From Candidatus Eiseniibacteriota bacterium (lineage in GTDB: Bacteria; Eisenbacteria; RBG-16-71-46; DASYSL01): a stretch of DNA of 52,194 nucleotides. The translations under genes were made by a program, and so were the position numbers. Shown here piece after piece: positions 1 through 52,194 of the stretch; the stretch's first letter is position 1, and every line of letters starts with the position of its first letter. The stretch is taken from positions 1 through 52,194 of the forward strand of contig JANPEF010000144.1 of assembly GCA_031431875.1 (NCBI GenBank). The letters are read 5' to 3'. The notes under the pieces were generated by a model. The model was not told the origin of the DNA. It saw nothing but the letters and a program-made list of their open reading frames with translations, and ran no database searches.

Positions 1-10
1 CGGGGCGCGG

Positions 11-144
11 CGTCTCTTTCTCTCATCCCGACTGTGACGGTCGGCTCCGGAATTGCACCGGATCCTGCGGACGCTCCATGGAGGCTGCGCCCGCACGCGG
101 GCTGTACCGCCGGTGGGGACTTTCGCCCCGCCCCGAAAGAGACG
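11..144 (-). promoter_or_regulatory. FMN riboswitch (RFN element); regulated gene lies beyond the left edge
   Basis: Reverse complement has the RFN hallmarks TCGGGGCGGGGCGAAAGTCCCCACCGGCGGT...AGCCCGCG...GATCCGGTGCAATTCCGGAGCCGACCGTCACAGTCGGGATGAGAGA, closed by P1 CGTCTCTTTC/GAAAGAGACG. Confidence 0.93.
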
Positions 145-167
145 TCCGGAGCCTACCACAGGGCGCA

Positions 168-204
168 CAAAAGAGTGAGGGGGCCGCGGTTGCGGCCCCC
201 TCGC
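168..204 (-). terminator. Intrinsic terminator
   Basis: GAGGGGGCCGC-4nt-GCGGCCCCCTC hairpin followed on the minus strand by CTCTTTTGT. Confidence 0.75.
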
Positions 205-336
205 GATCTCCGGTGGGCAGTTGGGATTAGCTGTCCGCCACTGTAGCAATGCTGCCGCGGCTAGCTGCTGCCACCTCCGCGATCCTCGGTACAGCTCGGA
301 TTCGTACTGTGCACTGGACCACCTCCTTTCCGCGTG
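168..336 (-). ncRNA. Putative small RNA or sORF transcript with extended anti-16S sequence (possible 17-aa peptide MHSTNPSCTEDRGGGSS, 261-314)
   Basis: Own sigma70-like promoter (TTGGAC 365-370, 17 nt, TAGGCT 342-347), GAAAGGAGGTGGTCCAG at 314-330, GTG start, and terminator at 175-204. Confidence 0.55.
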
Positions 337-400
337 CAACGAGCCTATTCCTCGCGAAGCGCGAGTCCAAGTCTTTTTTTCCGCCCGGCGGAGCCGGGCT

Positions 401-1456
401 CTACTTGTTGTGCAGGATGTGGAGGATGTCGCCATCGACGACCCGGTACTCGCGGCCCTCGGTCCGCTGCCATCCCTTCTCCCGCGCTTTCGCCTCGGTC
501 CCCGCCTCGAGGAACTGGTCGTAGGCGATGACCTGCGCGCGCACGAAGCCCTGCGCCAGGTCCGAGTGGATCGCGCCCGCCGCCTCGACTGCGCTGTCGC
601 CGTCGACGATCGTCCAGGCGCGCACCTCGTCCTCACCCGCGGTGAGGAACGAGATGAGACCCAGCAGGCGATACGCCGAGCGCACCAGAAGCACGAGGCC
701 GTCGTCCGAGATTCCGTAGGCCTCGCGGAACTGCGCGCGCTCTTCGGCGGGAAGCTGCGCCACCTCGCGCTCGTCGGCACACGGCAGCACGACGCTGGCG
801 GTGCCGGGCGCATCGGGTGCAGGCGCGGTGAACGCCTGGCCCGAGCCCGTGTTGTAGACGACCAGCAGCGGCAGCCGCGACAGGAGCTGGAAACCGCTCA
901 GCGCCTTCAGCTCGTCCTTGTCGAACTCGACCTCGCGCAGCGCCTGCTCGCGATCGAGCGCCTCCTTGCAGCGCGCGAGCACCGCTTCCTCGCGCGACAG
1001 GTCCTGGCCCTTCACGGCCAGGCGCTTCTGCTTGCCGATGCGTTCGAGCCGCGTCTCGACGATGGCCAGGTCGTTGAGCACGATCTCGGCCTTGAGGTCC
1101 GCGAGGTCGCGCGCCGGATCGATCGTGGTCCTCGGGTGCGGGACCGCCGGATCGTCGAACCCGCGGACGACGAGCACGAGCGCATCGGCATTGCGGACCG
1201 AGGCGAAGAGGTCACCCGATTTGCCGGCCGCACTCCCCTGCCCCATGGCCTGCGAGTCGACGACCTCGAGCGTCGCGTAGGTCGTCTTCTTCGGCGAGTA
1301 CATGGCCGAGAGGCGATCGACCCGCGCGTCGGGCACGCGGACGACACCGACCTGGTCCTTGCGGGCACCGGGGGCACGCGCCGGCGCGCCGGCGACGAGA
1401 ATTTCGAACAGCGTGGACTTGCCGCCCTGCGGCAGTCCGAGAATGCCGAGTCTCAT
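401..1456 (-). CDS. ychF: Redox-regulated ATPase YchF (Obg family)
   Basis: GxPxxGKSTLF P-loop, VPDARVD motif, SFLTAGEDEVRAWT, AGAIHSD, EGREYRVVDGDI. Confidence 0.93.
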   Translation of the reverse strand: MRLGILGLPQGGKSTLFEILVAGAPARAPGARKDQVGVVRVPDARVDRLSAMYSPKKTTYATLEVVDSQAMGQGSAAGKSGDLFASVRNADALVLVVRGFDDPAVPHPRTTIDPARDLADLKAEIVLNDLAIVETRLERIGKQKRLAVKGQDLSREEAVLARCKEALDREQALREVEFDKDELKALSGFQLLSRLPLLVVYNTGSGQAFTAPAPDAPGTASVVLPCADEREVAQLPAEERAQFREAYGISDDGLVLLVRSAYRLLGLISFLTAGEDEVRAWTIVDGDSAVEAAGAIHSDLAQGFVRAQVIAYDQFLEAGTEAKAREKGWQRTEGREYRVVDGDILHILHNK

Positions 1457-1462
1457 GGGTGG

Positions 1463-1699
1463 TTATTTCCGATTCTTGTATTCGTAGGAGAGGACGGCAT
1501 GGAGGCGGAGGCGGACCTGCTCGGGACAGTCGAGGGGTTCCTCGGACCGGTAGAGCGAAATCGTCTTCCGCACCGTGTCCACGTACACCCGGCAGTTGGA
1601 GCAGTCCTCGAAGTGGGCTTCGATCTGGACGACCAGCTCGTGCGCCGCTTCGGCGTCGAGATAGTCGGAGATCTGCTCGAGCACGTGTCGACACTGCAT
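1463..1699 (-). CDS. zf-HC2 zinc-finger (anti-sigma-factor-like) small protein
   Basis: MQC...ISDYLD...IEAHFEDCSNC (HxxxCxxC ZAS motif); start re-assigned to ATG 1699. Confidence 0.8.
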   Translation of the reverse strand: MQCRHVLEQISDYLDAEAAHELVVQIEAHFEDCSNCRVYVDTVRKTISLYRSEEPLDCPEQVRLRLHAVLSYEYKNRK

Positions 1700-2098
1700 G
1701 GGCGGATCCGGATCGAGGGTGGTCACGGGGCCCGCCACGGCGGGCCATCTCCGCTTCGTTGGATGCGGGGTCCGGCCCGGGCGATGCCGGTTCCGGGTCG
1801 GTTGCGCCCCGCCAGGGGAGAAAACCACGCCCCCCCGGGTCCGGCAAGGCGAAAGTGCCAGAGGCCCCGCGCGCAAATCACTGTGCTACAGTCATCTGAC
1901 TCGCCTGCCCCCGGGGCGCGGATCGGCCTCAAGCCGGACCCCCGGGCGGCCGAAAACGGTGGTTGGAAGGATCCTGTCCCCCCGATTTGCGCCTTGCGCG
2001 GCCCGAGGGGACGTCCGTAGTCTCGCGCGTGACGCGACCATGAGGGTCGCGGGCACGAACGGCGTGCTTCGCCCGGTCCCAACGTTCGGAGGTTTTCC

Positions 2099-2911
2099 AT
2101 GCGGCGTCTTCTTCCCGCCTGCCTGATGGCGCTGGCGCTGACCGTCACGGTCGCGCCCGCCTTTGCGCAGAGCACCGTCCTCGACCGCAAGCCCATGGAT
2201 CTGGGGGCGGATCAGGCAGGGGCCATTCGCCAGGTCAGCCTGGACATGCTCTACCCGTACCGCGACATCGACCTGTGGATCGACGTCGGTGCGGCCTACC
2301 CGATCGGCAACCTGGCGGACCGCAACATCGATCCGGGCCTGATGATCCGCTTCAACCAGACGTTCTGGCGCGCCGGCCCCCTTTCGGCCTACGGCTCGGT
2401 GGGTGCGATGTTCGGCAACGACTCGTACTTCAACGACGCGCAGGACGCGATCGCCCAGGCGGCGCCGATCAGCACGGTGGGCGCTTACAGCGGCGTCGAT
2501 ATCCAGTCGCGCTACTTCTGGATGGTGCCGGCGACGATCAACGGCGAGTTCGCCCTCCAGATCGACGACGGTCTGGACCTCGCCTTCGGGGCCGGCCCCG
2601 GCGTCGTGTGGACGCACGAGTCGCTGATCACCAGCGCCGTCAACAACGGCGTCGGCAGCCAGACGCTCGGCGAGGACGGGATCGAGGACCCGCTCATCAT
2701 CGGTCCCGGCGGCGAGCAGGGCATCTCGCCGTACGCGATCCGCTCGCAGTCGAACTTCAATCTCGGCTGGGACGCGCGCGCCGCGATCGGCTTCCGGGCC
2801 GGTCATGGCAGTCGCCCGATGTGGATCCGCGGCACCATCTCGGGCACGACCTACTACGAGCACACGCACCCGAGCACGAACCTGGGTTTCGCCCTGTCCT
2901 TCGGCCGCTGA
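2099..2911 (+). CDS. Secreted outer-membrane beta-barrel protein
   Basis: GGAGG RBS, signal peptide ending AFA-Q, alternating amphipathic strands, C-terminal LGFALSFGR. Confidence 0.7.
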   Translation: MRRLLPACLMALALTVTVAPAFAQSTVLDRKPMDLGADQAGAIRQVSLDMLYPYRDIDLWIDVGAAYPIGNLADRNIDPGLMIRFNQTFWRAGPLSAYGSVGAMFGNDSYFNDAQDAIAQAAPISTVGAYSGVDIQSRYFWMVPATINGEFALQIDDGLDLAFGAGPGVVWTHESLITSAVNNGVGSQTLGEDGIEDPLIIGPGGEQGISPYAIRSQSNFNLGWDARAAIGFRAGHGSRPMWIRGTISGTTYYEHTHPSTNLGFALSFGR

Positions 2912-2978
2912 TCCGAGCGAGGCACGCCCCCGCACGCCGGGCATGCAGCGCGAGATCACGTGGCGATAGCCGCAACAA

Positions 2979-3015
2979 GACGAGGCCCCGGAGAGCGATC
3001 TCCGGGGCCTTCGTC
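2979..3015. terminator. Hairpin terminator between converging barrel gene and tRNA
   Basis: GACGAGGCCCCGGAGA-GCGA-TCTCCGGGGCCTTCGTC. Confidence 0.7.
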
Positions 3016-3053
3016 ATGTTCGTCGCATGCCCTGCGGGCGGCATGATCAGGAA

Positions 3054-3130
3054 TGGTGACCCGTCTTGGAATCGAACCAAGGACTCCCTGCTTAAAAGGC
3101 AGGTGCTCTGACCGACTGAGCTAACGGGTC
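3054..3130 (-). tRNA. tRNA-Lys (anticodon UUU)
   Basis: GACCCGTTAGCTCAGTCGGTCAGAGCACCTGCCTTTTAAGCAGGGAGTCCTTGGTTCGATTCCAAGACGGGTCACCA: cloverleaf, T-loop GTTCGA, encoded CCA. Confidence 0.97.
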
Positions 3131-3181
3131 GCGTCCTGACAGGCTACAACGCGCAGCGCCCCGCGCGCCAGATGCGCCGGT

Positions 3182-4471
3182 TCAACGCCTTGCCCGTGCA
3201 CGCCGCCCGGGCAGCCGGCGCTCCGCCGCACGCGCGTGGCCTTCGAGGCCCTCGAGCCGGGCGAGCGCGGCCGCGTCGCGCGCGAGATCCGGTGCGCGTG
3301 TCGCGTCGACCCGCAGCCACGTGCGGACGCGCAGGAAGGTGAGCACCGAGAGTCCCCCCGCGCCGCGCGCGGCGCCCCCGGTCGGCAGGACGTGATTCGG
3401 ACCGGCGCCGTAGTCGCCGAACACCTCGGCGGAGCCCGCGCCGATGAACAGCGCCCCGTAGTGGCGCAGCCGTCCCAGGAGGCGCGCCGGCGCCCGCACC
3501 ATCAGCTCGAGGTGTTCGGGCGCGATCGCGTCACACGTCGCGATCGCCTCGGCCTCGTCCGCCGCGAGCACGCAGAACCCGTTGGCCAGCGCAGCGCGGG
3601 CCACGTCCGCCGTGGGCAGCGTCGCGAGCTGGCACGCGAGCTCGCGCTCGACGCAGGCCGGCAACGCGGGATCGAGCGCGACCAGGACGGGCAGCGCATC
3701 CGGATCGTGCTCGGCCTGTGCCAGCAGGTCGGCGGCGACGAGCGCGGGGTCGGCCGTCCCGTCGGCGAGCACGACCAGCTCGCTCGGTCCGGCCAGCATG
3801 TCGATCGTCACGTGACCGGCGACGAGCTGCTTTGCCGCGGTGACCCAGCGATTCCCCGGACCGACCACCGCGTCGCACGCCGGCACCGGCCCGGCGCCGA
3901 ACGCCAGCGCCGCGAGCGCCGGCGCGCCGCCCACGGCGAGCACCGCGTCGGCGCCCGCGACGTGCGCGGCCGCGAGCACGAGGCTGCTCGGCCGGGGCGA
4001 GGCGATCCAGACCTCGCGCACGCCGGCCACGCGCGCCGTCACCGCGGTCATGAGCGCCGACGAGGGAAGCGGGAAGCGCCCCGCCGGCACGTAGCAGCCG
4101 GCCCGCTCGACCGGCGCGATCGCGTGTCCGGCGCGCCCGCCCGGGACCGGCACGTCGAGCGCACGGAGCGCGGCCTTCTGCGCGCGGGCGAAGGCCCGGA
4201 CGCGCCGCGCCGTGCGCTCGAGCAGCGCGCGCGTGGCCGCGGGCTCGGAGGCGAACGCGCGGGCCAGCGCGGAGCGATCGTGGACGAGCGGCGCACGCGG
4301 CCCGAGGTCGCCAAGGCGCGTGGCATGGAAGCGGAGCGCGGTTTCGCCGCGCGCGCGCACGTCGTCGACGATCGCAGCGGCGTCCGCGAGCGTCCGCGCG
4401 TCGACGCGCGGGCGGGCGGCGGCGCGCACCTCGCGCGGAGAGACGCGGCGGAGCAGGCGCGGCGCGCTCAT
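3182..4471 (-). CDS. hisD: Histidinol dehydrogenase
   Basis: GCYVPAGRFPLPSS, GPGNRWV, IDMLAGPSE, LAQAEHD, APEHLE, GDYGAGPNHVLPT. Confidence 0.96.
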   Translation of the reverse strand: MSAPRLLRRVSPREVRAAARPRVDARTLADAAAIVDDVRARGETALRFHATRLGDLGPRAPLVHDRSALARAFASEPAATRALLERTARRVRAFARAQKAALRALDVPVPGGRAGHAIAPVERAGCYVPAGRFPLPSSALMTAVTARVAGVREVWIASPRPSSLVLAAAHVAGADAVLAVGGAPALAALAFGAGPVPACDAVVGPGNRWVTAAKQLVAGHVTIDMLAGPSELVVLADGTADPALVAADLLAQAEHDPDALPVLVALDPALPACVERELACQLATLPTADVARAALANGFCVLAADEAEAIATCDAIAPEHLELMVRAPARLLGRLRHYGALFIGAGSAEVFGDYGAGPNHVLPTGGAARGAGGLSVLTFLRVRTWLRVDATRAPDLARDAAALARLEGLEGHARAAERRLPGRRARARR

Positions 4472-5745
4472 CGCGACCCCGCGGCGGTCTTTGCGTCGCC
4501 GGGCCGTCGCGTCACGCGGAGCGCGCGCCGCTCGAGCTCGGCGTCGACGTCGGTGAGCGGCACGCCCGCGCGCGCGAGTGCGACGGCCGCCAGGTAGAAC
4601 ACGTCGGCGGCCTCGGCGGCCACGTCGACCGGGGAGACGGCCGCGGCCAGCTCCCCCGCTTCCTCGCGCAGCTTCGCCGCAAGGAGGACCGGGTCAGCGA
4701 GAAGCCGCGCGGTGTACGACCCGGGTGGCGCGGCCGAAGCGCGTTCGATCACGCGGCGGGCGAGCGCGGCGAGTCCCTGCTCCTCGCCCCAGCACGTGCG
4801 CGTGGCGCGGTGGCAGAAGCCAGCGCCGGCCTGGCGCACGGTGAAGCGCAGCGCATCCCGGTCGCAGTCGGTGGCGACAGCGAGCAGCTCCTGCGTCGCG
4901 CCGGAGCTCTCGCCCTTGGCCCACAGGCCGCGCGTGCGCGACCGATAGACCCCGACGCCGCGCTCGAGCGCCGCGCGGAGGCTCTCCGCGCTCGACCAGG
5001 CGAGTCCGAGCGCGCTGCCGCGTTCGTCGCACACGACGGTCGGCCACAGACCGTCGGCGCGATCGCTCACGAGCGGCGCGGCAAAGGCATCCGCCAGGTC
5101 GAGGCGACCGGTGTAGAGCGCCATCCCCACCTGCGCGTCGACGCCGAGCCGGTCGAGCGCGGCAACGTCGGCCGGCGTGGTCACGCCACCCGCCACGGTG
5201 AGCGCCGCGCCGGCCGCGCGCGCCGCCGCGGCAAGTTCGGCGCACCCGGCCAGGTCGATGCCCGCGAGGCGTCCCTCGCGCTCGACGAAGGTGACCAGGA
5301 ACTCCCCGGCGAACCCCGCGAGTTCGCGCATGCGCTCGGCGACACCACGGCCGGTGCGGGTGCGCCAGCCGTCGACGACGACCTCGCCGTCGCGCGCATC
5401 GAGGGCGACGACCACGCGCTCGCGCGGCAGGGCCGCGAGCACGTCCGGACGGGCCGCCGTCCCGAGGACGACGCGGCTGGCGCCGGCATCGAGCCAGGCG
5501 ATGGCGTCGGCGACCGTGCGGATGCCGCCGCCCACGCGGCAGCGCGCCCGGGCGACGAGATCGAGGATCGTCTCCCGGTTCGAGCCCCGCCCCAGCGCCG
5601 CATCGAGGTCGACGACCGCGACTTCGCCGACCCGGCCGAAGCGCGTGGCAAGCGGCCGCGGGTCGCCTGCATCCAGGGCACGGACCTCACCGCCGACGAG
5701 CTGCACGGCGTGTCCCCCCTCGAGGTCGATCGACGGCACGATCAT
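4468..5745 (-). CDS. HisA-like isomerase fused to PR-AMP cyclohydrolase (HisI) and PR-ATP pyrophosphatase (HisE)
   Basis: N-terminal PSIDL...VGGGIR TIM barrel; KGESSG...DCDRD...FCH...TC (HisI); SYTARL...KLREEAGE...EAADVFY (HisE). Confidence 0.88.
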   Translation of the reverse strand: MIVPSIDLEGGHAVQLVGGEVRALDAGDPRPLATRFGRVGEVAVVDLDAALGRGSNRETILDLVARARCRVGGGIRTVADAIAWLDAGASRVVLGTAARPDVLAALPRERVVVALDARDGEVVVDGWRTRTGRGVAERMRELAGFAGEFLVTFVEREGRLAGIDLAGCAELAAAARAAGAALTVAGGVTTPADVAALDRLGVDAQVGMALYTGRLDLADAFAAPLVSDRADGLWPTVVCDERGSALGLAWSSAESLRAALERGVGVYRSRTRGLWAKGESSGATQELLAVATDCDRDALRFTVRQAGAGFCHRATRTCWGEEQGLAALARRVIERASAAPPGSYTARLLADPVLLAAKLREEAGELAAAVSPVDVAAEAADVFYLAAVALARAGVPLTDVDAELERRALRVTRRPGDAKTAAGSR

Positions 5746-6497
5746 GGCCGCACCTCGAAGCCGTCTGCGGCGAGCGCACGCTTGACGTCACCCACGCCGG
5801 TCACCCCATCGTGGAAGATCGTCGCGGCCAGCACGGCCCCGGCGCCGGCGCGGACGGCGGCGGCCAGGTGCCCCGCGCGCGCCGCGCCGCCCGAGGCGAT
5901 GATCGGGACGCGTGTCACCGCCGCGACGGCCGCAATCAGGTCGAGGTCGTAGCCGTCTCCCGTGCCGTCGCGATCCCAGCTCGTGAGCAGGATCTCGCCG
6001 GCGCCGCGCTCGCCGGCCTCGCGGGCCCAGGCGACGGCATCGCGGTCGGAGTCCGCGGCGCCCCCGTGCGTACGCGCCCGCCAGCCGCCTGACGCATCCC
6101 GCGCGGCGTCGATGGCGACGACCGTACACTGGCTCCCGAAGCGCCCGGCGAGCGCGTCGATCAGCCCCGGCTCGCGCACGGCCGCCGAGTTGACGGACAC
6201 CTTGTCGGCGCCGGCGTCGAGCAACTGCGCCGCGTCGTCCGCGCCGCGCACGCCCCCGCCGACGGTGAGCGGAATCGAGAGCGCCGCCCGCACCGCGCGC
6301 ACCACGTCGCGATGCGCACCACGCCCGGCCGGGGTCGCCGCGACATCGAGGACGACGATCTCATCGGCGCCCTGCGCCTCGTAGAGTGCGGCGCGCGCTG
6401 CGGGATCGCCCGCGTCGCGCAGGCCCTGGAAGCGCACGCCCTTAACGATGCGACCGTCTCGCACGTCGAGGCACGGAACGATGCGCACGGTCAGCAT
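5742..6497 (-). CDS. hisF: Imidazole glycerol phosphate synthase cyclase subunit
   Basis: RIVPCLDV, KGVRF, TVGGG, GADKVSVNS, GAGEILLTS.DRDGT, IASGG. Confidence 0.96.
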   Translation of the reverse strand: MLTVRIVPCLDVRDGRIVKGVRFQGLRDAGDPAARAALYEAQGADEIVVLDVAATPAGRGAHRDVVRAVRAALSIPLTVGGGVRGADDAAQLLDAGADKVSVNSAAVREPGLIDALAGRFGSQCTVVAIDAARDASGGWRARTHGGAADSDRDAVAWAREAGERGAGEILLTSWDRDGTGDGYDLDLIAAVAAVTRVPIIASGGAARAGHLAAAVRAGAGAVLAATIFHDGVTGVGDVKRALAADGFEVRP

Positions 6498-7114
6498 CCG
6501 GCCTCCACGGCGCGGGCGATCCACCGCGCGAGGAGCGCCGTGCCCCAGGCGCCCGAGAGTTCGGGGTGGAACTGACAGGCGAGCACGGCGCCGCGCTCGA
6601 GTGCGGCAACCCAGCGGCCGCCGTAGTCGACGAACGAGGCGCGCCAGCCGAAGGGGGCGTCGGCGAGGCGGTAGGAGTTCGCGAAGTAGGCGTGGCCCTC
6701 CTGCACCAGCCCGGCGGGCCCGGCGTCACCGGGGACGACCTGGTTCCAACCCATGTGCGGCACGCGCACCCGGTCGGGCAGTCGCTCGATGCGGCCCGGC
6801 ACGAGACCGAAGCCCGCCACACCCGGGCTCTCCGCGCTCGTCTCGCACAGGAGCTGGAGGCCGAGGCAGACGGCGAGCGTGGGACGCCCCGCCCGCAGGC
6901 GACGCACGAGCGCCTCGCCAAGTCCGCCGGCTGCAAGGCCGGCGAGCGCAGCGCGCGGAGTGCCGACTCCGGGGAGAACCACCCCCCTGGCGCCGTCGAT
7001 GTCCGCGGCATCGCGGGCGAGACGCGGCCGCGCCCCGGCGCGGGCAAGGCCCGCGAGCACCGATGCGGTGTTCGCCGTGCCGGTCGCGACGACGACGATG
7101 TCGGGCACGCTCAC
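6491..7114 (-). CDS. hisH: Imidazole glycerol phosphate synthase glutaminase subunit
   Basis: LPGVG, VCLGLQ, VPHMGWN, QFHPE. Confidence 0.95.
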   Translation of the reverse strand: MSVPDIVVVATGTANTASVLAGLARAGARPRLARDAADIDGARGVVLPGVGTPRAALAGLAAGGLGEALVRRLRAGRPTLAVCLGLQLLCETSAESPGVAGFGLVPGRIERLPDRVRVPHMGWNQVVPGDAGPAGLVQEGHAYFANSYRLADAPFGWRASFVDYGGRWVAALERGAVLACQFHPELSGAWGTALLARWIARAVEAGC

Positions 7115-7716
7115 AGGACCCCCTTCAGGCTCGGCACCTCGTCGTGGACGTCGCGCGCCACTGCGGCGCGCAACGCCAGGGCGAGCGCCTTGAACGCGGC
7201 CTCGGCGCGATGGTGGTCGTTGACGCCGCGCAGAACGTCGACGTGCACCGCGGCGCGGGCCGCGGTCGCGAACGAGGCGACGACGTGACTCACGTTCTCG
7301 CAGCTCAGCCCGCCGATCGCCTCGCGGGCGAGGCCCAGCTCGACGACAGCGTACGGCCGGCCCGACAGGTCGACGACGGCGCGGGCCAGCGCCTCGTCGA
7401 GCGGCGCGTAGGCCGAGCCGAAGCGGCGCACGCCACGACGCTCACCCAATGCCTGGTCGACGGCGGCGCCCAACGCGAGCGCGCAGTCCTCGGCGGTGTG
7501 GTGGTCGTCGACGTGGAGGTCGCCGCGGCAGGTGAGCGCAAGGTCGAAGCGCGCATGCTTCACCAGCGTGGCCAGCAGGTGATCGAGGAAACCGATGCCG
7601 GTCGCGACCGATGCGCTGCCGCTGCCGTCGAGGTCGAGCGTGAGTTCGATCGCGGTCTCGGCGGTCGCCCGACGAATTGTGGCGCGACGGGCGCGCCCAT
7701 CGTTGTTGCCGCTCAT
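7111..7716 (-). CDS. hisB: Imidazoleglycerol-phosphate dehydratase
   Basis: TGIGFLDHLL, GDLHVDDHHTAED, NDHHRAEAAFKA; ATG 7716 overlaps the hisC stop. Confidence 0.96.
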   Translation of the reverse strand: MSGNNDGRARRATIRRATAETAIELTLDLDGSGSASVATGIGFLDHLLATLVKHARFDLALTCRGDLHVDDHHTAEDCALALGAAVDQALGERRGVRRFGSAYAPLDEALARAVVDLSGRPYAVVELGLAREAIGGLSCENVSHVVASFATAARAAVHVDVLRGVNDHHRAEAAFKALALALRAAVARDVHDEVPSLKGVL

Positions 7717-8732
7717 GCCACACCCCCGATCGCGAGTTCGCTGCGCATGTCCTCGAGCGTGGCCAGAAGGCGCTCGAACGCCACCGGGTCGCCCGGGCAG
7801 GTGGCGCGCAGGCAACCGGCCAGGCGCGCCCGCCCCGGGAAGGCGCGCACTGCGACCCCGCGTGCGCGCAGGCGCGCGTGCACGCCGCGGGCGGCCGCCT
7901 CGTCCGCGAAGCGAGCGAACACGAAATTCGCCTGCGACGGCGGCGCATCGGCGCCGAGGCGCGCCAGGGCCGCGCGCAGGGGCGTACGCTCCGCTTGCAC
8001 CCGGGAGACATACGCGGCCATGTCGGGGCCGCCGCTCTCGAGCCGCGCCTGCGCCAGGGCGAGCGCCGGACCGGCCACCGGATACGGCCCGCCGGCGGCG
8101 CGCAGCGAAGTGATCACCCCCGGCGGCCCGAGGGCATAGCCGACGCGGAGCCCGGCGAGCCCCCACGCCTTCGACAGCGTGCGGACGACGAGCGCCCGGC
8201 CGTCGGCGACCGCGGCCGGACCCAGGTCGACGTCGGCCAGCTCGCCATACGCCGCGTCGACGAGCAGGAGCGCGCGACCCGTGCCGTCCAGCAGGCGCGC
8301 GAGGTCCTTCGGCGTCGCCGCCGCACCGGTCGGATTGTTCGGGCTCACCAGGACGACCAGCGACGTGTCGGGCTCGATCCGCGCCAGCGTCGCGTCCACC
8401 GGGAACGCGCCTCCGGGCCACTCCACCTCGAGCACGCGGGCACGGGCCAGAGCGGCATAGCGCTCGATCATCTCGAACGTCGGCACGGGCAGGACGAGCG
8501 AGCGGTCGGGACCGAGGAAGGCCCGGCAGGCCCGATCGAGCGCCTCGTCGGCGCCAGCGGTGACGAGGACGCGCGAGGGATCGACGCCGTGACGCGCAGC
8601 GAGACGCGCCTCGAGCACCGTGGCGTCGGGGTAGCGGCGCAACGCCTCGGGATCGAGCCTCGCCACGAGCGTGCCCAGCGCGGCCGGGGCCGCCGGCCCT
8701 TCATTGCCGTCGAGAAACAGGTCGACGTTCAT
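7713..8732 (-). CDS. hisC: Histidinol-phosphate aminotransferase
   Basis: LDGNE, RYPD, SPNNPTG, VDAAY, RTLSKAWGLAGLRVGY. Confidence 0.93.
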   Translation of the reverse strand: MNVDLFLDGNEGPAAPAALGTLVARLDPEALRRYPDATVLEARLAARHGVDPSRVLVTAGADEALDRACRAFLGPDRSLVLPVPTFEMIERYAALARARVLEVEWPGGAFPVDATLARIEPDTSLVVLVSPNNPTGAAATPKDLARLLDGTGRALLLVDAAYGELADVDLGPAAVADGRALVVRTLSKAWGLAGLRVGYALGPPGVITSLRAAGGPYPVAGPALALAQARLESGGPDMAAYVSRVQAERTPLRAALARLGADAPPSQANFVFARFADEAAARGVHARLRARGVAVRAFPGRARLAGCLRATCPGDPVAFERLLATLEDMRSELAIGGVA

Positions 8733-9634
8733 GGCACGATCTGCGCAAACGTCGAGACGACGAGGTCCGTGCCACCGCTCGCCTTGATTGCCGGGATGAG
8801 GAGCGGCAGGTCGGCGCGCCGAACCGCCGCCTTTACCGCGTAGCCCGCACCGGCGTGAAGCGGCGCCACCGTCGGCTCGCGCATCGCCGGCAGCACGGCG
8901 ACGAGCGCCTCGAGCCGCGAGCAGCTCACGTTGACCTCGAGCATGACGCGATCGCGTGCCTCGATCACGGAGCGGAGCAGAAGCGCGAGCCTGTCGATCG
9001 CCTCACGCCGGCGCGGGTCGTCGAGCGCCGCGGGATTCGCATAGAGACGCGTCGACGAGGCCATGAGTTCGTCGATCTCGGCGAGCCCGTGCGCCGCGAG
9101 CGTCGCGCCGGTGGCCGTGTTGTCGACGATCGCATCGGCGTCCTCGGGCGGGAACACCTCCGTCGCGCCGTAGGAGCGGACGCACGTCGCGTCGAGCCCG
9201 CGGGCAGCGATCCAGCGTGACGTCAGCGCGTCGTACTCCGACGCGACGACGAGCCTGCGCGCCGGCAGGCGTCCGCCCTCGAGCAGCGCGATCGGCGCAG
9301 CCGCAACCAGGCGCACCGGGTCGAGGCCGGTGTCGAGCACCTCGACGACGTCCGCCCCCAGTTCGGCGACCCAATCGGCGCCAGCGAAGCCCGCGTCGCG
9401 CGACCCGACGTGGAGCATCTCGACGATGTTCTGTGGTTTCAGGATCTTCGCGGCGTATCCGGGCAGCGAGAGCGTCGGCTGGTAGCTCCGCGTGCCGGCG
9501 CGCACCTGGATGCCGGCGTCGGAGAGGAGAGCGAAGACCCCACCCTGCATGCGGCCCTTGGGCAACGCGAGGCGAAGCGATGCGGCGGTCGCGGTGATGC
9601 GACCGGTCGTGGAGGCGGTGGCGTCAGCAAGCAT
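8729..9634 (-). CDS. hisG: ATP phosphoribosyltransferase, long form
   Basis: LALPKGR, YGATE, DAIVD.TATGATL, plus C-terminal regulatory domain. Confidence 0.95.
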   Translation of the reverse strand: MLADATASTTGRITATAASLRLALPKGRMQGGVFALLSDAGIQVRAGTRSYQPTLSLPGYAAKILKPQNIVEMLHVGSRDAGFAGADWVAELGADVVEVLDTGLDPVRLVAAAPIALLEGGRLPARRLVVASEYDALTSRWIAARGLDATCVRSYGATEVFPPEDADAIVDNTATGATLAAHGLAEIDELMASSTRLYANPAALDDPRRREAIDRLALLLRSVIEARDRVMLEVNVSCSRLEALVAVLPAMREPTVAPLHAGAGYAVKAAVRRADLPLLIPAIKASGGTDLVVSTFAQIVP

Positions 9635-9681
9635 CGGAGCTCCGTTCGGGAATGGCCCCGCGGCTCCGGCATCGTGACTCC

Positions 9682-9714
9682 AAACACGAACGCCGGCCCG
9701 AAGGGGCCGGCGTT
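9682..9714 (-). terminator. his operon attenuator terminator hairpin
   Basis: AACGCCGGCCC-CTTC-GGGCCGGCGTT followed by CGTGTTT, between leader peptide and hisG. Confidence 0.75.
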
Positions 9715-9748
9715 GGCGTTCACTCGCCTGGCGAGCGACATCAATCCA

Positions 9749-9808
9749 TCATCCGACCCGCGGAATGGTGTGGTGGGGATGATGGGAATGTCGCTGGACG
9801 AGGATCAT
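9749..9808 (-). CDS. hisL: his operon leader peptide MILVQRHSHHPHHTIPRVG
   Basis: Hand-translated 19-aa ORF with 5 His in a 7-codon stretch, upstream of the terminator and hisG; upstream TTGACG-17nt-CAACAT promoter-like sequence. Confidence 0.85.
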   Translation of the reverse strand: MILVQRHSHHPHHTIPRVG

Positions 9809-9924
9809 GGCGAAGGGAATGTTGCCATGGCGTCGGTGGAGCGTCAAGGCGCAAACGGGCTCTTCCGAGCCTCGCCGCGCGTCTGGACTATGAATTGACC
9901 TCGCCTCGGGTCTTCCGGCGCGGA

Positions 9925-10917
9925 TCACCGATTCCTGGGAGGTCGGGCTGCGAGCTTCGCCGATCGCACCTCCCCGGCGGGCAGCTCTCGCCCGAGAAAG
10001 AACCCGTCGTCGCCCAGCCCCTGGTACAGCGGCATCACCAGCAGGCAGTCCTCGGGCGCGCGGATCTCGCCGCGGCGGTCGCAGGCCAGCAGCGTGCCAC
10101 CGGCGATCGGCTGCAGGTTGGCGAAACCCGGCACCATCTTGAACTCATCCTCGGGGACGATGCCGTGGCGATGGTAGACCTCGATGGCGTGCGGCAGTCC
10201 GTGGCGCGCGTTCGCCAGCGTGGAGCGGATCTCTGCGAGGTCGGGCAGCGCCTCGGCGGCGAGAACACCGGCTGCGACAAGGGCGATCCACAGCACCGCC
10301 TCGTGGTGATCGATCGCTGCGGCCGCCTCGTTCTGCCCGCCCTCGACGGCAATGCCGAGCACGCCGTGCTGCGCGAGATACGGCATGAGCGCGCTCGACA
10401 GCTTGCCGATCAGCCCGAAGAACACGGGGAGTGGAAAGGTGAGCGCGAATGCCTGCGCGCGTTCGATCCCGTCGGCGACGACGAACGGCACGCCCGGCGC
10501 CGACGTCGTGTGCAGGTCGACGAAGTAGCGCGCGTCGGCCGGCGCGCCCGCGAAGGCGTCGTCGATCGTCGCCTTGAGCTCGGCCTGCTCGCGGTCCTCG
10601 GCCCGCGACTGTGCCAGGTCAGGCAACGCGGTCAGCACCTCGTCGCTCCATCCCCGGTTGAGGTCGCGGACGAGGAAGCGCGCGCCGGTGGCGAGCGCCG
10701 CCTGGTTGCCGACAAGTGCCACGAACGTGCCGCGCATCAGCCCCCGCTCGACCATGCGCTCGCGCGCAAGGCGGGCCAGCACGCGCTCCGCGGCGAACAG
10801 TCCCGCCGGCTCGTTGCCGTGGATGCCGCCCAGCGCGACGAGGACGGGGCCGTGCGCCGCGCCCGGCGGCGAACCGACGCGCCCAAGCGTGCGCGGCCAG
10901 GCGCGCGGTTCAGCCAC
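9925..10917 (-). CDS. Succinylglutamate desuccinylase/aspartoacylase (AstE/AspA, M14-like) family deacylase
   Basis: GGIHGNE, RDLNR, VDLHTT, VEGG zinc-carboxypeptidase-fold motifs. Confidence 0.88.
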   Translation of the reverse strand: MAEPRAWPRTLGRVGSPPGAAHGPVLVALGGIHGNEPAGLFAAERVLARLARERMVERGLMRGTFVALVGNQAALATGARFLVRDLNRGWSDEVLTALPDLAQSRAEDREQAELKATIDDAFAGAPADARYFVDLHTTSAPGVPFVVADGIERAQAFALTFPLPVFFGLIGKLSSALMPYLAQHGVLGIAVEGGQNEAAAAIDHHEAVLWIALVAAGVLAAEALPDLAEIRSTLANARHGLPHAIEVYHRHGIVPEDEFKMVPGFANLQPIAGGTLLACDRRGEIRAPEDCLLVMPLYQGLGDDGFFLGRELPAGEVRSAKLAARPPRNR

Positions 10918-12817
10918 GCAGGCGCTCCTCGAGCAGCTGGCCCGCGATGTCCATGAAGTCGTCCTCGGTCACCACGCCCAGCAGGCGACCGTCGAGCACG
11001 ACGGGCAGGCAACCGACTCGCGCCTCACGCATGATCTCGATGGCGCGCAGCGTGCTCATGGTCGGGGCGATGACGATCGGGTCCTTCTTCATGATGTCGG
11101 CCACCGCGACCTCGTGCCAGTGCGCGTCGCCATCGCTGTTGGCGAGCAGGCGCAGCAGCGCGCGGTAGCTGACCAGGCCGACCAGGCGGTGCTCGGAGTC
11201 CTCGACCGGAACATGGCGGATCTTCTCCCACTCCATCAGTCGCGCCACCAGGTCGACCGGTTCGTCGGCGTGCACGGTGAACAGGTCGGTGGTCATGATC
11301 TGCTCGACCTTCAGGTAGTTGTTCTTCCAGCCGCCGCCCTCGTCAAGCCGGGCCGGCTCCCATTCGGACACGGGCTTCCCCGATCTCTGGCGCTGCACCG
11401 TCGCCAGCGTGAGGGCGTTGAGGCGCTCACCGGGCGTGCCGTGGTCCTTCATGGCGGCCAGCGAGTGAAGCATCCAGCGCGAGCCGGTGCGACCGCTCGC
11501 GACGCGCTTCTCGATCGTGCCCAGGTAGCGATCGCGGTCGGCGTTGTCGATGCCGGCGATCGCAAGTCCCTCGGCAGCCATCGGCAGCAGGCGCTCGAGG
11601 ATCAGCCTGGGGGCGGGAATCTCCTCGCCGTCGATCCACGTCAGCGGCGCGGCCAGCCCGTGACGCGCGGCGGAGACGAAGTTGTGCTTCGCCTGCTCGA
11701 ACTCCATCACGGCCGGCACGTGCTCGATGTGGCGCGGCACGGCCTTCATGAGCCCGAGCCAGAACGCCGCGTTCGCCACTTCGTCGAGCACGCACGGGCC
11801 CGAGGGCAGCACGCGGTTCTCGATCCTGAGGTGCGGCACGCCGTCGGTGACGCCAAAGCAGGCGCGGTTCCAGCGGTAGATCGTGCCGTTGTGCAGGCGC
11901 AGCGCCTTCAGGGCCGGCACGCGTCCCGCGGCGAGTGCGGCCACCGCGTCCTCGTCGAGGTCGGTGCCGACCAGGGCGCGGAAGCGCGAGATGTCCTCCT
12001 TGTAGATCTCGAGGATCGAGCGCTCCACCCAGCGGTTGCCGAACGTGACGCGCGGTGCCATCGTGCGCGCCTGCGACGGGTTCCGGCTGTCGACCGCCTG
12101 CTCGAACAACGGAATGCGCGTCTCGGCCCACAGGCGGCGGCCCCACAGGAGCGGCGAGTTCGTCGCCGCGGCCAGCACGGGCGCGGCCAGGAGCTGCGCG
12201 ACGTTGTAGACGTGCGCGAACTCCTTCGCCCCGACCTGCAGGTGCACCTGGAACGAGGCGTTGCACGCCTCGACCAGCACCGAATCATGTTGCGCGCGCA
12301 GGTCGTCGACGCCGCGGATGTCGATCATGAACTCGTCGCCGCGCAGGCGCGAGGTGGCCTCGTTGAGCGCGTGGTAGCGCGGCAGCGGCGTCATGGCTTC
12401 GCGGCCCAGGTCGGTCTTCCGCAGCGTGGGCAGGATGCCGGTGAGCACCAGGTCGTAGCCCAGCTCCGCGGCGCTCGTGCGCCCCAGCCCGACCAGCTTC
12501 TGCAGCTGCTTCTCGAGCCGCGACAGGCTGTCGCTCGAGAACGGCAGCGGGTCGGCGTTGATCTCGAGCTGAAAGAGCCCGAGTTCGGTGGTGAAGTGCG
12601 GGTCGTTCACGCGCTCGAGCACCTGCATCGCGCCGAGCGCGGGGTGGCCGCCGGCGTCGATGAGGAAGGCCTCCTGCTCGGCGCCGATGCGCGAGACGCC
12701 CTCCTCGAACGCTCCACGCTCGAGCATCAGCTCGAAGGCGCGCAGGTCCGACAGCAGCGCGCGCATGAACTCGCGCCGCTTCTCGCCGCTGAAAGGATCG
12801 ACCGCCGGGGCGCCCAT
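10910..12817 (-). CDS. Glutamate-cysteine ligase family 2 (carboxylate-amine ligase) with C-terminal CBS pair
   Basis: IGAEQE, TTELG.FQLE, SFQVHLQV, NSPLLWG, YRWNR, LRIENRVLP; two CBS repeats at the C-terminus. Confidence 0.88.
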   Translation of the reverse strand: MGAPAVDPFSGEKRREFMRALLSDLRAFELMLERGAFEEGVSRIGAEQEAFLIDAGGHPALGAMQVLERVNDPHFTTELGLFQLEINADPLPFSSDSLSRLEKQLQKLVGLGRTSAAELGYDLVLTGILPTLRKTDLGREAMTPLPRYHALNEATSRLRGDEFMIDIRGVDDLRAQHDSVLVEACNASFQVHLQVGAKEFAHVYNVAQLLAAPVLAAATNSPLLWGRRLWAETRIPLFEQAVDSRNPSQARTMAPRVTFGNRWVERSILEIYKEDISRFRALVGTDLDEDAVAALAAGRVPALKALRLHNGTIYRWNRACFGVTDGVPHLRIENRVLPSGPCVLDEVANAAFWLGLMKAVPRHIEHVPAVMEFEQAKHNFVSAARHGLAAPLTWIDGEEIPAPRLILERLLPMAAEGLAIAGIDNADRDRYLGTIEKRVASGRTGSRWMLHSLAAMKDHGTPGERLNALTLATVQRQRSGKPVSEWEPARLDEGGGWKNNYLKVEQIMTTDLFTVHADEPVDLVARLMEWEKIRHVPVEDSEHRLVGLVSYRALLRLLANSDGDAHWHEVAVADIMKKDPIVIAPTMSTLRAIEIMREARVGCLPVVLDGRLLGVVTEDDFMDIAGQLLEERLRG

Positions 12818-12822
12818 GCGCG

Positions 12823-13563
12823 TCAGGCCACCGGCGCGGCCGTGAGCTCGGCCAGGTACTGGGGGAACATGCGTCGCCACGTGGGCCAGTCGTGGTGCCA
12901 CTCGGTGCCCCAGGCGTCGACGCGGTTGGGGATGCCGCGCGTACCCAGGACGTGCGCCATGCGCCACGACTCGCCGATGTCCTCGGCGCGGCCCTGCCCC
13001 GAGGCGAGCACGATCATGCGCGTACGCAGCTTCTCGAGCAGCGGGCCTTCCAACTTCGGCAGGAAGTGCAAGGGCGAGGCGAAGTAGAAGTCGGCCGGCA
13101 CGCCGCCGGTGAGGAAGCGGGTCAGGTCGTACGTGCCCGACAGTCCGACCGCGTGGGTGAACACGTCGGGGTAGCGGCACAGCGCCGAGACCGCGTTGAA
13201 CGCGCCGATCGACGCGCCGGCGGTGATCACGCCGATGTCGGGATCGCGGCAGTCCTGGCGGATCGCGGGCACCACCTCGTGGCGGACGAACTCGTGGAAC
13301 TGGCCCTGGATCCACGCGCGGTGGCCGTCCGAGCCTTCGCCCTCGATCCATGTGCGCCCGGCGACGCTGTCGACCGAGTACACCTTGATACGCCCCGCCG
13401 CGATCAGGTCGCCCAGCGCTCCGATGACGTGCATGCGCTCGATCTCCTCGGCGTCGCCGCCGGCGGTGGGGAACAGCAACACGGGCGTGCCGAACGTGCC
13501 CCAGCGCACGACCGAGACGCGCCGGCCCAGGCGCTCCGAGTGCCAGCCGCTGGCGAGCTTCAT
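12823..13563 (-). CDS. Alpha/beta-hydrolase esterase family protein
   Basis: FPTAGG, GASIG nucleophile elbow, LSGTYD, HDWPTW. Confidence 0.88.
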   Translation of the reverse strand: MKLASGWHSERLGRRVSVVRWGTFGTPVLLFPTAGGDAEEIERMHVIGALGDLIAAGRIKVYSVDSVAGRTWIEGEGSDGHRAWIQGQFHEFVRHEVVPAIRQDCRDPDIGVITAGASIGAFNAVSALCRYPDVFTHAVGLSGTYDLTRFLTGGVPADFYFASPLHFLPKLEGPLLEKLRTRMIVLASGQGRAEDIGESWRMAHVLGTRGIPNRVDAWGTEWHHDWPTWRRMFPQYLAELTAAPVA

Positions 13564-14909
13564 CGCTTGTGCGCCTTTGGCGCACGGGGTTTGCGAGGTT
13601 TCTTTGCGGGCGCGGAGGGTGCGGCGGTGCCGGGCGCCGCGGCTGTCGCCGCGTGGACAAGTTCGCGCTCCACTCCCCCGGGTGCATCATCCCGCCACTG
13701 CTGGATCCGGCTCCAGAACAGCTCGGTGAAGCGCTCGACCTCGTGCGCGGGGTACAGCGCGGCGGTCTTCAGGCGCACGGCTTCCTTCGCCTCGGGCGAG
13801 CCGAAGAACTCCCAGGCGATCCCGGGCAGCCGCGCCAGGTGCTTCGCCTTGAACTCGGCGAAGCGATCGGCGTCGAGCCGCTGGCGCGCGATCGCCGCGT
13901 ACTGCGTCAGCTTCGCGGCAAACGGTTCGGACCCACGCGCGATCTCGTAGAACGGCGCCCAATCCAGGTTCGTGCGCATCGGGCGCTTCGTCGCCGCCAC
14001 GTACAGCGACCACTCGAGATTGGCCAGCACGAGCCACGGGAAGTGGTAGTGCAGCGAAGTGACCTGCGAATCCGGGCAGGCATTCGCGAAGTCGATCGGG
14101 TGCCACACGCCGTCCTTGGCCAGCGCCTCGCAGGAGTTGAAGTCCCAGCCGAAGAACGCGTTGATCACCAGCGTCATGTCGGCCAGTGTGCACGCGTCAG
14201 CGTCCCCGATGAAGTCGCGCTCCATCGTGTAACGATCGTGCAGCGGCTGCTCGGGGTCGTAGCGGATGATGCGCACCTGCGGGCCCAGGCCCACGGCGCG
14301 CACGAAGTGGTCGTAGGGCTCGATCGCCTCCTGCAGGTGCATGAGGTGCGTGCCGCTGGCCTCGTAGGCACGGCGCAGCGCGGCCTCGTCGTCGATGCGC
14401 GAGACGCCCTGCCAGCCGCCCCCGTCGTAGGGCTTCATGTACATCGGGTAGCCGAGCTTCGCCCCGACCGCGCCCAGGTCGAACATCTGCGCGTAGCGCT
14501 TGAGCGTGACCTCGAGGTCGGGCTTCGCCTCGTACGCCTTGGGCGGGACCATCCACGTGTCCGGCACCGGGAAGCCCAGCGCCATCATCGCGGCGTACGT
14601 CGTGTGCTTCTCCATCGACTGGATCGCCCACGGGTTGTTGAACACGTAGGTGCCGTCCATGAGGACGGACTTCTTGATCCACTCGCGGCTCGTCGAGTAC
14701 CAGTGCGTGAGGCGGTCGACCACCAGGTCGTACTTCGCCGGCGCGCGCAGGTCGAACGGCTCGATCGTCACGCGCTCGACGGCAAAGCGCACGACGTCCT
14801 TCCCCACGGGGATCGCGGGATCGAAGCGCTGGAGAATGCCCTCGTAGCACAGCGGCCAGCACAGGTCGGCGCCGAGCGAGAGCCCGATCCGGCGGGTGAT
14901 TTCGGACAT
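13560..14909 (-). CDS. RimK/glutathione-synthetase-like ATP-grasp ligase
   Basis: VFNNP...EKH, YPMYMKPYDGGGW, LQEAI, IDFANACPD; start at ATG 14909. Confidence 0.85.
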   Translation of the reverse strand: MSEITRRIGLSLGADLCWPLCYEGILQRFDPAIPVGKDVVRFAVERVTIEPFDLRAPAKYDLVVDRLTHWYSTSREWIKKSVLMDGTYVFNNPWAIQSMEKHTTYAAMMALGFPVPDTWMVPPKAYEAKPDLEVTLKRYAQMFDLGAVGAKLGYPMYMKPYDGGGWQGVSRIDDEAALRRAYEASGTHLMHLQEAIEPYDHFVRAVGLGPQVRIIRYDPEQPLHDRYTMERDFIGDADACTLADMTLVINAFFGWDFNSCEALAKDGVWHPIDFANACPDSQVTSLHYHFPWLVLANLEWSLYVAATKRPMRTNLDWAPFYEIARGSEPFAAKLTQYAAIARQRLDADRFAEFKAKHLARLPGIAWEFFGSPEAKEAVRLKTAALYPAHEVERFTELFWSRIQQWRDDAPGGVERELVHAATAAAPGTAAPSAPAKKPRKPRAPKAHKR

Positions 14910-15005
14910 GAACGTCTCTTCCGTGGTTCGGGGAATGCGGCGGTGCAGGTGCGTTCGTCGGGAGACTAGCGGACCCGGTCGGGCCGGTCTAGGGCCGCGC
15001 ACGAC

Positions 15006-16154
15006 CTACTCGTAGACCATCCACAACGGGCCCGGAAACAGCCACGACAGGCCCTCGCGCAGGCGGTCCCGCCAGTTCTCCCAGTTGTGCCCGTCGCGCG
15101 CCTCGACATATCGGACTTCCATGCCCGTCGCATCAAGAAGGGGCACGAGAGAGCGATTTTCATAGATCAACGATTCATATTGCCCGCAGCTGACGAACAC
15201 CTTCTCGGCGACGCGCAGCGGGCGATCCCGGTAGGCGTTCACGAACTCGACGATCGGCGCGAACGCGGGCCCACGCCGGCTGGCGCCGATGTCGGTGAAG
15301 GCGAACGAGCCCGATTGCAAGAGCAGGCGATCGAAGCGCCCCGGGTGCGCATACGCCGTGGCCAGCGCCGCGACGGCACCGAAGCTCGCGCCCATCAGCC
15401 CGCGCTTCCCCGGGTCAGGATCGATCGGCGCGATCCGCTCGACAAAGGGAACGAGTTCATCGACGAGGAAGCTCGTGTGCGCCGCATCGGAGGCGTACTC
15501 GCGCAGGCGATCGCCCGGGTACGTCAGCGCGACGATGATGTCCGCGACCTCGAGCCGGTGGATCAGGTTGTCGAGCACCGTCTTGAGCCCGGAGTACGCC
15601 AGGTAGTCGCCGCCATCGTGCACGACCAGCAGCGGGTAGCGGCGGTGGGCGCGAAAGCGCGCGGGCTTGTACAGCGTCACGCGCGCGTCCCGTCCCAGGG
15701 CAAGGCTCGGAAACACGTGGTCCTCGAGCATTCCTTCGCGCGCCTCGGGATCGTGCCGCGTCCACTCGGGCACCGCGTAGCCCACCCCCTGGCAGACCGA
15801 GTTCGCGCCGAACGGGTCGCGCGCCTTCAAGGGATTGCGCGGATCCTCGATCCACTCCCCCGCTCCGTCGCGCACGACCTCGATCTTGTATTCGACGCGC
15901 GACCGGGGCGGCAGTTCCAGCACGTGGGACCACAGGTCCGTGTTCGGCATGCGCGCAAACGGCTGCACCGCGGGGAGCCCGAACACGAAGTGACGCAGGT
16001 GGACTGCCTCGGCCTGGCCGCGCCAGACGAACGTGGCGCTCGTGCCCTCGATGAGGGGGAAGGCGTGCGACGCGAGGAAGCGGTCCACGGCGCCGGAATC
16101 GTACACCACCTCCTCCTCGAGGCGGCGGATGGCGAGACGGTGCTCGGCGCTCAC
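15006..16154 (-). CDS. Fes/enterochelin-esterase-like hydrolase with N-terminal CBM48/E-set-like domain
   Basis: TFVWRG...VEYKI...DPRNP N-domain; HDGGDY, GASFG, GHNWENW. Confidence 0.85.
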   Translation of the reverse strand: MSAEHRLAIRRLEEEVVYDSGAVDRFLASHAFPLIEGTSATFVWRGQAEAVHLRHFVFGLPAVQPFARMPNTDLWSHVLELPPRSRVEYKIEVVRDGAGEWIEDPRNPLKARDPFGANSVCQGVGYAVPEWTRHDPEAREGMLEDHVFPSLALGRDARVTLYKPARFRAHRRYPLLVVHDGGDYLAYSGLKTVLDNLIHRLEVADIIVALTYPGDRLREYASDAAHTSFLVDELVPFVERIAPIDPDPGKRGLMGASFGAVAALATAYAHPGRFDRLLLQSGSFAFTDIGASRRGPAFAPIVEFVNAYRDRPLRVAEKVFVSCGQYESLIYENRSLVPLLDATGMEVRYVEARDGHNWENWRDRLREGLSWLFPGPLWMVYE

Positions 16155-17089
16155 GCGACGCTCCCGGTCAGGACCTGCATTGCGCCTTCGGGATCGAGCA
16201 CCCGCACGCCGTCGTCGGCAGTCCAGGCGTGGCCGTCCGACAGCAGCTGCGCGCGGTCCTCGAGCAGAACACAGCGAGCGGGCGCGAAGCGCAGCGCGAG
16301 GATTTGCAACCGCACGGGATCCTCCAGATCAAGTCGCCGCCGCGCATGCGGGAACAGCACGAGGCCCGGGACGAGCCCGAGCCCGCGATCCAGCAGCTCG
16401 ACGTTTCCGCGGCCCTGCGGCGGCCGGTCGTGGAACAGCGCGATGCGCTCCCCGCAGACCATGGCCCCGCCCGACCACGCGACGACGGGCTTGTCGCCCA
16501 CCAGGTCCATGACTCCGAAGAGCCGCATGCGGTTGACGATCACCGCGACATGCCCGCCCGCGATCGCCAGTCCCGAGACCTCGGCGAGCTTGTGGGCCAG
16601 CCCGGTGCGTTCGGCCGCGACGGCGTCGCGCTCGAACGGACGCCATCGCTCGTGCCATGCGGCGTGAATCTCGCCCAGTCGATCCATGTGCCGGGCATCG
16701 AGTCGCCGCATCGCGTCGATCGCGTCGCGGCGCTCCGAAGCGATCGCGGGATCGTTCTCGGGCCGCGTGAACAGCTCCCGGCAGACGCGCTTCAGCGACT
16801 GCAGGCGGAACACGTACAGCTCCTGCAGCCGGCGGAACATCGCCTGGCGATCGCGGTGCGCCGCGGCCAGCTCGGGATCGCGGGCGAAGACAGTCTCGCC
16901 ACGGCGGTGCAGCTCGAGGTTCACGGCGCGGCCGGCGAGGTGATCGTGCAGCTCGTCGACCTCGGCCTCGCGCTCCTGCCAGCCGGCGGTGACCGTGGCG
17001 AACGAGCCGTCGATGCCGAGCGCGCGAACGGCCTCGGCGAGCGTGGGATCGAAGCGTTGCGGCCCGAGGAGGCCGATGCGTCGGCTCAC
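16151..17089 (-). CDS. Peptidase S51 (cyanophycinase/dipeptidase E, class I GATase-like fold) family protein
   Basis: TAGW, IAGGH, AWSGGAM Ser nucleophile, LFPH; GTG overlaps the upstream stop. Confidence 0.72.
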   Translation of the reverse strand: MSRRIGLLGPQRFDPTLAEAVRALGIDGSFATVTAGWQEREAEVDELHDHLAGRAVNLELHRRGETVFARDPELAAAHRDRQAMFRRLQELYVFRLQSLKRVCRELFTRPENDPAIASERRDAIDAMRRLDARHMDRLGEIHAAWHERWRPFERDAVAAERTGLAHKLAEVSGLAIAGGHVAVIVNRMRLFGVMDLVGDKPVVAWSGGAMVCGERIALFHDRPPQGRGNVELLDRGLGLVPGLVLFPHARRRLDLEDPVRLQILALRFAPARCVLLEDRAQLLSDGHAWTADDGVRVLDPEGAMQVLTGSVA

Positions 17090-18309
17090 GAAGCGCGCAC
17101 CTTCACCGTGCGGCCCACTTCGTCGAGAATCTCGCGCAGCGCGTCGTAGTCGGGATGGCGCATCCGCACCCACGCGTTTGCCATGTAGCCGGCCTCGACG
17201 GACTGGGTCGGCGTGCCCGCCGGCGGGAAGTGCGCGTCGATGACGAAGCCGCCGTATTTCGCCTGCATCTGCTCGACGCCTTCATAGCCGGCGATCCGTC
17301 CGTCGCGATCGGGCCGCAGCGCGATGAGACCCGCGGCGAAACGCCGCGAAGGCTTTTGCGCAACCCGACCGTGCACGATGGCCATGCCCCAGTCGCGGTA
17401 GAGGTCCATCTCGTTGGCGTGGCAGTACAGGTCCCACGTGCGCACGCCGGGCGGGCGGCAACCGATCTCGTTGAAGAGCAGGCCCTTGGGCCCGGCAAAC
17501 CATTCCATGTGCGTCGCCGAGGTGCCGATCCCGAGCAGCGGGAGGACGCGCCGCCCCATCTCCTTCAGCGCATCGTAACCAGGTGCGGTGTCGATGCGAT
17601 TGCTGACCACGACCTGCGGCGAGATCCAGCGCGTGCGCATCGCCTCGAGCACGTTCGGGTAGTAGTGGAGCGCGAACTCGTGGACGACCCGGCCGTCGAT
17701 CGTCAGCGTGTCGTAGACGCCCTCGTGTCCCTCGATGAACTCCTCGAGCGCGACCGAACGGCCAGCGGCCAGGCCGCTGGCCCGTATTGCTTTTTCCAAT
17801 TCTTCGTCATTATCCGCCCGGTGGGCACCCGACGCCCCGGCAGCGTCGCGCGGCTTGACGATCAGCGGGTAGCCGACCTCCTTCGCGAACGCGCGAGCCT
17901 CGTCGGGCGTATCGGCCCCGGTCGAGCGCGCACAGGCGATCCCACCGGCGCGCAGCACGTCCTTCATCGACGGCTTGTCGCGGCACAGCCACGTCGTCCG
18001 CGCCGAGGTGCCCAGAATACCGCACGCCTCGCGCACGTGCGCCGCGGCCATGACGTGCGCCTCGATCACCGCCTCGAGCCGGTCCATCGGCTCCCTGCCC
18101 TGCAGCCAGCGCACGGCCTTGAGCAACGCCGCCTCGTCGACCACCGAGCCGATCTGCTCGTAGTGCACCATCCAGCCCTTGAGGTCGTCGTCGAGCGCCT
18201 CCTTCGGGCGCTCACCGATGCCGATGACGCGCGCGCCGGCCTGGTGGAGCGCGCGCACGAACTCGCGCTGGTTCGCCGGAAAACACGGCTCGATGAAGAT
18301 GACGTTCAT
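17086..18309 (-). CDS. ATP-grasp domain ligase (L-amino-acid-ligase-like)
   Basis: RDKPSMK, YPLIVKP..AAG, LEEFIEG.E, THMEWF, EIGCRPPG. Confidence 0.9.
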   Translation of the reverse strand: MNVIFIEPCFPANQREFVRALHQAGARVIGIGERPKEALDDDLKGWMVHYEQIGSVVDEAALLKAVRWLQGREPMDRLEAVIEAHVMAAAHVREACGILGTSARTTWLCRDKPSMKDVLRAGGIACARSTGADTPDEARAFAKEVGYPLIVKPRDAAGASGAHRADNDEELEKAIRASGLAAGRSVALEEFIEGHEGVYDTLTIDGRVVHEFALHYYPNVLEAMRTRWISPQVVVSNRIDTAPGYDALKEMGRRVLPLLGIGTSATHMEWFAGPKGLLFNEIGCRPPGVRTWDLYCHANEMDLYRDWGMAIVHGRVAQKPSRRFAAGLIALRPDRDGRIAGYEGVEQMQAKYGGFVIDAHFPPAGTPTQSVEAGYMANAWVRMRHPDYDALREILDEVGRTVKVRAS

Positions 18310-19787
18310 GCGGGCCTCCGGGCGGCGACGGGACGCATCGCGTCGTAGAGCGCGACATAACGAGGTCCTTGGACCTCCCATGAAAAGTCAGCGGACATTG
18401 CGTTCTTTTGCAATGTCCGCCAGGCCTTTGGCGTGGCGTACGCGCCGAGCGCGTGTTCCATCGCCCAATGCAGCCCATCTCCGGTGTAGTGCTCGAACAC
18501 GAACCCATTGCCCTCGCCAGTCGAGGCCCGAAACGGCTCCACGGTATCGGCCAGCCCGCCGGTGGATCGCACGATCGGAGCGGTGCCATACTTGAGGCTG
18601 TACATCTGGTTCAGCCCGCACGGCTCGTAGCGCGACGGCATGAGGAAGAAGTCGGAGCCCGCCTCGATCAGGTGCGCGAGCTTCTCGCTGAAGCCGGCGA
18701 AGTAGCGCGCCTTGCCCGGGAAGCGCTTCGCGAGGCCGGCGAGAAAGGTCGCGTACTCGTCGGCGCCGCTGCCCAGCGCGACGAAGCGCGCGTCGTGATC
18801 GGTCAGGATCCGCGGGAGCGGATCGTACAGGAGATCGATCCCCTTCTGGTGCGAGAGCCGCGTGACGATCCCGAACACCGGCACGCCCTTCACGTAGGGC
18901 AGCCCCAGCGCAGCGAGCAGCGCCTCCTTGTTCTTCTCTTTCCTGTGCAGGCTCTTTTCGGAGTACTTGGCCGCGAGGAGCGTGTCGGTGCTCGGATTCC
19001 ACACATCGTAGTCGACGCCGTTGAGGATCCCGACGAGATCGCCGGCACGCCGGCGGAGCACGTCGTCGAGCCCGAAGCCGTAGCCCGGCGTCTGGATCTC
19101 CTTCGCGTACGTGGGGCTCACGGTCGAGAGACGATCGGCGAGCAGGAGCCCGGTCTTCAGGAACCCGATCCGGCCGTCGCGCAGGTCGTCCTGGTGCAGG
19201 AGCGCCGTGTCGGGCAGACCAAGCTCGGGCAGGATGCCGGAGCCGAATACGCCCTGGTGCCCCAGGTTGTGGATCGTCAGCAGCGTCTTCGAATGCGCGA
19301 ACAGCCGGTCCCACGCGTAGACCGTGCGCAGGTAGAGCGGCAGCATCGCGGTGTGCCAGTCGTTGAGGTGGAACACGTCGGGCGCCCACGCCCAGCGCTG
19401 GCACATCTCGAGCGCCGCGCGGGTGAGCACCAGAAACCGAAGATGCTCGTCGGGATCCTGCGTGTAGATCCCGTCCCGCGCGAACAGCGCGGGACAATCG
19501 ACGAAGTAGGCGGGCGTGTCGCTGCCGGGGATCGGCGTGGTCTTGACCGAGAAGCTCACCCGGTGCGGGCCGTGCGTGAACTTGATGTCCTGCAGCTCGG
19601 GCACGGGCGTGAAGACGATCTCCAGATTGCGCGCGGCGATCCGTCCGTACAGCGGGAGCACGACGCGGGCGTCATGGCCCTGCGCGGTGAGAAAGCGCGG
19701 CAGCGCGGCCGACACGTCGGCGAGGCCGCCGGTCTTGGCGAACGGCGCCAGCTCGGCGGTGAGGAAGAGGATCTTGAGTGGGGTCAT
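18306..19787 (-). CDS. glgA: Glycogen synthase (GT5)
   Basis: KTGGLADV, HLNDWHT, TIHNL, TVSPTYA, GILNGVD, MPSRYEPCGLNQM. Confidence 0.95.
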   Translation of the reverse strand: MTPLKILFLTAELAPFAKTGGLADVSAALPRFLTAQGHDARVVLPLYGRIAARNLEIVFTPVPELQDIKFTHGPHRVSFSVKTTPIPGSDTPAYFVDCPALFARDGIYTQDPDEHLRFLVLTRAALEMCQRWAWAPDVFHLNDWHTAMLPLYLRTVYAWDRLFAHSKTLLTIHNLGHQGVFGSGILPELGLPDTALLHQDDLRDGRIGFLKTGLLLADRLSTVSPTYAKEIQTPGYGFGLDDVLRRRAGDLVGILNGVDYDVWNPSTDTLLAAKYSEKSLHRKEKNKEALLAALGLPYVKGVPVFGIVTRLSHQKGIDLLYDPLPRILTDHDARFVALGSGADEYATFLAGLAKRFPGKARYFAGFSEKLAHLIEAGSDFFLMPSRYEPCGLNQMYSLKYGTAPIVRSTGGLADTVEPFRASTGEGNGFVFEHYTGDGLHWAMEHALGAYATPKAWRTLQKNAMSADFSWEVQGPRYVALYDAMRPVAARRPA

Positions 19788-20223
19788 GGGTCCTTGGGTC
19801 GAGGGTTCCAGGGGGGCCCGCACGGGGCAGGCGTTCGGCCGGATGATGCCCGATCCGGCAGGCGCTGTCGACCGGGCGGGGTGGGGGCGGTTTGTGGGCG
19901 CGGCGGGCGCGGGCGTCGTGCTCGCGGAGGCACGCCGCCCGTGCGCGCGTCGGCGAAGAATTCGCTCGTTGCGCGCAGAATTCCGTTGACGGGTTTCGAC
20001 GGGCATTCGTGTTCGTGGCTGGCGCAGTGCACGGCGATGCCCCGTGGAGCGCGAAAGATCGCCCAGGAACGCGTGGAGGGATTCCACTCACCCGCGCGCT
20101 CGTCCGGCCTGTGGGCAGGCGTTCAGCGCCGACAAGCGTGCGCCGCGAAATCGTGCGCTATGCTCCCCTCGTCGCCACTTTCGTCGAACCACCGTCGAAC
20201 TCGCCCCCGAAGCGGGACCGACC

Positions 20224-21384
20224 ATGAACGCGATCCGACTCTCCTCACTGGACGACGCAACGCTGCGTCGCGAACTCGCCCGGACCGTCGCCGAAGAGCG
20301 TACCGCTACTGCCAGCGTGCTCGCCCACATCGCCGAGTTCGACGCGCGCCGGCTCTATCTGGTCGAGGCGTGCTCCTCGATGCACGCCTACTGCATGCAG
20401 GTGCTGCACCTCTCCGAGGGCGCGGCCTACAAGCGCATTCGGGCGGCGCGCGCCGCGCGGCGCTTCCCGCGCCTGTTCGTCGAGGTCGCCGTGGGGCGGC
20501 TTCATCTCTCGGCGGTGTGCCTGCTCGCGCCGCACGTGGCGGATGAAAACGTGGATGCGCTGATTGCCGGGGCGACGCACCGCTCGAAGGCGGAGGTCGA
20601 GACGTGGCTCGCGCGGCGTTTCGCACCCGGGACTGCGGCCGGATCCGCTGTTGCGCCGGGCCTGCCGCGGGCCCGGGTGATCGCGGTTCGGCCGATGGCT
20701 CCGGCGCAGCGGCCGGCCGAACTGTCCCCGGGGACAGTCGATCCACTGTTCTCCCCAACCGAACTGTCCCCGGGGACAGTGAATCTGCAGGCCCCTGCGG
20801 TCGCGGCGACCCCACCAGCCGCCCCGGAGACGACCGCCACCCACGTCGTCCACATCCCGATCGACGAGGAAACCCACGCGCTGCTCCGCGAGGTCCAGGG
20901 CCTGCTCGGCCACACGATCCCTTCGGGCGACGTGGGCGCCGTGTTCCGCCGCGCGCTCGAGGTGCTCCGCACCGAACTCCTGCGGCGGAAGGCGGGCGCC
21001 ACGGATCGGCCGCGCAAGCCGGCGCCGCGCGCGGCCGCCGCCGAAGAGCGCACCCGCACGGTCCCCGCCCACGTGCGCCGGGCCGTCTGGACGCGTGACG
21101 CGGGGCGCTGCACGTTCACCAGCGACGCGGGCCGCCGTTGCAGCGCAACCCGGGCGCTTGAGTACGACCACGTCGTACCATTCGCGCGCGGCGGCGAGAC
21201 GACGGTGACGGGCCTGCGCCTGCGATGCCGGGCGCACAACCAGTACGAGGCCGAGCGCGCGTTCGGGAGCGAGCTCATGAGCCGGAAGCGGCAGCAGGCT
21301 CGCGGCGGGCGCAGGCCGCCCCCACCCCTGGCCACGCCCCCCTCGACGGACGCCACGCGACCGCCTAGACTGCGGCTCCCATGA
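20224..21384 (+). CDS. HNH endonuclease (DUF222-like N-terminal region)
   Basis: RRAVWTRDAGRC...RC...EYDHVVPFARGG...LRCRAHN; stop overlaps the next ATG. Confidence 0.85.
   Translation: MNAIRLSSLDDATLRRELARTVAEERTATASVLAHIAEFDARRLYLVEACSSMHAYCMQVLHLSEGAAYKRIRAARAARRFPRLFVEVAVGRLHLSAVCLLAPHVADENVDALIAGATHRSKAEVETWLARRFAPGTAAGSAVAPGLPRARVIAVRPMAPAQRPAELSPGTVDPLFSPTELSPGTVNLQAPAVAATPPAAPETTATHVVHIPIDEETHALLREVQGLLGHTIPSGDVGAVFRRALEVLRTELLRRKAGATDRPRKPAPRAAAAEERTRTVPAHVRRAVWTRDAGRCTFTSDAGRRCSATRALEYDHVVPFARGGETTVTGLRLRCRAHNQYEAERAFGSELMSRKRQQARGGRRPPPPLATPPSTDATRPPRLRLP
20717..20780. repeat. Two 22-nt direct repeats, each containing an 18-bp perfect palindrome
   Basis: CCGAACTGTCCCCGGGGACAGT at 20717-20738 and 20759-20780; encodes ELSPGTV twice. 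Confidence 0.9.
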
Positions 21385-22601
21385 CCACCGTCGTGTTCGT
21401 CGCGCCCTACTTTCTCGAGGCTACGCTCCGCTTCGTCGATGCCGTCGCCCGGCTCGACGACGTGCGACTGGGACTCGTCAGCACCGACCCCGGGCAGCGG
21501 CTGCCGCCCGACCTGCGGCGCCGCATCGCCGCGCACTGGCGGATCGACGATTGCCTCGCGCCCGACCAGTTGGTCGCCGCCGTCGTCGGGCTCGCCGATC
21601 GCATCGGCCGACCCACGCGGCTGATCGGCACGCTCGAGGAATTGCAGGTCCCGCTCGCCATCGCGCGCGAGCGCCTGGGCATCGCCGGCCTGTCCTCCGA
21701 GGCGGCCGCGAACTTCCGCCACAAGGCGCGCATGAAGACCGTACTCGCCGCGCACGGCTTGCCGTGCGCAAGGCACCGACTCGCGGCCACGCGCGAAGAC
21801 GCGCACGCCTTCGCCGCAAGCGTCGGCTATCCACTGGTGATCAAGCCGCCGGCCGGCGCCGGCGCGCGGAACACGTTCCGCGTCGAGGACGCCGGTCAAT
21901 TGGACGCGACACTCGCCGCCATGCCTCCGACCCCCGAGCAGTCAGTTCTCCTGGAAGAGTTCATGACCGGCGAGGAGCATTCGTTCGACGCGATCGTGGT
22001 CGACGGGGTGCCGCGCTGGTGGTCGATATCGCGCTACCGCCCCGGCCCGCTCGAGGTGCTCGAGTACGCGTGGATCCAGTGGGCCGTGCTGCTGCCGCGC
22101 GCGATCGACGGGCCCCAGTACGCGGACATCCGCGACACGGGGTTCGCCGCACTCGAGGCGCTCGGCCTCCGCACCGGCCTCGCCCACATGGAGTGGTTTC
22201 GCCGCCCTGACGGCTCGGTCGCGATCTCGGAAGTCGGCGCGCGCCCGCCCGGCGCCCAGTTCACGAGCCTGCTCTCCTACGCGCACGACACGGACTTCTA
22301 CAGGGTCTGGGCGCGCCTGGCGGCGCTCGAACTCTTCGACGCGCCCGCGCGTCGATATGCCGTCGGCTGCGCCTACCTGCGCGCGCAAGGCGGCGGCCAG
22401 GTGCGCGCCGTGCACGGCGTGCCCGAGGTGGCACGGGAGGTGGGTGCTCTGGTCGTCGAAGCAAAGTTGCCGCAGGCCGGCCAGGCCACCAGCGGCACCT
22501 ACGAAGGAGAAGGCTTCGTCATCCTGCGTCACCCCGACACGGCGGTCGTCGAGCAAGCGCTCGCCCGCGTCATCACCGGCCTGCACGTGGAGACCGCATG
22601 A
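21381..22601 (+). CDS. ATP-grasp domain ligase
   Basis: FRHKARMK, YPLVIKP.AGAG, LEEFMTG.E, AHMEWF, EVGARPPG. Confidence 0.9.
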   Translation: MTTVVFVAPYFLEATLRFVDAVARLDDVRLGLVSTDPGQRLPPDLRRRIAAHWRIDDCLAPDQLVAAVVGLADRIGRPTRLIGTLEELQVPLAIARERLGIAGLSSEAAANFRHKARMKTVLAAHGLPCARHRLAATREDAHAFAASVGYPLVIKPPAGAGARNTFRVEDAGQLDATLAAMPPTPEQSVLLEEFMTGEEHSFDAIVVDGVPRWWSISRYRPGPLEVLEYAWIQWAVLLPRAIDGPQYADIRDTGFAALEALGLRTGLAHMEWFRRPDGSVAISEVGARPPGAQFTSLLSYAHDTDFYRVWARLAALELFDAPARRYAVGCAYLRAQGGGQVRAVHGVPEVAREVGALVVEAKLPQAGQATSGTYEGEGFVILRHPDTAVVEQALARVITGLHVETA

Positions 22602-23815
22602 ACGTCCTGCTCCTGTCGCCCGGCTACCCGGCCGAGATGCCCAAGTTCGTCCGCGGCCTCTCCGAGATCGGCGCGCGCGTCATCGGCCTGGGCGACCAGC
22701 CGCCCGAGGCGCTGCCCGGCGACGTGCGTGCGCGATTGGCCGCGTACGTCAAGGTCGCCGGCTTCCACGACGAGGACGGGATGGTCCGCGAGGCACAGAA
22801 GCTCGCGCAGCACGCACGCATCGATCGCGTCGAGTGCCTGTGGGAGCCGCTCATGATCGGCGGCGCGAAGATCCGCGAGGCGCTGGGACTCCCGGGCCTG
22901 ACGGTCGCCGAGACCGTGCCGTTCCGCGACAAGGAGAAGATGAAGCAGGTCCTCGACGCCGCCGGCATCCGCACGCCGCGCCATGCGAGTGCATTTACCG
23001 CGCACGAAGTGCGCGAGGCTCTTGATCTCATTCAGTATCCCGCCATTCTCAAACCCATCGCCGGCGCCGGCTCCGCCGATACGTTCCGCATCGACGACGC
23101 CGGCCAACTTGATCAGGCGCTGGCGCGCCTGGGTCATGTCGCCGAGGTCAGCGTCGAGGAGTTCATCGACGGCGAGGAGTTCACGTTCGACACCGTGTGC
23201 GGCGGCGGCAAGGTGCTCTACGACAACATCTCGTGGTATCGCCCCCGCCCCTTGATCGCGCGCTCGCTCGAGTGGACGAGCCCGCAAACGATGGCGCTGC
23301 GCGCGCCCGACGCCCCTCACCTGGCCGGCGGCCGGGCGATGGGCTTCGACGTGCTCAAGGCGATGAACTTCACCGACGGCTTCACCCACATGGAGTGGTA
23401 CTTGATGCCCGACGGCGAGGCCGTCTTCGGCGAGATCGCCGCACGCCCCCCCGGCGCGTTCACGGTCGACGTGATGAACTACGCGTGCGACACGGATCTC
23501 TTCCGCGGCTGGGCCGAGGCGATCACCACCGGCCGTCTGTCGCAGCCGATCGAACGCCGCTACAACGCCGTCTCGATCTTCAAGCGCGCGCAAGGCCAGG
23601 GCCGCATCCAGCGCATCGAGGGCCTGGGCCCCCTGCTCGCCGAGTTCGGCCCCGCGATCTGCGCGGTCGACCTGCTGCCCGTGGGCGCCCAACGCCGCGA
23701 CTGGCTGCAGACGCTGGTGTCGGATGGCATGATCATCCTGCGCCACCCCGAACTCGCGCTCTGCTGCGAGATGGCCGATCGCGTGGGAACGGACCTGCAG
23801 ATGTACGCGGGATGA
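22598..23815 (+). CDS. ATP-grasp domain ligase
   Basis: FRDKEKMK, YPAILKP.AGAG, VEEFIDGEE, THMEWY, EIAARPPG. Confidence 0.9.
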   Translation: MNVLLLSPGYPAEMPKFVRGLSEIGARVIGLGDQPPEALPGDVRARLAAYVKVAGFHDEDGMVREAQKLAQHARIDRVECLWEPLMIGGAKIREALGLPGLTVAETVPFRDKEKMKQVLDAAGIRTPRHASAFTAHEVREALDLIQYPAILKPIAGAGSADTFRIDDAGQLDQALARLGHVAEVSVEEFIDGEEFTFDTVCGGGKVLYDNISWYRPRPLIARSLEWTSPQTMALRAPDAPHLAGGRAMGFDVLKAMNFTDGFTHMEWYLMPDGEAVFGEIAARPPGAFTVDVMNYACDTDLFRGWAEAITTGRLSQPIERRYNAVSIFKRAQGQGRIQRIEGLGPLLAEFGPAICAVDLLPVGAQRRDWLQTLVSDGMIILRHPELALCCEMADRVGTDLQMYAG

Positions 23816-23822
23816 ACGCGGG

Positions 23823-24884
23823 GTGAACGCTCACCGCGGCGACACGCTCCGCGCCGTCGCCCTGTGCCTCGTCGCGGCACTCCTGTTCGGCGTCTCGACG
23901 CCCTTCGCGAAGGACTTCCTGCGCTCGGCGGATCCGCTCACGCTGGCCGGACTGCTCTACCTCGGCGGCGCGCTCGCGGTCCTGCCGTGGAGCCTGCGCG
24001 GCGCCTCCCGCACGCTCACGCACACACCGCGCGAGATCCTGCTGCTCGCCGGCGCCGTCGTGTTCGGCGGCATCCTGGGGCCGATCCTCCTGCTGTTCGG
24101 CTTGCGCACGGCGGCGGCCGGCTCGGTGGCGCTGTGGCTCAACCTCGAGACCGTGGCGACCGCGCTTTTCGCATGGGCGCTGTTTCGCGAGCACCTGGGC
24201 GGGCGCGTGCTCGCGGCGATCGGGCTGCTGCTCGCGGGCGGGTTCGTCCTCGCGCTGCCGTTCGATGCGGGGAGCACGCGGGGGGCGCTGCTCGTGGCCG
24301 CGGCGTGCGTGGCCTGGGGTCTCGACAACAACTGCACGGCGCTCATCGCGGGCTACACGCCCGCCCAGACCACGCTGATCAAGGGCGTCGCCGCCGGCAC
24401 GATCAACCTGGGGCTCGGTCGGCTCATCGGGGAAGCGCACCCGGCTGCTCCGATCGTCGGCAGCGCCCTGCTCGTCGGCGGCCTTGCCTACGGCGTCTCG
24501 ATCCTGCTCTACATCCAGGGCGCGCAGATGCTGGGCGCGACGCGCTCGCAGTTCCTGTTCTCGACGGCCCCCTACTTCGGACTGGTCGGCGCGTGGACCG
24601 TGTTCCGCGAACCGGTCCTGCCGGCCCAGGTCATCGCGGCAGCGGTCATGGCCGGCGGGATCGCGCTCCTGCTCACCGGCAGCCATGCGCACGACCACGC
24701 GCACGAGCCCGTCGAACACACGCACGAGCATCGCCACGACGACGGGCATCACGACCACGCACATCCAGGGCTCGCCGCCGCCACGCGACACACGCATCCG
24801 CACGAGCATGCGCCGCTCGTGCACGTGCACCCGCACGCGCCGGACCTGCATCACCGGCACGGGCACCCGGCGGGACCCGTCTAA
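23823..24884 (+). CDS. EamA/DMT family transporter with His-rich C-terminal tail
   Basis: About 10 hydrophobic segments, WGLDNN motif, tail HAHDHAHE...HTHEHRHDDGHHDHAH...PDLHHRHGH. Confidence 0.88.
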   Translation: MNAHRGDTLRAVALCLVAALLFGVSTPFAKDFLRSADPLTLAGLLYLGGALAVLPWSLRGASRTLTHTPREILLLAGAVVFGGILGPILLLFGLRTAAAGSVALWLNLETVATALFAWALFREHLGGRVLAAIGLLLAGGFVLALPFDAGSTRGALLVAAACVAWGLDNNCTALIAGYTPAQTTLIKGVAAGTINLGLGRLIGEAHPAAPIVGSALLVGGLAYGVSILLYIQGAQMLGATRSQFLFSTAPYFGLVGAWTVFREPVLPAQVIAAAVMAGGIALLLTGSHAHDHAHEPVEHTHEHRHDDGHHDHAHPGLAAATRHTHPHEHAPLVHVHPHAPDLHHRHGHPAGPV

Positions 24885-25039
24885 CCCCACCCCCGCCGCC
24901 TCCGCCACCCCCCCCGAATGCGATCCACAGCGTTTCCCCCGTTATGCAGTAGAATTGCTCTTCCCCCGTACGTGGCAGAGCCTGCTCCACGAGCGCACCC
25001 GCGTTCGCGGTGGACGGCCATGAAACGGAGAATCTTGCC

Positions 25040-27457
25040 ATGCATCAGCCCGAAGCAGCCCCACGCACGCCATTCGCGCTCCCAGTCGCACTGCTTGCCC
25101 TCGTCCTCCTTGTCGCAACCCCCCGACCGACGCTTGCCCAGGAGCTCGATCGAGACCTCTGGGTTCTCGGTTCCGGATCCGTCCGGGCTTCCGCGGTGTC
25201 GAACGGAATTCTCTACATCGGGGGTTCGTTCAACTACGTCGGACCGAACTCCGGAAATGCCGGCGCGATCGATGCGGCCGGCACGACGCTTGCCGGGTTC
25301 CCGCGGGTGAAGGGAAACGTGAACGCGATCGCCGCCGATGGCATCGGCGGCTGGTACCTGGGCGGAGACTTCGACTCCGTCGGGACCTTCGCCCGTGCGC
25401 GGCTTGCGCACGTGGATGCGGCCTTCCAGGTCACGGCGTGGAATCCATCCGCGGATGCGACGGTCCATTGCCTCGCGCCGCGCGGAACGACGGTCCTCGT
25501 CGGCGGTGCCTTCCTCAATGTCGGTGGACTCCCGCGCAACAGGATCGCGGCTCTCGATGCATCCATCGGGTCGGCAACGGCGTGGAATCCCTCGGCGAAC
25601 AACGACGTGCGCGCGCTCTGCTGGATCGACGACACGGTCTATGCCGGGGGTGACTTCCAGACGATCGGGGGGCAGTCCCGGAGCAACCTCGCCGCGCTCG
25701 ATGCGACGCTCGGCAGTGCCACGGGATGGAGTCCGGCGCCAAACGGCGGGGTCCGGGAACTCGCCCTCGGGAGCGGCGGGACGATCTACGTCGGCGGTTC
25801 GTTCGGGAACATCGGCGGACAGCCGCGTCGCTATCTCGCCCGGATCAACCGCGGCACCGGACTGGCGACCTCGTGGAATCCCTCGCCGGAGGTCTCCATC
25901 GAGGCCCTCGCCGTCCGGGGGGACACCGTCTTCGTTGGCGGGGGGTTCAACTCGATCGGCGCGACGACCCGCGGGGGTGGCGCGTCGTTCGACTGCACGA
26001 CGGACGCGATCACACCGTGGGATCCGTTGGCGGACTATACGATCAGCAACTTCGCCTTCGCGGGGGACCAGGTCTATGTTGCCGGGTTCTTCACCCAGAT
26101 CGGCGGAGCGCGTCGGCACAGCCTCGCCGCGCTCGATCCGATCACCGGCATCGCCACCGCGTGGAGCCCGAGCGCCGGCGGTGCGGCCGCGGCGATCGCC
26201 GTCCAGGGCGGCGTCATTTGCACCGGTGGAAACTTCCAGAGCCTGGGCGGCCAGGCCCGGTCCAGTCTCGCCGCACTCGACCTGGCGAGCGGTGCGGCCA
26301 CGAACTGGAATCCCTCGGTCGAGGGCGGCGGCGTGCTGACGTTGGTCGTCGACGGCGAAAGGGTGATCATCGGCGGGAACTTCGCGAGCATCGGCGGATT
26401 GCCGCGGGCCGCAATCGGCGCGATCGACCTTGTGACGGGAACACCGACACCATGGAATCCGACTGCGGACGACTGGGTCCAGGACCTCGTCGTCGTCGAG
26501 GGAACCGTCTATGCCGGCGGCCTGTTCCGGCAGATCGGCGGCGAAGAGCGGACCTATCTCGCGGCGCTTGATGGGACCACCGGGCAGGCGACCGCCTGGA
26601 ACCCCGCCGCCGATGAGGCGGTGATCGCGCTCGCGGTCCGCGGCCCCACGCTCTACGTGAGCGGAGGGTTCACCACTCTCGGGGGCCAGTCCCGGGCCGG
26701 CCTCGGTGCGGTCGATCTCCAGTCGGGCCTCGCCACCGCGTGGAATCCCGACGGCGGAGGCGTCCGGACAATCGCGATCGGGGGCAGCACGGTGTACCTC
26801 GGGGGACACTTCGCCTTCGTCGGCGGGGAACCGCGGAACTCGATCGCCGCCGTCGACGCGACCTCGGGCGCGGTTCTCCCGTGGAATCCGTCGGCGGGCA
26901 ATGCCGTCGAGGCGATCACGATTCAAGGCAACCGGGTCTACGCGGGAGGCTGGTTCTCGACCATCGGTGGCCAGTCCCGCTCCCGCGTCGCTGCACTCGA
27001 CATGGCGACGGGTCTCGCAACCCCATGGAACCCCTCCGCGAGCAGCATCGTCTTTTCCCTGACGACCAACGGGAACGATGTCTACGTGGGTGGACAGTAC
27101 CTGCGCATCGGGGGCGACACGGGCCGCAAGGGAATCGGCGGGTTCACCGACCCGGCGACCGTGAGCGTCGAGCCGCCGACCGGCGGGAAGCGCCAGCTCG
27201 CCTTCGTCGGGGCAATTCCGAACCCCGTCGTCGCCGCGACGACACTCGCGTTCGACCTGCCGCACGCGGCGTCCGTGACGATCGAGTTGTACGATGTCGC
27301 CGGACGTCACGTGGCGACGCCGGCGCGCGATCGCGCGTTCGCGGCGGGACGACAGTCCATCGCGATCGAAGCGAAGGCGCTCGCGCCGGGCGTCTATTAC
27401 GTGCGGGTGTTCGCCGGCGACGAGCGCGCCAGCGGTCGGATGGTCGTCCTGCCGTAG
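25040..27457 (+). CDS. Secreted beta-propeller repeat protein with FlgD/T9SS-like C-terminal sorting domain
   Basis: Signal peptide; about 13 repeats of WNP....V..L...G..VY.GG.F..IGG..R..LAALD; C-terminal PNP...ELYDVAGR...LAPGVYYVR. Confidence 0.85.
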   Translation: MHQPEAAPRTPFALPVALLALVLLVATPRPTLAQELDRDLWVLGSGSVRASAVSNGILYIGGSFNYVGPNSGNAGAIDAAGTTLAGFPRVKGNVNAIAADGIGGWYLGGDFDSVGTFARARLAHVDAAFQVTAWNPSADATVHCLAPRGTTVLVGGAFLNVGGLPRNRIAALDASIGSATAWNPSANNDVRALCWIDDTVYAGGDFQTIGGQSRSNLAALDATLGSATGWSPAPNGGVRELALGSGGTIYVGGSFGNIGGQPRRYLARINRGTGLATSWNPSPEVSIEALAVRGDTVFVGGGFNSIGATTRGGGASFDCTTDAITPWDPLADYTISNFAFAGDQVYVAGFFTQIGGARRHSLAALDPITGIATAWSPSAGGAAAAIAVQGGVICTGGNFQSLGGQARSSLAALDLASGAATNWNPSVEGGGVLTLVVDGERVIIGGNFASIGGLPRAAIGAIDLVTGTPTPWNPTADDWVQDLVVVEGTVYAGGLFRQIGGEERTYLAALDGTTGQATAWNPAADEAVIALAVRGPTLYVSGGFTTLGGQSRAGLGAVDLQSGLATAWNPDGGGVRTIAIGGSTVYLGGHFAFVGGEPRNSIAAVDATSGAVLPWNPSAGNAVEAITIQGNRVYAGGWFSTIGGQSRSRVAALDMATGLATPWNPSASSIVFSLTTNGNDVYVGGQYLRIGGDTGRKGIGGFTDPATVSVEPPTGGKRQLAFVGAIPNPVVAATTLAFDLPHAASVTIELYDVAGRHVATPARDRAFAAGRQSIAIEAKALAPGVYYVRVFAGDERASGRMVVLP

Positions 27458-27464
27458 CCCTGCT

Positions 27465-27569
27465 TCAAGCGACAGCGATGGAATCGAGCAGCGCCGCGAC
27501 CCGCGTGTCCAGTTCCCTCGGGTCCGGCGCTGCCCCCGTCTACTGCGCGACGATCCGACCTTCCCGATC
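27465..27569 (-). pseudogene. Remnant of the TlpA C-terminus (paralog of 34343-35071)
   Basis: Translates as DREGRIVAQ*TGAAPDPREL versus intact DREGRIVAQWTGAAPTGAEL (TGG to TAG). Confidence 0.8.
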
Positions 27570-27584
27570 GCACCCGGGACCTCC

Positions 27585-28012
27585 TCAAAACCCGAACGAC
27601 GCAGCGAGCCCCGGCGTCTCGAGCCGGGCCCAGATCAGACTCACGCTCCAGCGCTCGCGTGCGTTGTTGACGAGCGCGTGTGTCCGCTCCTCATCGTACA
27701 TCGGCTGGATCGTCACCCCCGCCGCAAGCTCGATCTAGCCCCCGAATGGCACCTTCCATTCGTCGTCCCACTCGGGGTAGCCGACGGTGCCGTCGACCGT
27801 GACCGGCAAGCGCCCCACGCCCCGCGTCGCCGTAGCGTAACCGGCCTGCGTACCCTCGGGAGAGCCGATGCGATCGACGCGATCTCGCCCACCGCCGGGT
27901 TCACCTCGAACCCGACCGGGAGCGTCGGGATGATCCGGCGCGACAGGGTCGCCCGCCTGCGCGGCCGATCGAGGTCGGTGTCGATGTAGCGCAGCGACGT
28001 GCTCCACGTCGT
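27585..28012 (-). pseudogene. Decayed paralog of the barrel gene at 35083-35799
   Basis: WSTSLRYIDTDLDRPR..ATLSRRIIPT..VG.EVNPAVGE / DRIGSPEGTQ / VPFGG*...QPMYD.ERTHA...AASFGF; internal deletion, frameshift, nonsense codon, no N-terminus. Confidence 0.88.
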
Positions 28013-28064
28013 GAAGACTGCATCGCGCGTGTGCGGAGGGATAGAGGCGCGCGACGGGCGCTCG

Positions 28065-31290
<3,226 letters not shown>

Positions 31291-31301
<11 letters not shown>

Positions 31302-32559
31302 GCTTCGCCTCCGACTTGCCGAGTTCGGCTTTGAGGAGGAACGCGTTCCGGACCACGATCGTGTCCCCGGCGGCGAGGCCCTCGAGGATCTCGGTGCGAT
31401 AGGCGTCGCGGCGCCCCGTGCGCACGGGCTGGCTCTCGAAAGCCCCACCGCTGCGGGCACGGAAGACCGCCTCCCCCGTCCCCATGCGCACGATCGCCTC
31501 CTCGGGCACCGTGATCAAGACGTCGACCTCGTCCACGGCCACCTTCACGTCGACGTACATCCCCGGCTGCCAGCGCCGATCCCGGTTCGGCAGGACGATG
31601 CGTCCCATCGACACGCGCGTCTCCTGCTCGAGCATCGGCCCGACGTAGCGGACTGTTCCGGTGGCCTCGGCGCCGCCCGGAGCGGAGGCGCGCACGATGG
31701 CGGGAAGACCTGGTCGCACGCGGCCCTGGTTGCGGGAATAGATCGGGAAGTCGACCCACACCTCGCTCAGGTCCGCGACGGTGAGGATTTCCTCCTCCTG
31801 GTGGACGGTCTGTCCGGGCGTGGCGCCCTGCCCGATCACGGTCCCGGCGATGCGGGAGACCACCGCGTAGTCGGCAAGGCTCTCGTTGCTCTGGATGATC
31901 GCCACCGTCTCCCCGGCGCGAACGGCATCGCCGAGCCGCTTCCGCAGTTCGCGCAGCGTGCCGGCGTAGCGCGGCGTGACGAGCAGCACGCGCTCCCGAT
32001 TGAGCTTCACCTCGCCCGGTGATTCCTCGAGGATCGACAGCCTCGCCGCACCGGCCGGCGCAACCTCGATGCCGGCATTGATGGCCGCCTGCAGCGCGAG
32101 CTCGATCCGCCCCTCTTCCTGCTCGAAGCGCCACGCCTGCGTCTTTCCCGCCGCCGTCAGGCGGATCTCGGCCGCGTACGAGTGCGGTTCGACGATCGCC
32201 TGCTCAGAATGGAAGTGGTCCCCGTCGACGCGAAACGTGACCCGATCGACCGACCCGTTGAAGCGGGTCAGGTCGACCGCGAGCGACTCGGCGCCGGGCC
32301 GGACGACCTTCATCTCTCCGTCGTAGAGCCATGCCTGCATCGTCGGCGCAGGGCCTTCGTCGTTGACCGCAATTTCGACTGCGCGCTCGCCGGCGTGGAA
32401 GAGTCGCCCGCCGCGCGGCCCGCGCTCGCCCTCCAACTTCATCTCGTCGTGCGTCGCGTGCTCGTCGTGTGCATCCTCGGTGCCAACTCGCCGATCGCAG
32501 CCGGAGGCGACGATCCCGAACATCAGCACCATCGCGGGAATCGACAGGAGTCGCATCAT
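31291..32559 (-). CDS. czcB: RND periplasmic adaptor (CzcB-like), probable lipoprotein
   Basis: Lipobox ASGC, His-rich N-terminus, ADLSEVWV, EILEGL..GD.IV, KAELGK..AKHDH. Confidence 0.9.
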
Positions 32560-33830
32560 CGTTCGGTCTCCAGGCGACGCGCGCCCTCAAGTGTCCACTC
32601 GCGCCAGCGCGAGAGTTCGGCATCCGAGCGTGCGAGGTCGCCCTGCACGTCGATCAGGGCGAGGTCCACTTCGCGCAGTGAGCGTCGGGCTTCGATCGGC
32701 TCGAGGCCCGAGACGCGGCCGGCACGATACGCCACGTCGATCTGCTCGAGGGCAGACGCGAGGGCTGGCCGGACCTGATCGCGCAGGGCCCGTTCCTGGG
32801 CCGCGGTCGCATCGCGACGGGCGCGGATCGACTCGTACTCCACGGTGAGCCGTCGCGTGACTTCCTGGGCCCGGAGGCGCGCGGCGCGATTCCGTGCGTC
32901 CGCCGCATCCGCCTCGGTCCCCGCTCCGCTCCACAGCGGAAGCTTCGTGCTGACGCCGACCATGAGGCCCACGCCGTTTTCCTCCTCGAGCCGACGCACG
33001 CCCATCAGCAACCCGAGATCGGGCACGCTGGCTGAACGGGCGATGCGCGCTTCGGCGGCGGCAAGCTGCGCCTCGGCCTCGGCGCGCACCTGGTCCGGCT
33101 GCGCGGCGGCGGAAAACGCCGGAGTGCCTTGCGCGATCAGGGAGTCGCCGGGCGCATCGAGCGCGAGGGAGTCGACGGACACGGACGGCCCGAGCAACGA
33201 GGCGAGCCGCCGTGACGCGGCCGCTCGATCGGCGTGTAACCTCGACTGTTCGACCCGGCGCATCTGCAGTTCTGCCTCGGCGCGAAGGGCCTCGCCCAAC
33301 GGCGCCGCCCCGGCTCGGTGGCGGTTGCGCGAAATGCGGCTCCCCTCGTCGGCGAGCTCGACGAAGTGCGCCTGCAGCGCGAACTTCTCCTGCAGGATCC
33401 AGGCTGCGATGAACTCCTCATCCACTCGTGCCACGACGTCGCGGGAGACGAGGGTTCCTTCGGCCCGCGCGATCTGGATCGACGCGTCCGCCAGATCGAC
33501 ACGCGCGCCGCGATCACCGCCCAATTCGAGCGGCTGTTCGACGAAGATCGCCGACTCGCGAATGGAGCCGCCGAGATCGAGGCCGAAGTTCTCGACTCCG
33601 AGGCCGACGGTCGGGCCGGACAGTCGCCCGGCGACGGAGCGCCGCAGGCGTGCGGCCTCCACGGTCTCGCCAGCCGCGCGGGGCGCCGGCAGGTGCTGCA
33701 GCGCCGCGGCTCGGGCGTGGGAGAGCTGGAGCGGCGGGCCCGCCGCGAAGGCGACCCCGACGCATTGCGTCATGAACGCACCGGCGACGAGAACGCCTCG
33801 CAGGCGCGCTTCTGGAATTGATTCGAACAC
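32556..33830 (-). CDS. czcC: TolC family outer-membrane factor (CzcC-like)
   Basis: EQPLELGG.R.AR, PDLGL, LPLW, AYRAG helical repeats; GTG 33830 after a G-rich RBS. Confidence 0.85.
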   Translation of the reverse strand: MFESIPEARLRGVLVAGAFMTQCVGVAFAAGPPLQLSHARAAALQHLPAPRAAGETVEAARLRRSVAGRLSGPTVGLGVENFGLDLGGSIRESAIFVEQPLELGGDRGARVDLADASIQIARAEGTLVSRDVVARVDEEFIAAWILQEKFALQAHFVELADEGSRISRNRHRAGAAPLGEALRAEAELQMRRVEQSRLHADRAAASRRLASLLGPSVSVDSLALDAPGDSLIAQGTPAFSAAAQPDQVRAEAEAQLAAAEARIARSASVPDLGLLMGVRRLEEENGVGLMVGVSTKLPLWSGAGTEADAADARNRAARLRAQEVTRRLTVEYESIRARRDATAAQERALRDQVRPALASALEQIDVAYRAGRVSGLEPIEARRSLREVDLALIDVQGDLARSDAELSRWREWTLEGARRLETER

Positions 33831-33905
33831 GAAGAGTCCCCCCTCGAGGATCCGACAGTTACGGCGCACGCGATCGTGCCGCCGTGAGTCAGTTCGAGGT
33901 GGGGA

Positions 33906-34310
33906 TCAGCAGCGCAGGAGGGTGGTCCGGAGGTGTCGCGGGAGGGAGGTGAACTCTTCTGCCGTCGCCGAACAATCGCTGGCGAGTTCCGTATCGCACT
34001 GTGCCGAACATCCGGTCACGCGCGGGAGAACGACGGGCTCGCACCCGACATGGATGCCGAGGCCGGCATCGGAACGCAGGAGTGCGGCCCCGCCGAGTTG
34101 CGCATCGAAGCACGGGCCACAGTCGCCCATGCTGCACGGCTCGGATCCCGCGGCAGCATCGGGATGTTGGTCCGCACAGTCGCCCGCCCCCACCTCGAGT
34201 GCAAGATGTCCGTCCGCGCCCAGGCAAACGAGCCAGCCACCGGGAGCGACCGAAGTCGCGAACACGGCGCAGGCCAGAATCAGGACGCGGAGAAGTGGCG
34301 AGACACGCAT
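33906..34310 (-). CDS. Small secreted Cys/His-rich protein (CzcI/DUF2946-like leader gene)
   Basis: Signal peptide, VCLGADGH...DC...C..DCGPC.D, ends TTLLRC; directly upstream of czcC. Confidence 0.65.
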   Translation of the reverse strand: MRVSPLLRVLILACAVFATSVAPGGWLVCLGADGHLALEVGAGDCADQHPDAAAGSEPCSMGDCGPCFDAQLGGAALLRSDAGLGIHVGCEPVVLPRVTGCSAQCDTELASDCSATAEEFTSLPRHLRTTLLRC

Positions 34311-34342
34311 TCGTCGATGATGCACGACGGCCCGTGACCCGG

Positions 34343-35071
34343 TCAAGGGGCCTGCCCCACGGCGAGCATCTTGTCCAGCAGCCCCTCGAGCTCGGCACCG
34401 GTCGGCGCCGCCCCCGTCCACTGCGCGACGATCCGACCCTCGCGATCGATCAGGAACGCCGCCGGAACGGCCTTCACGCGAAAGCGCTCCCACAGGGGTT
34501 CCTCGGCGGTGTCGATCGCGATCGGATAGGCGATCTTCTTCTCGGCGATGAACTTCTTCACCTTCTTCGCCGTGTCGGGGCCGGGCTCGTCGATCGAGAT
34601 GCCGAACACGGAGAACCCCCGGTCCGCGTACCGCGCATGCACCGCCTGCAACTCCGGCATCGACTTGCGGCAGGGCAGGCACCAGGTCGCCCAGAAGTCG
34701 ACGAGGGTGACCTCGCCCGCGAAGCGCGCCGAGTTCAGCGGCTGCTTCGCCAGGTCGACCAGCGCCATCCCCGCCCACGGTGCCGGCCGCGGCAGCACCG
34801 GCCGCGCATAGGCCGCGGGGTCGGTGTCGAACTCCTTCGCGCAGCCCTCGTTGCAGAGCGCGTAGACCACGCCCTCGTACGTGCGCACGGCCACCACGGG
34901 CTCCAGATGCGTCGAGCCCTCGCGCACCGCGCAGACCGCACAGATCTGCTCGCGCTTCGCCGCTGCCGTGGTGTCCACCTTCGCGACGTCGGCGGCGAGA
35001 GCGGCGACCGGCACGATGCCCAGAGCGACCAGCACCGCCGCGCATGCAACCCAGCGCATTCCAGTTCTCAT
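34343..35071 (-). CDS. Secreted YHS-domain + TlpA thioredoxin-like disulfide reductase
   Basis: Signal peptide; CAVC...YEGVVYALCNEGCAKEF..DP..Y (YHS); DFWATWCLPC and VPAAFLIDREG (TlpA). Confidence 0.88.
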   Translation of the reverse strand: MRTGMRWVACAAVLVALGIVPVAALAADVAKVDTTAAAKREQICAVCAVREGSTHLEPVVAVRTYEGVVYALCNEGCAKEFDTDPAAYARPVLPRPAPWAGMALVDLAKQPLNSARFAGEVTLVDFWATWCLPCRKSMPELQAVHARYADRGFSVFGISIDEPGPDTAKKVKKFIAEKKIAYPIAIDTAEEPLWERFRVKAVPAAFLIDREGRIVAQWTGAAPTGAELEGLLDKMLAVGQAP

Positions 35072-35082
35072 GACAGTCCCTC

Positions 35083-35799
35083 CTACCAGCCGAACGAGGC
35101 GGCGATACCGAAGTCCTCGAGCCAGGCGTAGACCAGGCTCACGCTGGCGCGGTCGCGCGCATACGTGAGGATGGCGTGAGTGCGTTCTCCGTCGTACATC
35201 GGCTGCACCGAGACACGCGGCACGATCTCGACGTAGGCGCCGAACGGCACGTTCCAGCCTTCATCCCACTCCGAATAGTTGAGCGTCCCGTACACGGTCG
35301 CCGGCAGCGAGCCCAGGCTGCGGCTCGCCGTCGCGTAGTACGACTGCGTCCCTTCCGGGGACCCGATCCGGTCCGAGCTCGTGCCGAGGAACACCGTGGG
35401 CCGGATCGAGCCCTCGGACAGCACGAACCACGTCACGATCGGACCGACCTCGCCCACGGCCGGGTTCACCTCGAGCCCCACCTGCAGAGTGGGGAGGATT
35501 CGCCGCGACAGCGTCGCCCGCCAGCGCGGCCGAGCGAGGTCGGTGTCGACGTAGCGCAGCGACGTCGACCACTTCGTCTGGAGTCCGCTCCCCCGGAGCG
35601 GCGCGCCCTCGCCGGGTCAGCCGCTTCAGGTCGGTGCCGAAAGACGCGCGCGCTTTGCCGGCGGCGGCGACGGTGTCGTCGGTGTTTCGACGGCCGTCGA
35701 GTCGCCGTCTGCGGCAAACGCGGGCGCCGGAGCAATCGTCGCGACGAAAGCAAGTGCCAGGACAAATCCGGATGCCAGCCGGGATGAACGTGAATGCAT
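35083..35799 (-). CDS. Putative double-selenocysteine (U58-S-G-U61) secreted outer-membrane beta-barrel protein, 238 aa
   Basis: ORFs 35626-36000 and 35083-35481 share a frame and are separated only by TGA 35626-35628 and TGA 35617-35619; GAGGA RBS, signal peptide, Pro linker, barrel ending SFGW; paralog confirms coding upstream of 35481. Confidence 0.75.
35581..35610 (-). promoter_or_regulatory. Candidate bacterial SECIS hairpin
   Basis: CCGCTCC-GGG-GGAGCGG (35601-35585), G-rich apical loop 22 and 31 nt after the two UGAs; possible lower GAG/CTC stem. Confidence 0.55.
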
Positions 35800-35866
35800 G
35801 ACGAGTCCTCGCAGGGTCGGAAGTCGACGGAATGGTGTCGGGTGATGCTTCCGGACTACGGAGGTC

Positions 35867-36193
35867 TCAGTTGCGGAGGGGGTAGTGGTGTGCGGAGTCG
35901 GTCGGGCCGCGAGGCGCCGCGCCGAATCGCGGGCGGGGTCCCGCGAGGGGCAGCGCCGTGGCAGCATCATCGATGCGGGAAGGCAGGAACGCCGGGGCAT
36001 CGACCGCGAAGCGATCGAGCACGAACGTCGGCGCGGGCGTGGCGTGCGTCAGGGTGCAGTCGGCAGTCGCGCCGATGGGGCACGCCGTTTCTTCGCTGCA
36101 GCACGCATCGGCCGGGTCGGGCGCGCAGCAGAGCACTCCTGCGACCGGCAGGAACAAGGCGAGAACGAGGAGGGCGCCACGGAGGAGTCGCAC
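35867..36193 (-). CDS. Small secreted/membrane Cys-rich protein (DUF2946-like)
   Basis: Hydrophobic N-terminus, LCC...ACC...CP...C, Pro-rich C-terminus ending HHYPLRN; extended -10 (TGcTACTCT) 6 nt before GTG. Confidence 0.6.
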   Translation of the reverse strand: MRLLRGALLVLALFLPVAGVLCCAPDPADACCSEETACPIGATADCTLTHATPAPTFVLDRFAVDAPAFLPSRIDDAATALPLAGPRPRFGAAPRGPTDSAHHYPLRN

Positions 36194-36209
36194 GGGGAAA
36201 GAGTAGCAC

Positions 36210-36244
36210 AACCTGTCCCGGGGCGAGACGCCCCGGGACAGGTT
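36210..36244. terminator. Strong hairpin after the 36253-36942 gene
   Basis: AACCTGTCCCGGGGCG-AGA-CGCCCCGGGACAGGTT, 16-bp stem. Confidence 0.65.
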
Positions 36245-36252
36245 CGCGAGAC

Positions 36253-36942
36253 CTACGACTTGGCCTTTCGGTCTTCCTTCTTCTTCGCCATCACCGATTT
36301 GTACGTCGCGAGCTGGTCCGGCGACACGATTGTCGCCATCGACTTCTCGAGCGTGCTGTTGATGCCCTCCATCGACTTCTTGGCCTTCACCTTGTCCATC
36401 ATCGAGATCCGCCCGCCGTCGCCCAGCTTTTGCAGCAGGTCGATCTTGCCCTGCATCGCCGTCGCCATCGCGGGCTGGAGCTTCGTCACCTGGTCGGCGG
36501 TAAGCGCCAGCGCCGGCGTCAGTGCGGTGAGCTGCTTGTGCGCCGCGGCGTCGGACATCTCCTTCTCGAGCTGCGTCTTGAACGCGCCCCACTGCTGGTT
36601 CTGGTCCGGCGTCAGGATCCCGGTCACACCGGCGTCGAACTCCTTGCGGATCTTGCCGTACTCCGCGACGAAACCGAGGACGTCGGGCTTCTCGGCGTCC
36701 TCGACCGTGGCCAGCGCGGCGTCCATCTTCGTGACGCGCGTCTCGATCACCGGCTTGAGCTTGGTCACCTGATCGTCACTGAGCTTGAGCCACTCACGCA
36801 GGCTGGCTGCGGCGTCCATTCCGCCGAGGTCCGGCGGGGCGACGGTGGCTGCGGGCGCAACCGCCGCGACGGCCGGCGACGACGCCGAGGCGACGAGGAG
36901 GGCGGCTGCGAACGCAAGGGCGGTGACGATGGGCTTGGACAT
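36253..36942 (-). CDS. Secreted all-helical protein with two LTxxQ (Spy/CpxP-like) repeats
   Basis: AGGAG RBS, signal peptide, LKLSDDQ...ILTPDQ and LALTADQ...IVSPDQ. Confidence 0.7.
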   Translation of the reverse strand: MSKPIVTALAFAAALLVASASSPAVAAVAPAATVAPPDLGGMDAAASLREWLKLSDDQVTKLKPVIETRVTKMDAALATVEDAEKPDVLGFVAEYGKIRKEFDAGVTGILTPDQNQQWGAFKTQLEKEMSDAAAHKQLTALTPALALTADQVTKLQPAMATAMQGKIDLLQKLGDGGRISMMDKVKAKKSMEGINSTLEKSMATIVSPDQLATYKSVMAKKKEDRKAKS

Positions 36943-37042
36943 GGTCGGTCTCCTGCTGGTTGATGCGTGAGATCAAACTGCGCGGGCGGTCGTGGGAGGA
37001 CCGTTGCGCCTCCTTCCTACCACTTTTCTGCGCCGGGGGCGA

Positions 37043-37071
37043 GGGACAGGAACAGGGACAGGGACAGGAAC
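37043..37071. repeat. Short hexamer tandem repeat (GGRACA, about 5 copies)
   Basis: GGGACA GGAACA GGGACA GGGACA GGAAC just after the methyltransferase stop. Confidence 0.6.
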
Positions 37072-37688
37072 TACGCCCCCGTCCGGCAATAGCAGTAAAC
37101 GAACTCCTGCTCGCTGCCCCACGGCGTGAGATGGACCTCGTGCGCCTCGGAGACCTTGCGAAACGCGGCGCCGAACTGGTCGTGGATGCCTTCGGCGTCG
37201 TAGCGCACGACCGGCAGCCCGCTGCACCGCTCCGGTCCCTCGGGTCCGAATGTCGCGACCACGATGTGCCCGCCCGGCTTGAGTGCGTGGCGCACCGCCG
37301 CGACATAACGCGCGCGCGCCGTCTGCTCCGTCAGGAAGTGGAACACGGCCCGGTCGTGCCAGAACGCGACACCCTGCGCGGGCAGCTCGACCGCGGTGAT
37401 GTCCCCGACGATCCAGTGCACCAATGCCGCGCGCGGCCCCAGGCGCGCCTGCGCCCGCTCGATCGCCGCCGCCGACAGGTCATTGACGGTCACGTTGGTG
37501 TAGCCGTGGTCGAGCAGGTCGTCGACGAGCGTCGACGCGCCGCCGCCGACGTCGAGGATCGCGGCGTCGAGCGGCAGCCCGGAGTCGACGACGAAGGCGA
37601 GGGAGCGCTCGAGATGCGGGCGATACCAACTCACCGCATCGACGGCCTTCGCCCCGTACACCGCCTCCCAGTATTCCTTGCCGCTCAC
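37071..37688 (-). CDS. Class I SAM-dependent methyltransferase
   Basis: WEAVY..K....VSWY, ILDVGGGAS, DLS, WHDRAVFHFL, GPERCSGL. Confidence 0.9.
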   Translation of the reverse strand: MSGKEYWEAVYGAKAVDAVSWYRPHLERSLAFVVDSGLPLDAAILDVGGGASTLVDDLLDHGYTNVTVNDLSAAAIERAQARLGPRAALVHWIVGDITAVELPAQGVAFWHDRAVFHFLTEQTARARYVAAVRHALKPGGHIVVATFGPEGPERCSGLPVVRYDAEGIHDQFGAAFRKVSEAHEVHLTPWGSEQEFVYCYCRTGA

Positions 37689-38059
37689 CTGACTTCTCCA
37701 GCGTGGCGCAGGGCGACGAGGCACCATGCTGCCATCACCAGGTGCAAGACCACCGCGCCGACCAGCGCCGGTTGGCGAATGCCGAGCTGGACGACGGCGT
37801 GGGCGAGCACCGCGGCCGCGACCACATTGTAGACCGTCATGCCGGAGACGACGGCGAAGTCACCGGCGGAGCGAGCCCGCGCGCATGCGACGCCCAGCGC
37901 CAGGAGCCCCGCGCCCGCCACGCGGGCGATGACGGTGGCACCCGCCGACTCGAGGGATCCGCCGAGGAGCACGGCGGCAACCAGTCCGGGGGCGACGAGC
38001 AGGGCGAGGCCCACGGCGGCTTCGGCGATGGCACTGACGAGCAGGAGTTGCGGTCTCAT
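37685..38059 (-). CDS. Small integral membrane protein (about 4 TM)
   Basis: GGAGGA RBS, hydrophobic segments, stop overlaps the methyltransferase GTG. Confidence 0.7.
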   Translation of the reverse strand: MRPQLLLVSAIAEAAVGLALLVAPGLVAAVLLGGSLESAGATVIARVAGAGLLALGVACARARSAGDFAVVSGMTVYNVVAAAVLAHAVVQLGIRQPALVGAVVLHLVMAAWCLVALRHAGEVR

Positions 38060-38150
38060 GGCGCGTCCTCCGGTGTCATTTCGGCGCAAGGCGGCCGGCA
38101 GGTGCAGGTACATCGTTGCGCGTCGGAGCGGAGGGGCACACGCTTCGTCC

Positions 38151-38783
38151 ATGCGCCCATTCGAAGTCGACTGGCAACGCCGCCGACTCCTGCTCAACCT
38201 CGCGACTGCGCCGTTGGCACTCGCGCTTGCACCGCTCCTGCTCGCACGCGACCAAGCCGCGGCCGCGGCGCCCGCCACGAAACCGCTCGCCCCGACCCCC
38301 GCATGCGATGACGCCGACGAGCCCACCCCCACGCAGACGGCCGGGCCATTCTACACGCCGGACTCGCCCGAGCGGCGGTCGCTGATCGAACCAGAAATGA
38401 GGGGCTTGCGCCTTGCGCTCGCCGGTCGCGTCTTCGGTCGTGACTGCAAGCCGATCGCGGGTGCGCTCGTCGACTTCTGGCAGAGCGATGACGACGGGGA
38501 GTACGACAACGAGGGCTACCGTCTGCGCGGCCACCAGTTCACGGATGCCGCGGGAAACTACCGCCTGGAGACGATCGTCCCCGGGCTCTACACCGGGCGC
38601 ACCCGCCACATCCACGTGCGCGTCCAGCCCAGGGGCGGGCGGATCCTCACGACGCAGCTCTACTTCCCGGGGGAAGCGGGGAACAAGCGCGACGGGCTGT
38701 TCACGCCGGAACTCCTGATGGCGATCGAGCCCGCCGAGAAGGGACAGCGCGGGCGCTTCGATTTCGTGCTGAACAAAGCCTAG
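38151..38783 (+). CDS. Intradiol ring-cleavage dioxygenase family protein with Tat-like signal
   Basis: RRRLL + hydrophobic stretch; TAGPFY, VDFWQ, GEYD, LRGHQFTD, PGLY.GRTRHIH, TTQLYF. Confidence 0.88.
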   Translation: MRPFEVDWQRRRLLLNLATAPLALALAPLLLARDQAAAAAPATKPLAPTPACDDADEPTPTQTAGPFYTPDSPERRSLIEPEMRGLRLALAGRVFGRDCKPIAGALVDFWQSDDDGEYDNEGYRLRGHQFTDAAGNYRLETIVPGLYTGRTRHIHVRVQPRGGRILTTQLYFPGEAGNKRDGLFTPELLMAIEPAEKGQRGRFDFVLNKA

Positions 38784-38793
38784 CCTTCGGCTG

Positions 38794-40062
38794 TCATCGC
38801 CCCGGCACCTCGATCATCGCCTCGCGCTCGGGGCCCACGCTGACACGGGACACGCGCACGCCCGACCACGACTCGATCGCACGGATGTAGCCACGGGCTT
38901 CGACCGGCAGGTCCATGAAGCGGCGGCACGCCTTGGTCGATGTCTTCCAGCCTTCGAACGATTCATAGACGGGCTTGATCGTCGACAGGCGCCGGGCGTC
39001 GGCCTCGAAGACGGCGTCCTCGGCCCCGCGCCTGTAGCGCGTGGCGACCTGCAGCTCGGGCAGGTCGTCGAGCACGTCGAGCTTCGTCACCACCAGCTCG
39101 TCGAGTCCGTTCACCTGCGCGGCGTACTTGAGCGCGACCGCGTCGAGCCAGCCGCAGCGCCGCGCGCGCCCGGTCGTCGCCCCGTACTCCTGCCCCGCCT
39201 CGCGAATGACGTCGCCCAGGCCCGCGTCGAATTCGGTCGGGAACGGGCCGAGTCCCACGCGCGTCGTGTAGGCCTTGGTCACGCCGATCACGTTCGAGAT
39301 CGCGTGCGGCCCGATCCCCAGGCCGGTGAGCGCGCCGCCGACGGTCGCGCTCGACGATGTGACGTAGGGATACGTGCCGTGGTCGAGGTCGAGCAGCGTG
39401 CCCTGGGCACCCTCGAGCAGCACGCGCTGGCCGCGCGCCACCGCTTCCCACAGCAGCGGCCGCACGTCGGCGATGAACGGCGCGAGCCGCTCGCCGTAGG
39501 CCGCGTACTCGGCGACCACCTCGGCCGGCGGCGGGATGACTGCACCGGGCCCGAGCAGGCGGCGCAGGCGCTCGTGCGCGTAACCGATCCACTCCGCAAG
39601 CGCGGCCTTGTCGACCAGGTCGCCCATGCGCAGGCCGAAGCGCCCGGCCTTGTCCTGGTACGCCGGGCCGATGCCGCGCCCGGTCGTGCCCACGGGACGC
39701 AGGCCCTGCTCGGCGAGCGCCTCGGCCAGTTTGTGGTACGGCAGGATGACGTGCGCCTCGGGGCTCACGTGCAGGCGCCCCTCGAGCCGGTGGCCGAGCG
39801 CGATCAACCCGTCCATCTCGCCGATGAACGCGGCCGGGTCGACGACGACGCCATTGCCGATCAGGCAGCGCTTCCCGGGGCGGAGGATCCCCGAGGGCAC
39901 CAGGTGGAGTACGACCGTCTTCCCGTCGACGACGACGCTGTGCCCGGCGTTCGATCCGCCCTGATAGCGCGCCACGAGATCGTGCTCGGCGGCGAGCACG
40001 TCGACGATCTTGCCCTTCCCCTCGTCCCCCCACTGGGCGCCGAGGACCACGGTGCACGGCAT
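38794..40062 (-). CDS. purA: Adenylosuccinate synthetase
   Basis: GAQWGDEGKGK, GTTGRGIGPAY, EGAQG, GTYPYVTSS, TTGRARRCGWLD. Confidence 0.98.
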   Translation of the reverse strand: MPCTVVLGAQWGDEGKGKIVDVLAAEHDLVARYQGGSNAGHSVVVDGKTVVLHLVPSGILRPGKRCLIGNGVVVDPAAFIGEMDGLIALGHRLEGRLHVSPEAHVILPYHKLAEALAEQGLRPVGTTGRGIGPAYQDKAGRFGLRMGDLVDKAALAEWIGYAHERLRRLLGPGAVIPPPAEVVAEYAAYGERLAPFIADVRPLLWEAVARGQRVLLEGAQGTLLDLDHGTYPYVTSSSATVGGALTGLGIGPHAISNVIGVTKAYTTRVGLGPFPTEFDAGLGDVIREAGQEYGATTGRARRCGWLDAVALKYAAQVNGLDELVVTKLDVLDDLPELQVATRYRRGAEDAVFEADARRLSTIKPVYESFEGWKTSTKACRRFMDLPVEARGYIRAIESWSGVRVSRVSVGPEREAMIEVPGR

Positions 40063-40151
40063 GCGAGACTCCCTTCTCGATTCCGGTTGAAGCAGAGGAA
40101 CGAACGCATTATGGGAACATGACTTACACGACGATGCTTTGCGGATCGAGC

Positions 40152-40496
40152 TCAGGGGCTTTGGGTCGGAATGATCCGCTCGAGCTCCGCTACCAGCCCC
40201 GGCAAGTCGACCTGCACGGTGCGCCAGAGAATGTCGAGGTTGATGTCGAAGTAGGCATGCACCAGGCGATGCCTCATCCCGATGACGTCTGCCCAGGGAA
40301 GTTGCGGAGATGCTCCCCGCGTCTCCTCCGAAAGCCGGTAGGCCGCCTCCCCGATGATCTCGATCTCCTTGACCAACGACAGGGCCAATTGCCGATCCGT
40401 GCCGAGATCCGTGCGGCTCCGGTCCCGTGTGAACGAGATCGCTTCGCGCGCCGCATCGAGCATGTGCCGAAGCCGGACTTCGTCATCACTGCGCAT
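40152..40496 (-). CDS. HepT-like HEPN ribonuclease toxin (DUF86)
   Basis: [15 protein letters not shown] (RX4HXY). Confidence 0.9.
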
Positions 40497-40788
40497 ACTG
40501 GACCTCCGCCTCCTCGAGCACGCGCTGCCGGAAGTACCGGCTGAGATCCTCTGCCGTTCGCATGTCCACACGCCGACCGTCAAAGAGAACCGAGAGCTCC
40601 CGTTCCATGCGAGCCACGCCCAGGAGCCCGGGGATGCGATCGGGCTCAAATTCCACCAGCACATCCACATCGCTGTCCGGCCGGAAGTCGGCGCGCAGTG
40701 CGGAGCCGAATATCGCGAATCGTCGGACGCCATTCTGCTGGCAGAACGATGCGATTCGTTGGCGTGAGACTTGCAGGTTTGCGTTCAT
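40486..40788 (-). CDS. MntA-like minimal nucleotidyltransferase antitoxin
   Basis: [17 protein letters not shown] (GSX10DXD); overlaps the HEPN gene. Confidence 0.9.
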
Positions 40789-40836
40789 GACCAGCTCCCC
40801 CTGCGCAACGTGGCCGGGTGACCTCCAGCAAGCAGT

Positions 40837-41775
40837 CTAGACGACCCGCCCCGGAGGCGATCCGCCACTGAGGTAGGCCCGCACCGCCTCCGCCGCCATC
40901 AGCGCCGCGCGCTCCTGCGCCTCGGCGGTGGCTGCCCCCAGGTGGGGTGTCAGGACCACGTTCGGCAGCGCGAACAGCGGGGACGCGACCGGCGGCTCCT
41001 GCTCGAACACGTCGAGCGCGGCGCCGGCCAGGTGGCCCACGACGAGTGCGGCGGCCAGGGCGGTCTCGTCGATCAGCCCCCCGCGCGCGGCATTGACCAC
41101 GATCGCGCCCTTGCGCATGCGGCCGATCCGCCCCGCGTCGAGCAGGTGCTTCGTCGCGGCCGACAGCGGCGCGTGCAACGAGACGATGTCGGCCTCGTAC
41201 AGCGCGCGCTCCATGTCGACGCGCTCGACTCCCGTCAGGTGCGGCGCGGCGGCCGGGTCCGGATCGAAGCCGAGCACGCGGCAACCGAGCGCCACTCCGA
41301 CGCGGGCGACCTCGCGACCCACGAAGCCGAGCCCGACGACGCCCAGCGTGCGACCGTTGATCTCGAGCCCGGCCAGGCGCGACTTCTCCCACTGGCCCGC
41401 GCGCGTCGTGGCGTCGGCCTCGGGGATGTGGCGCATCAGCGCGAAGATCAGGCCCCACGTGAGCTCGGCGACCGAGACCGCGTTCGCGCCCGGCGCGTTG
41501 TACACGGCGATGCCGGCGGCGGCGGCGGCCTTGGTGTCCACGTTGTCGACACCGGCACCGGCGCGCGCAATGACCTTGAGGCCATTGGCGTGGGCGATCA
41601 CCTCGGCGGTGACCTTGGTCTGCCCGCGCACGAGCAGCGCCTGGCGGCCGGCCAGCGCCGCGACGAGCGCGTCGCCGGCGAGGCCCGACTCCTTGCGCAC
41701 CTCGAAACCGGCATCGAGCAGCACCCGCTCGGCCGCGGGACCGAGCGGATCGGCGATCAGCGCGCGACCGCTCAC
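40837..41775 (-). CDS. serA: D-3-phosphoglycerate dehydrogenase-like D-2-hydroxyacid dehydrogenase (short form, no ACT domain)
   Basis: RAGAGVDNVD, NAVSVAE, GLGFVG, VNAARG, LDVFEQEP, TPHLGA. Confidence 0.8.
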   Translation of the reverse strand: MSGRALIADPLGPAAERVLLDAGFEVRKESGLAGDALVAALAGRQALLVRGQTKVTAEVIAHANGLKVIARAGAGVDNVDTKAAAAAGIAVYNAPGANAVSVAELTWGLIFALMRHIPEADATTRAGQWEKSRLAGLEINGRTLGVVGLGFVGREVARVGVALGCRVLGFDPDPAAAPHLTGVERVDMERALYEADIVSLHAPLSAATKHLLDAGRIGRMRKGAIVVNAARGGLIDETALAAALVVGHLAGAALDVFEQEPPVASPLFALPNVVLTPHLGAATAEAQERAALMAAEAVRAYLSGGSPPGRVV

Positions 41776-42947
41776 GCGGCGTCTTTCGCGGAAGCCGCCA
41801 TCGACTCGCCGGCCGTCACACCGGCAAATGCGCGCTGCGCAGCCACCAGCCCCGCCCCCGCCGTGACCGCGACACCGGCCACGCCCAGCGCATCCTCGAG
41901 CGCGCCGACGACGGCGAGGATGTCCGCCCGGTCGTAGGCGCCCATGTGACCAATGCGGAAGCTCACGTCCTTGAGCCGATCCTGGCCGTTCGCGATGACC
42001 ATGCCGTGACGCTCGCGCATCGCCTTGACGATCGTGCCCGAGATCACGCCCTCGGGCGACTTGATCGCGGTCAAGGCGTTCGACGGGCGCTCGGCCCCGA
42101 GCGTGAGGCCCAGCGCGACGGCCGCGGCCCGCGTCGCGCCGGCGTTCGCGGCGTGGCGCGCGATCACGGCCTCGCGGCCCTCCTCGCGCATGATCGCCAG
42201 CGCCTCGACCAGCCCCACGACGAGCGCGGTCGGCGGCGTGAACGGCGTGTCGCCCTCGGCGGCCATCGTGGCGGCCTTCCTCAGGTCCATGTAGAAGCGC
42301 GGCAGGCGCGGGCCCGAGTCGAGTGCGGCGAGCGCGCGCGGCCCGAGTGCGACGAAGCCGAGGCCCGGCGGCAGCATCATCCCCTTCTGCGAGCCCGAGA
42401 CTGCGACGTCGAAGCCCATCGCGTCCATGCGCACGTCGTGCACGCCGAGGCTGGTCACCGTGTCGGCCACCGCGAGCGCACCGGACCGATGCGCGGCGGC
42501 GGCGATTGCCTGGGCGTCGTGCAGCACGCCGGTCGAGGTCTCGCTGTGGGTGAAGAACACGACCGGTGCGGGCCGCTCGGCCAGGCGAGCAGCGACGGCC
42601 GCGGGATCGGCGGCCTTGCCCCAGTCGAACGACAGGACGTCGGGCTCCACGCCATAGGCCTTGAGGATCTTCGCCCAGCGCTCGCCGAACTTGCCGGCCT
42701 CGACGACGAGCGGGCGCGTGCCCGGCTCGACCAGGTTGACGACCGCGGCCTCGAGCGCACCCGAGCCCGAGGCGGCCATCGTGACGACGGTGCCCTCGGT
42801 GCCGAACAACTCGACGAGACCGCGCGTGGCATCCGTCAGGATGGCACGGAACGCGGCGGTGCGGTGGTGCATCGCGGGGCGGGCCAGCGCCGCGAGGATG
42901 CGGGCCGGAACTTCGACGGGACCGGGCGTAAAGAGGCGCGTCTTCAA
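41772..42947 (-). CDS. Class V PLP aminotransferase (alanine-glyoxylate/serine-pyruvate/phosphoserine type)
   Basis: LFTPGP, HSETSTG, SGSQKGMMLPPGL, FRIGHMG. Confidence 0.9.
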   Translation of the reverse strand: MKTRLFTPGPVEVPARILAALARPAMHHRTAAFRAILTDATRGLVELFGTEGTVVTMAASGSGALEAAVVNLVEPGTRPLVVEAGKFGERWAKILKAYGVEPDVLSFDWGKAADPAAVAARLAERPAPVVFFTHSETSTGVLHDAQAIAAAAHRSGALAVADTVTSLGVHDVRMDAMGFDVAVSGSQKGMMLPPGLGFVALGPRALAALDSGPRLPRFYMDLRKAATMAAEGDTPFTPPTALVVGLVEALAIMREEGREAVIARHAANAGATRAAAVALGLTLGAERPSNALTAIKSPEGVISGTIVKAMRERHGMVIANGQDRLKDVSFRIGHMGAYDRADILAVVGALEDALGVAGVAVTAGAGLVAAQRAFAGVTAGESMAASAKDAA

Positions 42948-43019
42948 CAGGTCTCCTCAGCGGATGCGGAAACAGCGGGAAGGGTGCGAACGCGCGGCAT
43001 CCTAGCATAATGCGGCCCC

Positions 43020-43048
43020 TTGCGGCGCGGCGAGGCGCACCGTAGCGT
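43020..43048 (+). promoter_or_regulatory. Sigma70-like promoter, probably leaderless transcript for the DUF72 gene
   Basis: TTGCGG-17nt-TAGCGT then 6 nt to ATG 43055; no SD. Confidence 0.45.
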
Positions 43049-43054
43049 GCGGGC

Positions 43055-43885
43055 ATGACGCGGCTCAGGGGCGCTCGATTCTTCCTCGGAACGCAGGGCT
43101 GGAACTACCCGGCCTGGGCGGGGCCGTTCTATCCCCGGGCGGCGCGGGCGGCCGACTTTCTCTCGCTGTACGCAAAGCAGTTCGGAACCGTCGAGGTCGA
43201 CTCGACGTTCTACGCCGTGCCCTCGGCCACGACGATCGAGAGCTGGCTGCGCCGCACGCCGGCGCCGTTCCGCTTCGCCCTCAAGTTTCCGCGCGCCGCG
43301 ACGCACGACGACCGCCTCGCCGGCATGGTGAGCCGCACGACGCTCGAGATCTTCGCCACACGCGCGCGCGGCCTCGGCGCGCGCCTGGGTCCGATCCTGC
43401 TGCAGTTGCCGCCCGACTTCGGCCCGGCCGAGCGCGACTCGCTCGACGGTTTCCTCGCCGGCTGGCCCGAGGACCTCAAGCTCGCGGTCGAGTTCCGCGA
43501 CCCCGCGTGGCTCGCGGGCGACGCGATCGAGACGCTGGCCGCGCGCGGCATCGCGACCGCACTCACCGACAGCCCGCACGTCCCGCTCGAGGCGATGCTC
43601 GCCGCCGCCGAGCGCGCGAGCGCGGGACTCGACTTCGCCTACGTGCGCTGGCTCGGCCCGCGCGACATCACGGACTACTCGCGCATCCAGGTCGACCGCT
43701 CGGCCGAGCTCGCGCGCTGGGCCGAAGCACTTCCACCGCTGGTCGATCGCGGCATCGACGTCTACGGCTACGTGAACAACCACTACGCGGGGCACTCGCC
43801 GGCGTCGGTGCGCGCGTTCATGGAGCTGGTGGGGATCGATCCGCCGGACCCGGCGGACCTCGAGCCGCAGGGCTCGTTATTCTAG
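43055..43885 (+). CDS. DUF72 domain protein
   Basis: GTQGWNY..W.G.FYP, VEVDSTFY, LLQLPP, AVEFR, YVNNHY.G. Confidence 0.92.
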   Translation: MTRLRGARFFLGTQGWNYPAWAGPFYPRAARAADFLSLYAKQFGTVEVDSTFYAVPSATTIESWLRRTPAPFRFALKFPRAATHDDRLAGMVSRTTLEIFATRARGLGARLGPILLQLPPDFGPAERDSLDGFLAGWPEDLKLAVEFRDPAWLAGDAIETLAARGIATALTDSPHVPLEAMLAAAERASAGLDFAYVRWLGPRDITDYSRIQVDRSAELARWAEALPPLVDRGIDVYGYVNNHYAGHSPASVRAFMELVGIDPPDPADLEPQGSLF

Positions 43886-43904
43886 TCGCGGCGCAGCCGC
43901 GACT

Positions 43905-44612
43905 TCAGTCGCGAGAAGCGCCGCCCCCTGGGCGGTACATGTGCCCCTCGACCCACCGGCCGCCACCCTCGTCGACCTCGTGCTTCCAGATCGGGACCGC
44001 CTCCTTGAGACGATCGATCAGGTGCCGGCAGCAGTCGAACGCGTCGGCGCGGTGCGGGCAGGCGACGGCGATCGCGACCGAGGCCTCGCCCACGGCGAGC
44101 CGGCCCGTGCGATGCGCCAGCGCAATGCGCGCCATTGGCCAGCGCGCCGCACCCTCGGAGGCCACGGCCTGCAACTGCGCGGCGGCGAGCGGATCATAGG
44201 CCTGGTACTCGAGCCCGACGAGCCCGGGCTCGGCCCGCACCTCGCCGACGAAAACGACGACCCCACCACAAGTTGCGGCCTGCACCTCGGAAAGCAGTCG
44301 AGCCGCATCGAGGGGTTCCGCGGTGAGCTCCGCGCGCAGCACCCCGGGCTCGCCGGGATCCGGCGCTCCCCCTCCCACCGGCGGCAGCCACACGACCTCG
44401 GCGCCGTCCGGTACCGGCGTATCGAGGTCCACGACCTTCCCGTCGACGACGATCGGCAGCCGGAGAAGCTGGTCCTCGAGCGCCGGCCACTCGGCGGCGA
44501 GCAGCGCCCAGATCGCGCGCGGGGTCGTGCCCTCGGGGACCTCGAGTTCCACCTGCGGCGCGCCGCCGGTGTAGTCGCGCAGGTAGGCGAAGAACAGGAC
44601 CGTCACGGTCAT
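43905..44612 (-). CDS. MoaD-MoaE fusion (molybdopterin synthase, MoaX-like)
   Basis: VLFFAYLRD...LPPVGGG (MoaD) fused to GGVVVFVGEVR...LEYQAY...HRTG...HRADAF...LKEAVPIWKHE (MoaE). Confidence 0.9.
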   Translation of the reverse strand: MTVTVLFFAYLRDYTGGAPQVELEVPEGTTPRAIWALLAAEWPALEDQLLRLPIVVDGKVVDLDTPVPDGAEVVWLPPVGGGAPDPGEPGVLRAELTAEPLDAARLLSEVQAATCGGVVVFVGEVRAEPGLVGLEYQAYDPLAAAQLQAVASEGAARWPMARIALAHRTGRLAVGEASVAIAVACPHRADAFDCCRHLIDRLKEAVPIWKHEVDEGGGRWVEGHMYRPGGGASRD

Positions 44613-45910
44613 CACAGGAGCACTCCCGCCCGCGGGTAGGCGCGGGCCACGATCTCGACCGGATGGCGCATCGGCGCGGCGAGTCCGCGCGCGCGCTGGC
44701 CGATCTGCATCTGCAGCAGGCAGCCCGGATTGCCGACCGCGACCACCGTCGGGGCGACCGCCTCGACACTGTCCATCTTCTGCTCGAGCAGCCGTGCCGC
44801 CATGTCCGGATGCGTGAGGTTGTAGATGCCGGCCGAGCCGCAGCAGCGATCGCTGCCCGGCAGGTCGATGACGGTCGCGCCCGGCAGCGCGCGCAACAGG
44901 ACGCGCGGCGCGCTCCGCACCTTCTGCGCGTGCGCCAGGTGGCAGGCGTCGTGGACGCCGATGCGCTCGGCCACCGCAGCACGCGCGGGCGGCAGCCCCA
45001 GCTCGGCGAGCACCTCGGTCACGTCGCGCACGCGCGCGGCGAAACCGTCCGCCGCGTGGTCGCCGCGCGGGAACAGGTCGCCGTACTCGCGCAGCGTCGC
45101 ACCGCAGCCGGCGGCGTCGGTGGCAATGAAGTCCAGCGGCCCGGCCTCGGCGAACACCTCGACGTTGGTGCGCGCCAGCCGCCGCGCACCCTCGCGCCGC
45201 CCGGCGTGGGCGAGCAACGCGCCGCAGCACTGCTGCCGCGCCGGGATCACGACCGTCGCCCCGGCCTCGCGCAGCAGGTGCACCGCGGCGCGATCGACCG
45301 CGGGGAAGAACCCCGGCATGAGGCAGGTGCGGAACCAGCCCACGGTCGCGCGCGACGCGCCTTCGTACGGTGGATAGATGCCCGGCTCGATCGCGGCTCC
45401 CGAAGCCTGCACGGCATCGGGCTCGAGCGCCGCACCCACGCGCGCAAAGGCGGGCAGGAAGCGCCCCAGCGGCCCGGCGGCCAGCCGCGTGAGGCCCAGC
45501 CGCTGCGCGGTGCGCACCAGCTTGCTCACGACCTGCATGCGCTCGGGGAACGGGAACAGGTGATCGAGCGCGAGGTTCCGCACGCGCTCGCCGGGCGTCG
45601 GCGGCAGCTCGATGGCGAGCTTCGCACGCGTGGTCTCGATCAACTTCCCGTAGTGCACGCCGGCCGGGCACGCGGTCTCGCAGGCGCGACAGTTGAGGCA
45701 GGAGTCGAGGTGCGCCGCGATCCCCCGACTGGGCTCGACGCGCCCCTCGTCGAGCGCGCGCATCAGGTAGATGCGCCCGCGCGGCGACTCCATCTCCAGC
45801 TTGGTCTCGCGGTAGGTCGGGCACGCCGTCAGGCAGAGCCCGCAGTGCACGCACTGGAGCAGGTCCTTGCGCGCGGGCCCCGCGAGGTCGACGAGGTCGA
45901 TGCCGCTCAC
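44612..45910 (-). CDS. glcF: Glycolate oxidase iron-sulfur subunit
   Basis: CVHCGLCLTACPTY, CLNCRACETACP, two CCG domains, CCGSAGIYN. Confidence 0.9.
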   Translation of the reverse strand: MSGIDLVDLAGPARKDLLQCVHCGLCLTACPTYRETKLEMESPRGRIYLMRALDEGRVEPSRGIAAHLDSCLNCRACETACPAGVHYGKLIETTRAKLAIELPPTPGERVRNLALDHLFPFPERMQVVSKLVRTAQRLGLTRLAAGPLGRFLPAFARVGAALEPDAVQASGAAIEPGIYPPYEGASRATVGWFRTCLMPGFFPAVDRAAVHLLREAGATVVIPARQQCCGALLAHAGRREGARRLARTNVEVFAEAGPLDFIATDAAGCGATLREYGDLFPRGDHAADGFAARVRDVTEVLAELGLPPARAAVAERIGVHDACHLAHAQKVRSAPRVLLRALPGATVIDLPGSDRCCGSAGIYNLTHPDMAARLLEQKMDSVEAVAPTVVAVGNPGCLLQMQIGQRARGLAAPMRHPVEIVARAYPRAGVLL

Positions 45911-47169
45911 GATCGGGTGCCCTCCCCCGCCATGCGACCGCGGTACACCGTCGGCCCGAGCACCCCCGCCGGATCGAACGCCGCCTTGAGCCGTGCGTAC
46001 AGCGCGTGCGGCACGGCGAAGCCGCCCCAGATCGGTCCGTCCTCGTCGCGCCACGCTCCCTGCACGCGCCATGCGCCGCCCAGGTCCTCGACCGCGCGCG
46101 TCACCGCGCCCAGCGTCGCTGCGCCGTCGACGGCCGCGCGATCGATCCGCGCGAAGGCGGCCCCCTGCAGCACGAACGCACCGAGGAACGGCAGCGCCAG
46201 GCCCTCGAGGCGGCGCGCGAACTCCGGCAGCCGCGACGGCAACAGGCTCGCCCGGACGAGCAGGTTCGACCGCTCGGGGCAGACGTGCTCGAGCGCGCTC
46301 ATGCGCAGGCGGGCCGCGATCGGCGCCTGGTGATCCGCCGAGTCGCCCGGTTGCGGCGCGCCGTGGGCCCCCGCGCTCCACGCGGCACCGGCGTCGACCT
46401 GCTCCTGATCGCCCTCGTGCACCCAGGCGACGAGCGTGGGCTCGCCCGGGCGCGCCGTCCACGCGACCAGGCCCAGCGCGGTCGCCTCGCGCGCGATGCG
46501 TGCCGCCTCGTCGGCCGCGCGGCGCGCGCTGTCGAAGGCGCGCTCGAACGGGGCGTGCGCCTCGGGGCGCGGCGCCAGGCGCAGCGTCACCTCGGCGATG
46601 AAGCCGAAGGCGCCGTGCGCGCCGGCGTGCAGGCGCATCAGGTCGTAGCCCGCGACGTTCTTCACCACGCGGCCGCCGCTCTTCGTGACGCGCCCGTCGG
46701 GTGTGGCCACGCTCATGCCGAGGATGCGATCGCGCAGCGCGCCGACCCTGCCACGCCGTGCATCGGCCAGGTCGGTCGCGATCATGCCGCCGACCGTCCC
46801 ATCGGCGAGGCCGAAGTGCGCACCCGACAGCTCGAGCCCCTCCTCGGCGAGCAGTGCATGCACGTCCTCGAGGCGCGTCCCCGCGCGCACGGTGATCGTC
46901 TGGTCCGCCGGCTCGTAGGCCGTCACGCCGGCGCAGCCGGCAGTTTCAATCACGACCGCGCTCGAAGGCACGGGCGGGCAGGCACCCAGGCGAGACGCCG
47001 AGCCCACGATCCACGTCAACTCGCCGGAGGCAGCCGCAGCAGCGAGCGCGTCGGCTGCCGCTTGCGCGGTGAGGGGCCGCTCGACCCGCAGCGGGGCCAG
47101 GCCCCACGTGGCGGGGCCCGACACGGTGCGCGCGAGGCAGCTGCAGGGCGGGGCCGAGGTCAGATCCAC
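45907..47169 (-). CDS. glcE: Glycolate oxidase FAD-binding subunit
   Basis: YEPADQTITVRAGT, TVGG, GGRVVKNVAGYDL, LKAAFDP. Confidence 0.88.
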   Translation of the reverse strand: MDLTSAPPCSCLARTVSGPATWGLAPLRVERPLTAQAAADALAAAAASGELTWIVGSASRLGACPPVPSSAVVIETAGCAGVTAYEPADQTITVRAGTRLEDVHALLAEEGLELSGAHFGLADGTVGGMIATDLADARRGRVGALRDRILGMSVATPDGRVTKSGGRVVKNVAGYDLMRLHAGAHGAFGFIAEVTLRLAPRPEAHAPFERAFDSARRAADEAARIAREATALGLVAWTARPGEPTLVAWVHEGDQEQVDAGAAWSAGAHGAPQPGDSADHQAPIAARLRMSALEHVCPERSNLLVRASLLPSRLPEFARRLEGLALPFLGAFVLQGAAFARIDRAAVDGAATLGAVTRAVEDLGGAWRVQGAWRDEDGPIWGGFAVPHALYARLKAAFDPAGVLGPTVYRGRMAGEGTRS

Positions 47170-48689
47170 GGGCCCTCCCCGTCGACGGCCAGCACCGGAC
47201 CGCGCGGCGCAGCGGCTCCGGCCCGGCCCGTCGCATACGCGCGCACGCCCTCGCCGCAGGCCGGCCGGCGCGGCAGCATCTTGTTCGGGTTCAAGAGCCC
47301 TTCGGGATCGAATGCCCGGCGCACCGCGTCCATCATCGCCAGGTCGTGCTCGCCGAAGGACAGGCCCATGAAGTCGCGCTTCTCGTTGCCGATTCCATGC
47401 TCGCCCGAGAGGCTGCCGCCCAGCGCGACGCAGGCCTCGAGGATCTCCCCCGCCGCCGTCCATGCGCGGGCCACGCTGTCGGGATCGTCCACGTCGTAGA
47501 GCACGTTCGGGTGCAGGTTGCCGTCGCCGGCGTGGAACACGTTCGCGATCTGGAGGTCGTGACGCGCGGCGACCTCGGCGATCCGATCGAGCGCCTCCGG
47601 CAGTTTCGTGCGCGGCACCACCCCGTCGAGCACGTAGAAGCCGCTGGCGATCCGGCCCATCGCGCCGAATGCGGCCTTGCGCGCCTTCCACAAGAGCAGG
47701 CGCTCGGCGTCGTCCTTCGCCGCGCGCACCGAGCGCGCCCCGGCGGCCATGCAGTGGGCTTGCAACTCGGCGCCGCGGCGGTCCATGCCGGCGGCCGGCC
47801 CGTCGAGCTCGGCCAGCAGCACCGCACCCGCGTCGAGCGGCAGCCCCAGGTGCACGTAGGGCTCGACGGCGACGATCGTCAGGTGGTCGATCATCTCGAG
47901 CGCAGCCGGCACGATCCCCGCGGCGACGATCGAGGTGACGGCGCGGCCGGCATCGCGGACGTGGTCGAAGACGACGAGGAACGTGCGGATCGTCTCGGGC
48001 CGCGGCGTGAGCGTGACGACCAGCTCGGTGACGACCGCGAACGTGCCCTCGGAGCCGATCGTGAGGCCCGTCAGGTTGAGCCCGGGCATGTCGAGCGCGC
48101 GCCCCCCGGTGACGACGACCGTGCCGTCGGCGAGCACCAGGGTCATCCCCCGCACGTGCTGATGGGTCTGGCCGTACTTGAGGCAGTGCGGGCCACCCGC
48201 GTTCGTCGCTGCGTTGCCACCCAGCGTCGAGGCCATCTGGCTCGACGGATCGGGCGCATAGAACAGCCCGTCGGCCTCGACCCGCTGCGACAGGTGCAGG
48301 TTGACCACACCCGGCTGGACGACGGCGAAGCGATTCGGGACGTCGACCTCGAGGATCGCGTCCATGCGGGCGGTGACCAGGAGGATGCCGCCCTCCTCGG
48401 CGAGCGCGCCGCCGGCCAGGCCCGTGCCCGCCCCGCGCGCGGTGACCGGCACGCCGCGCGCGTGGGCCAGGCGCAACACGGCGGCGACATCTTCCGTCGA
48501 ACGCGGGAGGACGACCACGTCGGGCGGATACTTGTGGATGGTGAAGCCGTCCACGTCGTAGGCGAGCCGCGCCTCGTCGGTCGCCAGGATCGCCTCCGCG
48601 CCGATCGTTTCCGAAAGCGCAAGAGCCAGCTCCGCGCGCTCGGCAGCGGTGCGGACTGGACGTTTCCTTTGCGTGGTCGGGGCGTGCAT
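47160..48689 (-). CDS. glcD: Glycolate oxidase FAD-linked subunit
   Basis: RGAGTGLAGG, YAPDPSS, NAGGPHCLKYG, GSEGT, HAGDGNLHP, GEHGIG.EK. Confidence 0.92.
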   Translation of the reverse strand: MHAPTTQRKRPVRTAAERAELALALSETIGAEAILATDEARLAYDVDGFTIHKYPPDVVVLPRSTEDVAAVLRLAHARGVPVTARGAGTGLAGGALAEEGGILLVTARMDAILEVDVPNRFAVVQPGVVNLHLSQRVEADGLFYAPDPSSQMASTLGGNAATNAGGPHCLKYGQTHQHVRGMTLVLADGTVVVTGGRALDMPGLNLTGLTIGSEGTFAVVTELVVTLTPRPETIRTFLVVFDHVRDAGRAVTSIVAAGIVPAALEMIDHLTIVAVEPYVHLGLPLDAGAVLLAELDGPAAGMDRRGAELQAHCMAAGARSVRAAKDDAERLLLWKARKAAFGAMGRIASGFYVLDGVVPRTKLPEALDRIAEVAARHDLQIANVFHAGDGNLHPNVLYDVDDPDSVARAWTAAGEILEACVALGGSLSGEHGIGNEKRDFMGLSFGEHDLAMMDAVRRAFDPEGLLNPNKMLPRRPACGEGVRAYATGRAGAAAPRGPVLAVDGEGPWI

Positions 48690-48856
48690 GACCCCAAGTT
48701 AACACACGATGTGCGCGGTCGCTGCGTAGGCTGCGGGGGCTTCGTCGACGTCCTGTACGTCGCGCTTCAACCTTTTCTGGTGCGACCCCGTCCAAGCGAC
48801 CGGTCCCACTCCTGAACGCCGAGTCCCCGGCGTTCACTCCGAAGTCGAGGAAGTCC

Positions 48857-51400
48857 ATGACACCGTCGCCCGCGGTCGCCCGCCATCTCGCCGTCGTCGT
48901 CCGCTCGTGCGCCGCGCTGTGCGCGTTCGCGCTGGCCGACCCCGCCGACGCCCAGACGCCCAATGCCCCGACGCCGACGACACCCGCTCCGATCGCCGCG
49001 CCTTTCGGCTGCAAGGCCGCGCGGCTCACCGAGTCGGTGAAGGTCGACGGAGTGCTCGACGAGCACGTCTGGCAGAACGGCAACGCCATCACCGAGTTCA
49101 AGCAGCGCGATCCGGACGAGGGTGCCACGCCCAGCCAGAGGACCGAGGTCCGCATCGCCTACGACGACGATGCGCTCTACGTCGGCGCGCGGCTGTACGA
49201 CGAGCGCCCGGACTCGATCCTCGCGCGGCTGTCGCGTCGCGACGTGTCGATCCCGGCCGATCGCTTCTCGGTCTACCTCGACCCGCTGCTCGACAAGCGC
49301 AGCGGCTACTACTTCCTGGTCAATGCCGCCGGCACGCTGTTCGACGGCACGCTGTCGAACGACGGCTGGGAGGACGGCTCGTGGGACGGCGTGTGGGAGG
49401 CGAAGGCCCGCGTCGACGACCAGGGCTGGACCGCCGAGATGCGCATCCCGTACTCGCAGCTGCGCTTCGCCTCGCAGGCTTCCGGCAACATGACGTGGGG
49501 CGTGAACTTCCGCCGCGTCATCCAGCGCAACAACGAGGAGGTCTTCCTCGTCTACCAGCCCAAGAAGGAGAGCGGGTTCGTCTCGCGCTTTCCGGAGCTG
49601 ACCGGCTTCGAGGGTGTGAAGGCCGGCTCGGCGATCGAGTTCCTGCCCTACGTCACCGGCAAGGCCGAGTGGCTGGCCGCGGGCACGAAGGACCAGGACC
49701 CCAATGCCGGCTTCGACCTGCGCATGCCGGTCGGTGGGCGCATGACGCTCAATGGCAGCGTCAATCCGGACTTCGGCCAGGTCGAGGTCGACCCGGCGGT
49801 GGTGAACCTGTCCGACGTCGAGACGTTCTATCCCGAGAAGCGCCCGTTCTTCGTCGAGGGCTCGGCCAACTTCCGCTTCGGCAACGAGGGCGCCAGCGAC
49901 TACTGGGGATTCAACTGGCCCGAACCCGTGTTCTTCTACAGCCGGCGCATCGGTGGCGGCGGCGAGAGGATCCTGGGCGCGACCAAGCTCGCCGGCAAGG
50001 TCGCCCCGGGCACCAACCTGGGATCGCTGCTGGCCGTCACCAACGAGGAGTTCGAGCCGCGCACGCTGTGGGGCGACGTCACCACGCTGAAGGACATCGG
50101 CAGCGGTCGCGCCGGCCTCGGCGTCAAGGTCAACGGCGCAGCTCGCGACTTCGACGAGGACGGCCTGACCGACTCCTACAACCGGAACTCCCTGTTCGCC
50201 GGGCTCGATGGCTGGTACTTCCTCGACACGAAGAAAAAATGGGTGGTCTCGGGCTGGTCCGGCGTGTCGCGGATCGAGGGAACCGAGGCGCGCATCTCGG
50301 ACGTGCAGCAGAGTTCGCGCCACTACTTCCAGCGGCCCGACGCCAAGGAGGTTCTCTACGATCCGACCCGCACGTCACTCACCGGCACGGGCACGCGACT
50401 GTGGCTCAACAAGCAGAGTGGCAACGTCATCTTCAACGCCGCCGCTGGAAGCATGTCCCCCTCGTTCGAGGTCAACGACATCGGCTTCATGTCCCGTGCC
50501 GACGTGATCAACGCCCACGTCGGTGGCGGCTACAAGTGGACCGAGACGACGAAGACGCGCAAGTACCAGGACGTCACCGCGGCCCTGTTTGCGAGCTTCG
50601 ACCACGATGGGAACCGCCAGCAGAGCGGCATCTGGACGCACGGCTTCACCGAGTTCCGCAACAACTACAGCTGGGACTACGGCCTGTCGTACAACCCCGG
50701 CGGGATGAGCAGCCGTCGCACCCGTGGCGGCCCGCTGATGAGGACCAACCCCGGCTACGAGATCAGCACCTACTTCGACACCGACGGGAAGGCGAAGGTG
50801 TTCTACTTCGTGAGCACGGGCACGTACCTGCAGCCCGCCGAGAACTCGCTCACCGTCTGGTTCAGCCCCGGCGTCGAGTTCAAGCCGGCGTCGAACGTGA
50901 CATTGCGCCTCGAGCCGTCGTACGAGCGCAACTCGGAGAACGCGCAGTACATCACCACCTACGACGACGCGTCCGCCACCGAGACCTACGGCAAGCGCTA
51001 CGTGTTCGCCCGCCTCGACCAGCGCACCTATGCCGCCGGAATTCGCCTCAACTGGGCGTTCTCGCCGAACAAGAGCCTGCAGTTCTTCGGCCAGCCGCTG
51101 GTCTCGATCGGCGAGTACGAGGATTACAAGGCGCTGGCGCGCCCGCGCTCGTACGAGTTCGACGGCCTCCCCATCGTCGACGGCGCGGACGACTTCAACT
51201 ACAAGTCGCTGCGCGGGAACGCGATCTTCCGCTGGGAGTACCGACCGGGCTCGACGTTTTTCCTGGTCTGGAACCACGGCCGCGAAAACACGGACTCGCT
51301 CGGCCCGGGCTTCCCGGCCGGGGACTCGTTCGGCGAGCTGTTCGACACCGAAGCGGACAACATCTTCCTCGCCAAGGTGTCGTACTACTTCACGCTGTAG
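48857..51400 (+). CDS. CBM9-like + DUF5916 outer-membrane protein
   Basis: Signal peptide, VDGVLDE..W, TEVRIAYDD, GWTAEMRIP, NPDFGQVE.D, EKRPFF.EG, FRWEYRPGS, KVSYYF. Confidence 0.88.
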   Translation: MTPSPAVARHLAVVVRSCAALCAFALADPADAQTPNAPTPTTPAPIAAPFGCKAARLTESVKVDGVLDEHVWQNGNAITEFKQRDPDEGATPSQRTEVRIAYDDDALYVGARLYDERPDSILARLSRRDVSIPADRFSVYLDPLLDKRSGYYFLVNAAGTLFDGTLSNDGWEDGSWDGVWEAKARVDDQGWTAEMRIPYSQLRFASQASGNMTWGVNFRRVIQRNNEEVFLVYQPKKESGFVSRFPELTGFEGVKAGSAIEFLPYVTGKAEWLAAGTKDQDPNAGFDLRMPVGGRMTLNGSVNPDFGQVEVDPAVVNLSDVETFYPEKRPFFVEGSANFRFGNEGASDYWGFNWPEPVFFYSRRIGGGGERILGATKLAGKVAPGTNLGSLLAVTNEEFEPRTLWGDVTTLKDIGSGRAGLGVKVNGAARDFDEDGLTDSYNRNSLFAGLDGWYFLDTKKKWVVSGWSGVSRIEGTEARISDVQQSSRHYFQRPDAKEVLYDPTRTSLTGTGTRLWLNKQSGNVIFNAAAGSMSPSFEVNDIGFMSRADVINAHVGGGYKWTETTKTRKYQDVTAALFASFDHDGNRQQSGIWTHGFTEFRNNYSWDYGLSYNPGGMSSRRTRGGPLMRTNPGYEISTYFDTDGKAKVFYFVSTGTYLQPAENSLTVWFSPGVEFKPASNVTLRLEPSYERNSENAQYITTYDDASATETYGKRYVFARLDQRTYAAGIRLNWAFSPNKSLQFFGQPLVSIGEYEDYKALARPRSYEFDGLPIVDGADDFNYKSLRGNAIFRWEYRPGSTFFLVWNHGRENTDSLGPGFPAGDSFGELFDTEADNIFLAKVSYYFTL

Positions 51401-51446
51401 CCCGGGTTCCACGCAAGGAGGAGCGCATCGCGACACGTGCGCTCAG

Positions 51447-51480
51447 GGAGGGCGGGCTACCTCGGTGGCCCGCCCTTTTC
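51447..51480. terminator. Intrinsic terminator between convergent genes
   Basis: AGGGCGGGCTACC-TC-GGTGGCCCGCCCT followed by TTTC. Confidence 0.7.
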
Positions 51481-51503
51481 ACGTCCGCACGCTTCAGAAC
51501 GCG

Positions 51504-52194
51504 TCAGCGCAGCACCACGCCCTTGCTGATCACGCTCTTTCCGCCATGCGTGAGCCGCGTCCAGTACACGCCCGGCGCGAGCGCCACGCCCCCGCCGCCG
51601 CTCCAGTCGAGCGTCCCCGGCCCGGCCGCGGCCTCGGGCAACGCACGGGACGCGATCCGCCTCCCGCGAACGTCGCACAGCTCGAACCGCGCGTCGCCCG
51701 ACGTCGGCAGCGTGTACGACAGACGCAGGCCACGTCCCACCGCCGGATTCGGCACGAAGCGGGCGGCGAGCGCCAGCGACGTGGTGTTGCCGGGCCCGCC
51801 ATCGAGCACCGCCCCGCCGTCGGGCGGGCCGACGTGCAGCGAAAGGTCGACAACGAAGAGCGGCCGCAGCGGATCGCTCGTCGCGATGCGCAGCGTGCCG
51901 TGGTTCGTCACGTCTCCATCCCCCGCGCCGCCGTCGTAGCCGACCAGGAGCAATGCGGAAGAGAGCGGCGGAATCCCGAGGTTCGGCGAAGGCACCGAGA
52001 ACGGCTTCCCCAGCGAGAAGTTGAGCAGTTGCGCGCGATCCTGGCCCGAGAGCCCGAGCAGCGGTGGCCCGAACGGTGTGCGCAGCGCCTCCGCAGCCTC
52101 GAGGGCAAGGGCGCGGGTCGGCGCCTGCACGGCATAGTGCAGGATGCCGGCGGTCGCCCCCGGCGCCAGCGTGAACTCGAACTCGTAGCGCACG
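51504..52194 (-). CDS. 3' part of a secreted protein with FlgD/T9SS-like C-terminal domain (5'-truncated)
   Basis: PNPA...LSYTLP...ELCDVRGR...LAPGVYWTRL...KGVVLR; open to the window edge. Confidence 0.75.
   Translation of the reverse strand, partial: VRYEFEFTLAPGATAGILHYAVQAPTRALALEAAEALRTPFGPPLLGLSGQDRAQLLNFSLGKPFSVPSPNLGIPPLSSALLLVGYDGGAGDGDVTNHGTLRIATSDPLRPLFVVDLSLHVGPPDGGAVLDGGPGNTTSLALAARFVPNPAVGRGLRLSYTLPTSGDARFELCDVRGRRIASRALPEAAAGPGTLDWSGGGGVALAPGVYWTRLTHGGKSVISKGVVLR

Follow-up and report, generated by a model that had tools for sequence, protein, structure and literature searches.

The gene analysed here lies in a 52,194-nt stretch of DNA, hereafter the window, which is contig C144 of a Candidatus Eiseniibacteriota genome (3.75 Mb, 98% complete). 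Its reading frame starts with an ATG at 35799 on the reverse strand, 6 nt after a GAGGA sequence, and encodes a hydrophobic N-terminal stretch running to AFA-A followed by a Pro/Thr linker. Past the linker the frame reads SAPT-TGA-AGC-GGC-TGA-PGEGAPLRGSG, and 177 open codons then lead to SFGW and a TAG stop. The initial annotation had described this frame, with its ribosome binding site, as a hidden outer membrane barrel gene with two selenocysteine (Sec) codons, and every element that it listed was present when the DNA was re-read. The features of the locus are collected in Table 1.

Table 1. Features at and around the UxxU barrel gene, in window coordinates
Feature	Position	Strand	Description
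Cys-rich exported leader ORF	35867..36193	-	108 aa; CC..CC..C..C, Pro-rich tail, ends LRN-TGA; CutF-like layout
Spacer	35800..35866	-	67 nt; predicted fold over the barrel Shine-Dalgarno GAGGA (35810-35806)
Full barrel gene	35083..35799	-	238 aa with two Sec: signal peptide, linker, UxxU motif, 12-stranded barrel
Predicted Sec-pathway signal peptide	35713..35799	-	aa 1-29; read from sequence
UGA codon 58 (Sec, predicted)	35626..35628	-	TGA in 100/100 loci; Cys in 13 homologs
UGA codon 61 (Sec, predicted)	35617..35619	-	TGA in 100/100 loci; Cys in 12 homologs, Trp in 1
SECIS hairpin	35585..35601	-	6-bp stem, loop C-G-G/U-G-G; 21 nt after U61, 30 nt after U58
Predicted 12-stranded outer membrane beta-barrel	35086..35571	-	aa 77-238; aromatic C-terminal residue; AlphaFold2 and structural matches
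Partner gene	34343..35071	-	Signal peptide, YHS/TRASH-like domain (CxxC..C..C, 34960-34787), TlpA-type thioredoxin (WCLPC)
Second Cys-rich leader-like ORF	33905..34310	-	Ends LLRC; before the efflux genes; outside the conserved module
CzcCBA-like heavy-metal RND efflux genes	28065..33869	-	Local context only
Decayed barrel duplicate and TlpA 3' end remnant	27525..28012	-	Barrel 28012-27585; TlpA remnant 27570-27525

A six-frame count in this genome gives 1261 cases of TGA-x-x-TGA, 90 of them with open flanks. Because the pattern is so common by chance, its spacing alone is no evidence, and the case for Sec rests on conservation in homologs. We read homologous loci as DNA: 3 from genomes, the best 80 of 256 from metagenomes, and 30 and then 20 more from the phylum. 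TGA was found at both positions in all 111 loci that cover the site (113 were examined, including the window's own, and 2 were cut), and the pair was present in 19 of the 20 added phylum loci, the remaining one having no match. After dereplication at 90% nucleotide identity, both TGAs were found in 100 of 100 loci, the window's own copy among them; these loci are related and do not amount to 100 independent trials. One row (L109) derives from an unpublished genome (G072), and none of the conclusions needs it. The placement of the UGAs at codons 58 and 61 in CxxC spacing thus held in every locus that covers the site, and the objection that they are sequencing errors fails because 100 distinct loci share them. 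The codons flanking the UGAs vary synonymously, with Ser59 written both as AGY and as TCC.

The family is widespread. At E <= 0.001 a search matched 527 proteins, carriers make up 45 of the 206 genomes of the phylum, and neighbouring clusters belong mostly to Acidobacteriota and Armatimonadota. DNA of the locus occurs in freshwater-sediment metagenomes; the datasets listed for this DNA included no RNA datasets, and no plasmid match for the locus was found. Tandem copies occur in L036 and in a genome of the same genus, L001, in which both copies are intact (4813-5337 and 6001-6528) and carry the UGA pair, with a leader before the second only.

Homologs with Cys at the two positions were sought with a profile search over 1.84 billion representatives, which gave 220 hits. 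Among the 150 listed, 63 begin within 15 residues of the barrel and 58 are internal fragments, while 12 carry CxxC and 1 carries CxxW, as far from the first strand as UxxU is. The other 16 are longer proteins without CxxC, several of which look chimeric or frameshifted; two, P0185 and P0240, which lack Cys but begin with a signal-like sequence, appear to have lost the motif. P0153 is 35% identical and has APTCxGC in register with UxxU; in P0244, too, the site reads CxxC. The Cys form is chiefly PTCAGCAGEA, with named members from Armatimonadota and Fimbriimonadaceae. Comparison of homologs at codons 58 and 61, which the initial annotation had proposed as a check, therefore gave TGA/TGA or, in distant homologs, Cys/Cys. 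In a tree of 72 rows, 10 CxxC rows and 2 truncated rows formed one starred group near the UGA rows; since no deep branch is starred and the tree is rooted at its midpoint, we draw no direction of Sec/Cys change from it. His-rich insertions or tails were seen in P0171, P0158, P0244, P0204, P0258 and P0211, some of them in the loop after strand 3, and a strict three-His pattern is passed by only 5 of the 150 listed representatives.

The available text of a recent selenoprotein catalogue (PMC13188914) models the bacterial SECIS element as a hairpin 16-37 nt from the UGA with a stem of 4-16 bp, a loop of 3-9 nt with G in its first two places and the pattern N1-G-[G/U]-N-N2, and a minimum free energy of at most -7.5. 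In our own implementation of this consensus model, all 100 sequences passed the loop and energy test, and both spacings fell inside 16-37 nt. Over the same sequences 95% of stem cells pair, compared with 42-68% in slid controls, and the stem shows 13 double changes, a number that 0 of 500 shuffles reached; the count of pair types was not significant (30/500). RNAalifold recovered the same stem. Third positions of codons 67-70 vary little: their entropy is 0.23-0.44 bits, whereas the lowest value among 32 barrel sites is 0.98 and the mean there 1.45. Arg69 is written only with codons ending in G or U, even though barrel codons end most often in C. Within the loop one G is invariant and the next base is G in 91 sequences and U in 9. 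Thus the hairpin that had been noted at a SECIS-typical distance past the UGAs passed the covariation test and lies where synonymous change is suppressed. Taken alone the window's hairpin is not unusually stable (z = -0.96), and the lowest-energy fold of this sequence is another one, for which comparative support is weaker. An alternative hairpin pairing codons 59-62 with codons 64-68 (91% paired, 6 double changes, 9/500) was rejected as the SECIS, since its comparative support is weaker and it would presumably sit under a ribosome decoding either UGA. The Pro62 codon after the second UGA (35619-35614, reverse strand) lies outside the SECIS stem and is CCC in 96 of 100 loci, with an entropy of 0.24 bits; this near-fixed codon perhaps reflects stop-codon context or a lower stem.

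The genome has the machinery for Sec insertion. selA, selB and selD were found over the cut-off together with tRNA-Sec, so that the set of sel genes whose presence had been proposed as a check is complete, and the formate dehydrogenase FdhA has an RT-TGA-HAP site. Because selA is nearly universal in the phylum (over the cut-off in 38 of 43 carriers and in 181 of 206 genomes), its co-occurrence with the family adds nothing; the three carriers without selA all have a selB match, over the cut-off in two, and two of the three have tRNA-Sec. A genome-wide SECIS scan gives leads only, since it missed both FdhA and the barrel gene. Further likely selenoprotein sites are FdhA itself (RT-U-HAP; C135 near 1586), an exported CG-U-H protein, which we take to be UshA-like (C82 near 61172, forward strand), an exported thioredoxin-like protein with WAPW-U-HSC (C131 near 51467, forward strand) and a redoxin-like protein with GYS-U-PFC (C153, reverse strand, 41172 on the reversed contig). 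SelD (C72:16840-17763, reverse strand) is of the Cys form, AGCAAK, and is not a selenoprotein.

The barrel-like domain that had been read from the sequence was modelled confidently. AlphaFold2, given residues 50-238 with Sec as Cys and 75 rows, returned a mean pLDDT of 87.5 and 13 strand elements, counted as 12 strands, and by prediction the protein has the signal peptide, the even strand number and the C-terminal aromatic residue of an outer membrane barrel. The best structural matches were 12-stranded outer membrane barrels: FapF (Z 16.5, rmsd 2.4, 168 aligned), KdgM of the KdgM/NanC porins (Z 15.9, rmsd 2.5, 152 aligned), COG4313 (Pput2725; Z 15.7, rmsd 2.7, 164 aligned) and autotransporters. 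FapF, COG4313 and KdgM have no known dithiol or diselenol plug; they share 8-14% identity with the barrel here and no sequence-profile match, and the common fold shows no function. In the model the UxxU motif does not lie within a thioredoxin fold. The alignments to FapF, COG4313 and autotransporters start as early as model residues 1-11, a hint that the N-terminal segment would run in the barrel lumen; with a pLDDT of 53-56 for the UxxU segment, this placement rests only on the alignment ranges to plugged barrels. The available text on COG4313 describes an N-terminal segment that occludes the lumen (PMC4493636).

By sequence the read-through protein gave 0 hits in Pfam and NCBIfam and no PDB hit at E <= 1, and 75 family members gave two single weak HMM hits, one to YaiO (E 0.004) and one to an unrelated family. 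A YjbH-like cluster is a language-model neighbour at 0.96, with PF06082 in 83% of its members; neither the query nor 17 homologs gave a Pfam hit. Complex prediction for the barrel from G63 onward, a construct that excludes the UxxU segment, with the YHS domain of the partner scored 0.01; controls were not folded.

The partner gene is linked to the barrel gene in 75 of 84 informative loci (101 loci, 17 of them with too little downstream DNA). A YHS gene comes next in 70, a thioredoxin only in 1, YHS is fused ahead of the UGAs in 3 and the pair lies upstream in 1, leaving 9 with none. The YHS domain has four invariant Cys, and the TlpA active site is WCxxC wherever the pattern found it. YHS is described as a probable copper sensor in the accessible part of PMC4626032. 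In L046, L070, L072 and L149, YHS is fused between the signal peptide and UxxU, with no TlpA at the locus in the three tested, and fused YHS domains are also found in 5 Cys homologs. No recurring metal-transport family was found among 128 neighbouring ORFs from 38 loci, nor did a motif scan of 101 loci find CzcA, P1B-ATPase or MerR motifs.

A Cys-rich leader precedes the barrel gene in 28 of 89 loci with enough DNA; the pattern search gave 29, of which L097 was false, and as it misses a few more leaders the count is of those matched. The leaders are about 110 aa long and end 48-67 nt before the barrel start; they are hydrophobic at the N-terminus and Pro-rich in the tail and share six conserved Cys. 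The predicted pairing of the barrel Shine-Dalgarno sequence is 0.93, compared with 0.82 in mononucleotide shuffles, and is higher in 22 of 28 loci, a modest effect. No family hit was obtained for the leader, and none of the 28 matched PF11162. In 27 of them the peptide ends in LR[N/I/L/S] or PRN and in one (L135) in RAPP-SRS, and all 28 stop at TGA (35869-35867 in the window), which is the terminal stop of 67 of 98 barrel genes. This uniform stop may reflect arrest at termination, as occurs in TnaC, or selenium-linked read-through.

The layout of the leader resembles that of CutF/CruR (DUF2946), which in the available portions of PMC9973294 and PMC9426467 are peptides of about 110 aa with an export signal, a Cys motif and a Pro-rich tail, encoded immediately before the gene of an exported protein, the Shine-Dalgarno sequence of which is covered by a hairpin. 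Nascent exported CutF senses copper and opens that hairpin (PMC9973294, as far as available), and by analogy we infer that the leader here acts in the same way. The leader differs from CutF/CruR in having CC..CC..C..C rather than CxxC/CxxxC and LR[N/I/L]-UGA rather than RAPP, in addition to giving no PF11162 hit; the DUF2946 arrangement of CxxC and RAPP about 45 residues apart is absent, RAPP being found in 1 of 28 leaders.

From the comparative evidence we conclude that the gene almost certainly encodes an exported 238-aa selenoprotein, and we are equally confident that the residues at both UGAs are Sec rather than Cys. What the protein does is a matter of lesser certainty, and on balance we favour a role as the outer membrane part of a small cassette that handles soft metals (Cu/Ag/Hg-type). 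With SelB on a single SECIS hairpin, 30 and 21 nt past the two UGAs, Sec would be inserted at both, placing PT-U-S-G-U-P before the barrel. The UxxU segment would then lie in the barrel or at its periplasmic mouth, where two selenolates could bind an ion, the YHS domain of the partner might take or buffer the metal, and the TlpA domain would re-reduce the diselenide. At about a third of loci, the Cys-rich nascent leader probably senses periplasmic metal, stalls and opens the hairpin over the barrel ribosome binding site. As the leader's layout suggests induction by metal, the role would be protection or sequestration rather than scavenging. Taken jointly, a single SECIS for both UGAs, UxxU at the pore, metal binding, reduction by TlpA and induction through the leader make up a moderately probable whole. 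In its favour are the linked or fused YHS domain with its four Cys, the leader and, at this locus, the czcCBA-like genes that follow. Against it count the absence of recurring metal-transport neighbours, the loci without a partner and the presence of the leader in a minority of loci. A functional analogue is PcoB, the outer membrane barrel of a copper-defence system that, according to the available text of PMC9210255, admits copper to the periplasm. Structurally PcoB ranks only 27th (Z 8.6, rmsd 4.4, 151 aligned), and no pco/cop genes were seen near barrel loci; there is also no sequence similarity.

The same selenoprotein could instead be purely redox, with UxxU as a diselenide/selenol couple fed by TlpA and YHS structural or regulatory. 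Such a protein might act on a substrate outside the cell or in the periplasm, reducing disulfides, polysulfide, oxyanions of selenium or arsenic, or oxidants, or it might redox-gate the pore. The conserved partner is indeed a dedicated TlpA thioredoxin, metal-transport neighbours do not recur, and a redox function is assumed for most catalogued selenoproteins of the CxxC type (PMC13188914, available text). However, the domain that is found fused to the barrel is YHS and not TlpA, in Sec and Cys clades alike, the motif lies outside a thioredoxin fold, and the leader resembles the metal-sensing CutF. We regard the redox reading as possible, and less probable than metal handling. The initial annotation had left the two open; the partner gene and the leader, which it did not mention, tilt this putative assignment toward metal. 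A more elaborate form of the metal reading, which we offer as speculation that is rather unlikely to hold in full, is a selenium-gated porin. Here a diselenide/selenolate plug would sit in a minimal 12-stranded channel, a soft metal would open or load it, and YHS-TlpA would reset it; synthesis would be licensed twice after transcription, once by the leader, as a new class of metal-sensing peptide with LRN-UGA, and once by selenium supply through double UGA recoding with one SECIS.

Recoding of one or both UGAs as Cys by a tRNA-ReC (SelC*) system is improbable. tRNA-ReC is reported to be enriched in genomes with UxxU hydrogenases, about 56% of which have it (PMC13582414, available part), and homologs of the barrel protein do carry Cys. 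At default thresholds, though, this 98% complete genome gave a single tRNA-Sec (tca), a single tRNA-Cys of ordinary type with 76 nt and a single SelB over the cut-off, and neither a second tca tRNA nor a second SelB; ARAGORN at low threshold made dozens of doubtful tca/gca calls.

A still smaller chance attaches to the UGAs being true stops, with a short secreted peptide, a barrel translated from a downstream start and a conserved stretch that serves as regulatory RNA. Nucleotides around the UGAs are very highly conserved (mean column identity 89%), and all 120 homologs among the matches listed are called as barrel-only proteins of 137-171 aa, which is also what truncation at an upstream UGA would produce. 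However, neither TAA nor TAG was ever found in the 200 codons of the 100 dereplicated loci, whose terminal stops are TGA in 67, TAG in 24 and TAA in 7 (2 are cut). The start codon chosen by gene callers corresponds to CTC, CTT or ATT in 55 of 95 contexts, and Cys homologs are continuous proteins. True stops would also leave the barrel without an export signal, a point that the initial annotation had raised and that the family bears out: in 88 of 98 loci a hydrophobic stretch precedes the UGAs in frame, compared with 2 of 98 in each other frame.

That UGA is read as Trp (code 4-like), or that the TGAs are assembly errors, is hardly credible. The motif does read C-V-G-W-P in one homolog cluster (P0139/P0272), as a genuine Cys/Trp variant or because a gene caller translated a TGA as Trp. 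Against these readings, TGA is the usual terminal stop and also ends the partner gene, tRNA-Sec is the sole tca tRNA found at default threshold, TGG was found at neither site in 95 contexts, and a contig from a different study spans both TGA codons, its sole difference being at 35718.

The preferred reading, a UxxU selenoprotein of the outer membrane, was compared with known families. The initial annotation had not recognised a named selenoprotein family, and we likewise obtained no Pfam or NCBIfam match and, in the available part of the 119-family 2026 catalogue (PMC13188914) and in NCBIfam 20.0, no match by name, motif or model. The available texts on BSepDB, deep-Sep and SelCysML contain neither 'barrel' nor 'UxxU', and that of the BSepDB supplement no 'porin' either. 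Among the papers listed in our literature search none described the barrel family, and none was on selenoproteins in Eisenbacteria. Catalogued UxxU selenoproteins are a PF00578 Prx-like thiol:disulfide oxidoreductase, the NF041115 metal-binding protein, the TIGR02605 FmdB-family and the UxxU type of Group 4 [NiFeSe] hydrogenase. Like the barrel family they have two Sec in CxxC spacing (PMC13188914, available text); unlike it they have other folds, none of them an outer membrane barrel, and no HMM match to it. One downstream SECIS for both Sec has been proposed for the UxxU hydrogenases (PMC13582414, available part) and probably serves the catalogued UxxU families and the barrel family alike.

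In the available 119-family table, the only outer membrane selenoproteins recognisable by name are the GSU2204-family MtrB/PioB barrel (NF041027) and the FCYXU TonB-dependent receptor (NF049945). Each has one Sec, and 75 barrel-family members gave no hit to either at E <= 0.05. Barrels of the MtrB/PioB and TonB-dependent receptor types are much larger, whereas the barrel here has 12 short strands in about 162 residues. A Campylobacter iron acquisition cluster also combines YHS (FetA) with periplasmic thioredoxins (FetE/FetF), according to the available text of PMC10783030. Unlike the barrel cassette, it is an inner membrane/ABC system with no barrel and no Sec, and YHS and thioredoxin are on separate proteins.

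The recoding is thus ordinary Sec recoding, but on an uncatalogued family and an unusual scaffold. Databases hold this widespread family only as a truncated, signal-less hypothetical protein, and a Sec pair on a small porin-like barrel is a setting absent from the 119-family catalogue as far as it is available. With 100 natural variants and Cys controls, the family offers a natural test case of whether a single SECIS suffices for two UGAs three codons apart. By analogy with CutF, its leader points to an unnamed family of candidate metal-sensing leader peptides.

The efflux genes of the window are particular to it, since czcCBA was not found beside other homologs. The leader-like ORF before them is CzcI-like by position; it gave no Pfam hit and has one homolog, after the partner gene in L112. 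Beyond czcCBA lie a decayed barrel and a TlpA remnant, which suggest that the efflux genes arrived with a duplication or recombination at the barrel cassette. The decayed copy has a deletion with a frame change and an internal TAG, and it lacks the signal peptide, the UGA pair and the hairpin. It had been cited as a paralog proving that the DNA between the UGAs and the annotated start is coding, and this stands from W77 onward but does not extend across the UGAs. A joint between 34448 and 35445 in the contig of the other study was considered as a deletion and rejected, as it probably reflects mapping of the decayed paralog. Elsewhere in the window, a tRNA-Lys(ttt) gene lies at 3054-3130 (reverse strand), and a HepT-like RNase of a bacterial toxin-antitoxin type (40152-40733, reverse strand) adjoins purA.
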